Assembly: GCA_964016885.1 (NCBI GenBank)
Contig: OZ024743.1
Location: 255,192,001-255,256,000, forward strand
DNA length: 64,000 nt
Source: Eledone cirrhosa
Taxonomy: Eukaryota
Reading direction: 5' to 3'
Both the position numbers and the translations under genes were made by a program. Below, in pieces: positions 1 to 64,000 of the stretch. The first letter of the stretch is position 1. Each line of letters starts with the position of its first letter. The notes under the pieces are model-generated. The model did not search any database. It was not told the origin of the DNA and saw nothing but the letters and a program-made list of their open reading frames with translations.

Positions 1-1356
1 GCCGTCCAACAGCGTCGTGGGGCGTTGGACGGACGGACAGGTTAAATTGCTCTGGGTCTGGTCGGACCGGACCTCCAGATGGAGAAGAACTGGAGCGAGG
101 TGACGAGCAAGGTGGCCTCCCTCAACCAGAAATGGGCTGAGAGGAAGCTGTCCCTGAAAGGCCGGGAGGAGGTGGCGAATTCGTACATCGCATCCGTCAT
201 CTGCTACCGCCTCACCGTCGTCCCTTGCCCCGGCCCAACTCTCACCAAAATGGAGCGCCTCCTCTTCCGCTTTTTGTGGAAGGGACGAGCTCCCATGGTA
301 AGATGATCCATCTGCTGTCAACACCCGTTGCGTGGAGGACTGGGCATGCCATGGCTGATGATGCGCAAACATGCGCTGATACTGCGACATCTCTGGTGCT
401 TCCTTGACGGTGAACAGGTGTGGTCGCCGTTCGCCAGGCACATTTTCCCACAGCTTGTCTCCTTAACGGAGCTGCAGTCCTGGGTCAGGAAAAACCGAGG
501 ATAGCGCTTGGAAACTTGAATGTCTCCAGGCGCTCACTGACCTCTGCCAGCTGGGCACCAGTATCGGTGGAACATCCACCTCGGCGTTCTATAGAGGACT
601 AGTGGAGGGGAAGAGCGACGACGTTCTCGGAGAGATCCTGGTCGTCGAAGAAGATCAGCTGTTTGCTCTCTTCCGGAGAACTTTCAGCCCAGGGCCTATG
701 GATATCTTCCAAAAATCCCTGGCCTGGCAGAGCTACCGGGGAGCGTGTGGGACTGATCCAGTTATCGACTGAGTCCATTGTGCAGATTGTCTCGCCTTCT
801 TCTTTCGTGGAGGAAGGGCAGGCGGTTTTCATCTGCCTGGTGGCCATGGCGAAAGAGATTGTATGGTGGACAAGGTTGAAAGGGTTAAAGACAGATACTT
901 TCCTCTTCGACGAATCCCTAATTAACTTTTTCAAGTTTCACTTGAAGAGGAAAATGAGGGTGGAGAGGCAAGTGCTGCCTTCTAGCCATTTTTTTGAAAG
1001 GTGGGTGAATGTAGCGAGAATGGTCCGAGTGAACAGGACCGCTCTGAATATACGCCTGTAGTTTGAGAAATGGAAAAATTGAGAGAGGGCGCTTGCCCTG
1101 GTGGTCAGGATGGCCGTGGTCTTTTGTGTGGTTTTCGCCACGAGTAACCCTCGGAGGTTTCCCCCTATTGTGGAATTTTTCATTGTTTCAATTTTCATTT
1201 ATATTGTTTATATATATATATATGTTTCTATGTCTTTTTCTATTTCTTTTCTTATATAAATAATAAAAATCTTTACACGAACAAAACCCACATCGTACCG
1301 TCCTGTGCCGTCTGTAATGTTTTTCTTGATGTCAGCCCTTGTGGCCAATAAAGAAA

Positions 1357-1358
<2 letters not shown>
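1..1358 (+). mobile_element. Tx1/L1-clade non-LTR retrotransposon, 3' part of ORF2 plus 3' UTR (degenerate, internal deletion)
   Basis: ORF pieces (EKNWSEVTSKV...LSLKGREEVANSYIASVICY; MAKEIVWWTRLKGLK...FFKFHLKRK) are colinear with 5590-7040. The zinc-finger segment is deleted near 740. Ends AATAAAGAAATC(ATT)n. Confidence 0.85.

Positions 1359-1424
<66 letters not shown>
1359..1424. repeat. (ATT)n microsatellite forming the tail/target of the Tx1-like element
   Basis: Direct reading of the sequence. Confidence 0.95.
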
Positions 1425-1522
1425 GGCGACCTACGTAGGTCGCCAATAATTTAAACTTTTTATAATTATCAAAATTTAAACTTTTTATAATTATCAAACA
1501 AAAAATTTTTCTTTGAAAAATA

Positions 1523-3412
1523 ATGGATGACTCAGATTCACTCCTTCCTCACAATCCAACACCTCACACCGACACCACCATTGTAAATATTACTACGTTT
1601 GCCAACACTGGAATTGTAAGCAGTAGCAATATTTTTAATTTGTCTCAAGCAGACGTTCATTTCCCGCCATTACCAATGACTGCGGGTGTTAAAGCCGCCA
1701 CCACCATCACCACCGCGACAATCACCACCCCCACCATCACCACAGCGACAACAGAAACAAAAGAAAAAAATAAATTAACTCATGATATCGAAATGAATCC
1801 AACCAAAATGAACTCTTCCACACCGAACACCACTGACGCCACCACCACCACCACAACTGAAACTAAAATTAACAATAGCAAAAATAACGATAATAACAAC
1901 AGCAACAATGAAATTAAGAAAACTACCCTGAGTTTTGCCAGAGTAGCAAAAACGTGCGAAGTGATCCAGGTAACCCAGGAAGAATTAGACAAAGCGAAAG
2001 GAATGGTAAAGAAAGATGGGTACAGGGTCAGCCCCCACCACCCCACCACCCCACCGCCGACCTAAAAAATGGAGCAACGTCGCCTATGCACCGTGTCTTA
2101 TCGGACAATAAACATAAAATCGCGCCCAGTGGAACGGGCATCTGAGTCCCAAATCCAAAAAGCTTTGGGACATGTGTGGGTAAAAAAAACCCACATCAGA
2201 CGTGGGCAGAAGTATGGAACCGTGAACGTGTTCTTTGAAACACCACAGGAGGCCAGAGAACACTCCATGGCCCCATTAAGAAGTGACGACTTCACACTCA
2301 TCCCAAGCTATTGTGGCCAGAGACTTGTGAAGATCAGGGTGACCCACGTTCCACCGGCCATCGAAATTCCCTGGCTAATGGCTGTCGTGCTCGCCGGCAT
2401 CGAGGCCAACACCAAAATAATAGAAATAGCAAAAGAAAAGCAGGAGAACTGGTCAGGATCTGGGATGGAGCTCCTGATCCAAGCGGACCATAAATGCATT
2501 GAGGAGATCGCAGAGGTAATAGACCTCACTGACGGCAGCCACCTCACCGTAATCGTCGAGGGCAGAAGACCTAGATGTGTCGTTTGTGGTGAAGGAACCC
2601 ACCTAAGGGCTTTCTGCCCTCAGGCTAAAAGGTTGAGGCCACCTCTCTTACCCACCCCAGTGACTCAAACATCAACACCACCAGCAGCAGAAATGGCAGC
2701 AACAACTGTAGCAGCAACAACAGAAGCAACTGTAACAGCAACAACCCCAGCAACAGTAGCAAAACCAATACCACCACCACCCAACGCCCTAGAACTAGCA
2801 CCAGCGCCTACACCATCCACCACGCCACAACCAAAACCAACGCCTGTGGAGGATTTTCCACTCCCCGGCTTATCGCAACTGGAGACAGATTGTGACGACG
2901 AGGAGTGGGAAACGGTATCAGGAAAAAAGAAAAAAAGAAACCAAAAAAGAAAACATTCTCTTCCTTCCCCCTCCAAAAACAAAATACAGAGGGAAACAAA
3001 TAAATTAGCGAACAAGAAAGTTAAGACAGATATGCCACCATCCACACCAGCATCACCAACCCCATCACCACAAACACCAACACCATCACCATCATTAACT
3101 CCAACACCACCATCACCAACACCACAAAAGTCACCAAAAAGCGTAACAGAAACAAACCCACAACAAACGCAAACAAAACAATCAAAACGATACACACTAC
3201 ACAGCATTAAATTTGAACAACAACCAATTATTACACTACATGCAACACAACACCAGCATCACAGAAAAAGACTACACAACAACCCAAAAGTTCACACCTC
3301 CTCCACACATACAAATCACTCGCATCACACAGAAAACGTACACGACACTAAAACAAAAATTCCCCAAAGACATCGGAGACTTCCGACAAACACTCTTCAG
3401 GAGGATTTATAA
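1523..3412 (+). pseudogene. Tx1-like ORF1 (RRM-like region plus CCHC zinc knuckle), split by an in-frame stop at 2063-2065
   Basis: ORFs 1523..2065 and 2069..3412 share a frame. Motif CVVCGEGTHLRAFC is followed by a Pro/Thr-rich linker and the basic tract WETVSGKKKKR. Confidence 0.75.
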
Positions 3413-3522
3413 GGACATCCTTCCGGAGGAGGCCACTAGCAGTGAAAAGGATGGACACACCATCCTTCCTCTACGAGAAGTAAGGTAAGTGGTCTTTCCC
3501 ATCTTTTCCACTCCATTTCAAC

Positions 3523-6500
3523 ATGACCTCACTCAGAATAGGCAACATAAATGCGAGTGGCTTGGGTCGTCATGGAAGCAGGGCCACCTGCTCAACGACC
3601 TCAGGTCACTAAACATAGATGTAGTGGCCATCAGCGAGACCAGAATCTCCGAAGCGCGGGCCTTCGCACCGATCTTCGGCGGCTACGATGTGTACGCATC
3701 TCCCAGCCGTCCGGGATCGGGGGGAGAAGTTGTTGTGCTTTTTCGGAGAGGTTTGGATCTCGCCATACGGGCCATCTTCCTGGACCCAGAGGGTAAGTTG
3801 GTGGTGCTGGACGTCCCGCTCTTTAGTGTTAGTGGGCGACTGGAACGGGATCTTAGATGCACGCTGGGACTGTGTGGGATTAGCGGATAGGGGAGGAGGG
3901 TGCAAGAGACTCACCAACCTGCTCAGGCGTTTTGAAATGTCTGACAGGTACCGATTGGATTTCCCAAATGTTCCAATGTAGGACTTGGACAAATCGCATA
4001 GGGTCATCCAGATCATATCTAGATAGAGTATTTTGTAGGGAAATAGATAGGTCTAGCACAAGCTGTCCACAATTCAAGATAGTCAGCTACACGGACCACA
4101 AATTCGTGACCTATGTGCTTGACTTAGATAGGCTTCATAGACGAGGACCCGGCTACTGGAAGCTAAACGCATCCTTACCAGCGCGCAAGGCCTACAGAGA
4201 CCGGATAAGCGAACTAGTTAAGCGGGCGTTGACGGGGGCCATCGTCAACAACATGTGGTGGATTGCTCTGAAAAGAGCGATGAGAATAGAGTCCATTAGG
4301 TTTTGTAAGGCTTTAGCAATAGAGAAAAATAGAGCAGAGGGAGAACTAGTTAGAAAATTAGACGAGGCGCTTAGCAAAGGCATCGCGACCGACGTGTTTG
4401 CGGCGAAATTGGCCCTTGACCAATTCTTCAATGCAAAGCACGAAGGCTGCGTTGTCAGAGCTAGGGTGCGCGCTCTCAGACACGAAGGGACGAAAGCCGT
4501 TCAATGGGCCCGAGTGGCGGAGGCGCGTCGTGGCAACAAAGCCACGATCCGGTCTTTGGTGGACCACGACGGGCGCATGCTACTCGATCCCGGGCAAATG
4601 TGTGAAGCTTTTCAACGACAGTTCGCTCAGCTATTCGGGGGCAGCGGTTGGCCGGGTCGAGGGATGGATTTTAGTGTCTACCTCGACGGACTGCCGCGGC
4701 TCTCGGCCAATGAGGCGGAGTGTTGCGAAAAGCCGATAACAGCCGCTGAAATACGGGAGGCAATGACTGGCTGCACAAGGGGTAAATCGCCTGGTTTGGA
4801 TGGTCTGCCCTGTGAACTTTACGTACAGATGCCAGACTTGTTCGGAGGCCTCTTGGCGGACGTCTACAGCAACTGGCAACAGAACGGAAGAATTCCCAGC
4901 TCTGTGAGCCGAGGAGAGGTGGCACTGCTGAGAAAGGATCCAAACAAGAGGGATAACATAGATAATTTCAGGCACATAACTCTGCTAAACACAGAGCTCA
5001 AGATTTTGGCCAAGGTGCTAGCAAAGTGGTTGGCGCTTGTCGTTGGTGGTCTGGTGGAGAGGCGCAGACATGCGCCATTCACGACAGCCTCCACCTCATG
5101 CGATACATCGTAGAGAGGGTAGCTAGGGAACCTGGCACGGGTCGGTCTTTGATCAATTTAGATCAGTCGAAAGCTTTCGATAGGGTCGACCATCGTTACC
5201 TAGCGGCAGTCCTGAGTGCGGCTGGCTTTGGGCCCGTCTTCAGAGGCTGGATCGTTGCCATGCACAGCGACATCTGCTCTGTGGTGAGAGTGAACGGTCA
5301 CCTTTCGGAACCATTCAACATCATGCGCTCGGTCCGCCAAGGATGTACCCTCTCGTCCCTCTTGTACGTATTGACTCTCGAGCCATTACTGCACAAACTG
5401 GAAACGTTGAGGGGCGCCCCGTGCGAACTAGGATGCGGAAGATCCGTGTCAGCATATGCGGACGTTGTCACCGTAGTGGTGTCGAACGCCAAACACATCG
5501 AGGCGATCGGCACTACACTAAGAGAATACGAAGCGGTGACAGGAGCAATGATCAACCAGGAAAAGTCAGTGGGCCTGCAGCTCGGCACCGATTAAATTGC
5601 TAGGGGTCTGGTTCGGTCCGGACCTCCAGACGGACAAAAACTGGGACGATGTGACGAGCAGGGTGGCTCTCTCACCCAGAAATGGGCGGAGAGATGCTAT
5701 CCCTGAAAGGTCGAGCGTAGGTGGCTAACGCGTACATCGCGTCTGTCATCTGCTACCGCCTGACCGTCGTAACTTGTCCTAAGCCCCGCCTGACAGCTCT
5801 GGAGCGTTTGCTCTTTCGTTTTTGTGGAAGCGACGCGCTCCGATGGTCAGGCGGTCCATCTGTTGTCAACACCCGCTACGTTGAGGGCTGGGCATGCCGT
5901 GGCTGATGATGCGCAGACACGCGCTCAAGCTACGACATCTCCACCTCTTCCTCGACGGTGATCAGGTGTGGTTGCCGTTTGCTAGACACGTATTTCCCCA
6001 GCTCGTTTCCTTGACGGAGCTGCAATTCTGGGTCAAGCGAAGACCGAGAGGGAGCACCTGGAGACTGGAATGTCTTCAGGCGCTCACAGCCCTCGACCGA
6101 TCGGGCAATGTGATCGGTGGAAACTCCTCCTCGGCGTTCTATAGAGGATTAGTGGAGGGGAAGATCGACGACGTACTTGGGGAAACTCTAGGCGTCGACG
6201 AATATCAAAATGCCAATCTTTTCGGAAGAACTTTCGGGCCGGGGCCTATGGACAACTTCCAGAAATCTCTGGCCTGGCAGTGCTACCGAGGAGCCTTGCC
6301 AGTTCGAGATAAACTCTACAGGCATGGAGGTGCCATAAGCCGGGCATGTCCGAGATGCGCGCAGGGCGACGAAACTGTCCTGCACGCACTCGTCCAGTGT
6401 CCGAAAATTGCTGACTTGTGGGTTTATGTCGAACACCTGCTGTCGCGTGTAGGACGCATCTGGATATCATCTGAGTCCATCGTGAGGATTGCCCCGCCCT

Positions 6501-6762
6501 CTTCCTTTAGCCGGGAAGGGTAGGCAGTTTTTATCTGTCTGGTGGCCATGGCGAAAGAGATAGTATGGTGGACACGTTTGAAAGGGCTGAAGACGAGCAC
6601 TTACCTCTTCGGTGATGCCCTGATTGACTTTTTCAAATTTCATTTGAAAAGGAAAATCAGGGTAGAAAGGGAAGTGTTCTCTTCCCAGCATTTTGTTGAA
6701 AGATGGGTGAGAGAGGCAATATGGCCCGAGTGAATGGGCCTACTCTGAGTATGTGTCTGTAA
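3523..6762 (+). pseudogene. Tx1-like ORF2 (AP endonuclease, reverse transcriptase, zinc finger), frameshifted
   Basis: APE motifs IGNIN, VAISET, GDWN, SYLDR, TDH; GPGYWKLN; RT motifs KSPGLDGLP, LDQSKAFDRV, VRQGCTLS, YADV; CPRCAQGDETVLHALVQC. Confidence 0.9.
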
Positions 6763-7319
6763 ATTAAAGGTGGAAAACTGGGAGAGGGCACTTGACCTGG
6801 TGGTCAGGGTCACTGTGGCTTTTTAATGGGCTTTCTCCACGAATGTCCCTCGGAAGTCTCCCCCCTATTGGGGAATTTTTTCATTGTTCTATTATTACAT
6901 CCTCTGTTTCTTGTTTTTTTTTACACGCAGAAATGCCTATTTGTACTGCCCTGTATTGTCCTGTACTGTCCTTAATGTCTACTTTATGTAAACCCTTGTG
7001 GTTAATAAAGAAATCATTATTATTATTATTATTATTATTATCAATAGTAATAGTAGGAATGGTGTTGATGGTAGTAGTGGTGGTGGTGGTAATTAATTGA
7101 GATAGCGATAATATTAGTAATATTAGTAATATTAGTTATTATTGTTGTTGGTGGTTTGAGTAATGGTAGTAGTTATAGTATTAGAAGAGTATTAACACCA
7201 ATACTTCGTCAAAATATCCTTCACCCCATTCATCACCATCATTATCCTTAGCTGATATATATGCGATTTTGATATATACCCGGGATTACAGCCCCCCCCC
7301 CCCCATATATATATATGTA

Positions 7320-7450
7320 TATATGCAAAAAGTAATCAGAAATAACAAAGCAAATGGTACAGTACAATTAGTTTAACACTTAATATAGTAGGAAAAGTCT
7401 TAATGTTTTAGACACTAGTACTTCATTAGAGGATAGAATTAAAACTCATA
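7320..7450 (-). mobile_element. Degenerate PLE pseudo-LTR-like relic with decayed hammerhead (same family as 35140-35280)
   Basis: Minus strand CTAATGA agtac..gtct AAAAC ATTA AGA aligns with CTGATGA aggac..atcc AAAAC ATTA AGA at 35224-35258. Confidence 0.45.
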
Positions 7451-7840
7451 AAATAGAAAGATAGAAAGTGAGAAGAGAAAGGAGTGAGAAAAAATGTTTT
7501 GAGAAAAAATATGTGTATACAGTCAGCCATTTTTGTTATATATATTAAGATCATATTTAAAATACCATAGAATATAAAACATTCAAACAGTCATATATGA
7601 GTTCTTAATACTAGTGGGTTGAGTGAAGAAATATATTTTCTAAGTAGAAAATTCACAGTGACTTTCAGCTTTGGCACTTCTTTCAGTCAGATGAATAAAA
7701 CAAACTGAAATTTTCAAGTAACTACCATTTTTCTGCAGAAATCATTCATCCTTGTGCAATTCTGACCTATTGTTTATCCTTGGTTTTATTCAACTAAGAG
7801 ATTAAGTATTAAAGCGACCATTTTCATCAGCCAGATAAAA

Positions 7841-8170
7841 CCAGAGATAAATAATTGTTTCTACTTTAGGCACAAGGCCAGCAATTACCCAGTGCATTAC
7901 TGGTACTTTATTTTATCGACCCCATAAGGATGAAAGGCAAAGTCAACCTTGGCGTGATTTGAACTCAGATCGTAAAGGGACGTAACTATGTTGGAAAGCA
8001 CGGCGTCCGACCCTCTACCGATACTGCCAATCCACCGCCCTAACCAGAGATAAATAATTGTTTCTACTTTTGGCACAAGGCCAAAAGTAGAAACAATTAT
8101 TTATCTCTGGTTAGGGCGGTGGATTGGCAGTATCGGTAGAGGGTCGGACGCCGTGCTTAGAGATAAATAA
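7841..8170 (-). mobile_element. Nin-domain SINE with partial tandem duplication and foldback
   Basis: Reverse complement of the SINE at 15267-15450, including GACTTTGCCTTTCATCCTTA.GGGGTCGATAAAATAAAGTACCAG. Arms of about 78 bp are centred near 8077. Confidence 0.8.
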
Positions 8171-8499
8171 TGGGTCAGAAATACACGAGGCAGAATGGTT
8201 TCAGTAGTGACCTGCATGCATGTGTTTTGTAGACACATAGACTAATTAGGAAAGAATACTTTATTCGATTCTTTTGTTTTGAACTGTTTCAGTTTCACAT
8301 CTGAAAAGACAGTTAGGCCCCTGAAATATCATGCTAAAATATACTGGGTAAAACATTACTCTGATTTGTTTTGTTTTATCTGTAATGATTTGCCCTTTGT
8401 ATTTTTTTTACTGCATCATACCGGCTTTTTGAAAATAATTGTCTTTTATTACATATCTCACAATGCTTCATATTTACTATATATATATATATATATATA

Positions 8500-8836
8500 T
8501 CATCATCATCATCATTAATTTACGTCCGCTTTTCCCTGCTTGCAAGGGTGGGACGGGAACTGATTCTGGCTTGATTTCTACAGCTGGATGCCCTTCATAA
8601 TACCAACCTCATTTACGGTGAGTGCTGGGTGCTTTTTTTCCGTGGCACCTACATGTCCACTTTACAGTGCGGGCTGGGTGATCTTTTGCTGTGGCACCTT
8701 CATGACCATTTTGCAGCTGAGTAAACTGGAGCAATGTGAAATAAAGTGTCTTGCTCAAGGAAACAACACATCACCCGGTCTGAGAATTGAACTTACAACC
8801 TTTTGATTGCAAGGCCAATACTCTAACCACTAAGCC
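8500..8836 (-). mobile_element. tRNA-derived SINE with RTE-type tail (family of 10240 and 39684)
   Basis: A-box TGGCTTAGTGG, B-box-like GTTCAATTC, tail CCCACCCTTGCAAGCAGGGAAAAGCGGACGT(ATG)n on the minus strand. Confidence 0.85.
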
Positions 8837-8848
8837 ATATATATACAT

Positions 8849-9175
8849 AGGGTAAAGGGTAAAGACTCCCTTCGGTCATGAATGACCATGACGTTTGCAC
8901 CAAGAAAGTTCCCCTCCAAGGCATAAGTCTGCTTGTGGAAGACAAGCAGTTGCTCATGGATATCAGTCTCTCCTTGCCATGCTAACAATGTTGTCCAAGA
9001 GAAAGGCAAAGGCCGATACAGCCTGGCACTAATGATGTCGCGACTCATTTTTACAATTAAGTTAACTGGAGCAACGTGAAATAATGTGTCTTTCTCAGAA
9101 ACATTGCACAAAGCCGGTCTGAGAATCAAACTCACAACCTCACTATTGTAATCTCGACACTCTAGCCATTCACAC
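8849..9175 (-). mobile_element. tRNA-derived SINE, older subfamily with (CCCTTTA)-type tail
   Basis: Shares the head and CORE-like segment (TTTCACGTTGCTCCAGTT) with the 10240 SINE but has a different 3' end. Confidence 0.65.
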
Positions 9176-9489
9176 ACCTTCACACACACACATACATGTA
9201 CACACACACACACACACACACATACACACACATATATACATATATATATATAATTATTAAGGTCAGTTAGAATAACAGTGCCAAACCAGGTATGTACATT
9301 TCGTTACTCAGAAAAGAAAATAAATAAAATAAGGAAAATGTGGAAATATCTAAAAAAGTGCAGGTAATGATCTAATTGGTCTAGGGTCAGTTTGACCACA
9401 AAAATATGAACAAACGCTAAATACCTAATTAATTAGAGGAGGTTAGAAATTAAACAATTAAATAAAATAGAGTTTTTTAGGGGAAACAA

Positions 9490-10120
9490 ATAAAAGTACT
9501 AAGGAGACCATTTCTTTAAAAGTGTTTTGAAACGTAGGGACATTGCAAAAAAGAAAATTTGGTCTGTTTGTTAAGCAGTTTGCTTTTGTCAAGAAGATTA
9601 TTCAATATACCCCATTTCTCAGCATTGCATAATCTGCAGACTTTGAACTGATTTATATATGGTCAAGATTTTTCCAGTATCTTCCATTTGCTGGAGAAGT
9701 CTATGTTCTTGTATTTGTGCTGTCATATTTTATTTGCTAAATTTGTTGTGTTTCTTTTATTTGGGTATTTGAAGGTTGTTTTATGATTAAAGAAGTGATT
9801 TTTAAACCGGTTCTCTGACATACCAACTTATTTCCAGGATTTGTTTTTCTGGTGTTCACTCAATGAAGAGAGCTCAGGTTCATGTTATCACTGGTGTGTT
9901 GCCTTTTTGATCCAGTGAACATGACTCAGGTTTTTTACAAGAAAACACATATACTTGTTTATGCAGGAGGTGTGAATTTTTTGTTCCTGGCACAGGAATA
10001 TCTAATTTTAACTGAATGATGGTTAACAATCTGGTGGTATTTAAGTCCTAGGGGGAAGTGTGTATCTCCAAGAGCTAAAATCTTCTAGTGTATGTGTTAT
10101 TATTGACAAATGACCATCAT
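9490..10120 (-). pseudogene. Decayed Penelope-like element, GIY-YIG region
   Basis: Minus-strand translation VGMSENRFKNHFFNHKTTFKYPNKRNTTNLANKI...KWKILEK resembles 17935-18330. Confidence 0.6.
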
Positions 10121-10239
10121 CAAATATAACAATACTTGTTTCAACACACAACTTCACATCAAGAATCTTGCAAAACATACATATATATTCATACATATAT
10201 ATTCATACATATATATTCATATATATATATATATATATT

Positions 10240-10581
10240 GGAGGCACATGGCTTAGTGGTTAGAGCATTGGCCTTGCAATCTAAAGGTTGTGAGTTCAAT
10301 TCTCAGACTGGGTGATGTGTTGTTTCCTTGAGCAAGACATTTTATTTCACATTGCTCCAGTTTACTCAGCTGTAGAAATGAGATGATAGGGACTGAGGTC
10401 CATATCATTCCACTGCAAAGTGGTCATGGAGGTGCCACGGCAAAAAAGCACCCAGTACTCACTGTAAATGAGGTTGGTGTTAGGAAGGGCATCCAGCTGT
10501 AGAAATCAAGCCAGAATCAGTTTCCGTCCCACCCTTGCAAGCAGGGAAAAAAGCAGACGTAAAATGAAATGATGATGATGA
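10240..10581 (+). mobile_element. tRNA-derived SINE (CORE-like centre, RTE-derived tail)
   Basis: GGAGGCACATGGCTTAGTGGTTAG...GAGTTCAATTC; TCCTTGAGCAAGACA; 3' end nearly identical to the RTE end at 11395-11440; (GAT)n tail. Confidence 0.9.
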
Positions 10582-10740
10582 TATTAATACATATATATTC
10601 ATACATATATATTCATACATATATATTCATACATATATATTCATACATATATATTCATACATACATGTGTGTGTGTGTGCATGCGTATGTATAAATATAT
10701 ATATTTGAGATATATGTATAAATATGTATAAATATAAATA

Positions 10741-11440
10741 TGTATGCAGTAGATGTACAGGGAAATTAGACAGTAGAAGTCACATTGATAGACACATTTT
10801 TCAAATGCGAGAGGGCGCTATAGAAGTGGTGGATAGCTTCCGGTACCTAGGAGATCAGATTAGCATGGGAGGAGGGTGTTCCGAGGCCATTGTATCTAGA
10901 ATAAGGACGGGTTGGAAGAAGTTTAGGGAGCTGCTTCCTCTGTTGACGAAGAAGGGTTTCTCCCTGCGTACGAAAGGCCGGTTGTATGATGCCTGTGTGA
11001 GGAGCGCGATGCTGCATTGTAGTGAGACATGGGCAGCAACCGCAGAGGATATGCGACGGCTGGAGAGAAATGAGGCAAGCATGCTCCGTTGGATGTGCAT
11101 TGTAAATGTGCGTGAACGACCCAGCATAAATGTGTTGAGAGAGAAACTGTGTCTGAGAGGGATAGCATGTAGTGTACGGGAGAGGAGACTGAGGTGGTAT
11201 GGACATGTGATGCGCATGGAGGATGACCGATGGGTGAAGAAGTGCCAGGAAATGCCAGTTGAAGGAAGACGTGGTAGAGGTAGACCACGAAAAACATGGG
11301 CGGAGGTGGTGAGAACAGACCTCAGATCATTGAAGCTCACGGTGGAGATGACGAGGGACCGTGACGAGTGGAGAGATGCTGTGCTGAATAAGACCCGTCC
11401 CACCCTTGCAAGCAGGGAAAAGCGGACGTAGAATGATGAT
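10741..11440 (+). mobile_element. RTE-clade LINE, 5'-truncated 3' fragment
   Basis: VDSFRYLGD, KGRLYDACVRSAMLHCSETW, RRLRWYGHVMR, GRGRPRKTW. Confidence 0.9.
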
Positions 11441-11773
11441 ATATATTTGAGATATATTTGAGATATAATTACGGTATGTGCGCATTTCTTCTAAGTGTAA
11501 TTTTACAACTAATTGTGTATGGTTGATGGTATATTTAGTCAGTTTCTACATGCTGTCGAAATGTTGGATAAATGCTCGAACGGGGCCGCCGCGAAGAGGC
11601 TACGTTCAGTTGTTTGTCGGAGATTTCCCCATAAGAGAATTTATTCTTATAGCTTGCTCGGATTGATTTTGTATATGGTTAATTATGCTAATTAGAAGAA
11701 AAAATAGTATATATTTTAATATCTGATGATTCTAAAGACATGATTTATGATATATATATATATATATATATAT

Positions 11774-11840
<67 letters not shown>

Positions 11841-12493
11841 CATATGTACTTATGTATACACATACTTATATGTATATATAAACATATGTCTGAAAAATTT
11901 CTATAGAAGACAATATATTTCTCTGAAATATCTAAGATTAATAAAAGTTTTCTAACTTTGAGATTGTAATTTAACACTTTTGACACCACAGAATATTAAA
12001 AGAAAAGACTGTTGGTAGTGGTGGTGGTTTGGTGACGTGTACAACAACTAAAAATTAGAGATTATCAAACAAAATTTTTTTGGTGTAAGCGTGAAAACCT
12101 ATTTTCAATCATCTTAACATAGAAGTTATATTCTTTTAGTCTATTTTACCATTCCATTGTTCTTATTCTGTTTTTTTTTTATTTTTTTTTTTATTCATTT
12201 AGTCTTATTCTTAATCTTCTACTTGGAAATTTTGCAAAGAAAGTCAAGTATTACAAATTATTACCAATATTATTATTATTAATTATTTATCATCACCATA
12301 ATCATCTAAATCATCATTATCATATAGATCGTCATTATCATCAATGTCATCTTTGACATGATTGTTTCCATCACCATCATCATCATATTCATCAGTAGTA
12401 GTAGTACATACAATTTTGTTAGAACCTACTTCAAATATTAATAATATATCTTTATCATCAATATTTTAGTAATCATCATCATCATCATCATCA

Positions 12494-12525
<32 letters not shown>

Positions 12526-12534
12526 GTTGTTATT

Positions 12535-15223
12535 ACTTGAATCTCAGTCATTGATGTTGGTTAACTGGAAAGTCCGTTGGATTGAATATCAAGCCACTAC
12601 CTGCAGCCTCAGATATTCAGGACGTATCGGAGGGTTCTTGCTGTTCCAAGCAAGCATGCCTTTTGAAGCGTTCCAAAAAGCGTGAAGGGGCTGATTTTCT
12701 TTAACCATCCCTGGAAACTTTTGGAGATAGTCCCCAGTGCGCCTATGACAATCGGGATCACTTTGACTTCATGGCAGTTCCAAATCCTTTTCACCTCCCA
12801 CTTTAGGTCCTGGTATCGGTTAAGTTTCTCCCTCTCCTTCTCTTGCACTCTCGTGTCGAATGGGCAGGCTACATCCACAATCAGACACGATCTTTTTTCT
12901 TTGTCCACAACCACCAGGTCAGGTCTATTGTGTTCCAGTTTTTTGTCCGTCTGTATCCTAAAATCCCACAGCACCTTCACCTGATTGTTCTCCATCACCG
13001 CCTCTGGCCTATGCTCATACCATTTCTCAGAATGTGGTAAATTTTTTACTTTGCACAGGTGCCAGTGGATCACCCTGCCCATCACATCGTGTCTCCAGCC
13101 CTTATAGTGGGTCTGGGCTAGGTGTTTACACTCGGACACAATGTGAGCCACAGTCTCCTCTCTCTCTCCACAGATCCTGCACAGTGGGCTAGCCTCCTCC
13201 TTGTAAATATGGTGCTTCAACCACTTCGTTTTGAGGGCCTGCTCCTGCGCAGCCATTAGCATTCCTTCTGTAGCCTTTTTGAGGTCTCCTCTTCTCAACC
13301 AGTTCCATGTCTGTGGATCTCTAAATTCAGTTTTCTCAAAGAAGGTACTATGAAGGGATTTTCCCTTAAGGCTGCTCTTCCTCCTTGATGTTATTTCCTC
13401 CTTGGACATCCCCTGGCCTACTGTCCCCTCCTTCAGTACAGTTCTGAGCATTGGCTCCTTACTATAGGTCACGTATTTGTATAGGTTGTTTTTCTCCATC
13501 TGAACACAGTCCTCTATGCTGATAAGACCTCTTCCACCCTCAGATCTCCTTAGGTAGAGTCTATCGACATCACTCCTCTTGTGGAACATGTTGTAGATAG
13601 TCAATAGCTTCCTAGTCTTCCTATACATTTCTTTTTGTTCAGCAACATTCCATCTCAGAATTCCCGCACTGTACCTAATAATAGACACAGCTCGGGAATT
13701 TACTGCGCTTATGGCATTTCTGTTGTTCAGATGTGACTTCAATACGCTCCTTACTCTCCGAATGTATTCAGTTCTTAACAATTCCTTCATTTTTTTGTTC
13801 TTTATGCCATCAGCCTCCAGAACGCCCAAATACTTGTATCCTTCCTCAGAGTCAATTTCCTTTATCATCTCACCTGTTGGTATCTGGATCCCGTTACTTC
13901 TGCTCAACCTACCCCTCCTCATCACAATGACTCCACATTTACCAATACCAAACTGCATACATATATCACTGCTGAAAATACGGACAGTGTCAACAAGCAC
14001 ATCCAACTCCTTCTCACTTTTCCCGAAGAGCTTAAGATCGTCCATGAAGAGGAGGTGATTGATGGTAAGCTCTCCCCTTCCCAACTTGTATCCTGCTCTC
14101 ACTTTTCGCAGCATAATGGTCAAGGGCATCAGGGCAAGGACAAACAACAGAGGGGACAGGCTATCTCCCTGGAAGATACCTCTCTTGATCTTCACGCTTC
14201 CCAAGGATACTCCAGTTGATGTCAACTCTGTCTCCCAGGACCCCATACTCCTGCCTAGCAACTGTCTGATGTTATCTGCCACCCTGAAGATCTCCAGGCT
14301 TTTGGTGATCTAAGAATGAGGCACCATGTCAAATGCCTTTCTGTAGTCTATCCATCCCATGGCAAGATCAGTGTGTCTCCTCCTGCAATTCCCCATTACC
14401 ATCTTATCAATAAGTAACTGGTCCTTTGTACCACGTGACTTCTTTCGGCATCCTTTCTGTTCGTCCGGTAACAAGTTGTTTGTGTGGAGGTGATGGTAGA
14501 TTTCCTCAGACACAATGCTCGTCAACAGTTTCCACATTACGGACAGACATGTGATAGGTCTATAGTTGGTAACATCATTACCCTTGATTCGGTCTTTCAT
14601 TATCAGAACTGTGGTACCTTTTGTCAACCACTCTGGCACCTCACCCGACACCAAGCAGTCATTAAACATGGCCGTCAGCTTCGGGTGGAGGGATGTTAAA
14701 TGTTTAATCCAATACCCCTGCACACCATCTGGGCCTGGTGATTTCCAGTTGGTTAGTTTTTTGGCCTGCCCCTTAAGAGTTTCAACTGTGATACTCAAAT
14801 CAGTTTGTTGTTGTGCCTGCTCACCGATCTCCCTCTGTACTGTCTCAATCCACCCTGCCTGGTCATTATGTCTAACATCCTGCTCCCATATTCCTCTCCA
14901 GAATGTTTTAGTTTGCTCCGCCCCAGGGATCAAGTCGTTGCCTCTTTCTTTCCCCTCAAGCTGTCCAAACAGCATCTTCTGGTTGTTGTCGAACATGCGG
15001 TTCTGTTTATACTGACTGACTCTGTTCTCGTATCGCCTGATTTTTGCACTCTTTGCTACAATGCGTTGCTTCAGATCCTCTATGATAATATTTAGCTTTT
15101 TCCTCCTAGTTTTGTATTTTATTTCCAGTCTATTTTTAGTGCCTATGTTTTTTAGTGTCCCATTCAGTAGTGACTCAAGCTTTCCTATGTCATTTCTCAT
15201 TTCCCCGATTTGCCCACTCAGTC
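12535..15223 (-). mobile_element. R4/Dong-like non-LTR retrotransposon (RT plus restriction-like endonuclease), 5'-truncated, in (TAA)n
   Basis: KSPGPDG, NYRPITCL, WIDYRKAFD, GIFQGDSLSP, FMDD, CRICGEREETVAHIVSEC, RHD, RPDLVV..IVDVACP. ORFs 14310..15317 and 12609..14282 are one frame broken by one TAG where Trp is expected. Confidence 0.92.
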
Positions 15224-15224
15224 G

Positions 15225-15266
<42 letters not shown>

Positions 15267-15469
15267 GCGGTGGATTGGCAGTATCAGTAGAGGGTCGGAC
15301 GCCATGCTTTCCAGCATAGTTACGTCCCTTTACGATCTGAGTTCAAATCCCGCCGAGGTTGACTTTGCCTTTCATCCTTACGGGGTCGATAAAATAAAGT
15401 ACCAGTAATGCACTGGGTTATTGCTGGCCTTGTGCCTAAAGTAGAAACAATTATTATTATTATTATTAT

Positions 15470-15470
<1 letters not shown>
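15267..15470 (+). mobile_element. Nin-domain SINE with (ATT)n tail
   Basis: B-box GAGTTCAAATCC, Nin-like GCCTTTCATCCTTACGGGGTCGATAAAATAAAGTACCAG, flanked by (ATT)n. Confidence 0.8.
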
Positions 15471-15514
<44 letters not shown>

Positions 15515-16080
15515 AGTGTGTGTGAGTGAGAGTGCATGTGTGTATATAATATGTATATGTTTATGTATGAGTGTGTGATATGTAATTGCTATCAACTGAG
15601 CAGGGAAATATCTCAGTCAAATTGATCATCATCATCAGCAGCAGCAGCAGCAACAGCAGTAGTAGTAGTAGTAAAGGAGTGAATATCTTGATAGCTGGGA
15701 ATGTCAAATGAAGTAGATTGTAGGTTTGATGGCTTACATCTTGAGTTTATATCCTTAAAAATTGATGAACTCTTATTAATGTGGGTGTTGGCTGACTGTT
15801 GTAGTTAAAGAGATTGCATAAACACAGCAAGGGGATGACTAATTCCTCCTCCAGCTTTAAAGATCTCTATTATACATAATTAAATAGCATTTTGTTACAA
15901 ACTTTTTATCTCTGTAGAGTCCCAATGGAACATGTACAATCACTTTTAGTAAGCTTATGAAAGGAGGACCTTTCATATTTATACACTCTATAATATATGT
16001 ATATATATATATTACACATACGCATGTGCATATGTTTTTCTTTATATACGTATGTATATATGTATATATATGTATATATG

Positions 16081-16167
<87 letters not shown>

Positions 16168-16172
<5 letters not shown>

Positions 16173-16398
16173 AACAAGTAGGACCCCGACGGCTGAGCTC
16201 AAGCCGTTTCGAAGGCTAATTCTGGAGTCCAGAATTAGCCGTCGAAATGGCTTGAGCTCAGCCGTCGGGGTCCTACTTGTTCCTATTACCCACTCTTCTA
16301 CCCTAAGTATTGAGTACTTTGGTGCGTTATGGTCCATCTGGTTCCTTACCACATTTCCTTCGTTATATATATATATATAACGAAGGAAATGTGGTAAT
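16168..16398 (+). mobile_element. Short foldback insert carrying the 3' half of a hammerhead (family of 27531, 29428, 54021)
   Basis: Inverted arms of about 58 bp centred near 16227; GAAAY GGCTTGAGCTCAGCC GTC GGGG; flanked by (TA)n. Confidence 0.8.
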
Positions 16399-16769
16399 AC
16401 AAAAATATACTAACCACACCTATACAGCAAAGGTAACAGTTTCACAGATTCCTCACTTAGTTCTACTCCAATAGTCTTCTCAATGTAATGTTTACCTCTC
16501 ACAGCTTATAAATAATGTTTCATTTAAAGTTATAATATCATTATTCCTCTGTTTCAGCATAGGGTAAGAGGTTTTCACTGCTTCATTGCAAAATATTGGT
16601 TGACAAAACCTACCAAATAGCGTTGATACTGTGATTGATACATTTGTGTATGTGATCGATACATATATTGTATGTGTATTTGATTGATATATGCATGTAT
16701 ATAATTGATATATGTATTGTTTGTGCTGGATTTATGGCTGCATTTCATTTATATATATACGCAGTAATA

Positions 16770-17190
16770 CTGAAGACCTGCCTTCCCATAAACACAGGCT
16801 GAAGCATACTTCTAGTATGCACCACCTTCACCTCCATCACCCCTTCCATACACCACCAATATCCTAACACCCCACCCATATCCTAACAATCTGCCCCTCA
16901 CATACGCCCTTAAACCCACTCCCCAATCTCCACACACCTCCCCCACGAAAGTCCCCAGCCCACACTGTAATGTGGTCATAATGGTGACACGACAAAAAGC
17001 ACCCAGTACATACCGTAAATGTGGTTGGCATTAGGAAGGGCATTGAACCATAGAAATCAAGCCAGAAACAGTTCTTTATGAGCAAGGCATGTTCATCTGA
17101 CCTGACTTATCTCACAACGAGACAACTTGTCTAACCCATGCTAATGCGGAAAAATGGACATTAAATGGTGATGATGATGATGATGATGTA
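16770..17190 (+). mobile_element. RTE 3' end/3' UTR fragment
   Basis: Similar to 32100-32555 and 61010-61420; GGTTGGCATTAGGAAGGGCAT motif; (GAT)n tail. Confidence 0.7.
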
Positions 17191-17279
17191 TTTGATATAT
17201 AGACATACACATATATATATATATATATAAAGAATGAATAATAACAGGTAGACACCATAAAAAGGCAATTTATTCCGAG

Positions 17280-17392
17280 TGTTTACAAATGTTTCAACAG
17301 TAGTTATACAGCCTAGTCATGCTATGTGCAAATTGGTAAATATTTGCAGAAACTCAAATTTCAAATGCTGCTTCTACCGTTTCCTCAGAGCA
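17280..17392 (-). ncRNA. Type I hammerhead ribozyme in PLE pseudo-LTR (long stem II)
   Basis: tgct CTGAGGA aacggtag..(~70 nt)..ctactgtt GAAAC ATTT GTA aaca. Confidence 0.7.
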
Positions 17393-18797
17393 GAATGGTT
17401 AAAATGTAAATACCCTTGTATTTCTTAAAGGAAGTTATAGGGGAAGATAGAGTATGAAAGGAAGAGAGAAAGAAGGAGAGAGAGAGAGTGAGAGAGAGAG
17501 AGAGGGGGGGTATGTAGGGGTTGGAGAAATGGGAGAGAGATAGCTTAATCAAAATGTTGTGGTAGGGGTTTTATTATACTGTTTACTCTCAAAGTGACAA
17601 CCTTAGGTATTGTGTTGATATAGTCAAGTTTGGAATTATTTATTGCCACAGAGAGCAGATTCATAGATGTGGACAGGGAGGGAGGTAGACCGAGGGCGAG
17701 AGAGAGAGAGGAAGGGAGAGAGAGAAAGAAAGAGAGATAGAGAGGAGACAGACGAAAGCAACGAGATGGGGATACATCGAGTTCAGAGTTGTAGTCTACA
17801 AATCGCACTCAAGTATCTATTTATAATGATAAGCAGGGTATTATCTTGTAGTGTGGGGGTGGGGGATATAGTTAGGAAGTATTTGAGAGAAATTAGTTAG
17901 CGAGAAAGCGATGTTGTAGTCTCGGGTTCGAATGTTAATTTATTTTATAGTGAGAGAATTTAGCCTTCAGTTTGTGGTTGCAGTATAACGATCGTTCGAT
18001 TCTGTCATTTAGTAATTTGTTTTTGGATTTTAAGATATAAAAGAGTTCAAGGCTGCAGAATCTGCAGTACTTCAATCCACTCCGATATGCACTAGCACTG
18101 GGTAGTTTATTCCATTTCAAGGTGAACTGCCGGTTGCATTCTCGGAGTTGCCAGGTCTTATTGGTGAGCGTAGTCACAAGACGGTGTTTAGGATGTTTAA
18201 TCGAAAATCGATGACGATACCAGCGAGATTTAAAGGAGATAGTGGTAGACCCGATGTAATAACATTTCTGGTCGTTCGATTCGACAGTGCATTGATAAAC
18301 AATGTTGGACTCTAGGTATTTATTCTTCAATGAGCATCTTTCGGGCAGGTGGCAGTTGCAGTTTCTGTTAAGGGTAGCAGGTATACCATGGATAGGTTGG
18401 GATAACAGTTCAGGTGGGTTGTGTTATACCCCTCTCCCATTTGGTGGTTGGGAGGCCGATACTACGTTATGCTCATCTGTTACTAAAATATTTTGTTTTG
18501 TAGTGTTGTTTAATAATTGCTTTAAGTTAAGTTTTGTTTATGTATGCTTCAAGATTTGGTGCAGTGGAGTATGATAGCTTAATAGTCTTAGAGTTTAGAA
18601 TCTTACTGTATTTATGGGAACTAGGGAAATGCTTGTTAATTAACTTAAAGAATGAAAGAGATAGTTTTGTACACAAGACAATACCCTGCTTATCATTATA
18701 AATGGATACTTATATAAATGGAGTGCGATTTTTAGACTACAACTATGAACTCGATGTATCTCCATCTCGTAGCTTTCGTCTGTCTCCTCTCTATCTC

Positions 18798-18896
<99 letters not shown>

Positions 18897-18982
18897 CTCC
18901 CTTCATCTCTCTCTCTCTCTCCTTCTTTCTTCCCCAATAACTTCCTTTAAGAAATACAAGGGTATTTACATTTTAACCATTC

Positions 18983-19086
18983 TGCTCTGATGAAACCGTA
19001 GAAGCAGCATTTTAAAATTGAGTTTCTGCAAATAATCGCCAATTTGCACATAGCATGTATAACTACTGTTGAAACATGTGTAAGCA
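18983..19086 (+). ncRNA. Type I hammerhead ribozyme in inverted pseudo-LTR
   Basis: tgct CTGATGA aaccgtag...ctactgtt GAAAC ATGT GTA agca; stems I and II pair. Confidence 0.75.
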
Positions 19087-19295
19087 CTCGGAATAAATTG
19101 CCTTTTTATGATGTCTAACTGTTATTATTCATTCTTTATCTACACTCCGGAATACAGAAGGATCAGAAACTGAGTTTCTTCAACTATTCTTCCATAACTC
19201 GTTGAGTAACCCCTCACCATACGTCAAATCTATCTAGTGTAGTAATTAACCATTACCGCATTCAGGATAATCCTAAGCCTTTCTTGCATAACCAC

Positions 19296-19374
<79 letters not shown>

Positions 19375-19376
<2 letters not shown>

Positions 19377-22300
19377 CTTTACTTTGATAACTTTCGGCCA
19401 GTATTGGCCCAGACCATGTCTAACTTAATAGCACCACCTGGCGAAGTCTTACAAATCAGAGTTTGGGCACCATGGCCCACTCAAGCAGAGAGTTATTGTT
19501 TACGGAGGCATACCCGGATGTAGGAGGCTTATCCGGGATTTCTTGAAGGAATTTGTTCAAAGACTTCTTGAACTTGATGGGATCTGTTTCTGTTTTAATG
19601 TGTTTTGGTGTAATGTTAAAGAGAGCAGGGCCAGTTGATGTGAAATAATTGTGCCGTATTGTTGTTATGAGATGTGAGTGATATTTTTGTCGTGGGTGGA
19701 TAGCACGGGGCCCAAGCCTTGGCTGTACATTAAAGGTGATGCCAACATCATTTTGGCAAAGCTGATGGAATATTTTCCACATCATGCAGACGTTGGAGAG
19801 AATAAAGGTTGAGCTTTTCTAATCGTCTCCAATAGTCAAGGCCTCTCATGCCATCTATCTTTTTTGTAATCGATCTTTGGGGTGCTTTCATGATACTTTG
19901 TTTCGTGTGGAGAGACCACAGTGGACAACAGTATTCAAGGTGGGGTCGGGAAAAAGTGGAGAAGAGAAGAATAACAGTGTGGATATCTCTCGACTGGAAG
20001 GTTCTGAGAATCCAGGAACACATTCTGCGGGCCATGTAAATGTTGCTGTTTATATGAGTGGCCCAGTTTATGTTGTTGTCCACAATTACTCCCAGGTGTC
20101 TGATGTTGTTTGATGCCACGAGATTTTCACCCGAATGAAGAGAGTATGGTAGTTTCAGGGCATCCTTTTATCCAAAGTAGATTAATTCAAACTTATCCTC
20201 ATTCAACAGCATATTGTTCTTTTCTGCCCATTGGATAACAGCCAGTAGGTCTGACTGAAGGCAAGTCCGGTCACCCACCTCATTGATGACCCTTTGGAGC
20301 TTGGAATCATCTGCGAAGATGCTTATGTTGCTGTGCTTGATGATGTCAGTAATGTCATTAATGTAGATGATAAAAAGAAGTGGGCCCAACACAGTGCTTT
20401 GTGGGACGCCACTACTGACTTTGGCAGGGCTTGATTTTACTCCTTCGACTACAACATGTTGGGTTCTGTCTGTCAGGAAACATTTGATCCACTGTAGTAA
20501 CTTTCCAGAGACACCAATATTGGATAGTCTTTTCAATAGAATCTTATGATCAACCCTGTCAAAGGCCTTGCTGAAATCAAGGTAGATGACATCAGTGTTG
20601 GAGCCCTCTCCCAAGGCTCTCAAAACATCGTCAAAGTGATGCAGGAGCTGCGTTAAGCAATTCCTTCCATTACGGAACCCATGTTGGTTGGAGTTCAGCA
20701 GGCCGTTGCTTTCAAGAAAGTGGGTTATTTGTGATCTCACCACCCTCTCAAATACCTTGATGATATGAGAGGTGAGTGAGATCAGACAGTGGTTCACTGC
20801 AACGGACTTATTTCCCTTTTTGAAGACTGGGACAATGGACTAGGACAGAAAGTTTTCAGGAATATAGCCAGTGTCTAGTGAGTTTCTCCACAGATTAGTA
20901 AGAAGAGATGCAAGTTGGTGTCGACACACCTTCAGGACACAAGCAGGGAACCTGTCGGGGCCTACTGCTGTATTGTGTTTAATTTCGTTTATTGCTGCTA
21001 AGACATCAGGGGCGCCAAACTTTATGTCCGATATAGCTTGTTAGGGTTTAATATCACTGATACAGTCCAGATCGGCCATATCAGGATTGCTGAAAACAGA
21101 CCAGTATTGTTTCTGCAGTATCTCGCCCATGGTTTTGCATTAACTTGGAGTGTCCATTTTCATCAACTAGAGCGCCAACAGTGGAGACAGTGACCTTGTG
21201 TTTTTAGCAAATGAAAAGAATACTTTGGGGTTTTGTTTGATTTTCTCAATGGCCCACCTCTCTTCAGCTGTTCTCTGGTTATTGATGATAATCTTCATGC
21301 ATTGTTGGAGGTTATATTTTTTTTTTTATTCAAGCTGGACGATAGCAGTCGAATATGTGTGTTGCTGTTTGCAGTATTTTAGTTTGTTACATTTTTTGTT
21401 TATTCTATTTATTTTTCTGATAATTGTTTTTCTGTTTTGGGGGATACTGCACTTAGTTTTGTTCACAGGTTTTGGTGGGGTGTGTATTGTACATATATTT
21501 GTGACAGTGTCTACAAAGATCTTCCAAGTTGTTTTGATGTTGGTGGAAATGTGTGCATGTGTAAAAGACCAGTCAACATGTGATAGTTCGTTCATGATTG
21601 CATCCCAGTTGGCATTGTAGAGATCCATGTTATCAAATGGGTGGGCTGGAAAGAGGTCCCTAGGATTAGCTTTTGGCTGGAGGAATCTCAGGTTACAAAG
21701 AACCATGACATGGTCTGAGAGAAGGGTTTTTTATACTGTAACATTATGTATAGTGTTAGTGCGGTTATTAAACACTAGATCCAGAATGTTCTTCTGATGC
21801 CTTGTTGGTGCAAGGACAAGTTGGGACAAGAAAAACTCATTCATAAAGTCGAGAATTGACTCGACTGCTTCTTTGTCAACGGTTCCGGTTGGAGTGCCTG
21901 GTTTCAAACTGTTTGTAGACCAATCAACACAGGGTAGATTAAAGTCTCCCATGAAAAGTATGTTGCTAGAATGGCACTGTTGAATAAAGCATTTAATGCT
22001 GTTGAGGCATTCTTTGAAACAGATTATGGGTGTTTGGGGTGGCGTTATAGAGCCCAACTAATATCAGGTCATTGGCTTTGTTGTGCACAGTGACTGATTC
22101 ACAGTAGCCATTGGAGAATGTTGTGTTACCATCTGCTGAAAAGGAATCATGCAGGAAAATAGCAGTTCCACTCTTCCTTCTGCCAACACGATCTGCATGG
22201 ATGGTTGTGAAATTCCTCATAGTTACTTCAGTCTCGAAGTGGGAGTTGTCAAGGTGGGTCTCAGTAAGAATGAAGAAGGGGATGTGAAATGGATGGTTAC

Positions 22301-22698
22301 CAACCCAATCCTCAATGAATTGTATCTTCCATTTCTGTGCATTGATGGATGGGCCTTGTGTATTGAGTAAAAATGGGGAGGCTAGTATGGTGGCTGGTTT
22401 TCACTGTTGCAGGGGGATTGTTTTGAGATTGCATGTTAGTGACAGCAAGGATGGTGTTGGGTGATGGCTAAAATGTTTTTCTGTATCTCTTTTGCCAGGT
22501 TCATGGCTAAAAAAGAAAAATGTTCTTGTTCAGAGAGCAGTTTTTGATTGGATTTGTTGTTACACTATTGGATAGGGTTGCAATTCCCTCTTTTGTTGTA
22601 GTTGTTGTATTTGTTGATGTTGTAATTGTGTCTTTGTGAAAAGACTGGAGCAACATTACTTTTGTTGTTGTTCTTTTTGTTGTTGTATTTGTTGTTGT

Positions 22699-22700
<2 letters not shown>
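19375..22700 (-). mobile_element. CR1-group LINE (APE plus RT), degenerate
   Basis: ETH..., MGDFNLP, NILDLVF, SDH; YLDFSKAFDRVDH, SGVPQSTVLGPLLF, FADD; RPHLEYCCPLWS; bounded by (TA)n on both sides. Confidence 0.88.
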
Positions 22701-22753
<53 letters not shown>

Positions 22754-23029
22754 GTGTGTGTGATATGTGTGTATGTAATTGATACATATGTGTATGTCAT
22801 TGATACATTTGTGTATGTGATTGGTATATGTTGATGCAAGGAAGTTTTCATTGGTCCTCTTTCCATTGCTAATTCTATCTACCTTTCATAACTCTTGACA
22901 AGAAGAGCCAAATATTATACCATAAAACATCGCTTCTGACTCTTCAACTATTTGACTAATCCACCAAACCCTGATAGGTACTTTATTTAGAGACCATAAA
23001 AAGATTAAATGACTGTTGACTAAAATATA

Positions 23030-23600
23030 GACTACCAGGTTTACTATTTCACAATGTTAACTAGACTACCAGATTTATGAAACCAAAATGTTAATTGTAT
23101 CACAATGTTTACTATACCACTGCATTTACTATACTACACAGTTCACTCTACCACTAAATTTGATGACCCACGTTGTTAACTATATCAGTGGTTACTGTAC
23201 CACAATATTTATTGCATTACAATGTTAACTATATCAGTGTTTACTGTACCACAATATTTATTGCATTACAATGTTAACTATACCACTTTGTTTACTCTAT
23301 CACAATGCTTATTGTACTACATTGTAAATTATGCTCCTGTGTCACTCTACTAGAGTGCTCACTATATCTTTGTATTTACTGTGCCACACAATATTTTCAA
23401 TTTTGCTAACACCGTTTTCTGTACCACCATTTTTATCATGTAACATTGTTAGCTTACCAGAGTTTACAGTAATACTTTGCTACATTGTTAACCATCCCAC
23501 AAGGTTTACAGCATAACAATCTTCATTGTACTACTCTTCTAACTATGATACACCATTGACTATATTACTATATTATTACATAATAATTTATTAACTATAT
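23030..23600. repeat. Degenerate minisatellite (TTTACTATACCACAATG-like units) including a ~50-bp direct duplication at about 23175-23280
   Basis: Recurrent ACTATACCAC/ACAATGTT units. Confidence 0.6.
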
Positions 23601-24179
23601 TATGGGAATGTTAACCACATTACATTCTTAACAAAACTAGAATATTTAACAGTCAACATGTTCAGTAATAAATATATTTATATATTACATCAGTCAACCA
23701 AACTACTTGTGAAAAACATTACAGCTTTAGTATATATATATATATGTATACGCACACACAGACACACACATATTTATATACTGTGTCAAAGATACCACCT
23801 TAATATTTGAAGGATTTTCGTAGTTGAGGTAGCAGGTGACCATTCCTATTTCTCATACATCCATGATGTCCCTTTCTAAGGAACTGCCTAAAAGAGTTAC
23901 CAGAAGGTTCTAATGGTTCCATTGGCTCCATAATAGATCATTGGTAATCTATCTGACATCTTTCTCTGACTGGCAGACTTTTTCTTCTTTTCTTCTTTAT
24001 ATATATCAAAGGGAATCAATGGGTGAATTTGTTTAGATGAAGAAGAAAGAAGTCAAAATGGTTGATGTTGTTTGTAAGTGTTGAAATATGACTTTGCCAG
24101 TCATAGTTGACTGAAGTTCAACTTTATCATCATGTTGAAGAACCACACCTTGGTTTTTTTTCTTGTTTATTATGGAGGA

Positions 24180-24260
24180 ACTACTATGACTACTAGTACC
24201 CCCACCACCAGAAACCACCTGCTACTACTACTACTACTGCTGCTGCTGCTACTGCTGTTG

Positions 24261-24317
<57 letters not shown>

Positions 24318-24386
24318 ATGTTGCTACTGCTGCTGCTGCTGCTACTACTACCACCACCACCACCAACACCACCAACACTACTACTG

Positions 24387-24463
<77 letters not shown>

Positions 24464-24470
24464 GCTGTGG
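24180..24470. repeat. (CTA)n/(CTG)n compound microsatellite
   Basis: Direct reading. Confidence 0.95.
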
Positions 24471-24741
24471 CAGTGGTTGCAGCTGTCGTAATAATTCAAG
24501 ACATTTTTTTATATAAGTTCCTGCAATAATATCACCAACCCCATCGCCACCATTAATGCTATAATTATCACTATCACCTTTGCCATCACTTCCATCATCA
24601 CTGCTATCACTATCAGCATTCTCATCACTACCACCATCCCCATCACTATTATCTCTACAACCACACCACTACATAATGTCACATCAGAGTTCCATAAATT
24701 CCCATCTCACAAATCAGTCTGCAACAACAATGACTCCATAA

Positions 24742-24940
24742 AAAACTGCAAAAACACTAACAGCAACTGCAAAAACACTAACTGCAACTGCAAAAAACAC
24801 TAACAGCAACTGCAAAAACACTAACAGCAACTGCAAAAAAAATAACAGCAACTGCAAAAACACTAACTGCAACTGCAAAAAACACTAACAGCAACTGCAA
24901 AAACACTAACTGCAACTGCAAAAAACACTAACAGCAACTT
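24742..24940. repeat. Tandem 21-22-bp minisatellite AACTGCAAAAACACTAACAGC, about 9 copies
   Basis: Direct reading. Confidence 0.9.
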
Positions 24941-25049
24941 CACAAACAGCAACTACAATTACAACTGCAACAAGAGGTGCAATAGTAAAATAATAACGGC
25001 ATCAACAACAACTGTAACAATATGTCAACAACAGCAATTCAACTAAGAG

Positions 25050-25275
25050 TTGCAATAATTGCTTCTAATTTAGATACAATTCTAACAATTTTTAGCAGAA
25101 GGGTAAAGTTGATTATATCAACTCCAGTACTTGACTGGTACTTTATTTCATCAAGCCAGGAAGAATAACACGAAAAGTTCACCTCAGCAGGATTTGAAAT
25201 CAGAATATAAAATGCCATATGTAAATGCTGCAAGATTTTTGTCCAAAGTTCTAACAATTTTGCTACTCTACCACC
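25050..25275 (-). mobile_element. Old Nin-domain SINE relic
   Basis: Minus strand TCAAATCCTGCTGAGGTGAACTTT...GATGAAATAAAGTACCAG. Confidence 0.6.
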
Positions 25276-25989
25276 ATGATAATATAACAACAACTGCAAC
25301 ACATCAACATCAGCAATACAACTACAACAACACTTGCAACAAGATAATAACCATTGCAATATTAAAAAAACTACAACAAGAACCACTACAACACCAGCCA
25401 CTACTACAACATCCATTACAACAATAACTACTACAGCATTAAAACAACTACAACAACATCCATTTCAACAACAACTACTACAACATTAAAATGGCAATGA
25501 CAACCGCTAGTACAACAACAAGCACTTCAACATTAAAACAACAATAACAACCACTACAACTATAACCATTACAACAACAAAATCCACCACCACGACAACC
25601 ACAACAATAAAACTGAGCAGTAGTAGTAGCAGCAGCAGCAATAATATTTTCTCTTAAATATTTAAAAGGAAAAATTGTTCTAACTACTAACTTGTCCAAA
25701 ATGAAAGTAAAAGAAATTCTCTGAATAGAGAATTCCTCAGGGAATATTCTTTGGAAACTTCTTTGTTAAAATGGAAATGAAAATTTGTGGAATATAAACA
25801 ATTTAAATCGGGACATTAATTTCATCTATTAAATGAACATTGCCTTTTTAGGTTTTTTTGTACCTCTCTGTTTATAATCCAATCCAACAGGCCATATATT
25901 GATCAAACTCAATGTATGTGTATATTTGTGTGTGTGTGTGTTTGTTTATGTGTGTCTGCATATTTCTATGTGGTTGTGTATATATATAT

Positions 25990-26096
<107 letters not shown>

Positions 26097-26423
26097 CATA
26101 GATGTGTGTGTGTGTATATATCTGTGTAGTTGTGCATCTATGTTTGTCCGGGTGTGTGTGTGTCTATGTGAGCGTCTATGTGAGTGCACATGTGTGCATA
26201 TCTGTGTATTTGTTTCTGCTTGTGTATCTGTGTGAATGTGTTTGTGTGTGTGTTTATGTGTGTAAGATCTTCTTCTCTACCAGCTACCACTCATCACCTG
26301 CACTCTTCCAGCAAGGCTTGGATCACCTTACCCTCGGCATCACATACCTTCTTCCACTGAAAAATGACAAGGAACAATAGCCCCTGTTGACATCTTTATC
26401 TGATAAATTTTATAATTTCATAA

Positions 26424-26800
26424 GATGGTGGTGATGGTGGTGGTGGTGGTCGTGGTGGTGGTTGGGGTGGTCGTGGTGGTGGTGGTGGTTGGGGTGGTTG
26501 GGGTGTTGGTGGTGGTGATGGTGGTGTTGGCGGGGTTGTTTTTTGATGGTGGGGTTTGTGGTGGTTGTGGGGGTGGTGTTCATTTTGGTTGTAGTGGTGT
26601 TTGTGGTGGTTTTGATGGTGATTATAGTAGTGTTTGTGTCAGTGGTGAATGTGGTCTTGGTAAATGTAGTGATTGTAGAGGTGTTTTGTGTTGGTGTTGA
26701 TTGTAGTGATATTTGTGTTGGTGGTGATGGTGGTGGCATTTGCAGTGGAGTTTGTGGTGGTGGTGGTGGTGCTGTTTGAGCTGGATGGTGGTGGTGGTGG
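26424..26800. repeat. (GGT)n-rich low-complexity tract
   Basis: Direct reading. Confidence 0.85.
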
Positions 26801-27302
26801 AGGAGTTTATACCTGTGAGGGTGATAGTGTTGGCATCAGATTTAGTGGAGATATAATTGCATTTTCAACTTAATGTCTTGGAAAGATTATTTTAAAAAAA
26901 AACTTGTGTGTGCTGTGTGCTGTGTTGTGTTTGTATAGTTTGTAATGGTGTGTTATAAACGGTGGTGTGGTGTAGTGTACTGTGCTGGTGCTATAATATG
27001 TTATGGGGTTGTTATAATTTGTTATGGTACATTATGGGGTGATCATGTTTTAAAATGTGATATGATGTATGATGTGAGTTTTATCTTCTAGTTTCTATAT
27101 ATATATATATGTGTGTATATATATATGTATATATATGTGTGTGCTTAAAAAACATAGACGTATTGAGACATTTCAATGTTTTCTTCTTCCACTTATGGCC
27201 TCCCTCACTTTTCATAGTCACTATCAAATATTCAGTTATTTGGGCAAATTGTTTTCTACCTTTCATGCAATCATGTCTGTTTTATTACACATACACACAT
27301 AC

Positions 27303-27365
<63 letters not shown>

Positions 27366-27486
27366 TATATATATATATATACACACATATACATATATAT
27401 ATATACACACATACATACATATATGTATATATATATACATACATATGCATATATATATTTGTATACACACACAAATATATATATAT

Positions 27487-27530
<44 letters not shown>

Positions 27531-27533
<3 letters not shown>

Positions 27534-27690
27534 AAAAGGTATGTCCTCGACGGCAGAGGTCAAGCCGTTTTGACGGCTTGACCTCTGCCATCGGGGACAT
27601 ACCTTTTCCTATTACCCACTCTACTACCCTAAGTATTGAGTACTCTGGTGCGTTATGGTTCATCTGGTTCCTTACCACAACTCCTTCGTT
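27531..27690 (+). mobile_element. Short foldback insert, same family as 16168
   Basis: Inverted arms centred near 27571; tail ...CCTTACCACAACTCCTTCGTT(AT)n. Confidence 0.8.
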
Positions 27691-27763
27691 ATATATATAT
27701 ATATATATATATATTTGTATATATATATATATATGTATATATATATGTATAAATATATATATG

Positions 27764-27814
<51 letters not shown>

Positions 27815-28098
27815 ATATATATTATATAAAACATATATTACTGCTTTGTTAGTTTTATTGTTATACAACTTTACATTTTATAGTTGTCATCTTGGTTTCT
27901 GACTTGTTTCATTACTCTGACCCCTAATGTACAGTCAATGGGAGAAACAACTTTTTTGTCACTTCTTATTTTTTTATTCTTTACCTTTTACCTATTTTCA
28001 TTTATTTTCATTGCTTGCTTTTGTTCTTTTTATTCTTTTATATTTTCCAATTGATAAATCTTTCTGGTGAATTGCTTTTCTCCCTCCTCTCCTCCCCG

Positions 28099-28136
<38 letters not shown>

Positions 28137-28349
28137 CGTATCTCTTCTCTCTCTCTGACAGTCTGTTTCTCTTTCTGTCTTTCTCACTCTCTCTCCATAT
28201 CTCCTTGTCTCTCTCTGTCTATTCCTCTCTCTCCTGAGATTAAATGAAGATTTCTTTTATCACCCATTGATTCTGTATATGTGATTCCTGTATTGTCTAT
28301 TCAGTTATCAAAATCACTTTCTCACTTTCTCTCTTTCTCCCTCTCAGAT

Positions 28350-28465
28350 TCCTACATTTTATTATTATCATTATATATGCACTATGTTTTCGTCCTGTAC
28401 TATCATAATATTTTTCTTGATGTTAACCCTTGTGGTGAATAAAGAAATCATCATTATCGTTATTA
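28350..28465 (+). mobile_element. Tx1-like 3' UTR remnant
   Basis: TTTTTCTTGATGTTAACCCTTGTGGTGAATAAAGAAATC matches 1320-1358. Confidence 0.65.
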
Positions 28466-29147
28466 TCAGAGCTTAAATACAGTCCAGTTAAGAGAAATAA
28501 TTGAGTAATTGGCCTAATATATAGTAAAATGGAAAAAAATTAAAAGTTATAGCTTACATCTATGCAGATTTAGCTGGTGTCCTACAAGGCTGAATCTCAC
28601 CTGTGGTTTCTCAGATGATTTAATGATAGGGATCCTAGATCTGTATCAAACATTAATGTGAAATGAAGTGCTTGCTAAGAATCACAGATGCTGCAGGGTC
28701 CAAGAATCAAAACCCCAACCTTTTAATCTAAAATCCAACATGTCAACCGTATGGTAACGCCTTGTGTCTGAGGAGAACCAATGATGGGCTATATCATATT
28801 ATTTAATTTTTTGTGGCCATTGCACATATGAAGCTCTTCTATTAACTCACCTCTTTTTATATTATATACTTTCAAATAATTTGTTTCGTTGACCTACATT
28901 TCAACTAAATCATCTTGGCAGGAAAACAAATGAAGCTTGTTGACTTCTATAACAAGGATTATCTCTATAACAATGGTTTTTCTGTTGTTTGCCTTAGGTA
29001 ATTTTTTACATGACGCCATCATGTGTATTAAAGATAGAGGTGGTTGCCATGCCTACTCGAATATTTGGAATGTAAGGAGCCAGAAAAAATACTCCAAAGC
29101 ATTTTATAAGACATTCTAACATCTCTGCTAATTCACCACATATATAT

Positions 29148-29390
29148 ATGAGGGTATGCTGAAAGGTTTATAGACTGACTATGAAGGGGTGGTGCTAGAG
29201 CTGTGAAATATTGTATGCTTTAATTTCAACTATTTTTATTAATAACTAGATTATTTCTTTCCAGGGATTATGTTGAAGAATAAACCTCATTTGGTCTTTC
29301 CATGTGAGTATCTTGGTCAACCTATGAACTTTTTCAGCTGACAACGATACTCTCATGGAAGGACCGAATGAGGTTTATTTTTCAACACGC
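29148..29390. mobile_element. Mariner-like DNA transposon relic/MITE with internal inverted duplication
   Basis: TATGAGGGTATGCTGAAAG resembles a mariner TIR; GGATTATGTTGAA resembles a transposase end (DYVE); ~40-bp inverted repeat 29272-29312 vs 29346-29386. Confidence 0.45.
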
Positions 29391-29427
29391 ATTTTTATAT
29401 ACATATATGTATATATATATATATAAA

Positions 29428-29628
29428 TAACGAAGGAATTGTGGTAAGGAACCAGATGGACCATAACGCACCAGAATACTCAATACTTAGGGTAGTAGAG
29501 TGGGTAATAGGAAAGGTATGACCCCGACGGCAGAGCTCAAGCTGTTTCGACAGCTATTTCTGGACTATTTCAGTCCAGAAATAGCCGTTGAAACGGCTTG
29601 AGCTCTGCCGTCGGGGTCATACTTTTTC

Positions 29629-29630
<2 letters not shown>
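29428..29630 (-). mobile_element. Short foldback insert, same family as 16168, opposite orientation
   Basis: Reverse complement of the 16230-16365 segment plus inverted arm; flanked by (TA)n. Confidence 0.8.
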
Positions 29631-29649
<19 letters not shown>

Positions 29650-29659
<10 letters not shown>

Positions 29660-29920
29660 GTAATAATAAATACAAAGATCAAAATCCGCAGAGGACTTGA
29701 TAAGGATTGTATATATATAAGTATATATAAACCCGTAGATCAAATATTTATTATTTACTAAACAATGCCAAAACTAATAGCTAATACTACTGTTGCTACT
29801 ACAAAATCAACAACAATAACAACTGCTATGTGTTATTATTAGTTCAGTAGTTGTTGTTATTATTGTTGTTTTTGTAGTAGCAGCAGTAGTATTAGCTATT
29901 AGTTTTAGCATTGTTTATTT
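29650..29920. repeat. Tail of the 38780-39325 family (minus strand) followed by a foldback with ~70-bp arms
   Basis: 29655-29755 resembles the reverse complement of 39228-39322; 29760-29828 is inverted at 29847-29915. Confidence 0.55.
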
Positions 29921-31034
29921 TCAAGATTGAATGCACTTCATAATACCTATCACTTTACAGAGTGTACTGGGTGTGTTTCTTTGATCCATTACCACTAAAG
30001 CTTTACAGAATTTACAGGGTGTTTTATTTCCTGACAAGAAAACTTATACTATGCAGGTTGTAATCAATGCATTTCATCCTAGCACCAGCACTTGTGAAGT
30101 TGCCCTGTACTCAGCCAGACTGAAGAGTCTTCTTAAACTCTATATCCTCCTAATTCAATCACCAACCCAATAGCCTCCATCCTCTGCACACCATGTTTGC
30201 ATTTACTGCTACAGTGCTTGTAGTGGTGGAAAAGTCTTTTGTATTATGGCATATCTCCACTCTTCCCTTACATCAGTTTTAGTTTCTTGAAGCTTATCTT
30301 CTCAATGTTTTATTTGGTCTCCTACTTTCACAGGTTTCATCCACCACAAGCACTTGGTACTTGTTTTAATATAACACTTACTCTCTTTATGCATTACAAA
30401 AAACACTATTTAACACACATAGTCACAACATCAAATCTTTCTAACACGCAAGTGCACACAAACAGAACCAACTCCATTTAACAAATTTGCATTTACACAC
30501 TATTAGTTCTATCTAACACACAACTATACAGACAACCAGTTCTATCTAACACATAACTACTCACACTCACACACAACCAGCTCTATCTAACACATAATTG
30601 CACACACACCCACACAACTAACTCTTTCTAGCACATAACTACACACAACTGTACATATACACACAAGCTCAAACTAACACACATTTCCACAACTACACAC
30701 AACCAGGTCTATCTAAACAAACCAACACACAGCTAACACATAACAGTACCAATATTATACTGTTCTCAATGAAGCAAGCAGAGACATTTATGAAGAGAAT
30801 TTATACAGAATTTTGGAATTAATGAAAGGAAATCACAGGGTGGTAATTACAGAGAGCTGATGGCGCCATGGAATATTGGTGGTTATAAAATACCAATTTT
30901 GACCAGGAATGATATCCTTAAAATCTGATGAAGACTTCACTAATAATGGCCTTTCTCTTCTCTTGTACCAGTTCCATAGAATATTTATTTTCTGATGGAA
31001 TTAAGCAATGTCATTGAATATATTGAGAGCCATG

Positions 31035-31537
31035 AGTTAACCCATTCATTACCATATTTCTCATGAAAGATATTGCCTATCATTTTCAATTAATCTTGAA
31101 AATAATCAAGAATATGAAGGGATTTAGTAATATAACTAACTTTCTCATTATTACATTCTGTGTTTGGAATATAACTTCACAAATGATCTTAAAGAAAATT
31201 ATGATGAAATGCGTTTAGATAAATATAAACAGCTTAACCATTTCATTACCATATTTCAAATAAAGAAAACTGTTTCTGATTTTCAATTAATCTTGAAAAG
31301 AGTCATGAATTTTGCATGGTTTAGCCATTTAGCATTTAAACCAGCTATATTTAGGAAGAATTCTCTCACCTCTTTCTGTTCAAACTCGGCATAACTGGCC
31401 ACTCATACTGATATTAAGGTATTGTTCTCAAAATAAATAATATCAAAATCTCATAGATTCAATATTATGTGTGATAAAGCCTTTACTGTGAACATATGAT
31501 ATTATATATAGAGTAATGTAAATGCTAAAGGGTTAGT
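31035..31537. mobile_element. Possible piggyBac-type MITE relics (TTAACCC...GGGTTA ends)
   Basis: TTAACCCATTCATTACCATATTTC recurs at 31037 and 31234; TTAGCCATTTAGCATTTA at 31321 is inverted to TAAATGCTAAAGGGTTAG at 31519. Confidence 0.35.
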
Positions 31538-31871
31538 CTAGTAATTACTACACAAAAATTCTGTGAAACTGTTAACATTCTGTTCTGCATTAAGCTGTAT
31601 CCCTTTATTGTAAGGAAGAAAATAGCCCCTTCAGCCATTATTCATCTACTGAGATGCCCCAATCTCAACAGAGCTAGTTTCAAGTAATGCTGAGTGTTTC
31701 AGAACCATTTCACTGACTATGACATGCGACCACTGTATATACAATTAAATACAGTAAGAAATCCTGCCAAGGTCAACTTTGTCTTTTATCCTTCCAGGAA
31801 CGATAAGAGAAAGTACCAGCCATATATACATATCTATCATATATGTATATATAGATATGCATATATATATA

Positions 31872-32555
31872 TAGTGAGAAATTAGGAATAAGAGGGATCA
31901 GATGCTGTTTACTTGAGAGAAGACTACATTGATATGGTCACGTGATGCGCATGAAAGACGACAGCTGCATAAAAAAGTGCAGGGTGATCAAAATTGAAGG
32001 TAGTTACAGAGCAGGTAGACCCAGAAAAACCTGGGACGACCTTACACACGTGCACTTCTCTAAGACAATGTCACTGGACCGAGATCTTTGGTGCTACGCA
32101 GTAATACTGAAGACCCGCCTTGCCTATGTACAAAGCAAAACCTACAGTCAGTAGGCACCTCCCAACCAAATATACACCCCAATCCACTACCCTTACCCTA
32201 TCCTTCCACTCCCACCAACACCACCCTATCTCTGTAAAGTTGGTACCACAACATCCAGTCCAACTAAATGAGATAATGAGATCGAGATCGTGTAGGTGTC
32301 ACAAGAAAAATAAAACAAAAAAAAAACACAGTCCACGCTGTAATGTGGCCGTGTAGGTAACACGGTAAAAAGTTCCCAGTTCCACACTGTAAATGTGGTT
32401 GGTGTTAGGAAGGGCATCCAGCCATAGAAAACCTGCCAGATAGTCCTATATGAGCAAGACACAGTCATCCGACCAGCCTTGCCTCAAATGGGACAACTCC
32501 CATCTAACCCATGCTAGCATGGAAGATGGATGTTAAACGATGATGATGATGATGA
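31872..32555 (+). mobile_element. RTE 3' fragment with long 3' UTR
   Basis: GHVMRMKDDSCIKKCR...GRPRKTWDDL; same family as 37595 and 61010. Confidence 0.85.
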
Positions 32556-33010
32556 ATCATCACCGTTTTACATCCACACTAGCATGGGTTAGACGGGTTG
32601 TCCTGTTGTGAGCAGTGTCCGATCGGCTGACCTTGTCTTGCTCATACGGGAACTGATTCTGGCTTGATTTCTACAGCTGGATGCCCTTCCTAACACCAAC
32701 CTCATTTACAGTGAGTGGTGGGTGCTTTTTTTTCTGTGGAGCCTACACGTCCACTTTACAGTGTGGGCTCGGTGCTTTTTTGCCGTGGCACCTCCACGAC
32801 AACCTTGCAATGGAATGATAGGGACTGGGGTCCCTATCGTTCCACTGCAAAGTGGTCGTAGAGGTGCCACAGCAAAAAAGCACCCAGCACTCACTGTAAA
32901 TGAGGTTGGTGTTAGGAATGGCATCCAGCTGTAGAAATCAAGCCAGAATCAGTTCCCGTCCCACCCTTGCAAGCAGGGAAAAGCTGACGTAAAATGATGA
33001 TAATGATGAT
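32556..33010. mobile_element. Head-to-head SINE/RTE-UTR fragments forming an inverted pair
   Basis: 32645-32800 is approximately the reverse complement of 32850-32957; the two ends carry different RTE-type tails. Confidence 0.7.
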
Positions 33011-33080
33011 ATATATATACATATATATATCTTTATCATCACCATCGTTTTAAAGTCTGCTTACTCTGCTATTTATATAT

Positions 33081-33597
33081 ATATAGACATAGAATATTCG
33101 AAAATATTCTGTATGTTTATAATAAACATTTTGAAGACCTAATCGCTATAGAATAGAATACGTCACGTATTACAATTAGATTCTCGATAAAAGCAAGGGA
33201 AGTAATCTACGCGTTTCATTCTCGTTAGAAATCATCAGGACTACATATCCAGTGCTTTTATCGAGAATGACACAGCTAGAGACTTATAGAATACTTAGCT
33301 GTGTACAGGAACTGGTTTGAAAGAGCGGTTGCCGGTCCGGCAGAAATTAGAAATTGGAATAAATGCTCTGAAATAGCGATATATATGTGAATATAGACAT
33401 AGAATATTCGAAAATATTCTGTATGTTTATAATAAACATTTTGAAGACCTAATCGCTATAGAATAGAATACGTCACGTATTACAATTAGATTCTCGTAGG
33501 TCTTCAAAATGTTTATTATAAACATACAGAATATTTTCGAATATTCTATGTCTATATTCACATATATATCGCTATTTCAGAGCATTTATTCCAATTT

Positions 33598-33600
<3 letters not shown>
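33081..33600 (-). mobile_element. Retrozyme-like non-coding element: 310-bp unit, about 1.3 tandem copies plus 5' inversion
   Basis: 33081-33186 repeats at 33391-33496; 33497-33600 is an inverted copy of about 33347-33450; contains a hammerhead; (TA)n on both sides; no ORF. Confidence 0.85.
33202..33244 (-). ncRNA. Minimal type I hammerhead ribozyme
   Basis: gtagtc CTGATGA t ttct aacg agaa t GAAAC GC GTA gattac; 6-bp stem I; palindromic ACGCGT stem III. Confidence 0.88.
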
Positions 33601-33649
<49 letters not shown>

Positions 33650-33652
<3 letters not shown>

Positions 33653-33765
33653 TCATCATCATCATCATCATTTCATTTAACGTCTGCTTTTTCCCTGCTT
33701 GCAAGGGTGGGATGGGAACTGATTCTGGCTTGATTTCTACAGATGGATGCCCTTCCTATCACGAA
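33650..33765 (-). mobile_element. SINE 3' tail fragment
   Basis: Reverse complement of the 10480-10581 segment. Confidence 0.75.
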
Positions 33766-33774
33766 CCTATATAT

Positions 33775-35078
33775 ATATGAATGTATATTAGGCTTCTACA
33801 TATCCTATCACCAACCTATATATACATGAATGTATATTAGGCTGCTACATAAACTGGAAATATTCTCCGAATTTGTAGAAAACTTATAATGAAACAATTG
33901 TTTGGAAAGAGAGATATATTTTAACTTTATTTATATCTCATAAAATAATACAACTGGCTTTTCCACATAATACATATTGTTAGCACCCAAACACTTAAAT
34001 TGGGTTTATATTAAAATATAACCTGTTTGTTGGGTGAGATGGTTACCAGTCAGAGATTAGCTTTAAACTATCTCTGTTATTGTATTAATATTTTACTCTT
34101 GATTGGCCAGAGGTGTTTATTTCCAGGTACCTTATAAATTTGACTTTCCGTATTTATTACTGTTGTGCGATATTGTGGTTTTTATTGGTTGTAACTTCTC
34201 TGTTTTTTAGCCTAAGAAAAATATATTTATGCCTATGTATATAATTACATGAATACATTTATTTTTTAAAATTAATTGAGTTCTTTACACGAGGAATTGA
34301 TATTAGTTTTGAAATAACTAATTAACCCGCGTGTGTTGTATATTTTACTCTTAATTCGGCCGGAGATTTACATTCCCATTTGCCCTTCTAAGCATAACTT
34401 TCCGTATTTACTACGGTTACGAGATGCGGTTTCTTATTCAGGTACAACCTCTGATTTTAGCCTAAGAAAATATCTATATGCGTGTGTAACTTATACACGC
34501 ATATATTTATTTTTTATTTTCAATTGAGTTCTTAACACGTTGGATTGATAATGTTTTCGAATAAACTGATTAACCCGCGTGTATATTATTTTGTTTCCTC
34601 CTTTCGTGGATCGTAGTTGTCTCCCCTTCCCGCTTAGTGACACTATAACACTTCCTCAGTCAAAAACTGCTGGAATTTCAAATTTGCCGGTCATTCGATG
34701 CGGGAAGGAGCAACTTAACGGACATGATTTTTAACCGTCGTAAGAAATGTTTTTCTTATATCAAGTTTAATGGGCATCCACTGATGATTTATAAACGCCC
34801 ACCTAAATATATTCTTACATGAATGTATATTAGGCTTCTACATAAACTGGAAATATTCTCCGAATTTGTAGAAAACTTATAATGAAACAATTGTTTGGAA
34901 AGAGAGATATATTTAACTTTATTTATATCTCATAAAATAATACAACTGGCTTTTCCACATAATACATATTGTTAGCACCCCAAACACTTAAATTGGGTTT
35001 ATATTAAAATATAACCTAATGTTTGTTGAGTGAGATGGTTACCAGTCAGAGATTAGCTTTAAACTATCTCTGTTATTG

Positions 35079-35082
<4 letters not shown>
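33775..35082 (+). mobile_element. Non-coding hammerhead-bearing element, ~990-bp unit with ~260-bp terminal direct repeat
   Basis: 33825-34088 recurs at 34818-35082; internal ~250-bp duplication 34090-34585; ends in (TA)n. Confidence 0.8.
34777..34900 (+). ncRNA. Type I hammerhead with ~95-nt stem II domain
   Basis: tcca CTGATGA t ttataa...ttataa t GAAAC AATT GTT tgga. Confidence 0.72.
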
Positions 35083-35135
<53 letters not shown>

Positions 35136-35139
35136 AAAG

Positions 35140-36060
35140 ACAAACGGAAATAACAAAGCAAGCAACACATTACAATGTAGAAATATATTACTTGTTTTTT
35201 TGCTTCATAAAGTAAGAAAATAGTCTTAATGTTTTGGATGCTAGTCCTTCATCAGAAAATATAATGAGAAATTAAAGAAAAATAGAAAGAAATGGAAAAA
35301 GCATGTTTATTCACATCACCAACTTTTGGAGAACTATTGATGCTGGTGTTTTGTTTAAGAGGATCGTTTCATAAAAGGAAGAAAAATTGTTTTGTATATA
35401 GGGCTGTACATGTATGTGTGTCTGTTTGTTATTCGTTTGTATGAAGCTAAGAGGATATGTGTGTGTATATGTAGGTTTAAGAGTATGGATGTATGTGTGT
35501 TTGTAAGTATGAAGCTATGAGCATAAGTGTATATATATATATAAGGATGTATGTGTGTGGAGGCAATTGAAATGGAGTATGAATTAGATGATGGATTGGG
35601 CGAGGAAAGGGTGGCAAGTTGAGAAAAGAGGAAGTTAGGCCTTAGGGAGACCTCTGTCGAGATAACAGATTATAGAGAGGGTGGAACAGAGGGTTGCCCT
35701 TATGAGATGGTGGAAAGAGCAAGTAAGGATATGTTTAGTGGTGGGAGCGGAATAGGAAGTGGATGGAATAGTGGGCTTATAGAGGTAGAGAGTGTGTGGT
35801 AAGTGTGGTTAATAGACAGAGAGATGTAAAAACAATAGGACTGAAAACCTGGAGACAAAGGTGGCGAAGGTGAGGGCGGGATGAAAAGACTGAACAAAAG
35901 ATAGAAAGGAGTTGAGCTGTTCATGAGAGAGAGAGGTGGTACCAAAGATATATCCAATGTAACAACCGTATAGCTCAGGGTCTGCACCAGTGTACCTGGT
36001 GAAGATCTTATAAACTCGTATAATTGCCTGAAGAAAGGTCACTAATTTGATGCCTTGTGT
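35140..36060 (-). mobile_element. Decayed PLE derivative (RT remnant plus pseudo-LTR with decayed hammerhead at 35224-35258)
   Basis: PELYGCYIGYIFGTTSLSHEQLNSFLSFVQSFHPALTF resembles the PLE RT RYIDDIF...FHP motif region. Confidence 0.6.
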
Positions 36061-36211
36061 ATTCTGGAGGTATGGAAAAATTTGGGCCTTGAAACCTTAG
36101 GTAATGCCTTCGTTAGAGTATGAACATAAATAAATTATATAATATTTTAGCTCTCTTCCCGATTGAGCACTATGTTCCATTTTCCTTTACACACCTACAG
36201 CTATTACTACA

Positions 36212-36261
<50 letters not shown>

Positions 36262-36470
36262 AACTTAGTTCCACAACAAATTAACAAACCATCTTGAAAG
36301 ACAAATGTTTCACCTAGTGGACTTGAAACTCGAGTTCAAAATCCATTAGGTGAAACATGTGTCCTTGAAAATAATTTTCTAGTATGTTGTGGAACCAGCA
36401 TTATACCGAACTCGTCTTATGGACTGAGGGCTCTATTACTTTGGATATAACATCCCAGTGTTCTACCACT
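36262..36470 (+). mobile_element. Short foldback insert with hammerhead 3' half
   Basis: ATGTTTCACCTAGTGGA...TCCATTAGGTGAAACAT hairpin; GAAAC ATGT GTC; between (TA)n tracts. Confidence 0.55.
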
Positions 36471-36919
36471 ATATATATATATATATATATAATAAAATGT
36501 AGTTTGCTTGAAGCATTGTATTTAATATATAATGTAGAAAGTGATATATGTAAGAAGGCTAAAACAATGCAAAATGGTCGATAAGATGAAGGCAACAAAA
36601 AACTTAGTTACCTGGAAATTGTTGCTCTTTTTTATTGTTATCTATTTTGCGGAGGGTACGTCTTATTATTTCAGGACTTAAAATTCCCTTTGGCATAATA
36701 TAGTGAACTCTCAAACAAGAAAAAACGTTCCAGCCTATTAACTTTGAAATGTGATTTAGATTTAAAATTTATAAACTGCTTTCAAGCATTATTTGACATT
36801 TGTTGTAGTATTGAAGAGAAGTAGGAGGATGACGTCAATTGATGTATGTAATAACTCTTGGAATTGTTGTGTTTAGATTAGATATATATATATATCTCTA
36901 AGAGATATATATATCTCTA

Positions 36920-37495
36920 AGGCGCGTAAAATTCCCGAGATCCATGGACGATTTCTCTCCAGCGGTCTCTGTCCCTCATTATCGCTGCCATGTCCTACAT
37001 CTCCAACAGACCAGTGTCTGTCCTTAGGGCATCAACATACGTTAACCTTGGTCTTCCTCTTCTAGTGTGTCCATGTAGGGGCTCCCAAAGGAGTACTGAG
37101 TGCAATGTCAACTCTGGATGTCGGTGAGTATGTCCAGCTAACCTCAATCTCCTCTGTGTCACTTTTGAGCTGACTTTTGGGATGCTCCCATACAGCTCTG
37201 AGTTTTTCATCCTTAGTGTATACTGATTAATGTTCAGAGCCATCCTCAGCATTCTCGTGTAGCACCCATCCACCATGTGAGTGAGTTTCTTGGTCAGTGT
37301 CCAAGTCTCAGACCCATACAGCAGCACAGACTCCACTACAGCAATGAAGAGGCGGATTTTCAGGTCTCTACGAAGGTCCGACTTCCACACCGATCTCAAG
37401 CTGTGGCACGCCGCCCAGGCCTTGCTATTCCTGTCAACCACATCATCTTCCGTATTCCCAATCTTTGCTCCCAAATACAGGAAGTCCTCAACCAA
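36920..37495 (-). mobile_element. RTE/RTEX-like LINE 3' fragment (different family)
   Basis: VEDFLYLGA, KIRLFIAVVESVLLYGSETW, RRLRLAGH, RRGRPRLTY. Confidence 0.85.
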
Positions 37496-37594
37496 TATAT
37501 ATATATATGTCGAAGGCGTTCTCCAATCGACGAAAGCTAAGTATAGGGGTTTACTTTTAGCTAGGTATTTATATATATATATATATATATATAT

Positions 37595-38780
37595 AAATAC
37601 CTAGCTAAAAGTAAACCCCTATACTTAGCTTTCGTCGATTGGAGAAAGCCTTCGACAGAGTCCCCCGTTCCATTATCTGGTGGGCTCTTAGAAAACTAGG
37701 TGTTGATGAATGGCTTGTGAGAGCTATACAAGCCATGTATAAAGAAATAGTCAGCAAGGTTAGAATTAACACCGAATATAGTGAAGAGTTTAGCTTAAAA
37801 GTTGGTGTTCATCAGGGCTCTGTTCTTAGCCCCCTACTATTTATTATTGCCCTTCAGGCTATAACAGTGGGGTTCAAGACCGGCGGCCCATGGGAACTCC
37901 TATACGCAGATGATCTAACGCTCATAGCTGAATCAATGGCCGAGCTACAGAAGAAATTCCAAACATGGAAGCATGGCCTAGAATCAAAAGGCCTTAAAAT
38001 TAACCTGGCTAAGACTAAAGTTCTAGTTTGTAGGAAAGAAAATAAGGCGCCGGTCCCTTCCGGGAAAAGGCCATGCTCAGTGTGTAGGAAAAGCGTAGGT
38101 AAAAACTTCATTTTATGTCGCAAATGCAAAGTATAATGCATAAAAGATGTAGTGGGATCATAGGTAAGCTAACTAAGAACATAGATTTTACATGTGGCCG
38201 GTGCTCTGGTGCAATAAGTAGCAGCAAGTGCCCTCAGAATACTAGCTCTTTCAATAGCGCAGATTGTTCTATAGAAATAGTGGACGGCCTCCGTTACCTG
38301 GATGACAAAATCAGCAGTGGGGGAGGGTGCTCTGAAAGTACAGTAGCTAGAGTCAGAACTGGATGGAAAATGTTCAGAGAGCTTATACCACTATTAGCCG
38401 CTAAAGGGTTCTCCCTAAAAATGAAAGGCAGGTTGTATGATGCCTGCATACGAACAGCAATGTTGCATGGCAGTGAGACCTGGGCATTGTGTGCAGAGGA
38501 TATACGCAGACTAGAGAGGAACGAAGCTTTCATGCTCCGCTGGATGTGTAATAGTAATATACGCGAACGGCAAAGCATAAACGAACTAAGGTAAAAATTA
38601 GAAATAAGAGGGATCAGATGTTCTTTACTCGAGAGAAGGCTACGTTGGTATGGTCACGTGATGCGCATGAAAGACGACAGCTGTATAAAAAAGTGCAGGG
38701 CAATAAAGATAGACGGTAGCCACGGAGTAGGCAGACCCAGAAAAACCTGGGACGACCTGATAAACTCCGACCTCACACAC
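37595..38780 (+). mobile_element. RTE fragment (RT C-half, PHD-like finger, C-terminus), frameshifted
   Basis: [31 protein letters not shown]...CRKC...HKRC...CGRC, LHGSETW. Confidence 0.9.
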
Positions 38781-39325
38781 TATTGCGGAGATTCATTTGG
38801 TCTCCTAGTTAGAATTTTAGTCTACGACTTCTGCTATACCATTTACGTGGTTTTGTCTTTGCGTGCTATTGTTCTCCACGCTCCACATATAACTTATTAT
38901 CTTCGTTTTTTCGTTCATTGCCAGAGAACGTATCTATGCACCACCTTAAAGAACATTAGTCTACGACCTCTTTTATACCATAAACGTGGTTCTGTCTTTG
39001 CGCGTAATTGTTTTTCACCGCTCCTATTAATGACGTATTATTCGTTTTGTCCCGTTCTTTGCCAGCGAACGTTTCCACGAACCAAAGTATCGTCTTCCTG
39101 TCTTCCTCCGGTTGCAACGTTTTTTGAAATATCCAGTTCTGCGTTAACAGATTGACTTTATTAGTTTCAGAAGATCCCGTTAAGGGTGAAAGCAGCGATT
39201 CTTTGCTTAAACTTTAATCTGTTATTTTAATAAATATTTGCTCTACGGTTCTTATATATTTGATATATATTTTCCTTATCGAGCCCTCTTTGGATTTTAG
39301 TCTTCAATTTTATTATTATTACAAT
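38781..39325 (+). mobile_element. Non-coding element with ~140-bp internal duplication and terminal hammerhead (39163-39213)
   Basis: TTAGTCTACGAC at about 38817 and 38956; agttt CAGAAGA t ccc gttaa ggg t GAAAG CAG..TTG CTT aaact (U4 mutated to A); AATAAA; then (TA)n. Confidence 0.65.
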
Positions 39326-39343
39326 GTATATATATATATATGT

Positions 39344-39445
<102 letters not shown>

Positions 39446-39456
39446 GTATATATGTA

Positions 39457-39533
<77 letters not shown>

Positions 39534-39536
39534 GTA

Positions 39537-39621
<85 letters not shown>

Positions 39622-39623
39622 AA

Positions 39624-39683
<60 letters not shown>

Positions 39684-40038
39684 GGAGGCACATGGCTTAG
39701 TGGTTTGAGCATTGGCTTTGCAATCGAAAGGTTGTGAGTTCAATTCTCAGACTGGGTGATGTGTTGTTTCCTTGAGCTAGACACTTTATTTCACATTGCT
39801 CCAGTTTACTCAGCTGTATAAATGAAATGATAGCATTGGGGTCCTTATCATTCCACTGCAAAGTGGTCGTGGAGGTGCCACGGCAAAAAGCACCCAGCAC
39901 TCACTGCAAAAGAGATTGGTGTTAGCAAGGGCATCCAGCTGTAGAAATCAAGCCAGAATCATTTCCCCTCCCACCCTTGCATGCAGGGAAAAAGCGGACG
40001 TTAAATGAAATGATGATGATGATGATGATGATGATGAT
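39684..40038 (+). mobile_element. tRNA-derived SINE (family of 10240)
   Basis: Colinear with 10240-10581. Confidence 0.9.
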
Positions 40039-40155
40039 ATACGTATATATACATATAAATACATATATATACATATATATAGATATATATATATATATAT
40101 ATATGAGAGACGTAAAATAAGAAAATTATAAAATTAACTTACTTACTAAAATTTC

Positions 40156-40235
40156 ACTCCAACTAATTAGTTTCTGAAAGGGAATAAACATAGTTTCCGA
40201 AGAAACGTATGGAGAAGCCTTTCGTCATCAGGGAA
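40156..40235 (-). ncRNA. Type I hammerhead-like motif in a pseudo-LTR-like segment (40105-40450)
   Basis: ttcc CTGATGA c gaaagg...cctttc a GAAAC TAATTA GTT ggag. Confidence 0.62.
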
Positions 40236-40454
40236 GTCTATTCTCAGCTAAGTTTCCAGGCAATATGTGGACACAGGGAACTTATACAAAAATAAATTCA
40301 GTGGATGGAAAAAAGCAAAGCGTGGACTAAATTCCAAACCATTGAAAAAATCACTGCCTACTGCGTCGGTGGCAAATTCAAAAGAATCAGTCACGTGACT
40401 TCGAGGTCAATCAGTGAAGAGTGGTTTGTTCAGAAGACAGCAGCCGGACCGTTA

Positions 40455-41573
40455 TTATAGTAGCAGTTTTGGCCAATTTTTGCTCGACAAAATAATTTGT
40501 TGTTGTCTCCGTGTGTGTGTTATCGTTGTTGTGTGTGTTGTTATATTGTTGTTTGTGTCTGCGTGTCTGTTGTTGTTGTATCTGGGTATGTTGCTATTGT
40601 TGTTGTTGATGTGTGTGTTGTTGTTATGGTTGTCTCCGTGTGTGTTATCGTTGTTGTGTGTGTTGTTATTGTTGTTTGTGTCTGCGTGTCTGTTGTTGTT
40701 GTATCTGGGTATGTTGCTATTGTTGTTGTTGTTGTTATTGTTGTTTGTGTCTGTGTGTCTGTTGTTGTTGGGATGTGTGTTGTATATGTGTGTGCGTATA
40801 TTGTTGCTTTTGTTTTTGATGCTCCAGCGTAGTTTTGTAAATGATTTTTCTATTTCTGACAGACAACTAATCATATTTACCTTCTTGAATGTCGCAAATT
40901 TGGGTGGCAGACGTAACACATACATTTCATTATTATCTATTTCCGTGTTTCCATAAATGTTGGTATTTTCGTTGTTGAACTCTTCTGATAATGAGGTGTC
41001 GGCCATGTTGATACCGTCAATTTTGTCGGGGTATCTATTGGTATACTCTTTAGTATCCCGATTTAGCTTTGCCTGTTTAAGCCACTTTAGTTTTCTGTTA
41101 AAGTGCTTATCACATTCTTGAGTAATGTACTGTTCTTCGGGGCGTATAAGGCTTATAAATATTAGTTCTTATGCTGGTGTGGTGATTTTAGCTATTTCTT
41201 GTATTAGGTTACGCTTTAGTTTTTCTTGATGACTTAATTCTCTATAGATCTTCTTTTTTATGTTTAGAATTAAAGTTCGTTTTAGCCTATCTGCTTGTTT
41301 TTTGGTGAGTTGTAATCTTCTAACGTCGGTATTGATGGTGTTGGTGTAGATTCTAGAAGTGGTGCACAGTTTTATGAAGCGTAGTTGTCGAGATGTTATG
41401 GTTTTTCGTAGACAACAGAACACGGTGGTTTTCAGTATCTTGTTAGCCTGGCTAAGGCTTACGATATTTCGTTTCTGAATTTGTTTAGCAAGATTCTTTA
41501 TCTGAAATCGTGTGTTGAAACCGATATTGTTATACTTTGGGAGGGTCATGTTGCCAATAAGAAACACACGCAC
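40455..41573 (-). pseudogene. N-terminal part of a PLE ORF (downstream tandem unit)
   Basis: ORFs 41169..41573 and 40455..41006 are in one frame with a single stop; EMYVLRLPPKF...EIEKSFTKLRW resembles PLE N-terminal regions; directly follows the hammerhead at 41690. Confidence 0.6.
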
Positions 41574-41689
41574 CAGTTGCTTTCACTTCAATTTATTATA
41601 TATTTATAAATTTATAAATTTACAAACTTATAAATTAATAAATTTCTGGTTGGTTGGTTGGTTCCACAACCAGATAGTTGTTTATATAT

Positions 41690-41734
41690 AGTCATAGTCC
41701 TTTCGTCACACACTCTGTGACCTCTTCAGTGACT
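41690..41734 (-). ncRNA. Minimal hammerhead in the pseudo-LTR of the PLE at 42018-43520
   Basis: agtca CTGAAGA g gtcaca gag tgtgac GAAAG GA CTA tgact. Confidence 0.78.
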
Positions 41735-42017
41735 GGGGATTCCTTTCTTGGTTTCTGTGCCTTTCCTTTCTTCTATCCTACGCCATTTTGTTTCTGTGTG
41801 TGTGTTGTGTGCTCAGTTTGCGTATGCGCCACATCCGGGTGTCTGTCTGTGTTTGTGTTCATTTATCTATTTGTTTATTTATTTATTTATTTATTGTTGG
41901 TTGGTTGTTTGTTCTATGTGTGTGTGTGTTTTCATTTTGTCCTGTGTGTGTTTTCATTTTGTGTGTTTTCAATTGTAAGTTGTTTGTTCTATGTGTGTGT
42001 GTGTTTTCATTTTGTCC

Positions 42018-43520
42018 TTAATTGTAAGTTGTGATGTTGCTGTTCCACTCATATTTTCTATTTAATTTTGGTTTTAATTCTTTTATGCTTACTGCCTCTG
42101 TAATTTGCCTAAACATTGCGTCTTTTCTGTGTGTGGATTCTATTTTTATTTCTATGCTCTCTAATCTAACCCTGTGTTCTATCTTAGCATGTTGGTAGAG
42201 CACAGATGACTCTTTATTATCTTGGAGGTCTCGCCAGTGTTCATTTATTTGTTCCCCTATACTACGAGCTGTCTCACCTATGTACACTATATTTTTGTTT
42301 CTACATTGTCCTTCAGTACATCTTAGGCTATACACTACATTTCTAGTTTTACAGTTAATATGGGGGCTTATTTTACAGGTTATACATTTCTTATCTATAC
42401 ATGAGGGTCTTTGGAACGGGTATGTCTTGCTAATAAGTGTTTTTACGGAGGTACCAGGCCTTTCTACTCTCTTAATATTGAGATTATGTTTATTTAGGGC
42501 CCTTCTAAATTTGTAGGCTAGTTCGCCTCTAGGGGTTGTATTGATGAACATTACACTCTGGTATTTATTGCTATCATACCATGAGTTTATTCTATTGGCC
42601 TTGTTCCTAGTTCTTTCTATTCTATTCCAAAATTTGCTCCTATAGAAGGGGCAGGTCCCATTTATGTCATTATTTACCATTTTTTCCCATTTGGTTCTGG
42701 CTCCTTTATACACTCTGATTCTATCTCTCTGATTGTAGCCAGAGAACTGCATACGGTGGATGAAGTGTTGTATGTGTCTCTCTAGTTCTTCGGGGTTCCA
42801 CATGCGGGACACATTTCTCATCACCCGTACCAAATCCGCAATCAGTATGTTGATTTTGGTATGGTCCGAAATGGCCGAGTTTCGGTGGATCAGATGTTTG
42901 GAAGTCATGGGTTTGGCATAATGGGAATGGAGGATTTGTTTTTGGTTGTTAATGGTATCTAACCAGAGCCCTGTGTCTAGTACAGGTAATCGATGGTTGG
43001 GGTGTCTACTTGGGTAGTCTATAGTAACTCTAATGCTCTGGTGGATGGAGTTTGCTATTTGCTGGATGCTTTCCATTGTGTTTTTCTCTAGTTCCTGACT
43101 GTTCTTTAGTGGGGGTGTCTTAACTACGATGTTTATATCATCTACGTAGCGGGAGTACATTATAAGGGTTAAGCTGTCTTCTAATTGTTCATTAAGTTTT
43201 TGTTTAAGTCTACTGTCCCACCATACCATGAATAAGTTAGCTATGTCGCCTGCAATGCTAACACCAATGGCTGCTCCTTCCTCTTGGGCATATGTTTTAC
43301 CATTAAATTTGAACATATGTTCCTTAAGGGTTAATTTTATGCTGGCCCCTACCGCATGTGCAATCATTTTCTTCAGTTCATCGTGGTTTTCGGGTGTCCG
43401 TATGGCTCTGGTCCACCCGTTCCATCTATCTGTGTGGGTTTTCTTGGCCATTGAGGTAATGGTAGGTGGTCTGCCTCTTGTTGGTCTTGTAGGGCATAGG
43501 TTGCTAAGGTCATAAGCGTC
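42018..43520 (-). CDS. Penelope-like element RT (C-half) plus GIY-YIG endonuclease, 5'-truncated open frame
   Basis: [45 protein letters not shown]...YIGETARS...EH...H...ITEA. Confidence 0.88.
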
Positions 43521-43539
43521 TAGGTAACTATTGCTATAT

Positions 43540-43671
<132 letters not shown>

Positions 43672-43685
43672 GTATATATATTTAT

Positions 43686-44399
43686 ATAATCAAGGTTTAG
43701 CAAATAAGAAAAAGTATCAAAATAAATTTTAAAAAATTAAGTCAAGTTAATTTTTAGAAATTTATTTTGAAACTTTTTCTTATTTGCTAAACCTTGATTA
43801 TATATGTTCTGGCTCGTTAATTTATTAACCTGCCATTGTACCACATTGGCATATGATTGGACAATACATGTGTCCCTAAGCGCCTTGTGAGTGTAGGAAC
43901 ATATACTTTATTATTATTATTCTCCTCTTGGTTCAGAAAAAATTTGGTCGTTCTGACTGCTGCTAGTTATAGCGGGAGCAGACTGACCTCCCTGCCTTTG
44001 CTTCTATCTTTACACACAGCACTTGAAAGAATTGCTTCCACTTCATTTATTCTCATCTCGGGAACAATTTTGAATAGCGCCAGTTCGTAATTTAAACTCG
44101 GGAATTTTATATTCTCCGAGTGAAAAGATCTTTCTGACGAGAGTTTATCTTTGCAACGGATGCCGTATGGACTGTCCGTTTATTTTTGAGACTCGAAACC
44201 GATTCGGTAAAGGTAACCATAGTAAGTAAAGTTAATTTTTAAAAATTTATTTTCAAACTTTTTCTTATTTGCTAAACCTTGATTTTTCTATGTTCTGGCT
44301 CGTTAATTTATTAACCTGCCATTGAACCACATTGGCATATGGTTGGACAATACATGTGTCCCTAACGCCTTGTGCGTGTAGGAACATATACTTTATTAT

Positions 44400-44400
<1 letters not shown>
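43686..44400 (+). mobile_element. Retrozyme-like non-coding element: ~485-bp unit, about 1.35 copies plus 5' inversion
   Basis: 43744-43917 recurs at 44229-44400; 43686-43740 is an inverted copy of the unit start; flanked by (TA)n. Confidence 0.85.
44130..44213 (+). ncRNA. Type I hammerhead ribozyme
   Basis: cttt CTGACGA gagttt...agactc GAAAC CGATTCG GTA aagg. Confidence 0.82.
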
Positions 44401-44433
<33 letters not shown>

Positions 44434-44599
44434 CACAATATATAGAGAAACACACATACATGCGGACACACACATATACATGAATATATCCACATCCATC
44501 CTTGAGTTAATGGTGCCAACCTTAACCGATGTTGCTCTATGAATAACTGGGACAAACCAATCCGAATGGATTAGACTGAACCAGTATCAGAGCTATAAA

Positions 44600-44962
44600 G
44601 TACATTATGAAGAGAGAAGAAACATTAGATATAATTAGTAATAAGATGTATCATACCTAAACTGCTTCTAAATTCCTCGACTACGTAGTTTCGTGGCATA
44701 ATCAAAAACAATATATCACAGAGATATAGAATTTTTGTGAGGTCTGCCGACTTATCAAGACGATACCTCATTAAGGGTTTCAAAAAAACGTCTGTAAGAT
44801 GCGAGATAGAATCCTAAAAGGCGGAGGGGGAGTCAATCACTTGATACAGCGGTCAATTGTTTTTGATTATGCCACGAAACTACGTAGTCGAGGAATTTAG
44901 AAGCAGTTTAGGTATGATACATCTTATTACTAATTATATCTAATGTTTCTTCTCTCTTCATA

Positions 44963-44967
<5 letters not shown>
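44600..44967 (-). mobile_element. Foldback element (~110-bp arms) with U3:A8 hammerhead at 44674-44763
   Basis: 44601-44712 is inverted at 44856-44967; tcgtc TTGATAA gtcggca...tgccac GAAAC TACGTA GTC gagga. Confidence 0.75.
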
Positions 44968-45026
<59 letters not shown>

Positions 45027-45030
<4 letters not shown>

Positions 45031-45158
45031 CGTTTCTGAATTTGTTTAGCAAGATTCTTTATCTGAAATCGTGTGTTGAAACCGATATTGTTATACTTTG
45101 GGAGGGTCATGGTGCGTGTGTTTCTTATTGGCAACATGACCCTCCCAAAGTATAAAAA
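45027..45158. mobile_element. Tiny foldback copy of the PLE segment 41465-41575
   Basis: 45027-45110 matches 41466-41549; 45111-45155 is an inverted copy of about 41531-41574. Confidence 0.8.
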
Positions 45159-45179
45159 TATATATATATATATATATAT

Positions 45180-45515
45180 TTAATACAATAACAGAGATAG
45201 CTTAAAGCTAAACTCTGACTGGTAACCATGTCACTCAACAAACATTAGGTTATATGTTAGTATAAACCCAATTTAAGTGTTTGGGGTGCTAACTATATGT
45301 ATTATGTGGAAAGCCAGTTGTATTATTTCATGAGATATAGTTAAAGTTAAAATATATCTCTCTTTCCAAACAATTGTTTCATTATAAATTTTCTACATTT
45401 TAGGAGAATGTTTCCAGTTTATGTAGAAGCCTATCATATATTCATGTAAAAATATATTTAGGTGGGCGTTTATAAATCATCAGTGGAAGCCCATTAAACT
45501 TTGATATGAGAAAAA
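45180..45515 (-). mobile_element. Second copy of the 34760-35082 terminal unit with hammerhead at 45364-45488
   Basis: ttcca CTGATGA t ttataa...ttataa t GAAAC AATT GTT tggaa on the minus strand. Confidence 0.8.
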
Positions 45516-45574
45516 TATATATATATATATGTGTGTGTGTGTGTATATATATATATCTATGTATATATATATAT

Positions 45575-46477
45575 AACCAGGTTTGATGGTCTTTATTCTC
45601 TCTCGTTCAAGATTTCACCGAACTTATATTCATGGAAATTTGGGACTTGACTCGTTCTTGCTCACTTTTCGTTGCTTTACCATCTTTGTTTGTTTAAGCT
45701 CTCGCTGTTCCCTTTATTTACGTGTTCCAACGACTTTCTTTAGCCATTGCTCGCACCAACCGGAGGTATATGGTATTTAAAGCGATGAAATACCGATGAT
45801 GGTTGGAAGATCACTGATGAAGGACCAACTTTATTCATATGTAACCCATTCGCAACCACGCAACACGTTTATTCTCATATTTACACATATATTTTCCCCC
45901 GCTGTGAGCCGTCTATTTCGTTCTTACTACTTCCTCTTTCTCTGTATCTTTACCCTCTCTAACAGTCACTCTCTCTGTTAGCCTCTTCCTCACCCTTCAC
46001 TCACTCACTCTCTGTTACTACCTCTCCTCCTCCTCCTTCTTCCCGTTTGACCTGTGCGTAATTCTTTTCTTTCGCACGCTTGGCCAGGCCGGTTCCCCTT
46101 TTTTCTCTCTCTCGTCTACGATTTCACAGAACTTATGTCCACCGAATTCACAGACTAGACTCCTTCTTCCTCCCGTTTGACCTGTGCGGAATTCCTTCCT
46201 TGCTCACATTCCAACCAGGTTTGATGGTTTTTATTCTCTCTCGTTCACGATTTCACTGAACTTATATTCATGGAAATTTGGGACTTGACTCGTTGTTCCT
46301 CACTTATCGTTGCTTTACCATCTTTGTTTGTTTACACTCTCGCTGTTCCCTTTATTTACGTGTCCCAACGACTTTCTTTAGACGTTGCACGCACCAACCG
46401 GAGGTATATGGTCTTTAAAGCGAAGAAATACCGATGATGGTTGGAAGATCACTGATGAAGGACCAACTTTATTCATA
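45575..46477. repeat. Partial tandem, ~640-bp unit with ~265-bp direct repeats, between (TA)n tracts
   Basis: 45575-45840 recurs at 46213-46477. Confidence 0.8.
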
Positions 46478-46489
46478 TATATATATATA

Positions 46490-46577
<88 letters not shown>

Positions 46578-46578
<1 letters not shown>

Positions 46579-49500
46579 ATCATCATCATTATCATCATCA
46601 CTGTTTTATGTCCATTCTTCCATGCTTGCATGGGTTAGATGGGTTGTCCTGTTGTGGGCAGTGTCCGGTCAGCTGACCATGCCTTCCTCATACGGGAACT
46701 GATTCTGGCTTGATTTCTACAGTTGGATGCCCTTCCTAACACCAACCTCATTTACAGTGAGTGCTGTGTGCTTTTTTTCCGTGGCGCCTACATGTCCACT
46801 CTACAGTGTGGGCTGGGTGCTTTCTTTCCGTGGCACCTCCACGACCATTTTGCAGTGGGAGGGTGTGGGGCATATTGTCTATATGCTTCAGCTTCGGCTT
46901 GTACCCATGGTCTTCTGTATTACTGCGTGATGCCAGAGGTCACGGTGTCATCGCCTTTGAGAGTTGTAACTGGGTAAGGTCGGCTTTTATCACCTCATCT
47001 CAGGTCTATTTCGGTCTCCCCACTCCGCGGTTTCCATTGACTTCTAGTGCTCTGCACATTTTCATGCAACTCTCATCCTTCATACGCATCACATGTCCAT
47101 ACCAACGCAACCGCCTCTCCTGCATACAGCATATGATTCCTCTTATGCTCTGTCTCTCTTTTAATTCATTTACGCTTTGCCGTTCGCGTATATTACTATT
47201 ACACATCCATCGGAGCATCCAGGCTTCGTTTCTTTCTAATCTATGCAAGTCTTCCACAGGCATAGCCCAGGTCTCACTACCATGTAACATTGATGTTCGT
47301 ATACTCGCATCATACAGTCTGCCTTTCATTTTGAGGGAAAAACCTTTTGCAGCTAGCAGTGGCAGTAGCTCCCTGAACTTCTTCCATCCTGTTCTTACCC
47401 TAGATAATTTACTTTCCGAACACCCACCTCCGCTGCTAATTCGGTCACTTAGGTAGCAGAAGCTGTCTACTGTTTCTACAGAGCCCTCCCAGAGTTTGGT
47501 GGCACTTGTTTCCTGTGGCTGTTTGTGCTTGCTGTCTCAGCACAGCTGCTACATGTGAAGCCTACATTAGTTAAGCTTCCTGAGATCCCACTACATCTCT
47601 TGTATACCCACTGTTTGCTTTTGGAGCAGAGAATGGAGTTCCTACCTACACGTTTCCTACTGAGCAAGGCCATTTCCCTGAGAGGATCTGGGTTCTGTTT
47701 TCTAGTCTACTTACAAGGACCTTAGTCTTTGTCGGGTTGACTTTGAGACCCTTTCTTTCTAGTCCCTGATTCCAAGTTTGGAATTTCTTCTCTAGTTCTA
47801 CCATAGATTCAGCTATAAGTGTGGGGTCACCTGCATAAGGAGTTTCTATGGGCATCCGGTCTTAAACTCCTCCGTTATTGCCTGCAGGACTATGATGAAC
47901 AGGAGAGGGCATGGAACAGAGCCCTGGTGGACACCGACCTGTATGCTAAATTCCTCGTTATAGTAATTGCTAATCCTAATTTTGTTGACTGCTCCCCTAC
48001 ACATGGCTTGTAGAGCTGTTACAATCCATTCATCTACTCCTAGTTTTCAAAGAGCCCACCAGATTATAGCACGGGGAACTCTGTCAAAGGCTTTCTCGAT
48101 ATCGACGAATGCCAGGTAGAGTGGCCTACATTTAGCTAGGTACATTTCCTGTAACTGCCTCACAAGGAAGTGGGCATGAGTGGTGCTTCTTCCTGTCACA
48201 AACCCAAATTGCATCTAATCTAATTTCATCCAGTCCCTAGCCAACTATACTATAACTCTTTCTGTTACTTTCATGACCTGGTCGATCAGCTTTATACCTC
48301 TATAGTTTCCTCTATCTAGTGCATTACCTTTACCTTTATAGCAGTTGGCAATGATGCTACTGCACCAATCCTTTGGTATGACACCTTCTAGTATTACCTG
48401 GTTAACAATACGTATTGTTATGGTGTGACCTACCGATCCAGATGCCTTCAGCATCTCGGCAGCTATACCCGATGGACCGGTTGCCTTCCCCGTCTTCATA
48501 TCTTTGATTGCCTTACGTACTACGCAGCTGCTGACTTGTACTGCTGGCCCCTCTATAGGGTCTACTTGGGGTAGGGTCTCTTCTTCCCATGCATTCTCAT
48601 CATTTAGTAATCTATCATAATGGCTCTTCCACACATCTTTCTTCTCAGCACTTGTGAGGGCAAGCTCACCTTTATAATTCCGGATACACTCCTCTCCAAT
48701 GACATCACAATTCTCTCTGACACACTGCCTCGCAATCTTGAACACCTCCTGTTTCTGGTCCTCACATTGCAAAACATGCTTGAATTTTCTATCCTCTGCT
48801 TTCCTCCTAGCTAAGTATACTTGTCGCCTAGCTTCGCTCCTGGTCTCTATGTAATGTACCCTGTTCCCCCCGTTCTACTATTCTTTCCATGCCTGTCTCT
48901 TGGCCGTAACTGCCTCATCTACCTTATTGTTCCATCACCAAGTCACTCTCCTCCTCCCTGTGGTCTTACTCCAGCCACAGATCTCATCTGTCGCCTTTAG
49001 TAAGTTATTTTTTAGGAACTCCCAGTGCTCTTCTACATTGAATGTCTGTATCTGTTCTTCTTTACTGTCATAGGCGTTGAGTATAATATCTTCAAATCTG
49101 TCACTGGCTGAGTGGTCTTTCAGTTCCCAGATCTTTCTTCTCCAGGCTGGCTCCTTTTTCCAGGTTCGTCTAGTTCTGACCGTGAGGTCGCTGACAACTA
49201 AGGTATGTTGAGAGGTTTATTCCTCACTAGGAAAGACTTTTTTTTTTACCACCGTCCATCTGTCACGTCCTCTGATGAGGATACAATCTATCTGACTATG
49301 ATGCTCCCTTGATCTATAGGTGATCAGATGGTTGTCAGGTTTTTTTTAATTTGTGTTACATATCCACATGTCATTGGCGTCGCAGAATTCTAGAAGCCTG
49401 GGGCCTTCTTCATTTCTTGTGCCAAACCCATGACCTCCATGGACTCTGTAGAAGCCGCCATGGTGTTTACTTACGTGTCCGTTAAAATCTCCTGCAAGGA

Positions 49501-50420
49501 TTAGGAAGACATTGTCGTTTGTTAGAGCAGTAGTGTGCATTACGGACTTGTAAAACCTATCCTTAAGTTGGTCTGGCAACCCCGATTGGGGTGCGTAAGC
49601 TGATATTATTGTGGTAATTGTTTTATTGATTTTAATGATTCTTATCTACCCACTTGTCAGCTAGTAGAATACCTACACCATCCATATCATCGTCATTTCC
49701 CACCCAGAAAAATTTGTAGCACTGACCTTTTCCTACAAGGACTCTAGCAGACTCTCCTCTCCATCTAGTCTCTTGCACACAGCATACATCAATTTCCTTT
49801 CGCTCTAGCATCTCTACGATTTCTCCTGCTCTTCCTTTCATTGTGCTTACATTGACGGTTCCAACTCAGAGTTTTGGGCATTTGTCAACATTCGTGGGAA
49901 AGGGTAGATTTTTTGCAGGGGTGTGTGTATGCTTCTTGTCTCTGAATTGAAACTTCGCATGAGTGCTTTGTAGCTCGCAGATTCATATTTATTTATTAAT
50001 TAGGGGTTGCTCCATTTATTCTCAGCTCATCTATACATAACGATAGGAGAATTCAGGGCTAGAAGAACAGTTGTGGAGGTAATAATGTCAGGGTTTGTTG
50101 GGGCTGGGACGGGTGAGGAGAGAGGTAGGTAGTACTAGTACTGGCAGAGTTTGTTGGGGTTGGTAATGGGTGGGAGGCACATGCTGAGGTTTGATTGGTC
50201 GAATAGGCTAGGTGGTGTGAGGGGGAGGGAAATTGTGAGATAGGTAGCCATCATGGCATATAGCATCTCAGGGCAAAATAAACTGATATGAGTACCTATA
50301 TTAGACAAGGTGAAATGTTAGGATTTCGAAGGGAGTAGATGACTTCGTAGAGACAGCGAAATGATAAATAGAACAATAATAATGTAAGAGAGAGGAAGGG
50401 AGTAGATAACTTCATAGAGA
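46578..50420 (-). mobile_element. Near full-length degenerate RTE LINE (APE, RT, PHD-like finger, long 3' UTR)
   Basis: VGTVNV..., CCVQETRW, ISAYAPQ, AGDFNGHV, KATGPSG, NYRGIKL, AFVDIEKAFD, LHGSETW; 5' boundary approximate. Confidence 0.88.
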
Positions 50421-50429
50421 ATTCATAGA

Positions 50430-50755
50430 TATTCTTATAGAATTCCAGTAATATTTTTGCTTGACCGGCAACCGCTCTGTATAATCAGTTCCTGATTATT
50501 ACTGGAATTATATAAGAATCCAACACACATAATTTTCGGCAAACAAAAGGAGTGCTAGGTTTTGATAAGTACCAACAGTACGAAACAGTGCTCTGTCAGC
50601 TTATCTCCCCTTGTTTACTGAAGATAGAAGTAAGTGACATAGTCACTACCTTAAAACAATAGCGTAAGGTCTTCAAGATGCTTTTAATTAAGCATAGAGT
50701 GTATTGCAAAATACACTATATATACATTCATATATATATCACTATTTCAGAGCAC

Positions 50756-50760
<5 letters not shown>
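50430..50760 (+). mobile_element. Diverged relative of the 310-bp retrozyme-like family, with U3:A8 hammerhead at 50555-50603
   Basis: Shares GACCGGCAACCGCTCT, CAGTTCCTG, AGGTCTTCAA, CTATTTCAGAGCA; taggtt TTGATAA gtac caaca gtac GAAAC AGTGCTCT GTC agctta. Confidence 0.82.
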
Positions 50761-50821
<61 letters not shown>

Positions 50822-50825
<4 letters not shown>

Positions 50826-51318
50826 TCAAGAAAGAAGAGTGACATGGTTCGCTATAAAATAAGGGCTTTATTCACATTGCTGACAATTGCTTCTTTGATC
50901 TGGTAGGTCTAGAGTTCGCTATCCGCCTGATTATGCGTCAATCGATCTCCAATACTTTGTTTATAACCAGTCGTTTTCATCACAGCATGCGAAATGAAGA
51001 AGATACAGAAGGCATGACTTTTATATAGGTGTCGTATTAAACCAGAACAATTATATCAATAATAAATTAAAATAACTACATAGCAAATAGTTAAAATAAT
51101 TACATCAATATAGGTAAGAAATAGAGTATAATGAAGAATCTAGCATGTTAAACAAACTGATATGATAAATATGTATGGAATTGACATGTGAAAACTGCTA
51201 TAGGGTACATTAGATATAGTGTTACGGTTGCGACGAGATAACAGTAACCACTAAAATGTACTTGGAGACATCTGGACTACATCTAAATGGACTGCCTATA
51301 ACGATAAGCTGTTAACCC

Positions 51319-51320
<2 letters not shown>
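50822..51320 (-). mobile_element. Non-coding insert in (TA)n with decayed hammerhead (about 50877-50990)
   Basis: tgct GTGATGA ...ctggt...accag... GAAGC AATT GTC agca; two core substitutions. Confidence 0.45.
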
Positions 51321-51373
<53 letters not shown>

Positions 51374-51377
<4 letters not shown>

Positions 51378-51898
51378 AAAGAATAAAGGTGTAACACACA
51401 AGTTATTATATATTGGTAAACGGAATAGAAAATGCTGACAAATTGTTCACAGTGAAAAATAGTTTAATTAGGAATAAATGAGAATTAGTAATTGTATTGG
51501 TTAGTATTCAGTTTTGGTTTTAAGTTTTACCGGTTGCGCATTTCTAAATGCTTTTCAAAAATAATTTTGAGATAGAGCGTCCGTGATGTTTGCTCTGATC
51601 TGATTAGTTTTGGGAATTCTACCTGTTTTTATGTTAAAAAAGTGGCTCCAGCGCTATTAAAATTGGTTTTTGCGCCAATTCGTGTTGCAAAAATTCTTGT
51701 GGTCAAAACAATTTTGATTGGTCGGTAGAGGTCATGTGAATGTAAAAAATTGATTTTGCGCCAAGACTGAGAAATGACTCTTTCACAACAAATATGTGTG
51801 TGTGTGTAGTAGTAGTAGTAAAGTGTTCGTTGTTAATGGTTAGCAGGGATGTGTGTGCGAACCGCAGCCTGTTGACAGTTCAAATGCCTATTAAGACA

Positions 51899-51963
<65 letters not shown>

Positions 51964-53932
51964 CAGAGTAATTCGTGGTAGAGGGATGGTCAGTAAGAAT
52001 GTGTCTGTAAGTGAGTGGGGGATATTTTAACATGTTAAAAGATATTTTTCAACTCCTGACTTATATGGAGAAGTGTGTGTGTGTATCAGAGTAATTCGTG
52101 GTAGAGGGATGGTCAGTAGGAATGTGTCTGTAGGTTAAAATATATTTTTCAGCTCTTGTCTTATACGGAGAAGTATGTGTGTGCGTGTGTGTGTGTGTGT
52201 ATAAGTCTCTTTGTATGTTAAAATACGCGTGTGTATGTGTGTGTGTGTGTGTGTGAGAATGTGTGTATGTGTGTGTGTGTGGGTGGACCAGTATTTTTTT
52301 CCCTGGTAAAATGGTGTACATTATTCGATATTTTCAGTAAAATCGATTCTCTCAATAGAACATGAAAAAACTTAACAATAAAAGGTGTGAAATGATATTC
52401 ACTATACATATATATATACATATATTCACTATATATATATATATTTTCTTTTGTGTGTTGCACCATAGAACATGTTTGTTTACGTATGTCATTGTGTTTA
52501 TATGTGGGTAGAGATGTGTGCTGATGTAGGTATGTATGTTGACGTGTGTATGTTGTGGGTTCGTCTGAGGGAGAAGTGTTTAGACGGGGTCTGTATTTGT
52601 TAATAAAGTAAGATTCCTTGCTGATGCGCTGGGTGTGGGTGGCATTATCTTTAAATTTGTAGAGGGGAAAGATTCTGAAGTTGGGATGATTTTGGGCGGC
52701 ACAGGTATCAATGTGTTCACTCAGTGGTATTTTCCAGTATTCCCGCATTTTAATTTGGGATCTATGGACAGTCATGCGTTGGCGGAGGCTGTTTTTGGTC
52801 TGCCCTATGTATTGTTCTCGACAACCTGAGCAAGTTAATACATATATTAGATTTTCCGATGCACATGTGAAATTGTGTTTTACTATAAAATGTTGTCCTT
52901 CTTTGAAATAGAATTCCGAACCCTCTATTAGGTTGATGCAAATCCCACAGTTGGGTCTATCGCATTCTTTTACTGTGGGTTTCGTTGTTGTGGTTGGCAG
53001 TACTTTGGCATGTGTTAGGATGTTTTTCATTGACTTAGATTGTCTTTTGCTCTTTATGATATCGTGTGTTCGTAGGATTTGGTTCGTTCTATGGTCCTTT
53101 TTCAACACGGGGTTGTTCTGGAGGATGGTGTCAAAGGCCTCATTGTTGAGGGGGTTGTGTGTGGATATGTATGGAAGAGCTTTTAATTTCGGTTGATTTA
53201 CTTTAGGGTGTCTAAGGTCCTGGGTACTGAGTTTTAGGGCACGTTGGATTCCATTGTCAATTAGTGATGCAGGGTAGTCCCTGCCTATGAGTGTGTCCTT
53301 TAGTTCTTGTAGCCGTAAGTAGCAGGTGTTTTTATTGGAGACGATAGTACAGATTCTCTTGGCTAAGTTGTAGGGAATATTAATTTTAACGTGTCTAGGG
53401 TGGCAAGAGTTGAAAGGAAGATATTGCTTGGAGTCTGTGGGCTTGTAGTATATGTCTGTTTCTATTTTTTTGTTATGGATCTTAATGAGGATGTCGAGAA
53501 AGGGGAGTTGTTGATGGCTGTATTCCATCGTGAAGTTAATATTCGTATTGAGCCCATTTGTTGTGAAAGAGTCATTTCTCAGTCTTGGCGCAAAATCAAG
53601 TTTTTACATTCACATGACCTCTACCGACCAATCAAAATTGTTTTGACCACAAGAATTTTTGCAACACGAATTGGCGCAAAAACTAATTTTAATAGCGCTG
53701 GAGCCACTTTTTTAACATAAAAACAGGTAGAATTCCCAAAACTAATCAGATCAGAGCAAACATCACGGACGCTCTATCTCAAAATTATTTTTGAAAAGCA
53801 TTTAGAAATGCGCAACCGGCATAACTTAAAACCAAACCTGAATACTAACCAATACAATTACTAATTCTCATTTATTCCTAATTAAACTATTTTTCACTGT
53901 GAACAATTTGTCAGCATTTTCTATTCCGTTTA

Positions 53933-53938
<6 letters not shown>
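51374..53938 (-). mobile_element. Penelope-like element (Neptune-like), 5'-truncated, with ~385-bp inverted pseudo-LTRs
   Basis: ORF 52218..53528: LPFLDI, YYKPTD, CDRPNCGIC, FTCASENLIYVLTC..C..YIGQT. 51410-51792 is inverted at 53555-53938. Hammerhead-like motifs at 51525-51561 (-) and 53788-53825 (+) read TTGAAAA...GCAAC. Confidence 0.9.
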
Positions 53939-54020
<82 letters not shown>

Positions 54021-54024
<4 letters not shown>

Positions 54025-55245
54025 CCAGTAAGACCCCAACAGCTGAGCTCAAGCCGTTTCGACGGCTAATTCTGGACTAAATGAAAATTTATCCTGGTAT
54101 TTAAATAGCCGATCTTCTCAAGGGGTAATTCCATATATGGTCAAAGTGATTGTCAAAAATCAGTAGTAATTCTGTGGTTGGAAATTAGTAGGGGAGATGG
54201 TGGCTAAACCTGCCAGTAGGAGAAAGAGGGGAGGGGTGGAGTAGCCCCAATCAAGCGTTTGTAGTGCCAGCTACAGCTGGGCATGAGGTCAAAGAAGATA
54301 CAGGGGAGGGGGAGGGGGAGGAAGTCGGAACGGTAGGTAGAACAATGGGGGGTAGAAATATATAGGAAAGAAAAAATACTGAGAGTGAAGAAAAGCAAAT
54401 AAGTGTAAAGAAAAACAAATGAGTGTAAAGAAAAAAGTAAATTAAATTCTACGACCTAGGTCTCTAGCTATTGTTAGTCTAGAATAAATAAATAAAGAAA
54501 GAAAGAAAGAAGTAAAGAAAGAAATAAAGAAATAACGAAATAAGTAAAAGAACTAGGTGGGACGAAATAGGCGAGGACCCTTTAAGAGGTATAAGTACGT
54601 AAATGATACGGTGACGGTCAACAAAAGGGGCCAAAATACTAAAGAGACTACCACGAAATAAACAATAAAGGTTTCCATCCCGGGCACAATTCCAGCAACC
54701 ACCCAGTGCAGCAAAGTGAACTAATACGAGATAATAATTCTGAGTCCCGAGAAAAATATATACTAATGCTAACTCTAAAAGATCTAAAACAAGCTACATG
54801 AAAGTTCGTACGAAGTAAAGGTAGAATACGGAAGAATAAATTCAGAATCCACCCCGCCCAAAAGAAAAGCGAAGAAAGAAATACTGAAACGAAAAAATAA
54901 GGCATAAGTGCCACTAGAAATATAGAGGGCACAGAGAATAGTGGGAGCGGTCGGAAAAAGGGGACAGGTATCCGGGGTCTAAACCAACTGCTATAAAGGG
55001 CGGAGTCCGCCAAATCTATCCTAGTCTAGGGGAGGGGGTGGGGGTACTAAGGCTACAAGGGACAAAAGGGCAGCCTCGGGTGGGCGAGAAAAGACGCCGA
55101 CAAAGGAGAAGAGCTGGGGTAGAAGGACTAAGGAGAGAGGGGGGAAGGAAGGAAATAAAGGAAGCGATAAAAGAATACAAAGAAGATCTTACGTCTCCCT
55201 TGGCAAAGTTATCAAAGTTATATAAATATATATACATATATAGAC
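54021..55245 (-). mobile_element. Long non-coding member of the 16168 family, with complete U3:A8 hammerhead at 54033-54126
   Basis: acccc TTGAGAA gatcggcta...tagccgtc GAAAC GGCTTGAGCTCAGCT GTT ggggt; bounded by (TA)n; extent inferred. Confidence 0.65.
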
Positions 55246-55370
<125 letters not shown>

Positions 55371-55521
55371 CATATATAGACATATATATATATATATATA
55401 TTTAAAAAAAAATAAGACTCGAGTTGCATTTTCGATTTCATCTCTTTTTCTTTATACGTTCACTCGTGTAGGACACCTCGATTATTTTTCATTTTGTAAA
55501 AAAAACCTCACTTTCTAATAT

Positions 55522-55555
<34 letters not shown>

Positions 55556-55573
55556 ATATATACATATATATAT

Positions 55574-55628
<55 letters not shown>

Positions 55629-55786
55629 CATATATATATACATATATATATACATATATATATATGTATATATATATATGTATATATATATATATGTATA
55701 TATATGTATATATGTATATATGTATATATGTATATATATATGTATATATATGTATATATATAGATATATATGTATATATATTTATG

Positions 55787-55818
<32 letters not shown>

Positions 55819-55840
55819 GATGTAGATGTATATATATATG

Positions 55841-55918
<78 letters not shown>

Positions 55919-55925
55919 TATATAC

Positions 55926-55973
<48 letters not shown>

Positions 55974-55991
55974 ATATATACATATATATAT

Positions 55992-56046
<55 letters not shown>

Positions 56047-56068
56047 CATATATATATACATATACATC

Positions 56069-56126
<58 letters not shown>

Positions 56127-56284
56127 AATATATATACATATATATCTATATATATACATATATATACATATATATATACATATATATATACATATATACA
56201 TATATACATATATATACATATATATATATATACATATATATATATACATATATATATATGTATATATATATGTATATATATATG

Positions 56285-56331
<47 letters not shown>

Positions 56332-56349
56332 ATATATATATGTATATAT

Positions 56350-58430
<2,081 letters not shown>

Positions 58431-58489
58431 AGTTTATGTGGTGAGTGAACTTTGGGTTTGTAGTAGTAATCTGTGAATTGCACTGAGTT

Positions 58490-60934
<2,445 letters not shown>

Positions 60935-61009
60935 ATATATATATATATATATGTGTATATATATATATATATACGTATATATATATTTATATATATATAT
61001 ATATATATA

Positions 61010-62432
61010 TCATCATCATCATCATCATCATCATCGTTTAACGTCCATCTTCCACGCTAGTAAGGGTCTGGACGGGAATTTTCCCACTTGAGGTAAGATT
61101 GGTTGTCTTGCTCAGGACTGTCTGGCGGGTTTTCTACGGTTGGATGCCCTTCCTAATACCAACCACGTTTACAGTGTGGACTGGGAGATTTTTACCGTGT
61201 TACCTACACGGCCACATTACAGCGTGTGTTTTTATGTCGTGAGACCTACACGACCTCATTTATTTAGGACTGGATGTTGTGGTACCAACATAGCTTTACA
61301 TCGAAAGGGGTGGTGTAGATGGTGGTGGGGGTAGGGGTAGTGGGACGGAGGTGTATTTTGGTTAAGAGGTGCCTACTGACTGTAGGTTTCGCTTTGTACT
61401 TAGGCAAGGCGGTCTTCTGTATTACTATGTAGCGCCAAAAATCTCGGTCCAGTGACATTGTCTTGGGGAGGTGTAAGTGTGTGAGGTTGGATTTTATCAA
61501 GTCGTCCCAGGTTTTTCTGGGTCTGCCTACTCCGTAGCTACCGTCTATTTTGATCGCCCTGCACTTTTTTATACAGCTGTCATCTTTCATGCGCATCACG
61601 TGACCATACCAATGCAATCTTCTCTCGAGTAAACAGCATTTCTCACTTAGTTCATTTATGCTTTGCCGTTCGCGTATATTACTATTACACATCCAACGGA
61701 GCATGCCAGCTTCGTTCTTCTCCAGTCTGCACACCAGGCCCATGTCTTACTGCCATGTAACATCGCTGTTCGTATGCAGGAATCATACAGCCTGCCTTTT
61801 ATTTTTAGAGAGAAACCTTTAGCGGCCAATAGTGGTATGAGCTCTCTGAACTTTTTCCATCCCGTTCGGACTCTAGCTACAGTACTTTCGGAGCACCCTC
61901 CACCACTGCTGATTTTGTCACCCAGATAATGGAAGGTACCCACTATTTCTATAGAACCATCTGGGCAATGGAATGAGCTAGTATTCTGTGGGCATTTGCT
62001 GCTACTTATTGCACCACAGCACCGGCCACATATAAAATCTATATTCTTTGTTAGCTTACCTGTGATCCCACTACATCTTTTATGCACCCATATTTTGCAT
62101 TTGGGATATAAAATGGAGTTTCTGCCTACTCCTTTCCTACACATTGAGCATGGCCATTTCCCAGATGGGACCAGTGCCCTATTCTCCTTCCTACATATTA
62201 GGACTTTAGTCTTAGACATGTTAACTTTAAGGCCTTTTGATTCTAGGCCATGCTTCCAGTTCAGCCATTGATTCAGCTATGAGCGTTAGATCATCTGCGT
62301 ATAGAGGTTCCCATTGGCAGCCGGTCTTGAACTCCTCCATTATAGCTTGGAGGGCGATAATAAATAGAAGGGGGCTAAGGACGGAGCCCTGATGAACACC
62401 AACTTTTAAGGTAAACTCTTCACTATATTCGT
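61010..62432 (-). mobile_element. RTE 3' fragment
   Basis: [19 protein letters not shown]...HKRC...CGRC, RRLHWYGHVMR; (GAT)n tail. Confidence 0.9.
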
Positions 62433-62453
62433 TGTATATATATATGTATATAT

Positions 62454-62534
<81 letters not shown>

Positions 62535-62587
62535 CATGTATATATATTATATATATATGTATATATATATATATGTATATATATATG

Positions 62588-62635
<48 letters not shown>

Positions 62636-62639
<4 letters not shown>

Positions 62640-63168
62640 AGTATGTACACGTACATACATATATGTATACAGACGTACAGTAGTATGTATATATATATAC
62701 ATACATGCACACATATATATATGTACGTTTGGATTCACCGAACATTCATTATAATGCTCGGTGTGTTTGTAAACAAACATCCCGTATTAAGCCGCAGTGT
62801 CTAGCAACCATTGTTGCTCGTTTGTTCAACACTGACAAAGGAACGCTGTACTAGTTTCAAGCTTATTAGCTATCGTCAGCAACGTATACCTTCCTGCCAG
62901 ATTGTTGAACGTATATACTTACCTTATGCATATTAATGGCTGAGTAGCCCAATTTGCATATCGAGTGGGTTAATCGGCCGGGTGCACCGAAAACGATAAA
63001 CGGAAAAAATGAAACGAAATTTCATTTCATATGTGTGCATGTATGTATATATATATACATACTACTGTACGTCTGTATACATATATGTACGTACGTGTAC
63101 ATACTTATATTTAAGTAACAGCCGTACTAAGAGTGGGAAATGAAATTTCGTTTCATTTTTTCCGTGGA
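62636..63168 (-). mobile_element. Retrozyme-like non-coding element (~420-nt inferred unit) with 5' inversion
   Basis: 62636-62717 is inverted at 63029-63109, and 63000-63028 is inverted at 63138-63166; contains a hammerhead. Confidence 0.75.
62844..62884 (-). ncRNA. Minimal type I hammerhead ribozyme
   Basis: cgttg CTGACGA t agct aata agct t GAAAC TA GTA cagcg. Confidence 0.88.
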
Positions 63169-63289
63169 TATATATATATATACTTGTATAGCGTGGAAGA
63201 ACGGACGTAAAACGGTGATGATGATGATGACACTTATATATATATATATACATACTTATATATATATATATACATACTTATATATAAAT

Positions 63290-63340
<51 letters not shown>

Positions 63341-63348
63341 AAAATATA

Positions 63349-64000
<652 letters not shown>

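Follow-up and report, generated by a model that had tools for sequence, protein, structure and literature searches.

Two diverged copies of a non-coding hammerhead-bearing repeat, likely a non-LTR retrozyme, at TA microsatellites of Eledone cirrhosa

Introduction

What kind of element is a 310-nt non-coding unit that carries a hammerhead ribozyme, recurs in two diverged copies and ends in TA repeats, and what could have put it there? [quoted passage not shown] Our reading, which we hold with good though not full confidence, is that the two loci, copies A and B, are diverged members of one family of non-coding, hammerhead-bearing repeats. The family is likely one of non-LTR retrozymes, and a PLE enzyme probably placed both copies in TA microsatellites. 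Retrozymes are a known class of parasitic RNAs, of which A and B are, judged by their sequence, likely new members; non-LTR retrozymes of 170-400 nt are already described (PMC7229834). For this sequence family the searched literature text names no cephalopod retrozyme, although the supplements of PMC7229834 and of a 2026 preprint (Li, Clavereau and Pollet, bioRxiv 10.64898/2026.07.22.740005) may list one.

Results

Organization of the two copies

Copy A consists of two arms in inverted orientation, composed of the following parts:

33081..33496, minus strand: long arm of copy A, about 1.35 units, 5'-truncated at 33496, its 3' end joining TA repeats at about 33081
33081..33390, minus strand: one 310-nt monomer, 35% GC, no ORF (stop-free frames reach 59 codons at most, ATG frames 30)
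33391..33496, minus strand: 106-nt exact duplicate of 33081-33186, which sets the 310 period
33349..33390, minus strand: 42-nt 'tail' between the two arm ends, containing box 5 (33381-33364)
33497..33599, plus strand: short inverted arm, 103 nt, with box 4, hairpins H2 and H3 and the tail, terminating in (TA)n
33600..33650: (TA)n flank at the short-arm end
33070-33080: short TA run flanking the long arm

The two arms abut 5' end to 5' end, each truncated there, and extend away from one another into TA repeats; their comparison gave a single mismatch in 104 positions, located at the arm end. In unit coordinates the arms stop at about 33081 and 33349, 42 nt apart, with box 5 between the two stops. 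The inverted arm (33497-33599) is a feature of the locus that was absent from the initial annotation, which had described an exact 310-bp tandem period without ORF. The lack of an ORF holds, the longest ATG frame of the A monomer being 30 codons, and the period is likewise seen, carried in the window only by the 106-nt exact duplication (117 nt at 97% identity), that is, by about 1.35 units with one ribozyme; the output of Tandem Repeats Finder contained no 310 period. Rfam miRNA-precursor matches at this locus were rejected, as they lay far below their cut-offs and were produced by the inverted arm. Around locus A, a very frequent short repeat stands in inverted orientation on both sides (32903-32982 and 33689-33768), and a tRNA-like match at 10247-10310 (Rfam, 33.9 bits) is possibly the head of this repeat. 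An unclassified AT-rich repeat family occupies 33817-35088 and 45180-45843, whose direct copies are almost identical (97% over 274 nt); a further copy, inverted, lies 11 kb off.

Copy B lies on the opposite strand:

50431..50759, plus strand: copy B, diverged subfamily, single unit, ending 5 nt past box 5; 5' boundary approximate
50760..50822: (TA)n flank of B

B has no tandem neighbour, and a 23-nt inverted repeat begins at 50431, at its 5' edge. A and B share 186 of 252 aligned bases (74%), with a local alignment score of 126 against a maximum of 44 in 300 shuffles. With a profile built from both copies, the only matches at E<0.05 in the window were A, its partial copies and B, and no further copy of the family was found across the 64,000 nt. 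Immediately upstream of B we also observed a 26-nt direct repeat with 67 nt spacing (50328-50420), which separates B from the 5' part of an RTE-like LINE on the opposite strand.

Five boxes and three hairpins recur in both copies:

33337, 33314, 33149, 33140 and 33376, minus strand: boxes 1-5 in A
50463, 50486, 50659, 50667 and 50742, plus strand: boxes 1-5 in B
33306..33337, minus strand: box 1 (33337-33322) and box 2 (33314-33306), identical in B
33091..33171, minus strand: A hairpins H1 (33171-33157), H2 (33129-33113) and H3 (33110-33091, UUCG loop), with boxes 3 and 4 at 33149-33131
50633..50754, plus strand: B hairpins H1 (50633-50647), H2 (50678-50695) and H3 (50698-50717, GCAA loop), with boxes 3-5

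Hammerhead ribozymes

Each copy carries one predicted ribozyme, which in A is enclosed by a long stem:

33198..33250, minus strand: type I hammerhead of A, core 33238-33232, predicted cut after 33208 (GUA)
33181..33267, minus strand: 15-bp outer stem enclosing the A hammerhead, 33267-33253 pairing with 33195-33181
50549..50608, plus strand: type I hammerhead of B, U3-A8 core 50562-50568, predicted cut after 50597 (GUC)

The predicted hammerheads of A and B are of the canonical metazoan type I form, described as having a helix I of 6 bp, a helix II of 4 bp and a helix III of 1-2 bp with a palindromic loop, and as acting as a dimer where helix III is weak (PMC4209133). In A, helix I comprises 6 bp, a 3x1 loop and 3 bp; helix II has 4 bp above a U.U mismatch, which an axolotl retrozyme also has at the base of its helix II (PMC7229834); and helix III has 2 bp with a palindromic loop. 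Helices II and III of B have 4 bp each, and its helix I of 6 bp leads, as in A, through a 3x1 internal loop into another helix, with a long outer stem beyond. The core switch from CUGAUGA in A to UUGAUAA in B lies where it had first been noted, as does the predicted A cut site, whose counterpart in B is GUC; the U3-A8 core is a natural variant already published (PMC4209133).

The energy penalty for imposing the active fold is 1.5 kcal/mol for A and 3.0 for B, and in circularised A the pair probability of helix II is only 0.13-0.15 and that of helix III about 0. Rfam hammerhead models returned no match to A or B, either at the gathering score or up to E=10. For comparison, in vitro cleavage was absent in eight of nine Xenopus retrozyme dimers tested by Li et al. 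(2026, bioRxiv 10.64898/2026.07.22.740005). Elsewhere in the window, hammerhead-like hits at 62879, 40247, 56555, 63688, 6644, 49191 and 56929 were not accepted, four of them folding without convincing structure; the imperfect core at 62849-62879 (minus strand) has a 5-bp helix I and is not accepted as a ribozyme.

Occurrence in public sequencing runs

Between 63 and 97% of the sampled words were contained in 20 public runs from 17 studies with 18 organism labels, among which no RNA run was listed. We compared a single A monomer with three of these 20 runs (X1, X4 and X10, all of unrecorded kind) and with one raw Hi-C run (X23). Contigs return to their start after 310 nt in three of the four (X1, X4 and X10), a closure equally compatible with an RNA circle and a DNA array. 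A single 340-nt contig (310 + 30) spans the whole unit in X1 and another does so in X10, with 0 and 2 differences, respectively. X4 yielded 649 pieces, 326 at 99% or above and 97 under 90%; six of its contigs carry the joint back after 310, with a shorter side of only 23 letters, and depth shows no drop at the tail-to-head junction. The initial annotation had named copies always continuing into a PLE ORF as the case that would speak against it, and this case did not appear: in the contigs the A-type monomer runs into another monomer. The other adverse case it named, a multi-copy alignment lacking significant covariation, likewise did not arise with the two copies compared.

Of the six X4 loose-end rows listed (8 of 50 rows were listed), four run into or along TA repeats; one of these four breaks off at the tail end where the short arm does, though its junction letter differs. 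Nine X4 contigs depart from the unit after box 1 into other sequence with a B-like start. One X4 contig of 646 nt (matching window 33322-33385) holds the tail and box 1 and then continues for about 285 nt in unrelated letters; it may represent a third subfamily or else an autonomous partner, seen at its 5' end. Natural variants occur as well, with a third version of the 3' hairpins bearing a GNRA loop in X1 and, in X4, a loop II changed to the B-like form (74% of depth) and a paired helix II base (21%). None of the 12.8 million raw Hi-C reads of X23 matched, in a run where the organism's presence is not established; with a genome of 2.5-5 Gb, each genomic copy should have yielded about 1-2 reads. 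Box patterns had no match in JGI metagenomes (two patterns) or IMG/VR (one pattern).

PLE-type insertion marks and the PLEs of the window

Locus A bears the marks of a PLE-mobilised insertion, namely an inverted 5'-truncated arm, a one-sided tail and a microsatellite target, of which B has just the 3' end joined to TA. These features, with (TA)n as the target, are described as PLE hallmarks (PMC8557442), with a tail of 30-40 bp (PMC8557442; PMC11167929). Set beside EN+ PLEs and their pseudo-LTRs (Craig et al. 2021, PMC8557442; Frangieh et al. 2024, PMC11167929; Cervera and de la Pena 2014, PMC4209133), A and B share the partial tandem with an inverted 5'-truncated copy, the one-ended tail, the (TA)n targets, the type I hammerhead and the U3-A8 core variant. 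They differ in having no RT/GIY-YIG ORF, a unit of 310 nt rather than about 3 kb, a canonical rather than minimal hammerhead, and a tail of 42 nt rather than 30-40.

The window contains PLEs of its own, one of which (41680..43541 with its hammerhead) serves here as context only, as an example of a candidate enzyme donor:

40455-43541, minus strand: 5'-truncated partial-tandem PLE, with an RT/GIY-YIG ORF (42018-43541) joined to (TA)n, a weak RVT_1 match and a CX4CxxC linker

The ORF is followed by an unrelated minimal hammerhead of its own at 41729 and then by an apparent second copy, interrupted at its start. A homolog search with this ORF returned 15 mostly unnamed proteins with no clade label, the longer homologs having 890-1175 aa on contigs of 3.2-3.7 kb. 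A second fragment at 51408-53935 has GIY-YIG, a CX4CxxC linker and a frame of about 370-nt inverted repeats ending at TA repeats on both sides, and a search for a hammerhead core in it found none. Further PLE fragments lie at 17935-18423, 57986-58360 and 58600-60739 (minus strand), nested within each other around 57300-60700. None of the PLEs in the window shares the boxes of A and B, and no RT plus GIY-YIG ORF was found in or beside A or B.

We weighed the reading that B, together with the boxes it has in common with A, is what 5' truncation left of an autonomous PLE, namely its pseudo-LTR standing alone, with the A type as a deletion derivative and the covariation reported below as a constraint on PLE ends rather than selection on a free circle. 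B is indeed a single unit with an uncertain 5' boundary, truncated PLEs leave single hammerheads (PMC4209133), retrozymes have been derived from pseudo-LTRs (Li et al. 2026, bioRxiv 10.64898/2026.07.22.740005), and the nine X4 contigs, including that of 646 nt, go on past box 1 into other sequence. However, the B hammerhead is canonical with a 4-bp helix III, whereas that of the PLE in the window is minimal; directly upstream of B there is no PLE ORF; and the A type runs into itself rather than into an ORF. We judge this origin unlikely, and favour non-LTR retrozymes mobilised by a PLE enzyme.

Covariation, folding and conserved boxes

Between A and B, 50 helix pairs were aligned: 24 stayed the same, 5 differ on one side and 19 on both, and 2 are broken. 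Of the changed pairs that pair in A, 24 of 25 still pair in B, against a chance expectation of 10.1-14.1 under independent substitution (P 8e-10 to 2.5e-6), values that are optimistic because they derive from two sequences and from helices hand-picked by eye, among which the outer stem has an ambiguous register at its inner end. The core-anchored helices need no alignment choice and kept 10 of 10 changed pairs against 4.6 expected (P 4e-4). Both structural claims of the initial annotation are borne out: the three hairpins (H1-H3) change in sequence yet keep pairing, and the long outer stem around the ribozyme covaries. RNAalifold, run on plain sequence-only MAFFT alignments, agreed in part, recovering H2 and H3 with 3 compensatory pairs of 14 and missing the hammerhead fold and H1.

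The loop of H3 is UUCG in A and GCAA in B, both of them stable RNA tetraloop types, and on the ribozyme strand the aligned helices contain five G-U pairs and one A.C. Folding energies lie below those of dinucleotide shuffles, with z-scores of -4.9 (A) and -7.3 (B). Compared with the sense strands, the antisense strands reach lower energies (-77.9 against -67.8 in A, -93.7 against -86.7 in B), and the energy of A is undercut by at least 12 of 216 GC-matched windows. What sets the strand is therefore the core together with the G-U pairs and the tetraloops, and not the energy.

All boxes are present in both copies, and the long ones have no other occurrence in the window. The order of boxes, first described as the same in A and B, is kept circularly only, as the last box of A belongs to the partial copy that precedes the unit. 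Folding of the A monomer as a circle predicts pairing between the ends of boxes 1 and 5 (probability 0.72-0.82) and of box 3 with the start of box 5 (0.5-0.6), whereas a box 4-box 1 pairing was rejected at probability 0. Part of the box conservation may thus be structural, since several boxes are predicted to pair mutually. Of the two roles first suggested for the boxes, RT recognition fits a single one, box 5, which lies between the two insertion ends like a PLE tail. A promoter role fared poorly: no convincing Pol III A-box plus B-box pair of the kind that a Pol III SINE carries internally was found on the sense strand (consensus patterns, one mismatch allowed), and a literature search for a promoter gave no usable support.

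Could the compensatory changes be mostly mutational, arising by template-switch repair of near-palindromes, with the boxes as a DNA promoter and RNA structure outside the ribozyme unselected? The outer stem and hairpins of A are perfect or near-perfect palindromes, the 5' edge of B has its 23-nt inverted repeat, and the antisense strands fold at least equally well. Against such an origin, the 10 of 10 kept pairs of the core region include G-U pairs and the non-palindromic 3-8 core pair, and a swap between UUCG and GNRA loops is RNA-specific. The promoter part meets the missing Pol III box pair, and metazoan retrozymes seem promoterless according to a review (PMC7761336). We consider this explanation very unlikely and retain the reading of a structure-constrained retrozyme.

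Discussion

At the level of sequence, the features of a non-LTR retrozyme are present. A and B each contain a single type I hammerhead, complete with core, helices I-III and an NUH site. The A unit is 310 nt long, GC content is 35% in A and 33% in B, the longest ATG frame has 30-31 codons, and the A type is arranged head to tail, as seen from the 106-nt duplication in the window and the closed 310-nt path in three of four runs. A motif scan gave one core each at A and B, and not the two or more complete ribozymes per locus that Li et al. (2026) term 'active'; partial or monomer copies are counted within retrozyme families in the same preprint (Li, Clavereau and Pollet 2026, bioRxiv 10.64898/2026.07.22.740005), which also argues for a PLE origin of animal retrozymes. 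The metazoan non-LTR retrozymes described so far (PMC7229834; bioRxiv 10.64898/2026.07.22.740005) are alike in their 170-400 nt, low GC, lack of an ORF and single type I hammerhead per unit, and also in head-to-tail repeats, a weak helix III or a U.U at the helix II base, and co-occurrence with PLEs. In contrast to them, the ends of locus A carry PLE-type arms and a tail. Circular RNA has been demonstrated for the coral, mussel and axolotl retrozymes, whereas A and B are known as sequences alone. Of the viroid-sized, structure-selected circRNA retroelement first proposed, a structure-constrained, non-coding hammerhead retroelement running from monomer to monomer stands; the circle does not follow, since a closed contig arises from a DNA array too, and the class is one already described (PMC7229834).

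By analogy with the described coral, mussel and axolotl retrozymes, read-through transcripts of an array would cut themselves, and a host ligase would close the monomers into circles; for A, whose helix III is palindromic and only 2 bp long, cutting would probably require the dimer. PLE biochemistry suggests how insertion might proceed: a GIY-YIG/RT protein would nick both strands of a TA repeat, and reverse transcription would start at two internal sites flanking the box-5 tail, giving rise to the two arms. These presumed starts lie 127 and 169 nt downstream of the cut site. PLE protein has been described to cut and extend both strands, with two internal starts defining the tail, and uncut RNA is the main substrate of the lizard PLE (PMC11167929). 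Because the 416-nt long arm of A and copy B traverse an intact cut site, the template would be a circle or an uncut multimer, not a cut linear monomer, which agrees with the circular or multimeric template of the initial annotation, both forms fitting. The long arm of A ends 21 nt before the next cut site, and locus A, with its single ribozyme, would be a dead-end copy. The CX2-5CxxC linker is hypothesised to bias PLE insertion toward microsatellites, and PLEs with this linker, two of which lie in the window, are candidate enzyme donors.

A bolder reading takes the 310-nt unit as a free, structure-selected RNA circle with its own conserved RT-start domain (box 5 paired with box 1), spread to unrelated animals. 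If true, it would explain the near-identical sequence in 17 studies with 18 labels and the closed, unbranched contigs in two of the three matching runs compared, and the unit would be a retrozyme behaving like an animal viroid; we rate it as highly improbable. Hammerhead viroids and viroid-like circular RNAs resemble A and B in size, high self-pairing and the hammerhead; unlike them, A and B are genomic copies with retrotransposon ends and a ribozyme in one polarity only. That the unit is a viroid-like RNA replicon persisting outside the genome and crossing species, with genomic copies as by-products, is the least probable of all: its spread over 20 runs and the single closed contigs of X1 and X10 would suit it, but the genomic copies bear PLE-type insertion marks, at both loci the motif scan found a hammerhead core on just one of the strands, the spread across runs is accounted for by related hosts, prey or carry-over, and neither JGI metagenomes (two patterns) nor IMG/VR (one pattern) gave a match.

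Under the favoured reading of retrozymes moved by a PLE enzyme, the modest addition made here is that boxes at the presumed start of reverse transcription are conserved across two subfamilies. A review states that metazoan retrozyme repeats hold no conserved motif pointing to an enzyme donor (PMC7761336), whereas here five boxes persist across both subfamilies, so that a pair of diverged subfamilies marks out conserved structure and boxes where no informative motif had been seen. The enzyme that moves animal retrozymes and its recognition signal are, in the literature consulted, proposed rather than demonstrated. The same fold and the same boxes in two subfamilies provide specific bases to test, and the position of box 5, flanked by the two insertion ends at the place where reverse transcription by PLE protein is known to begin, would make mobilisation testable in vitro with the system of PMC11167929.
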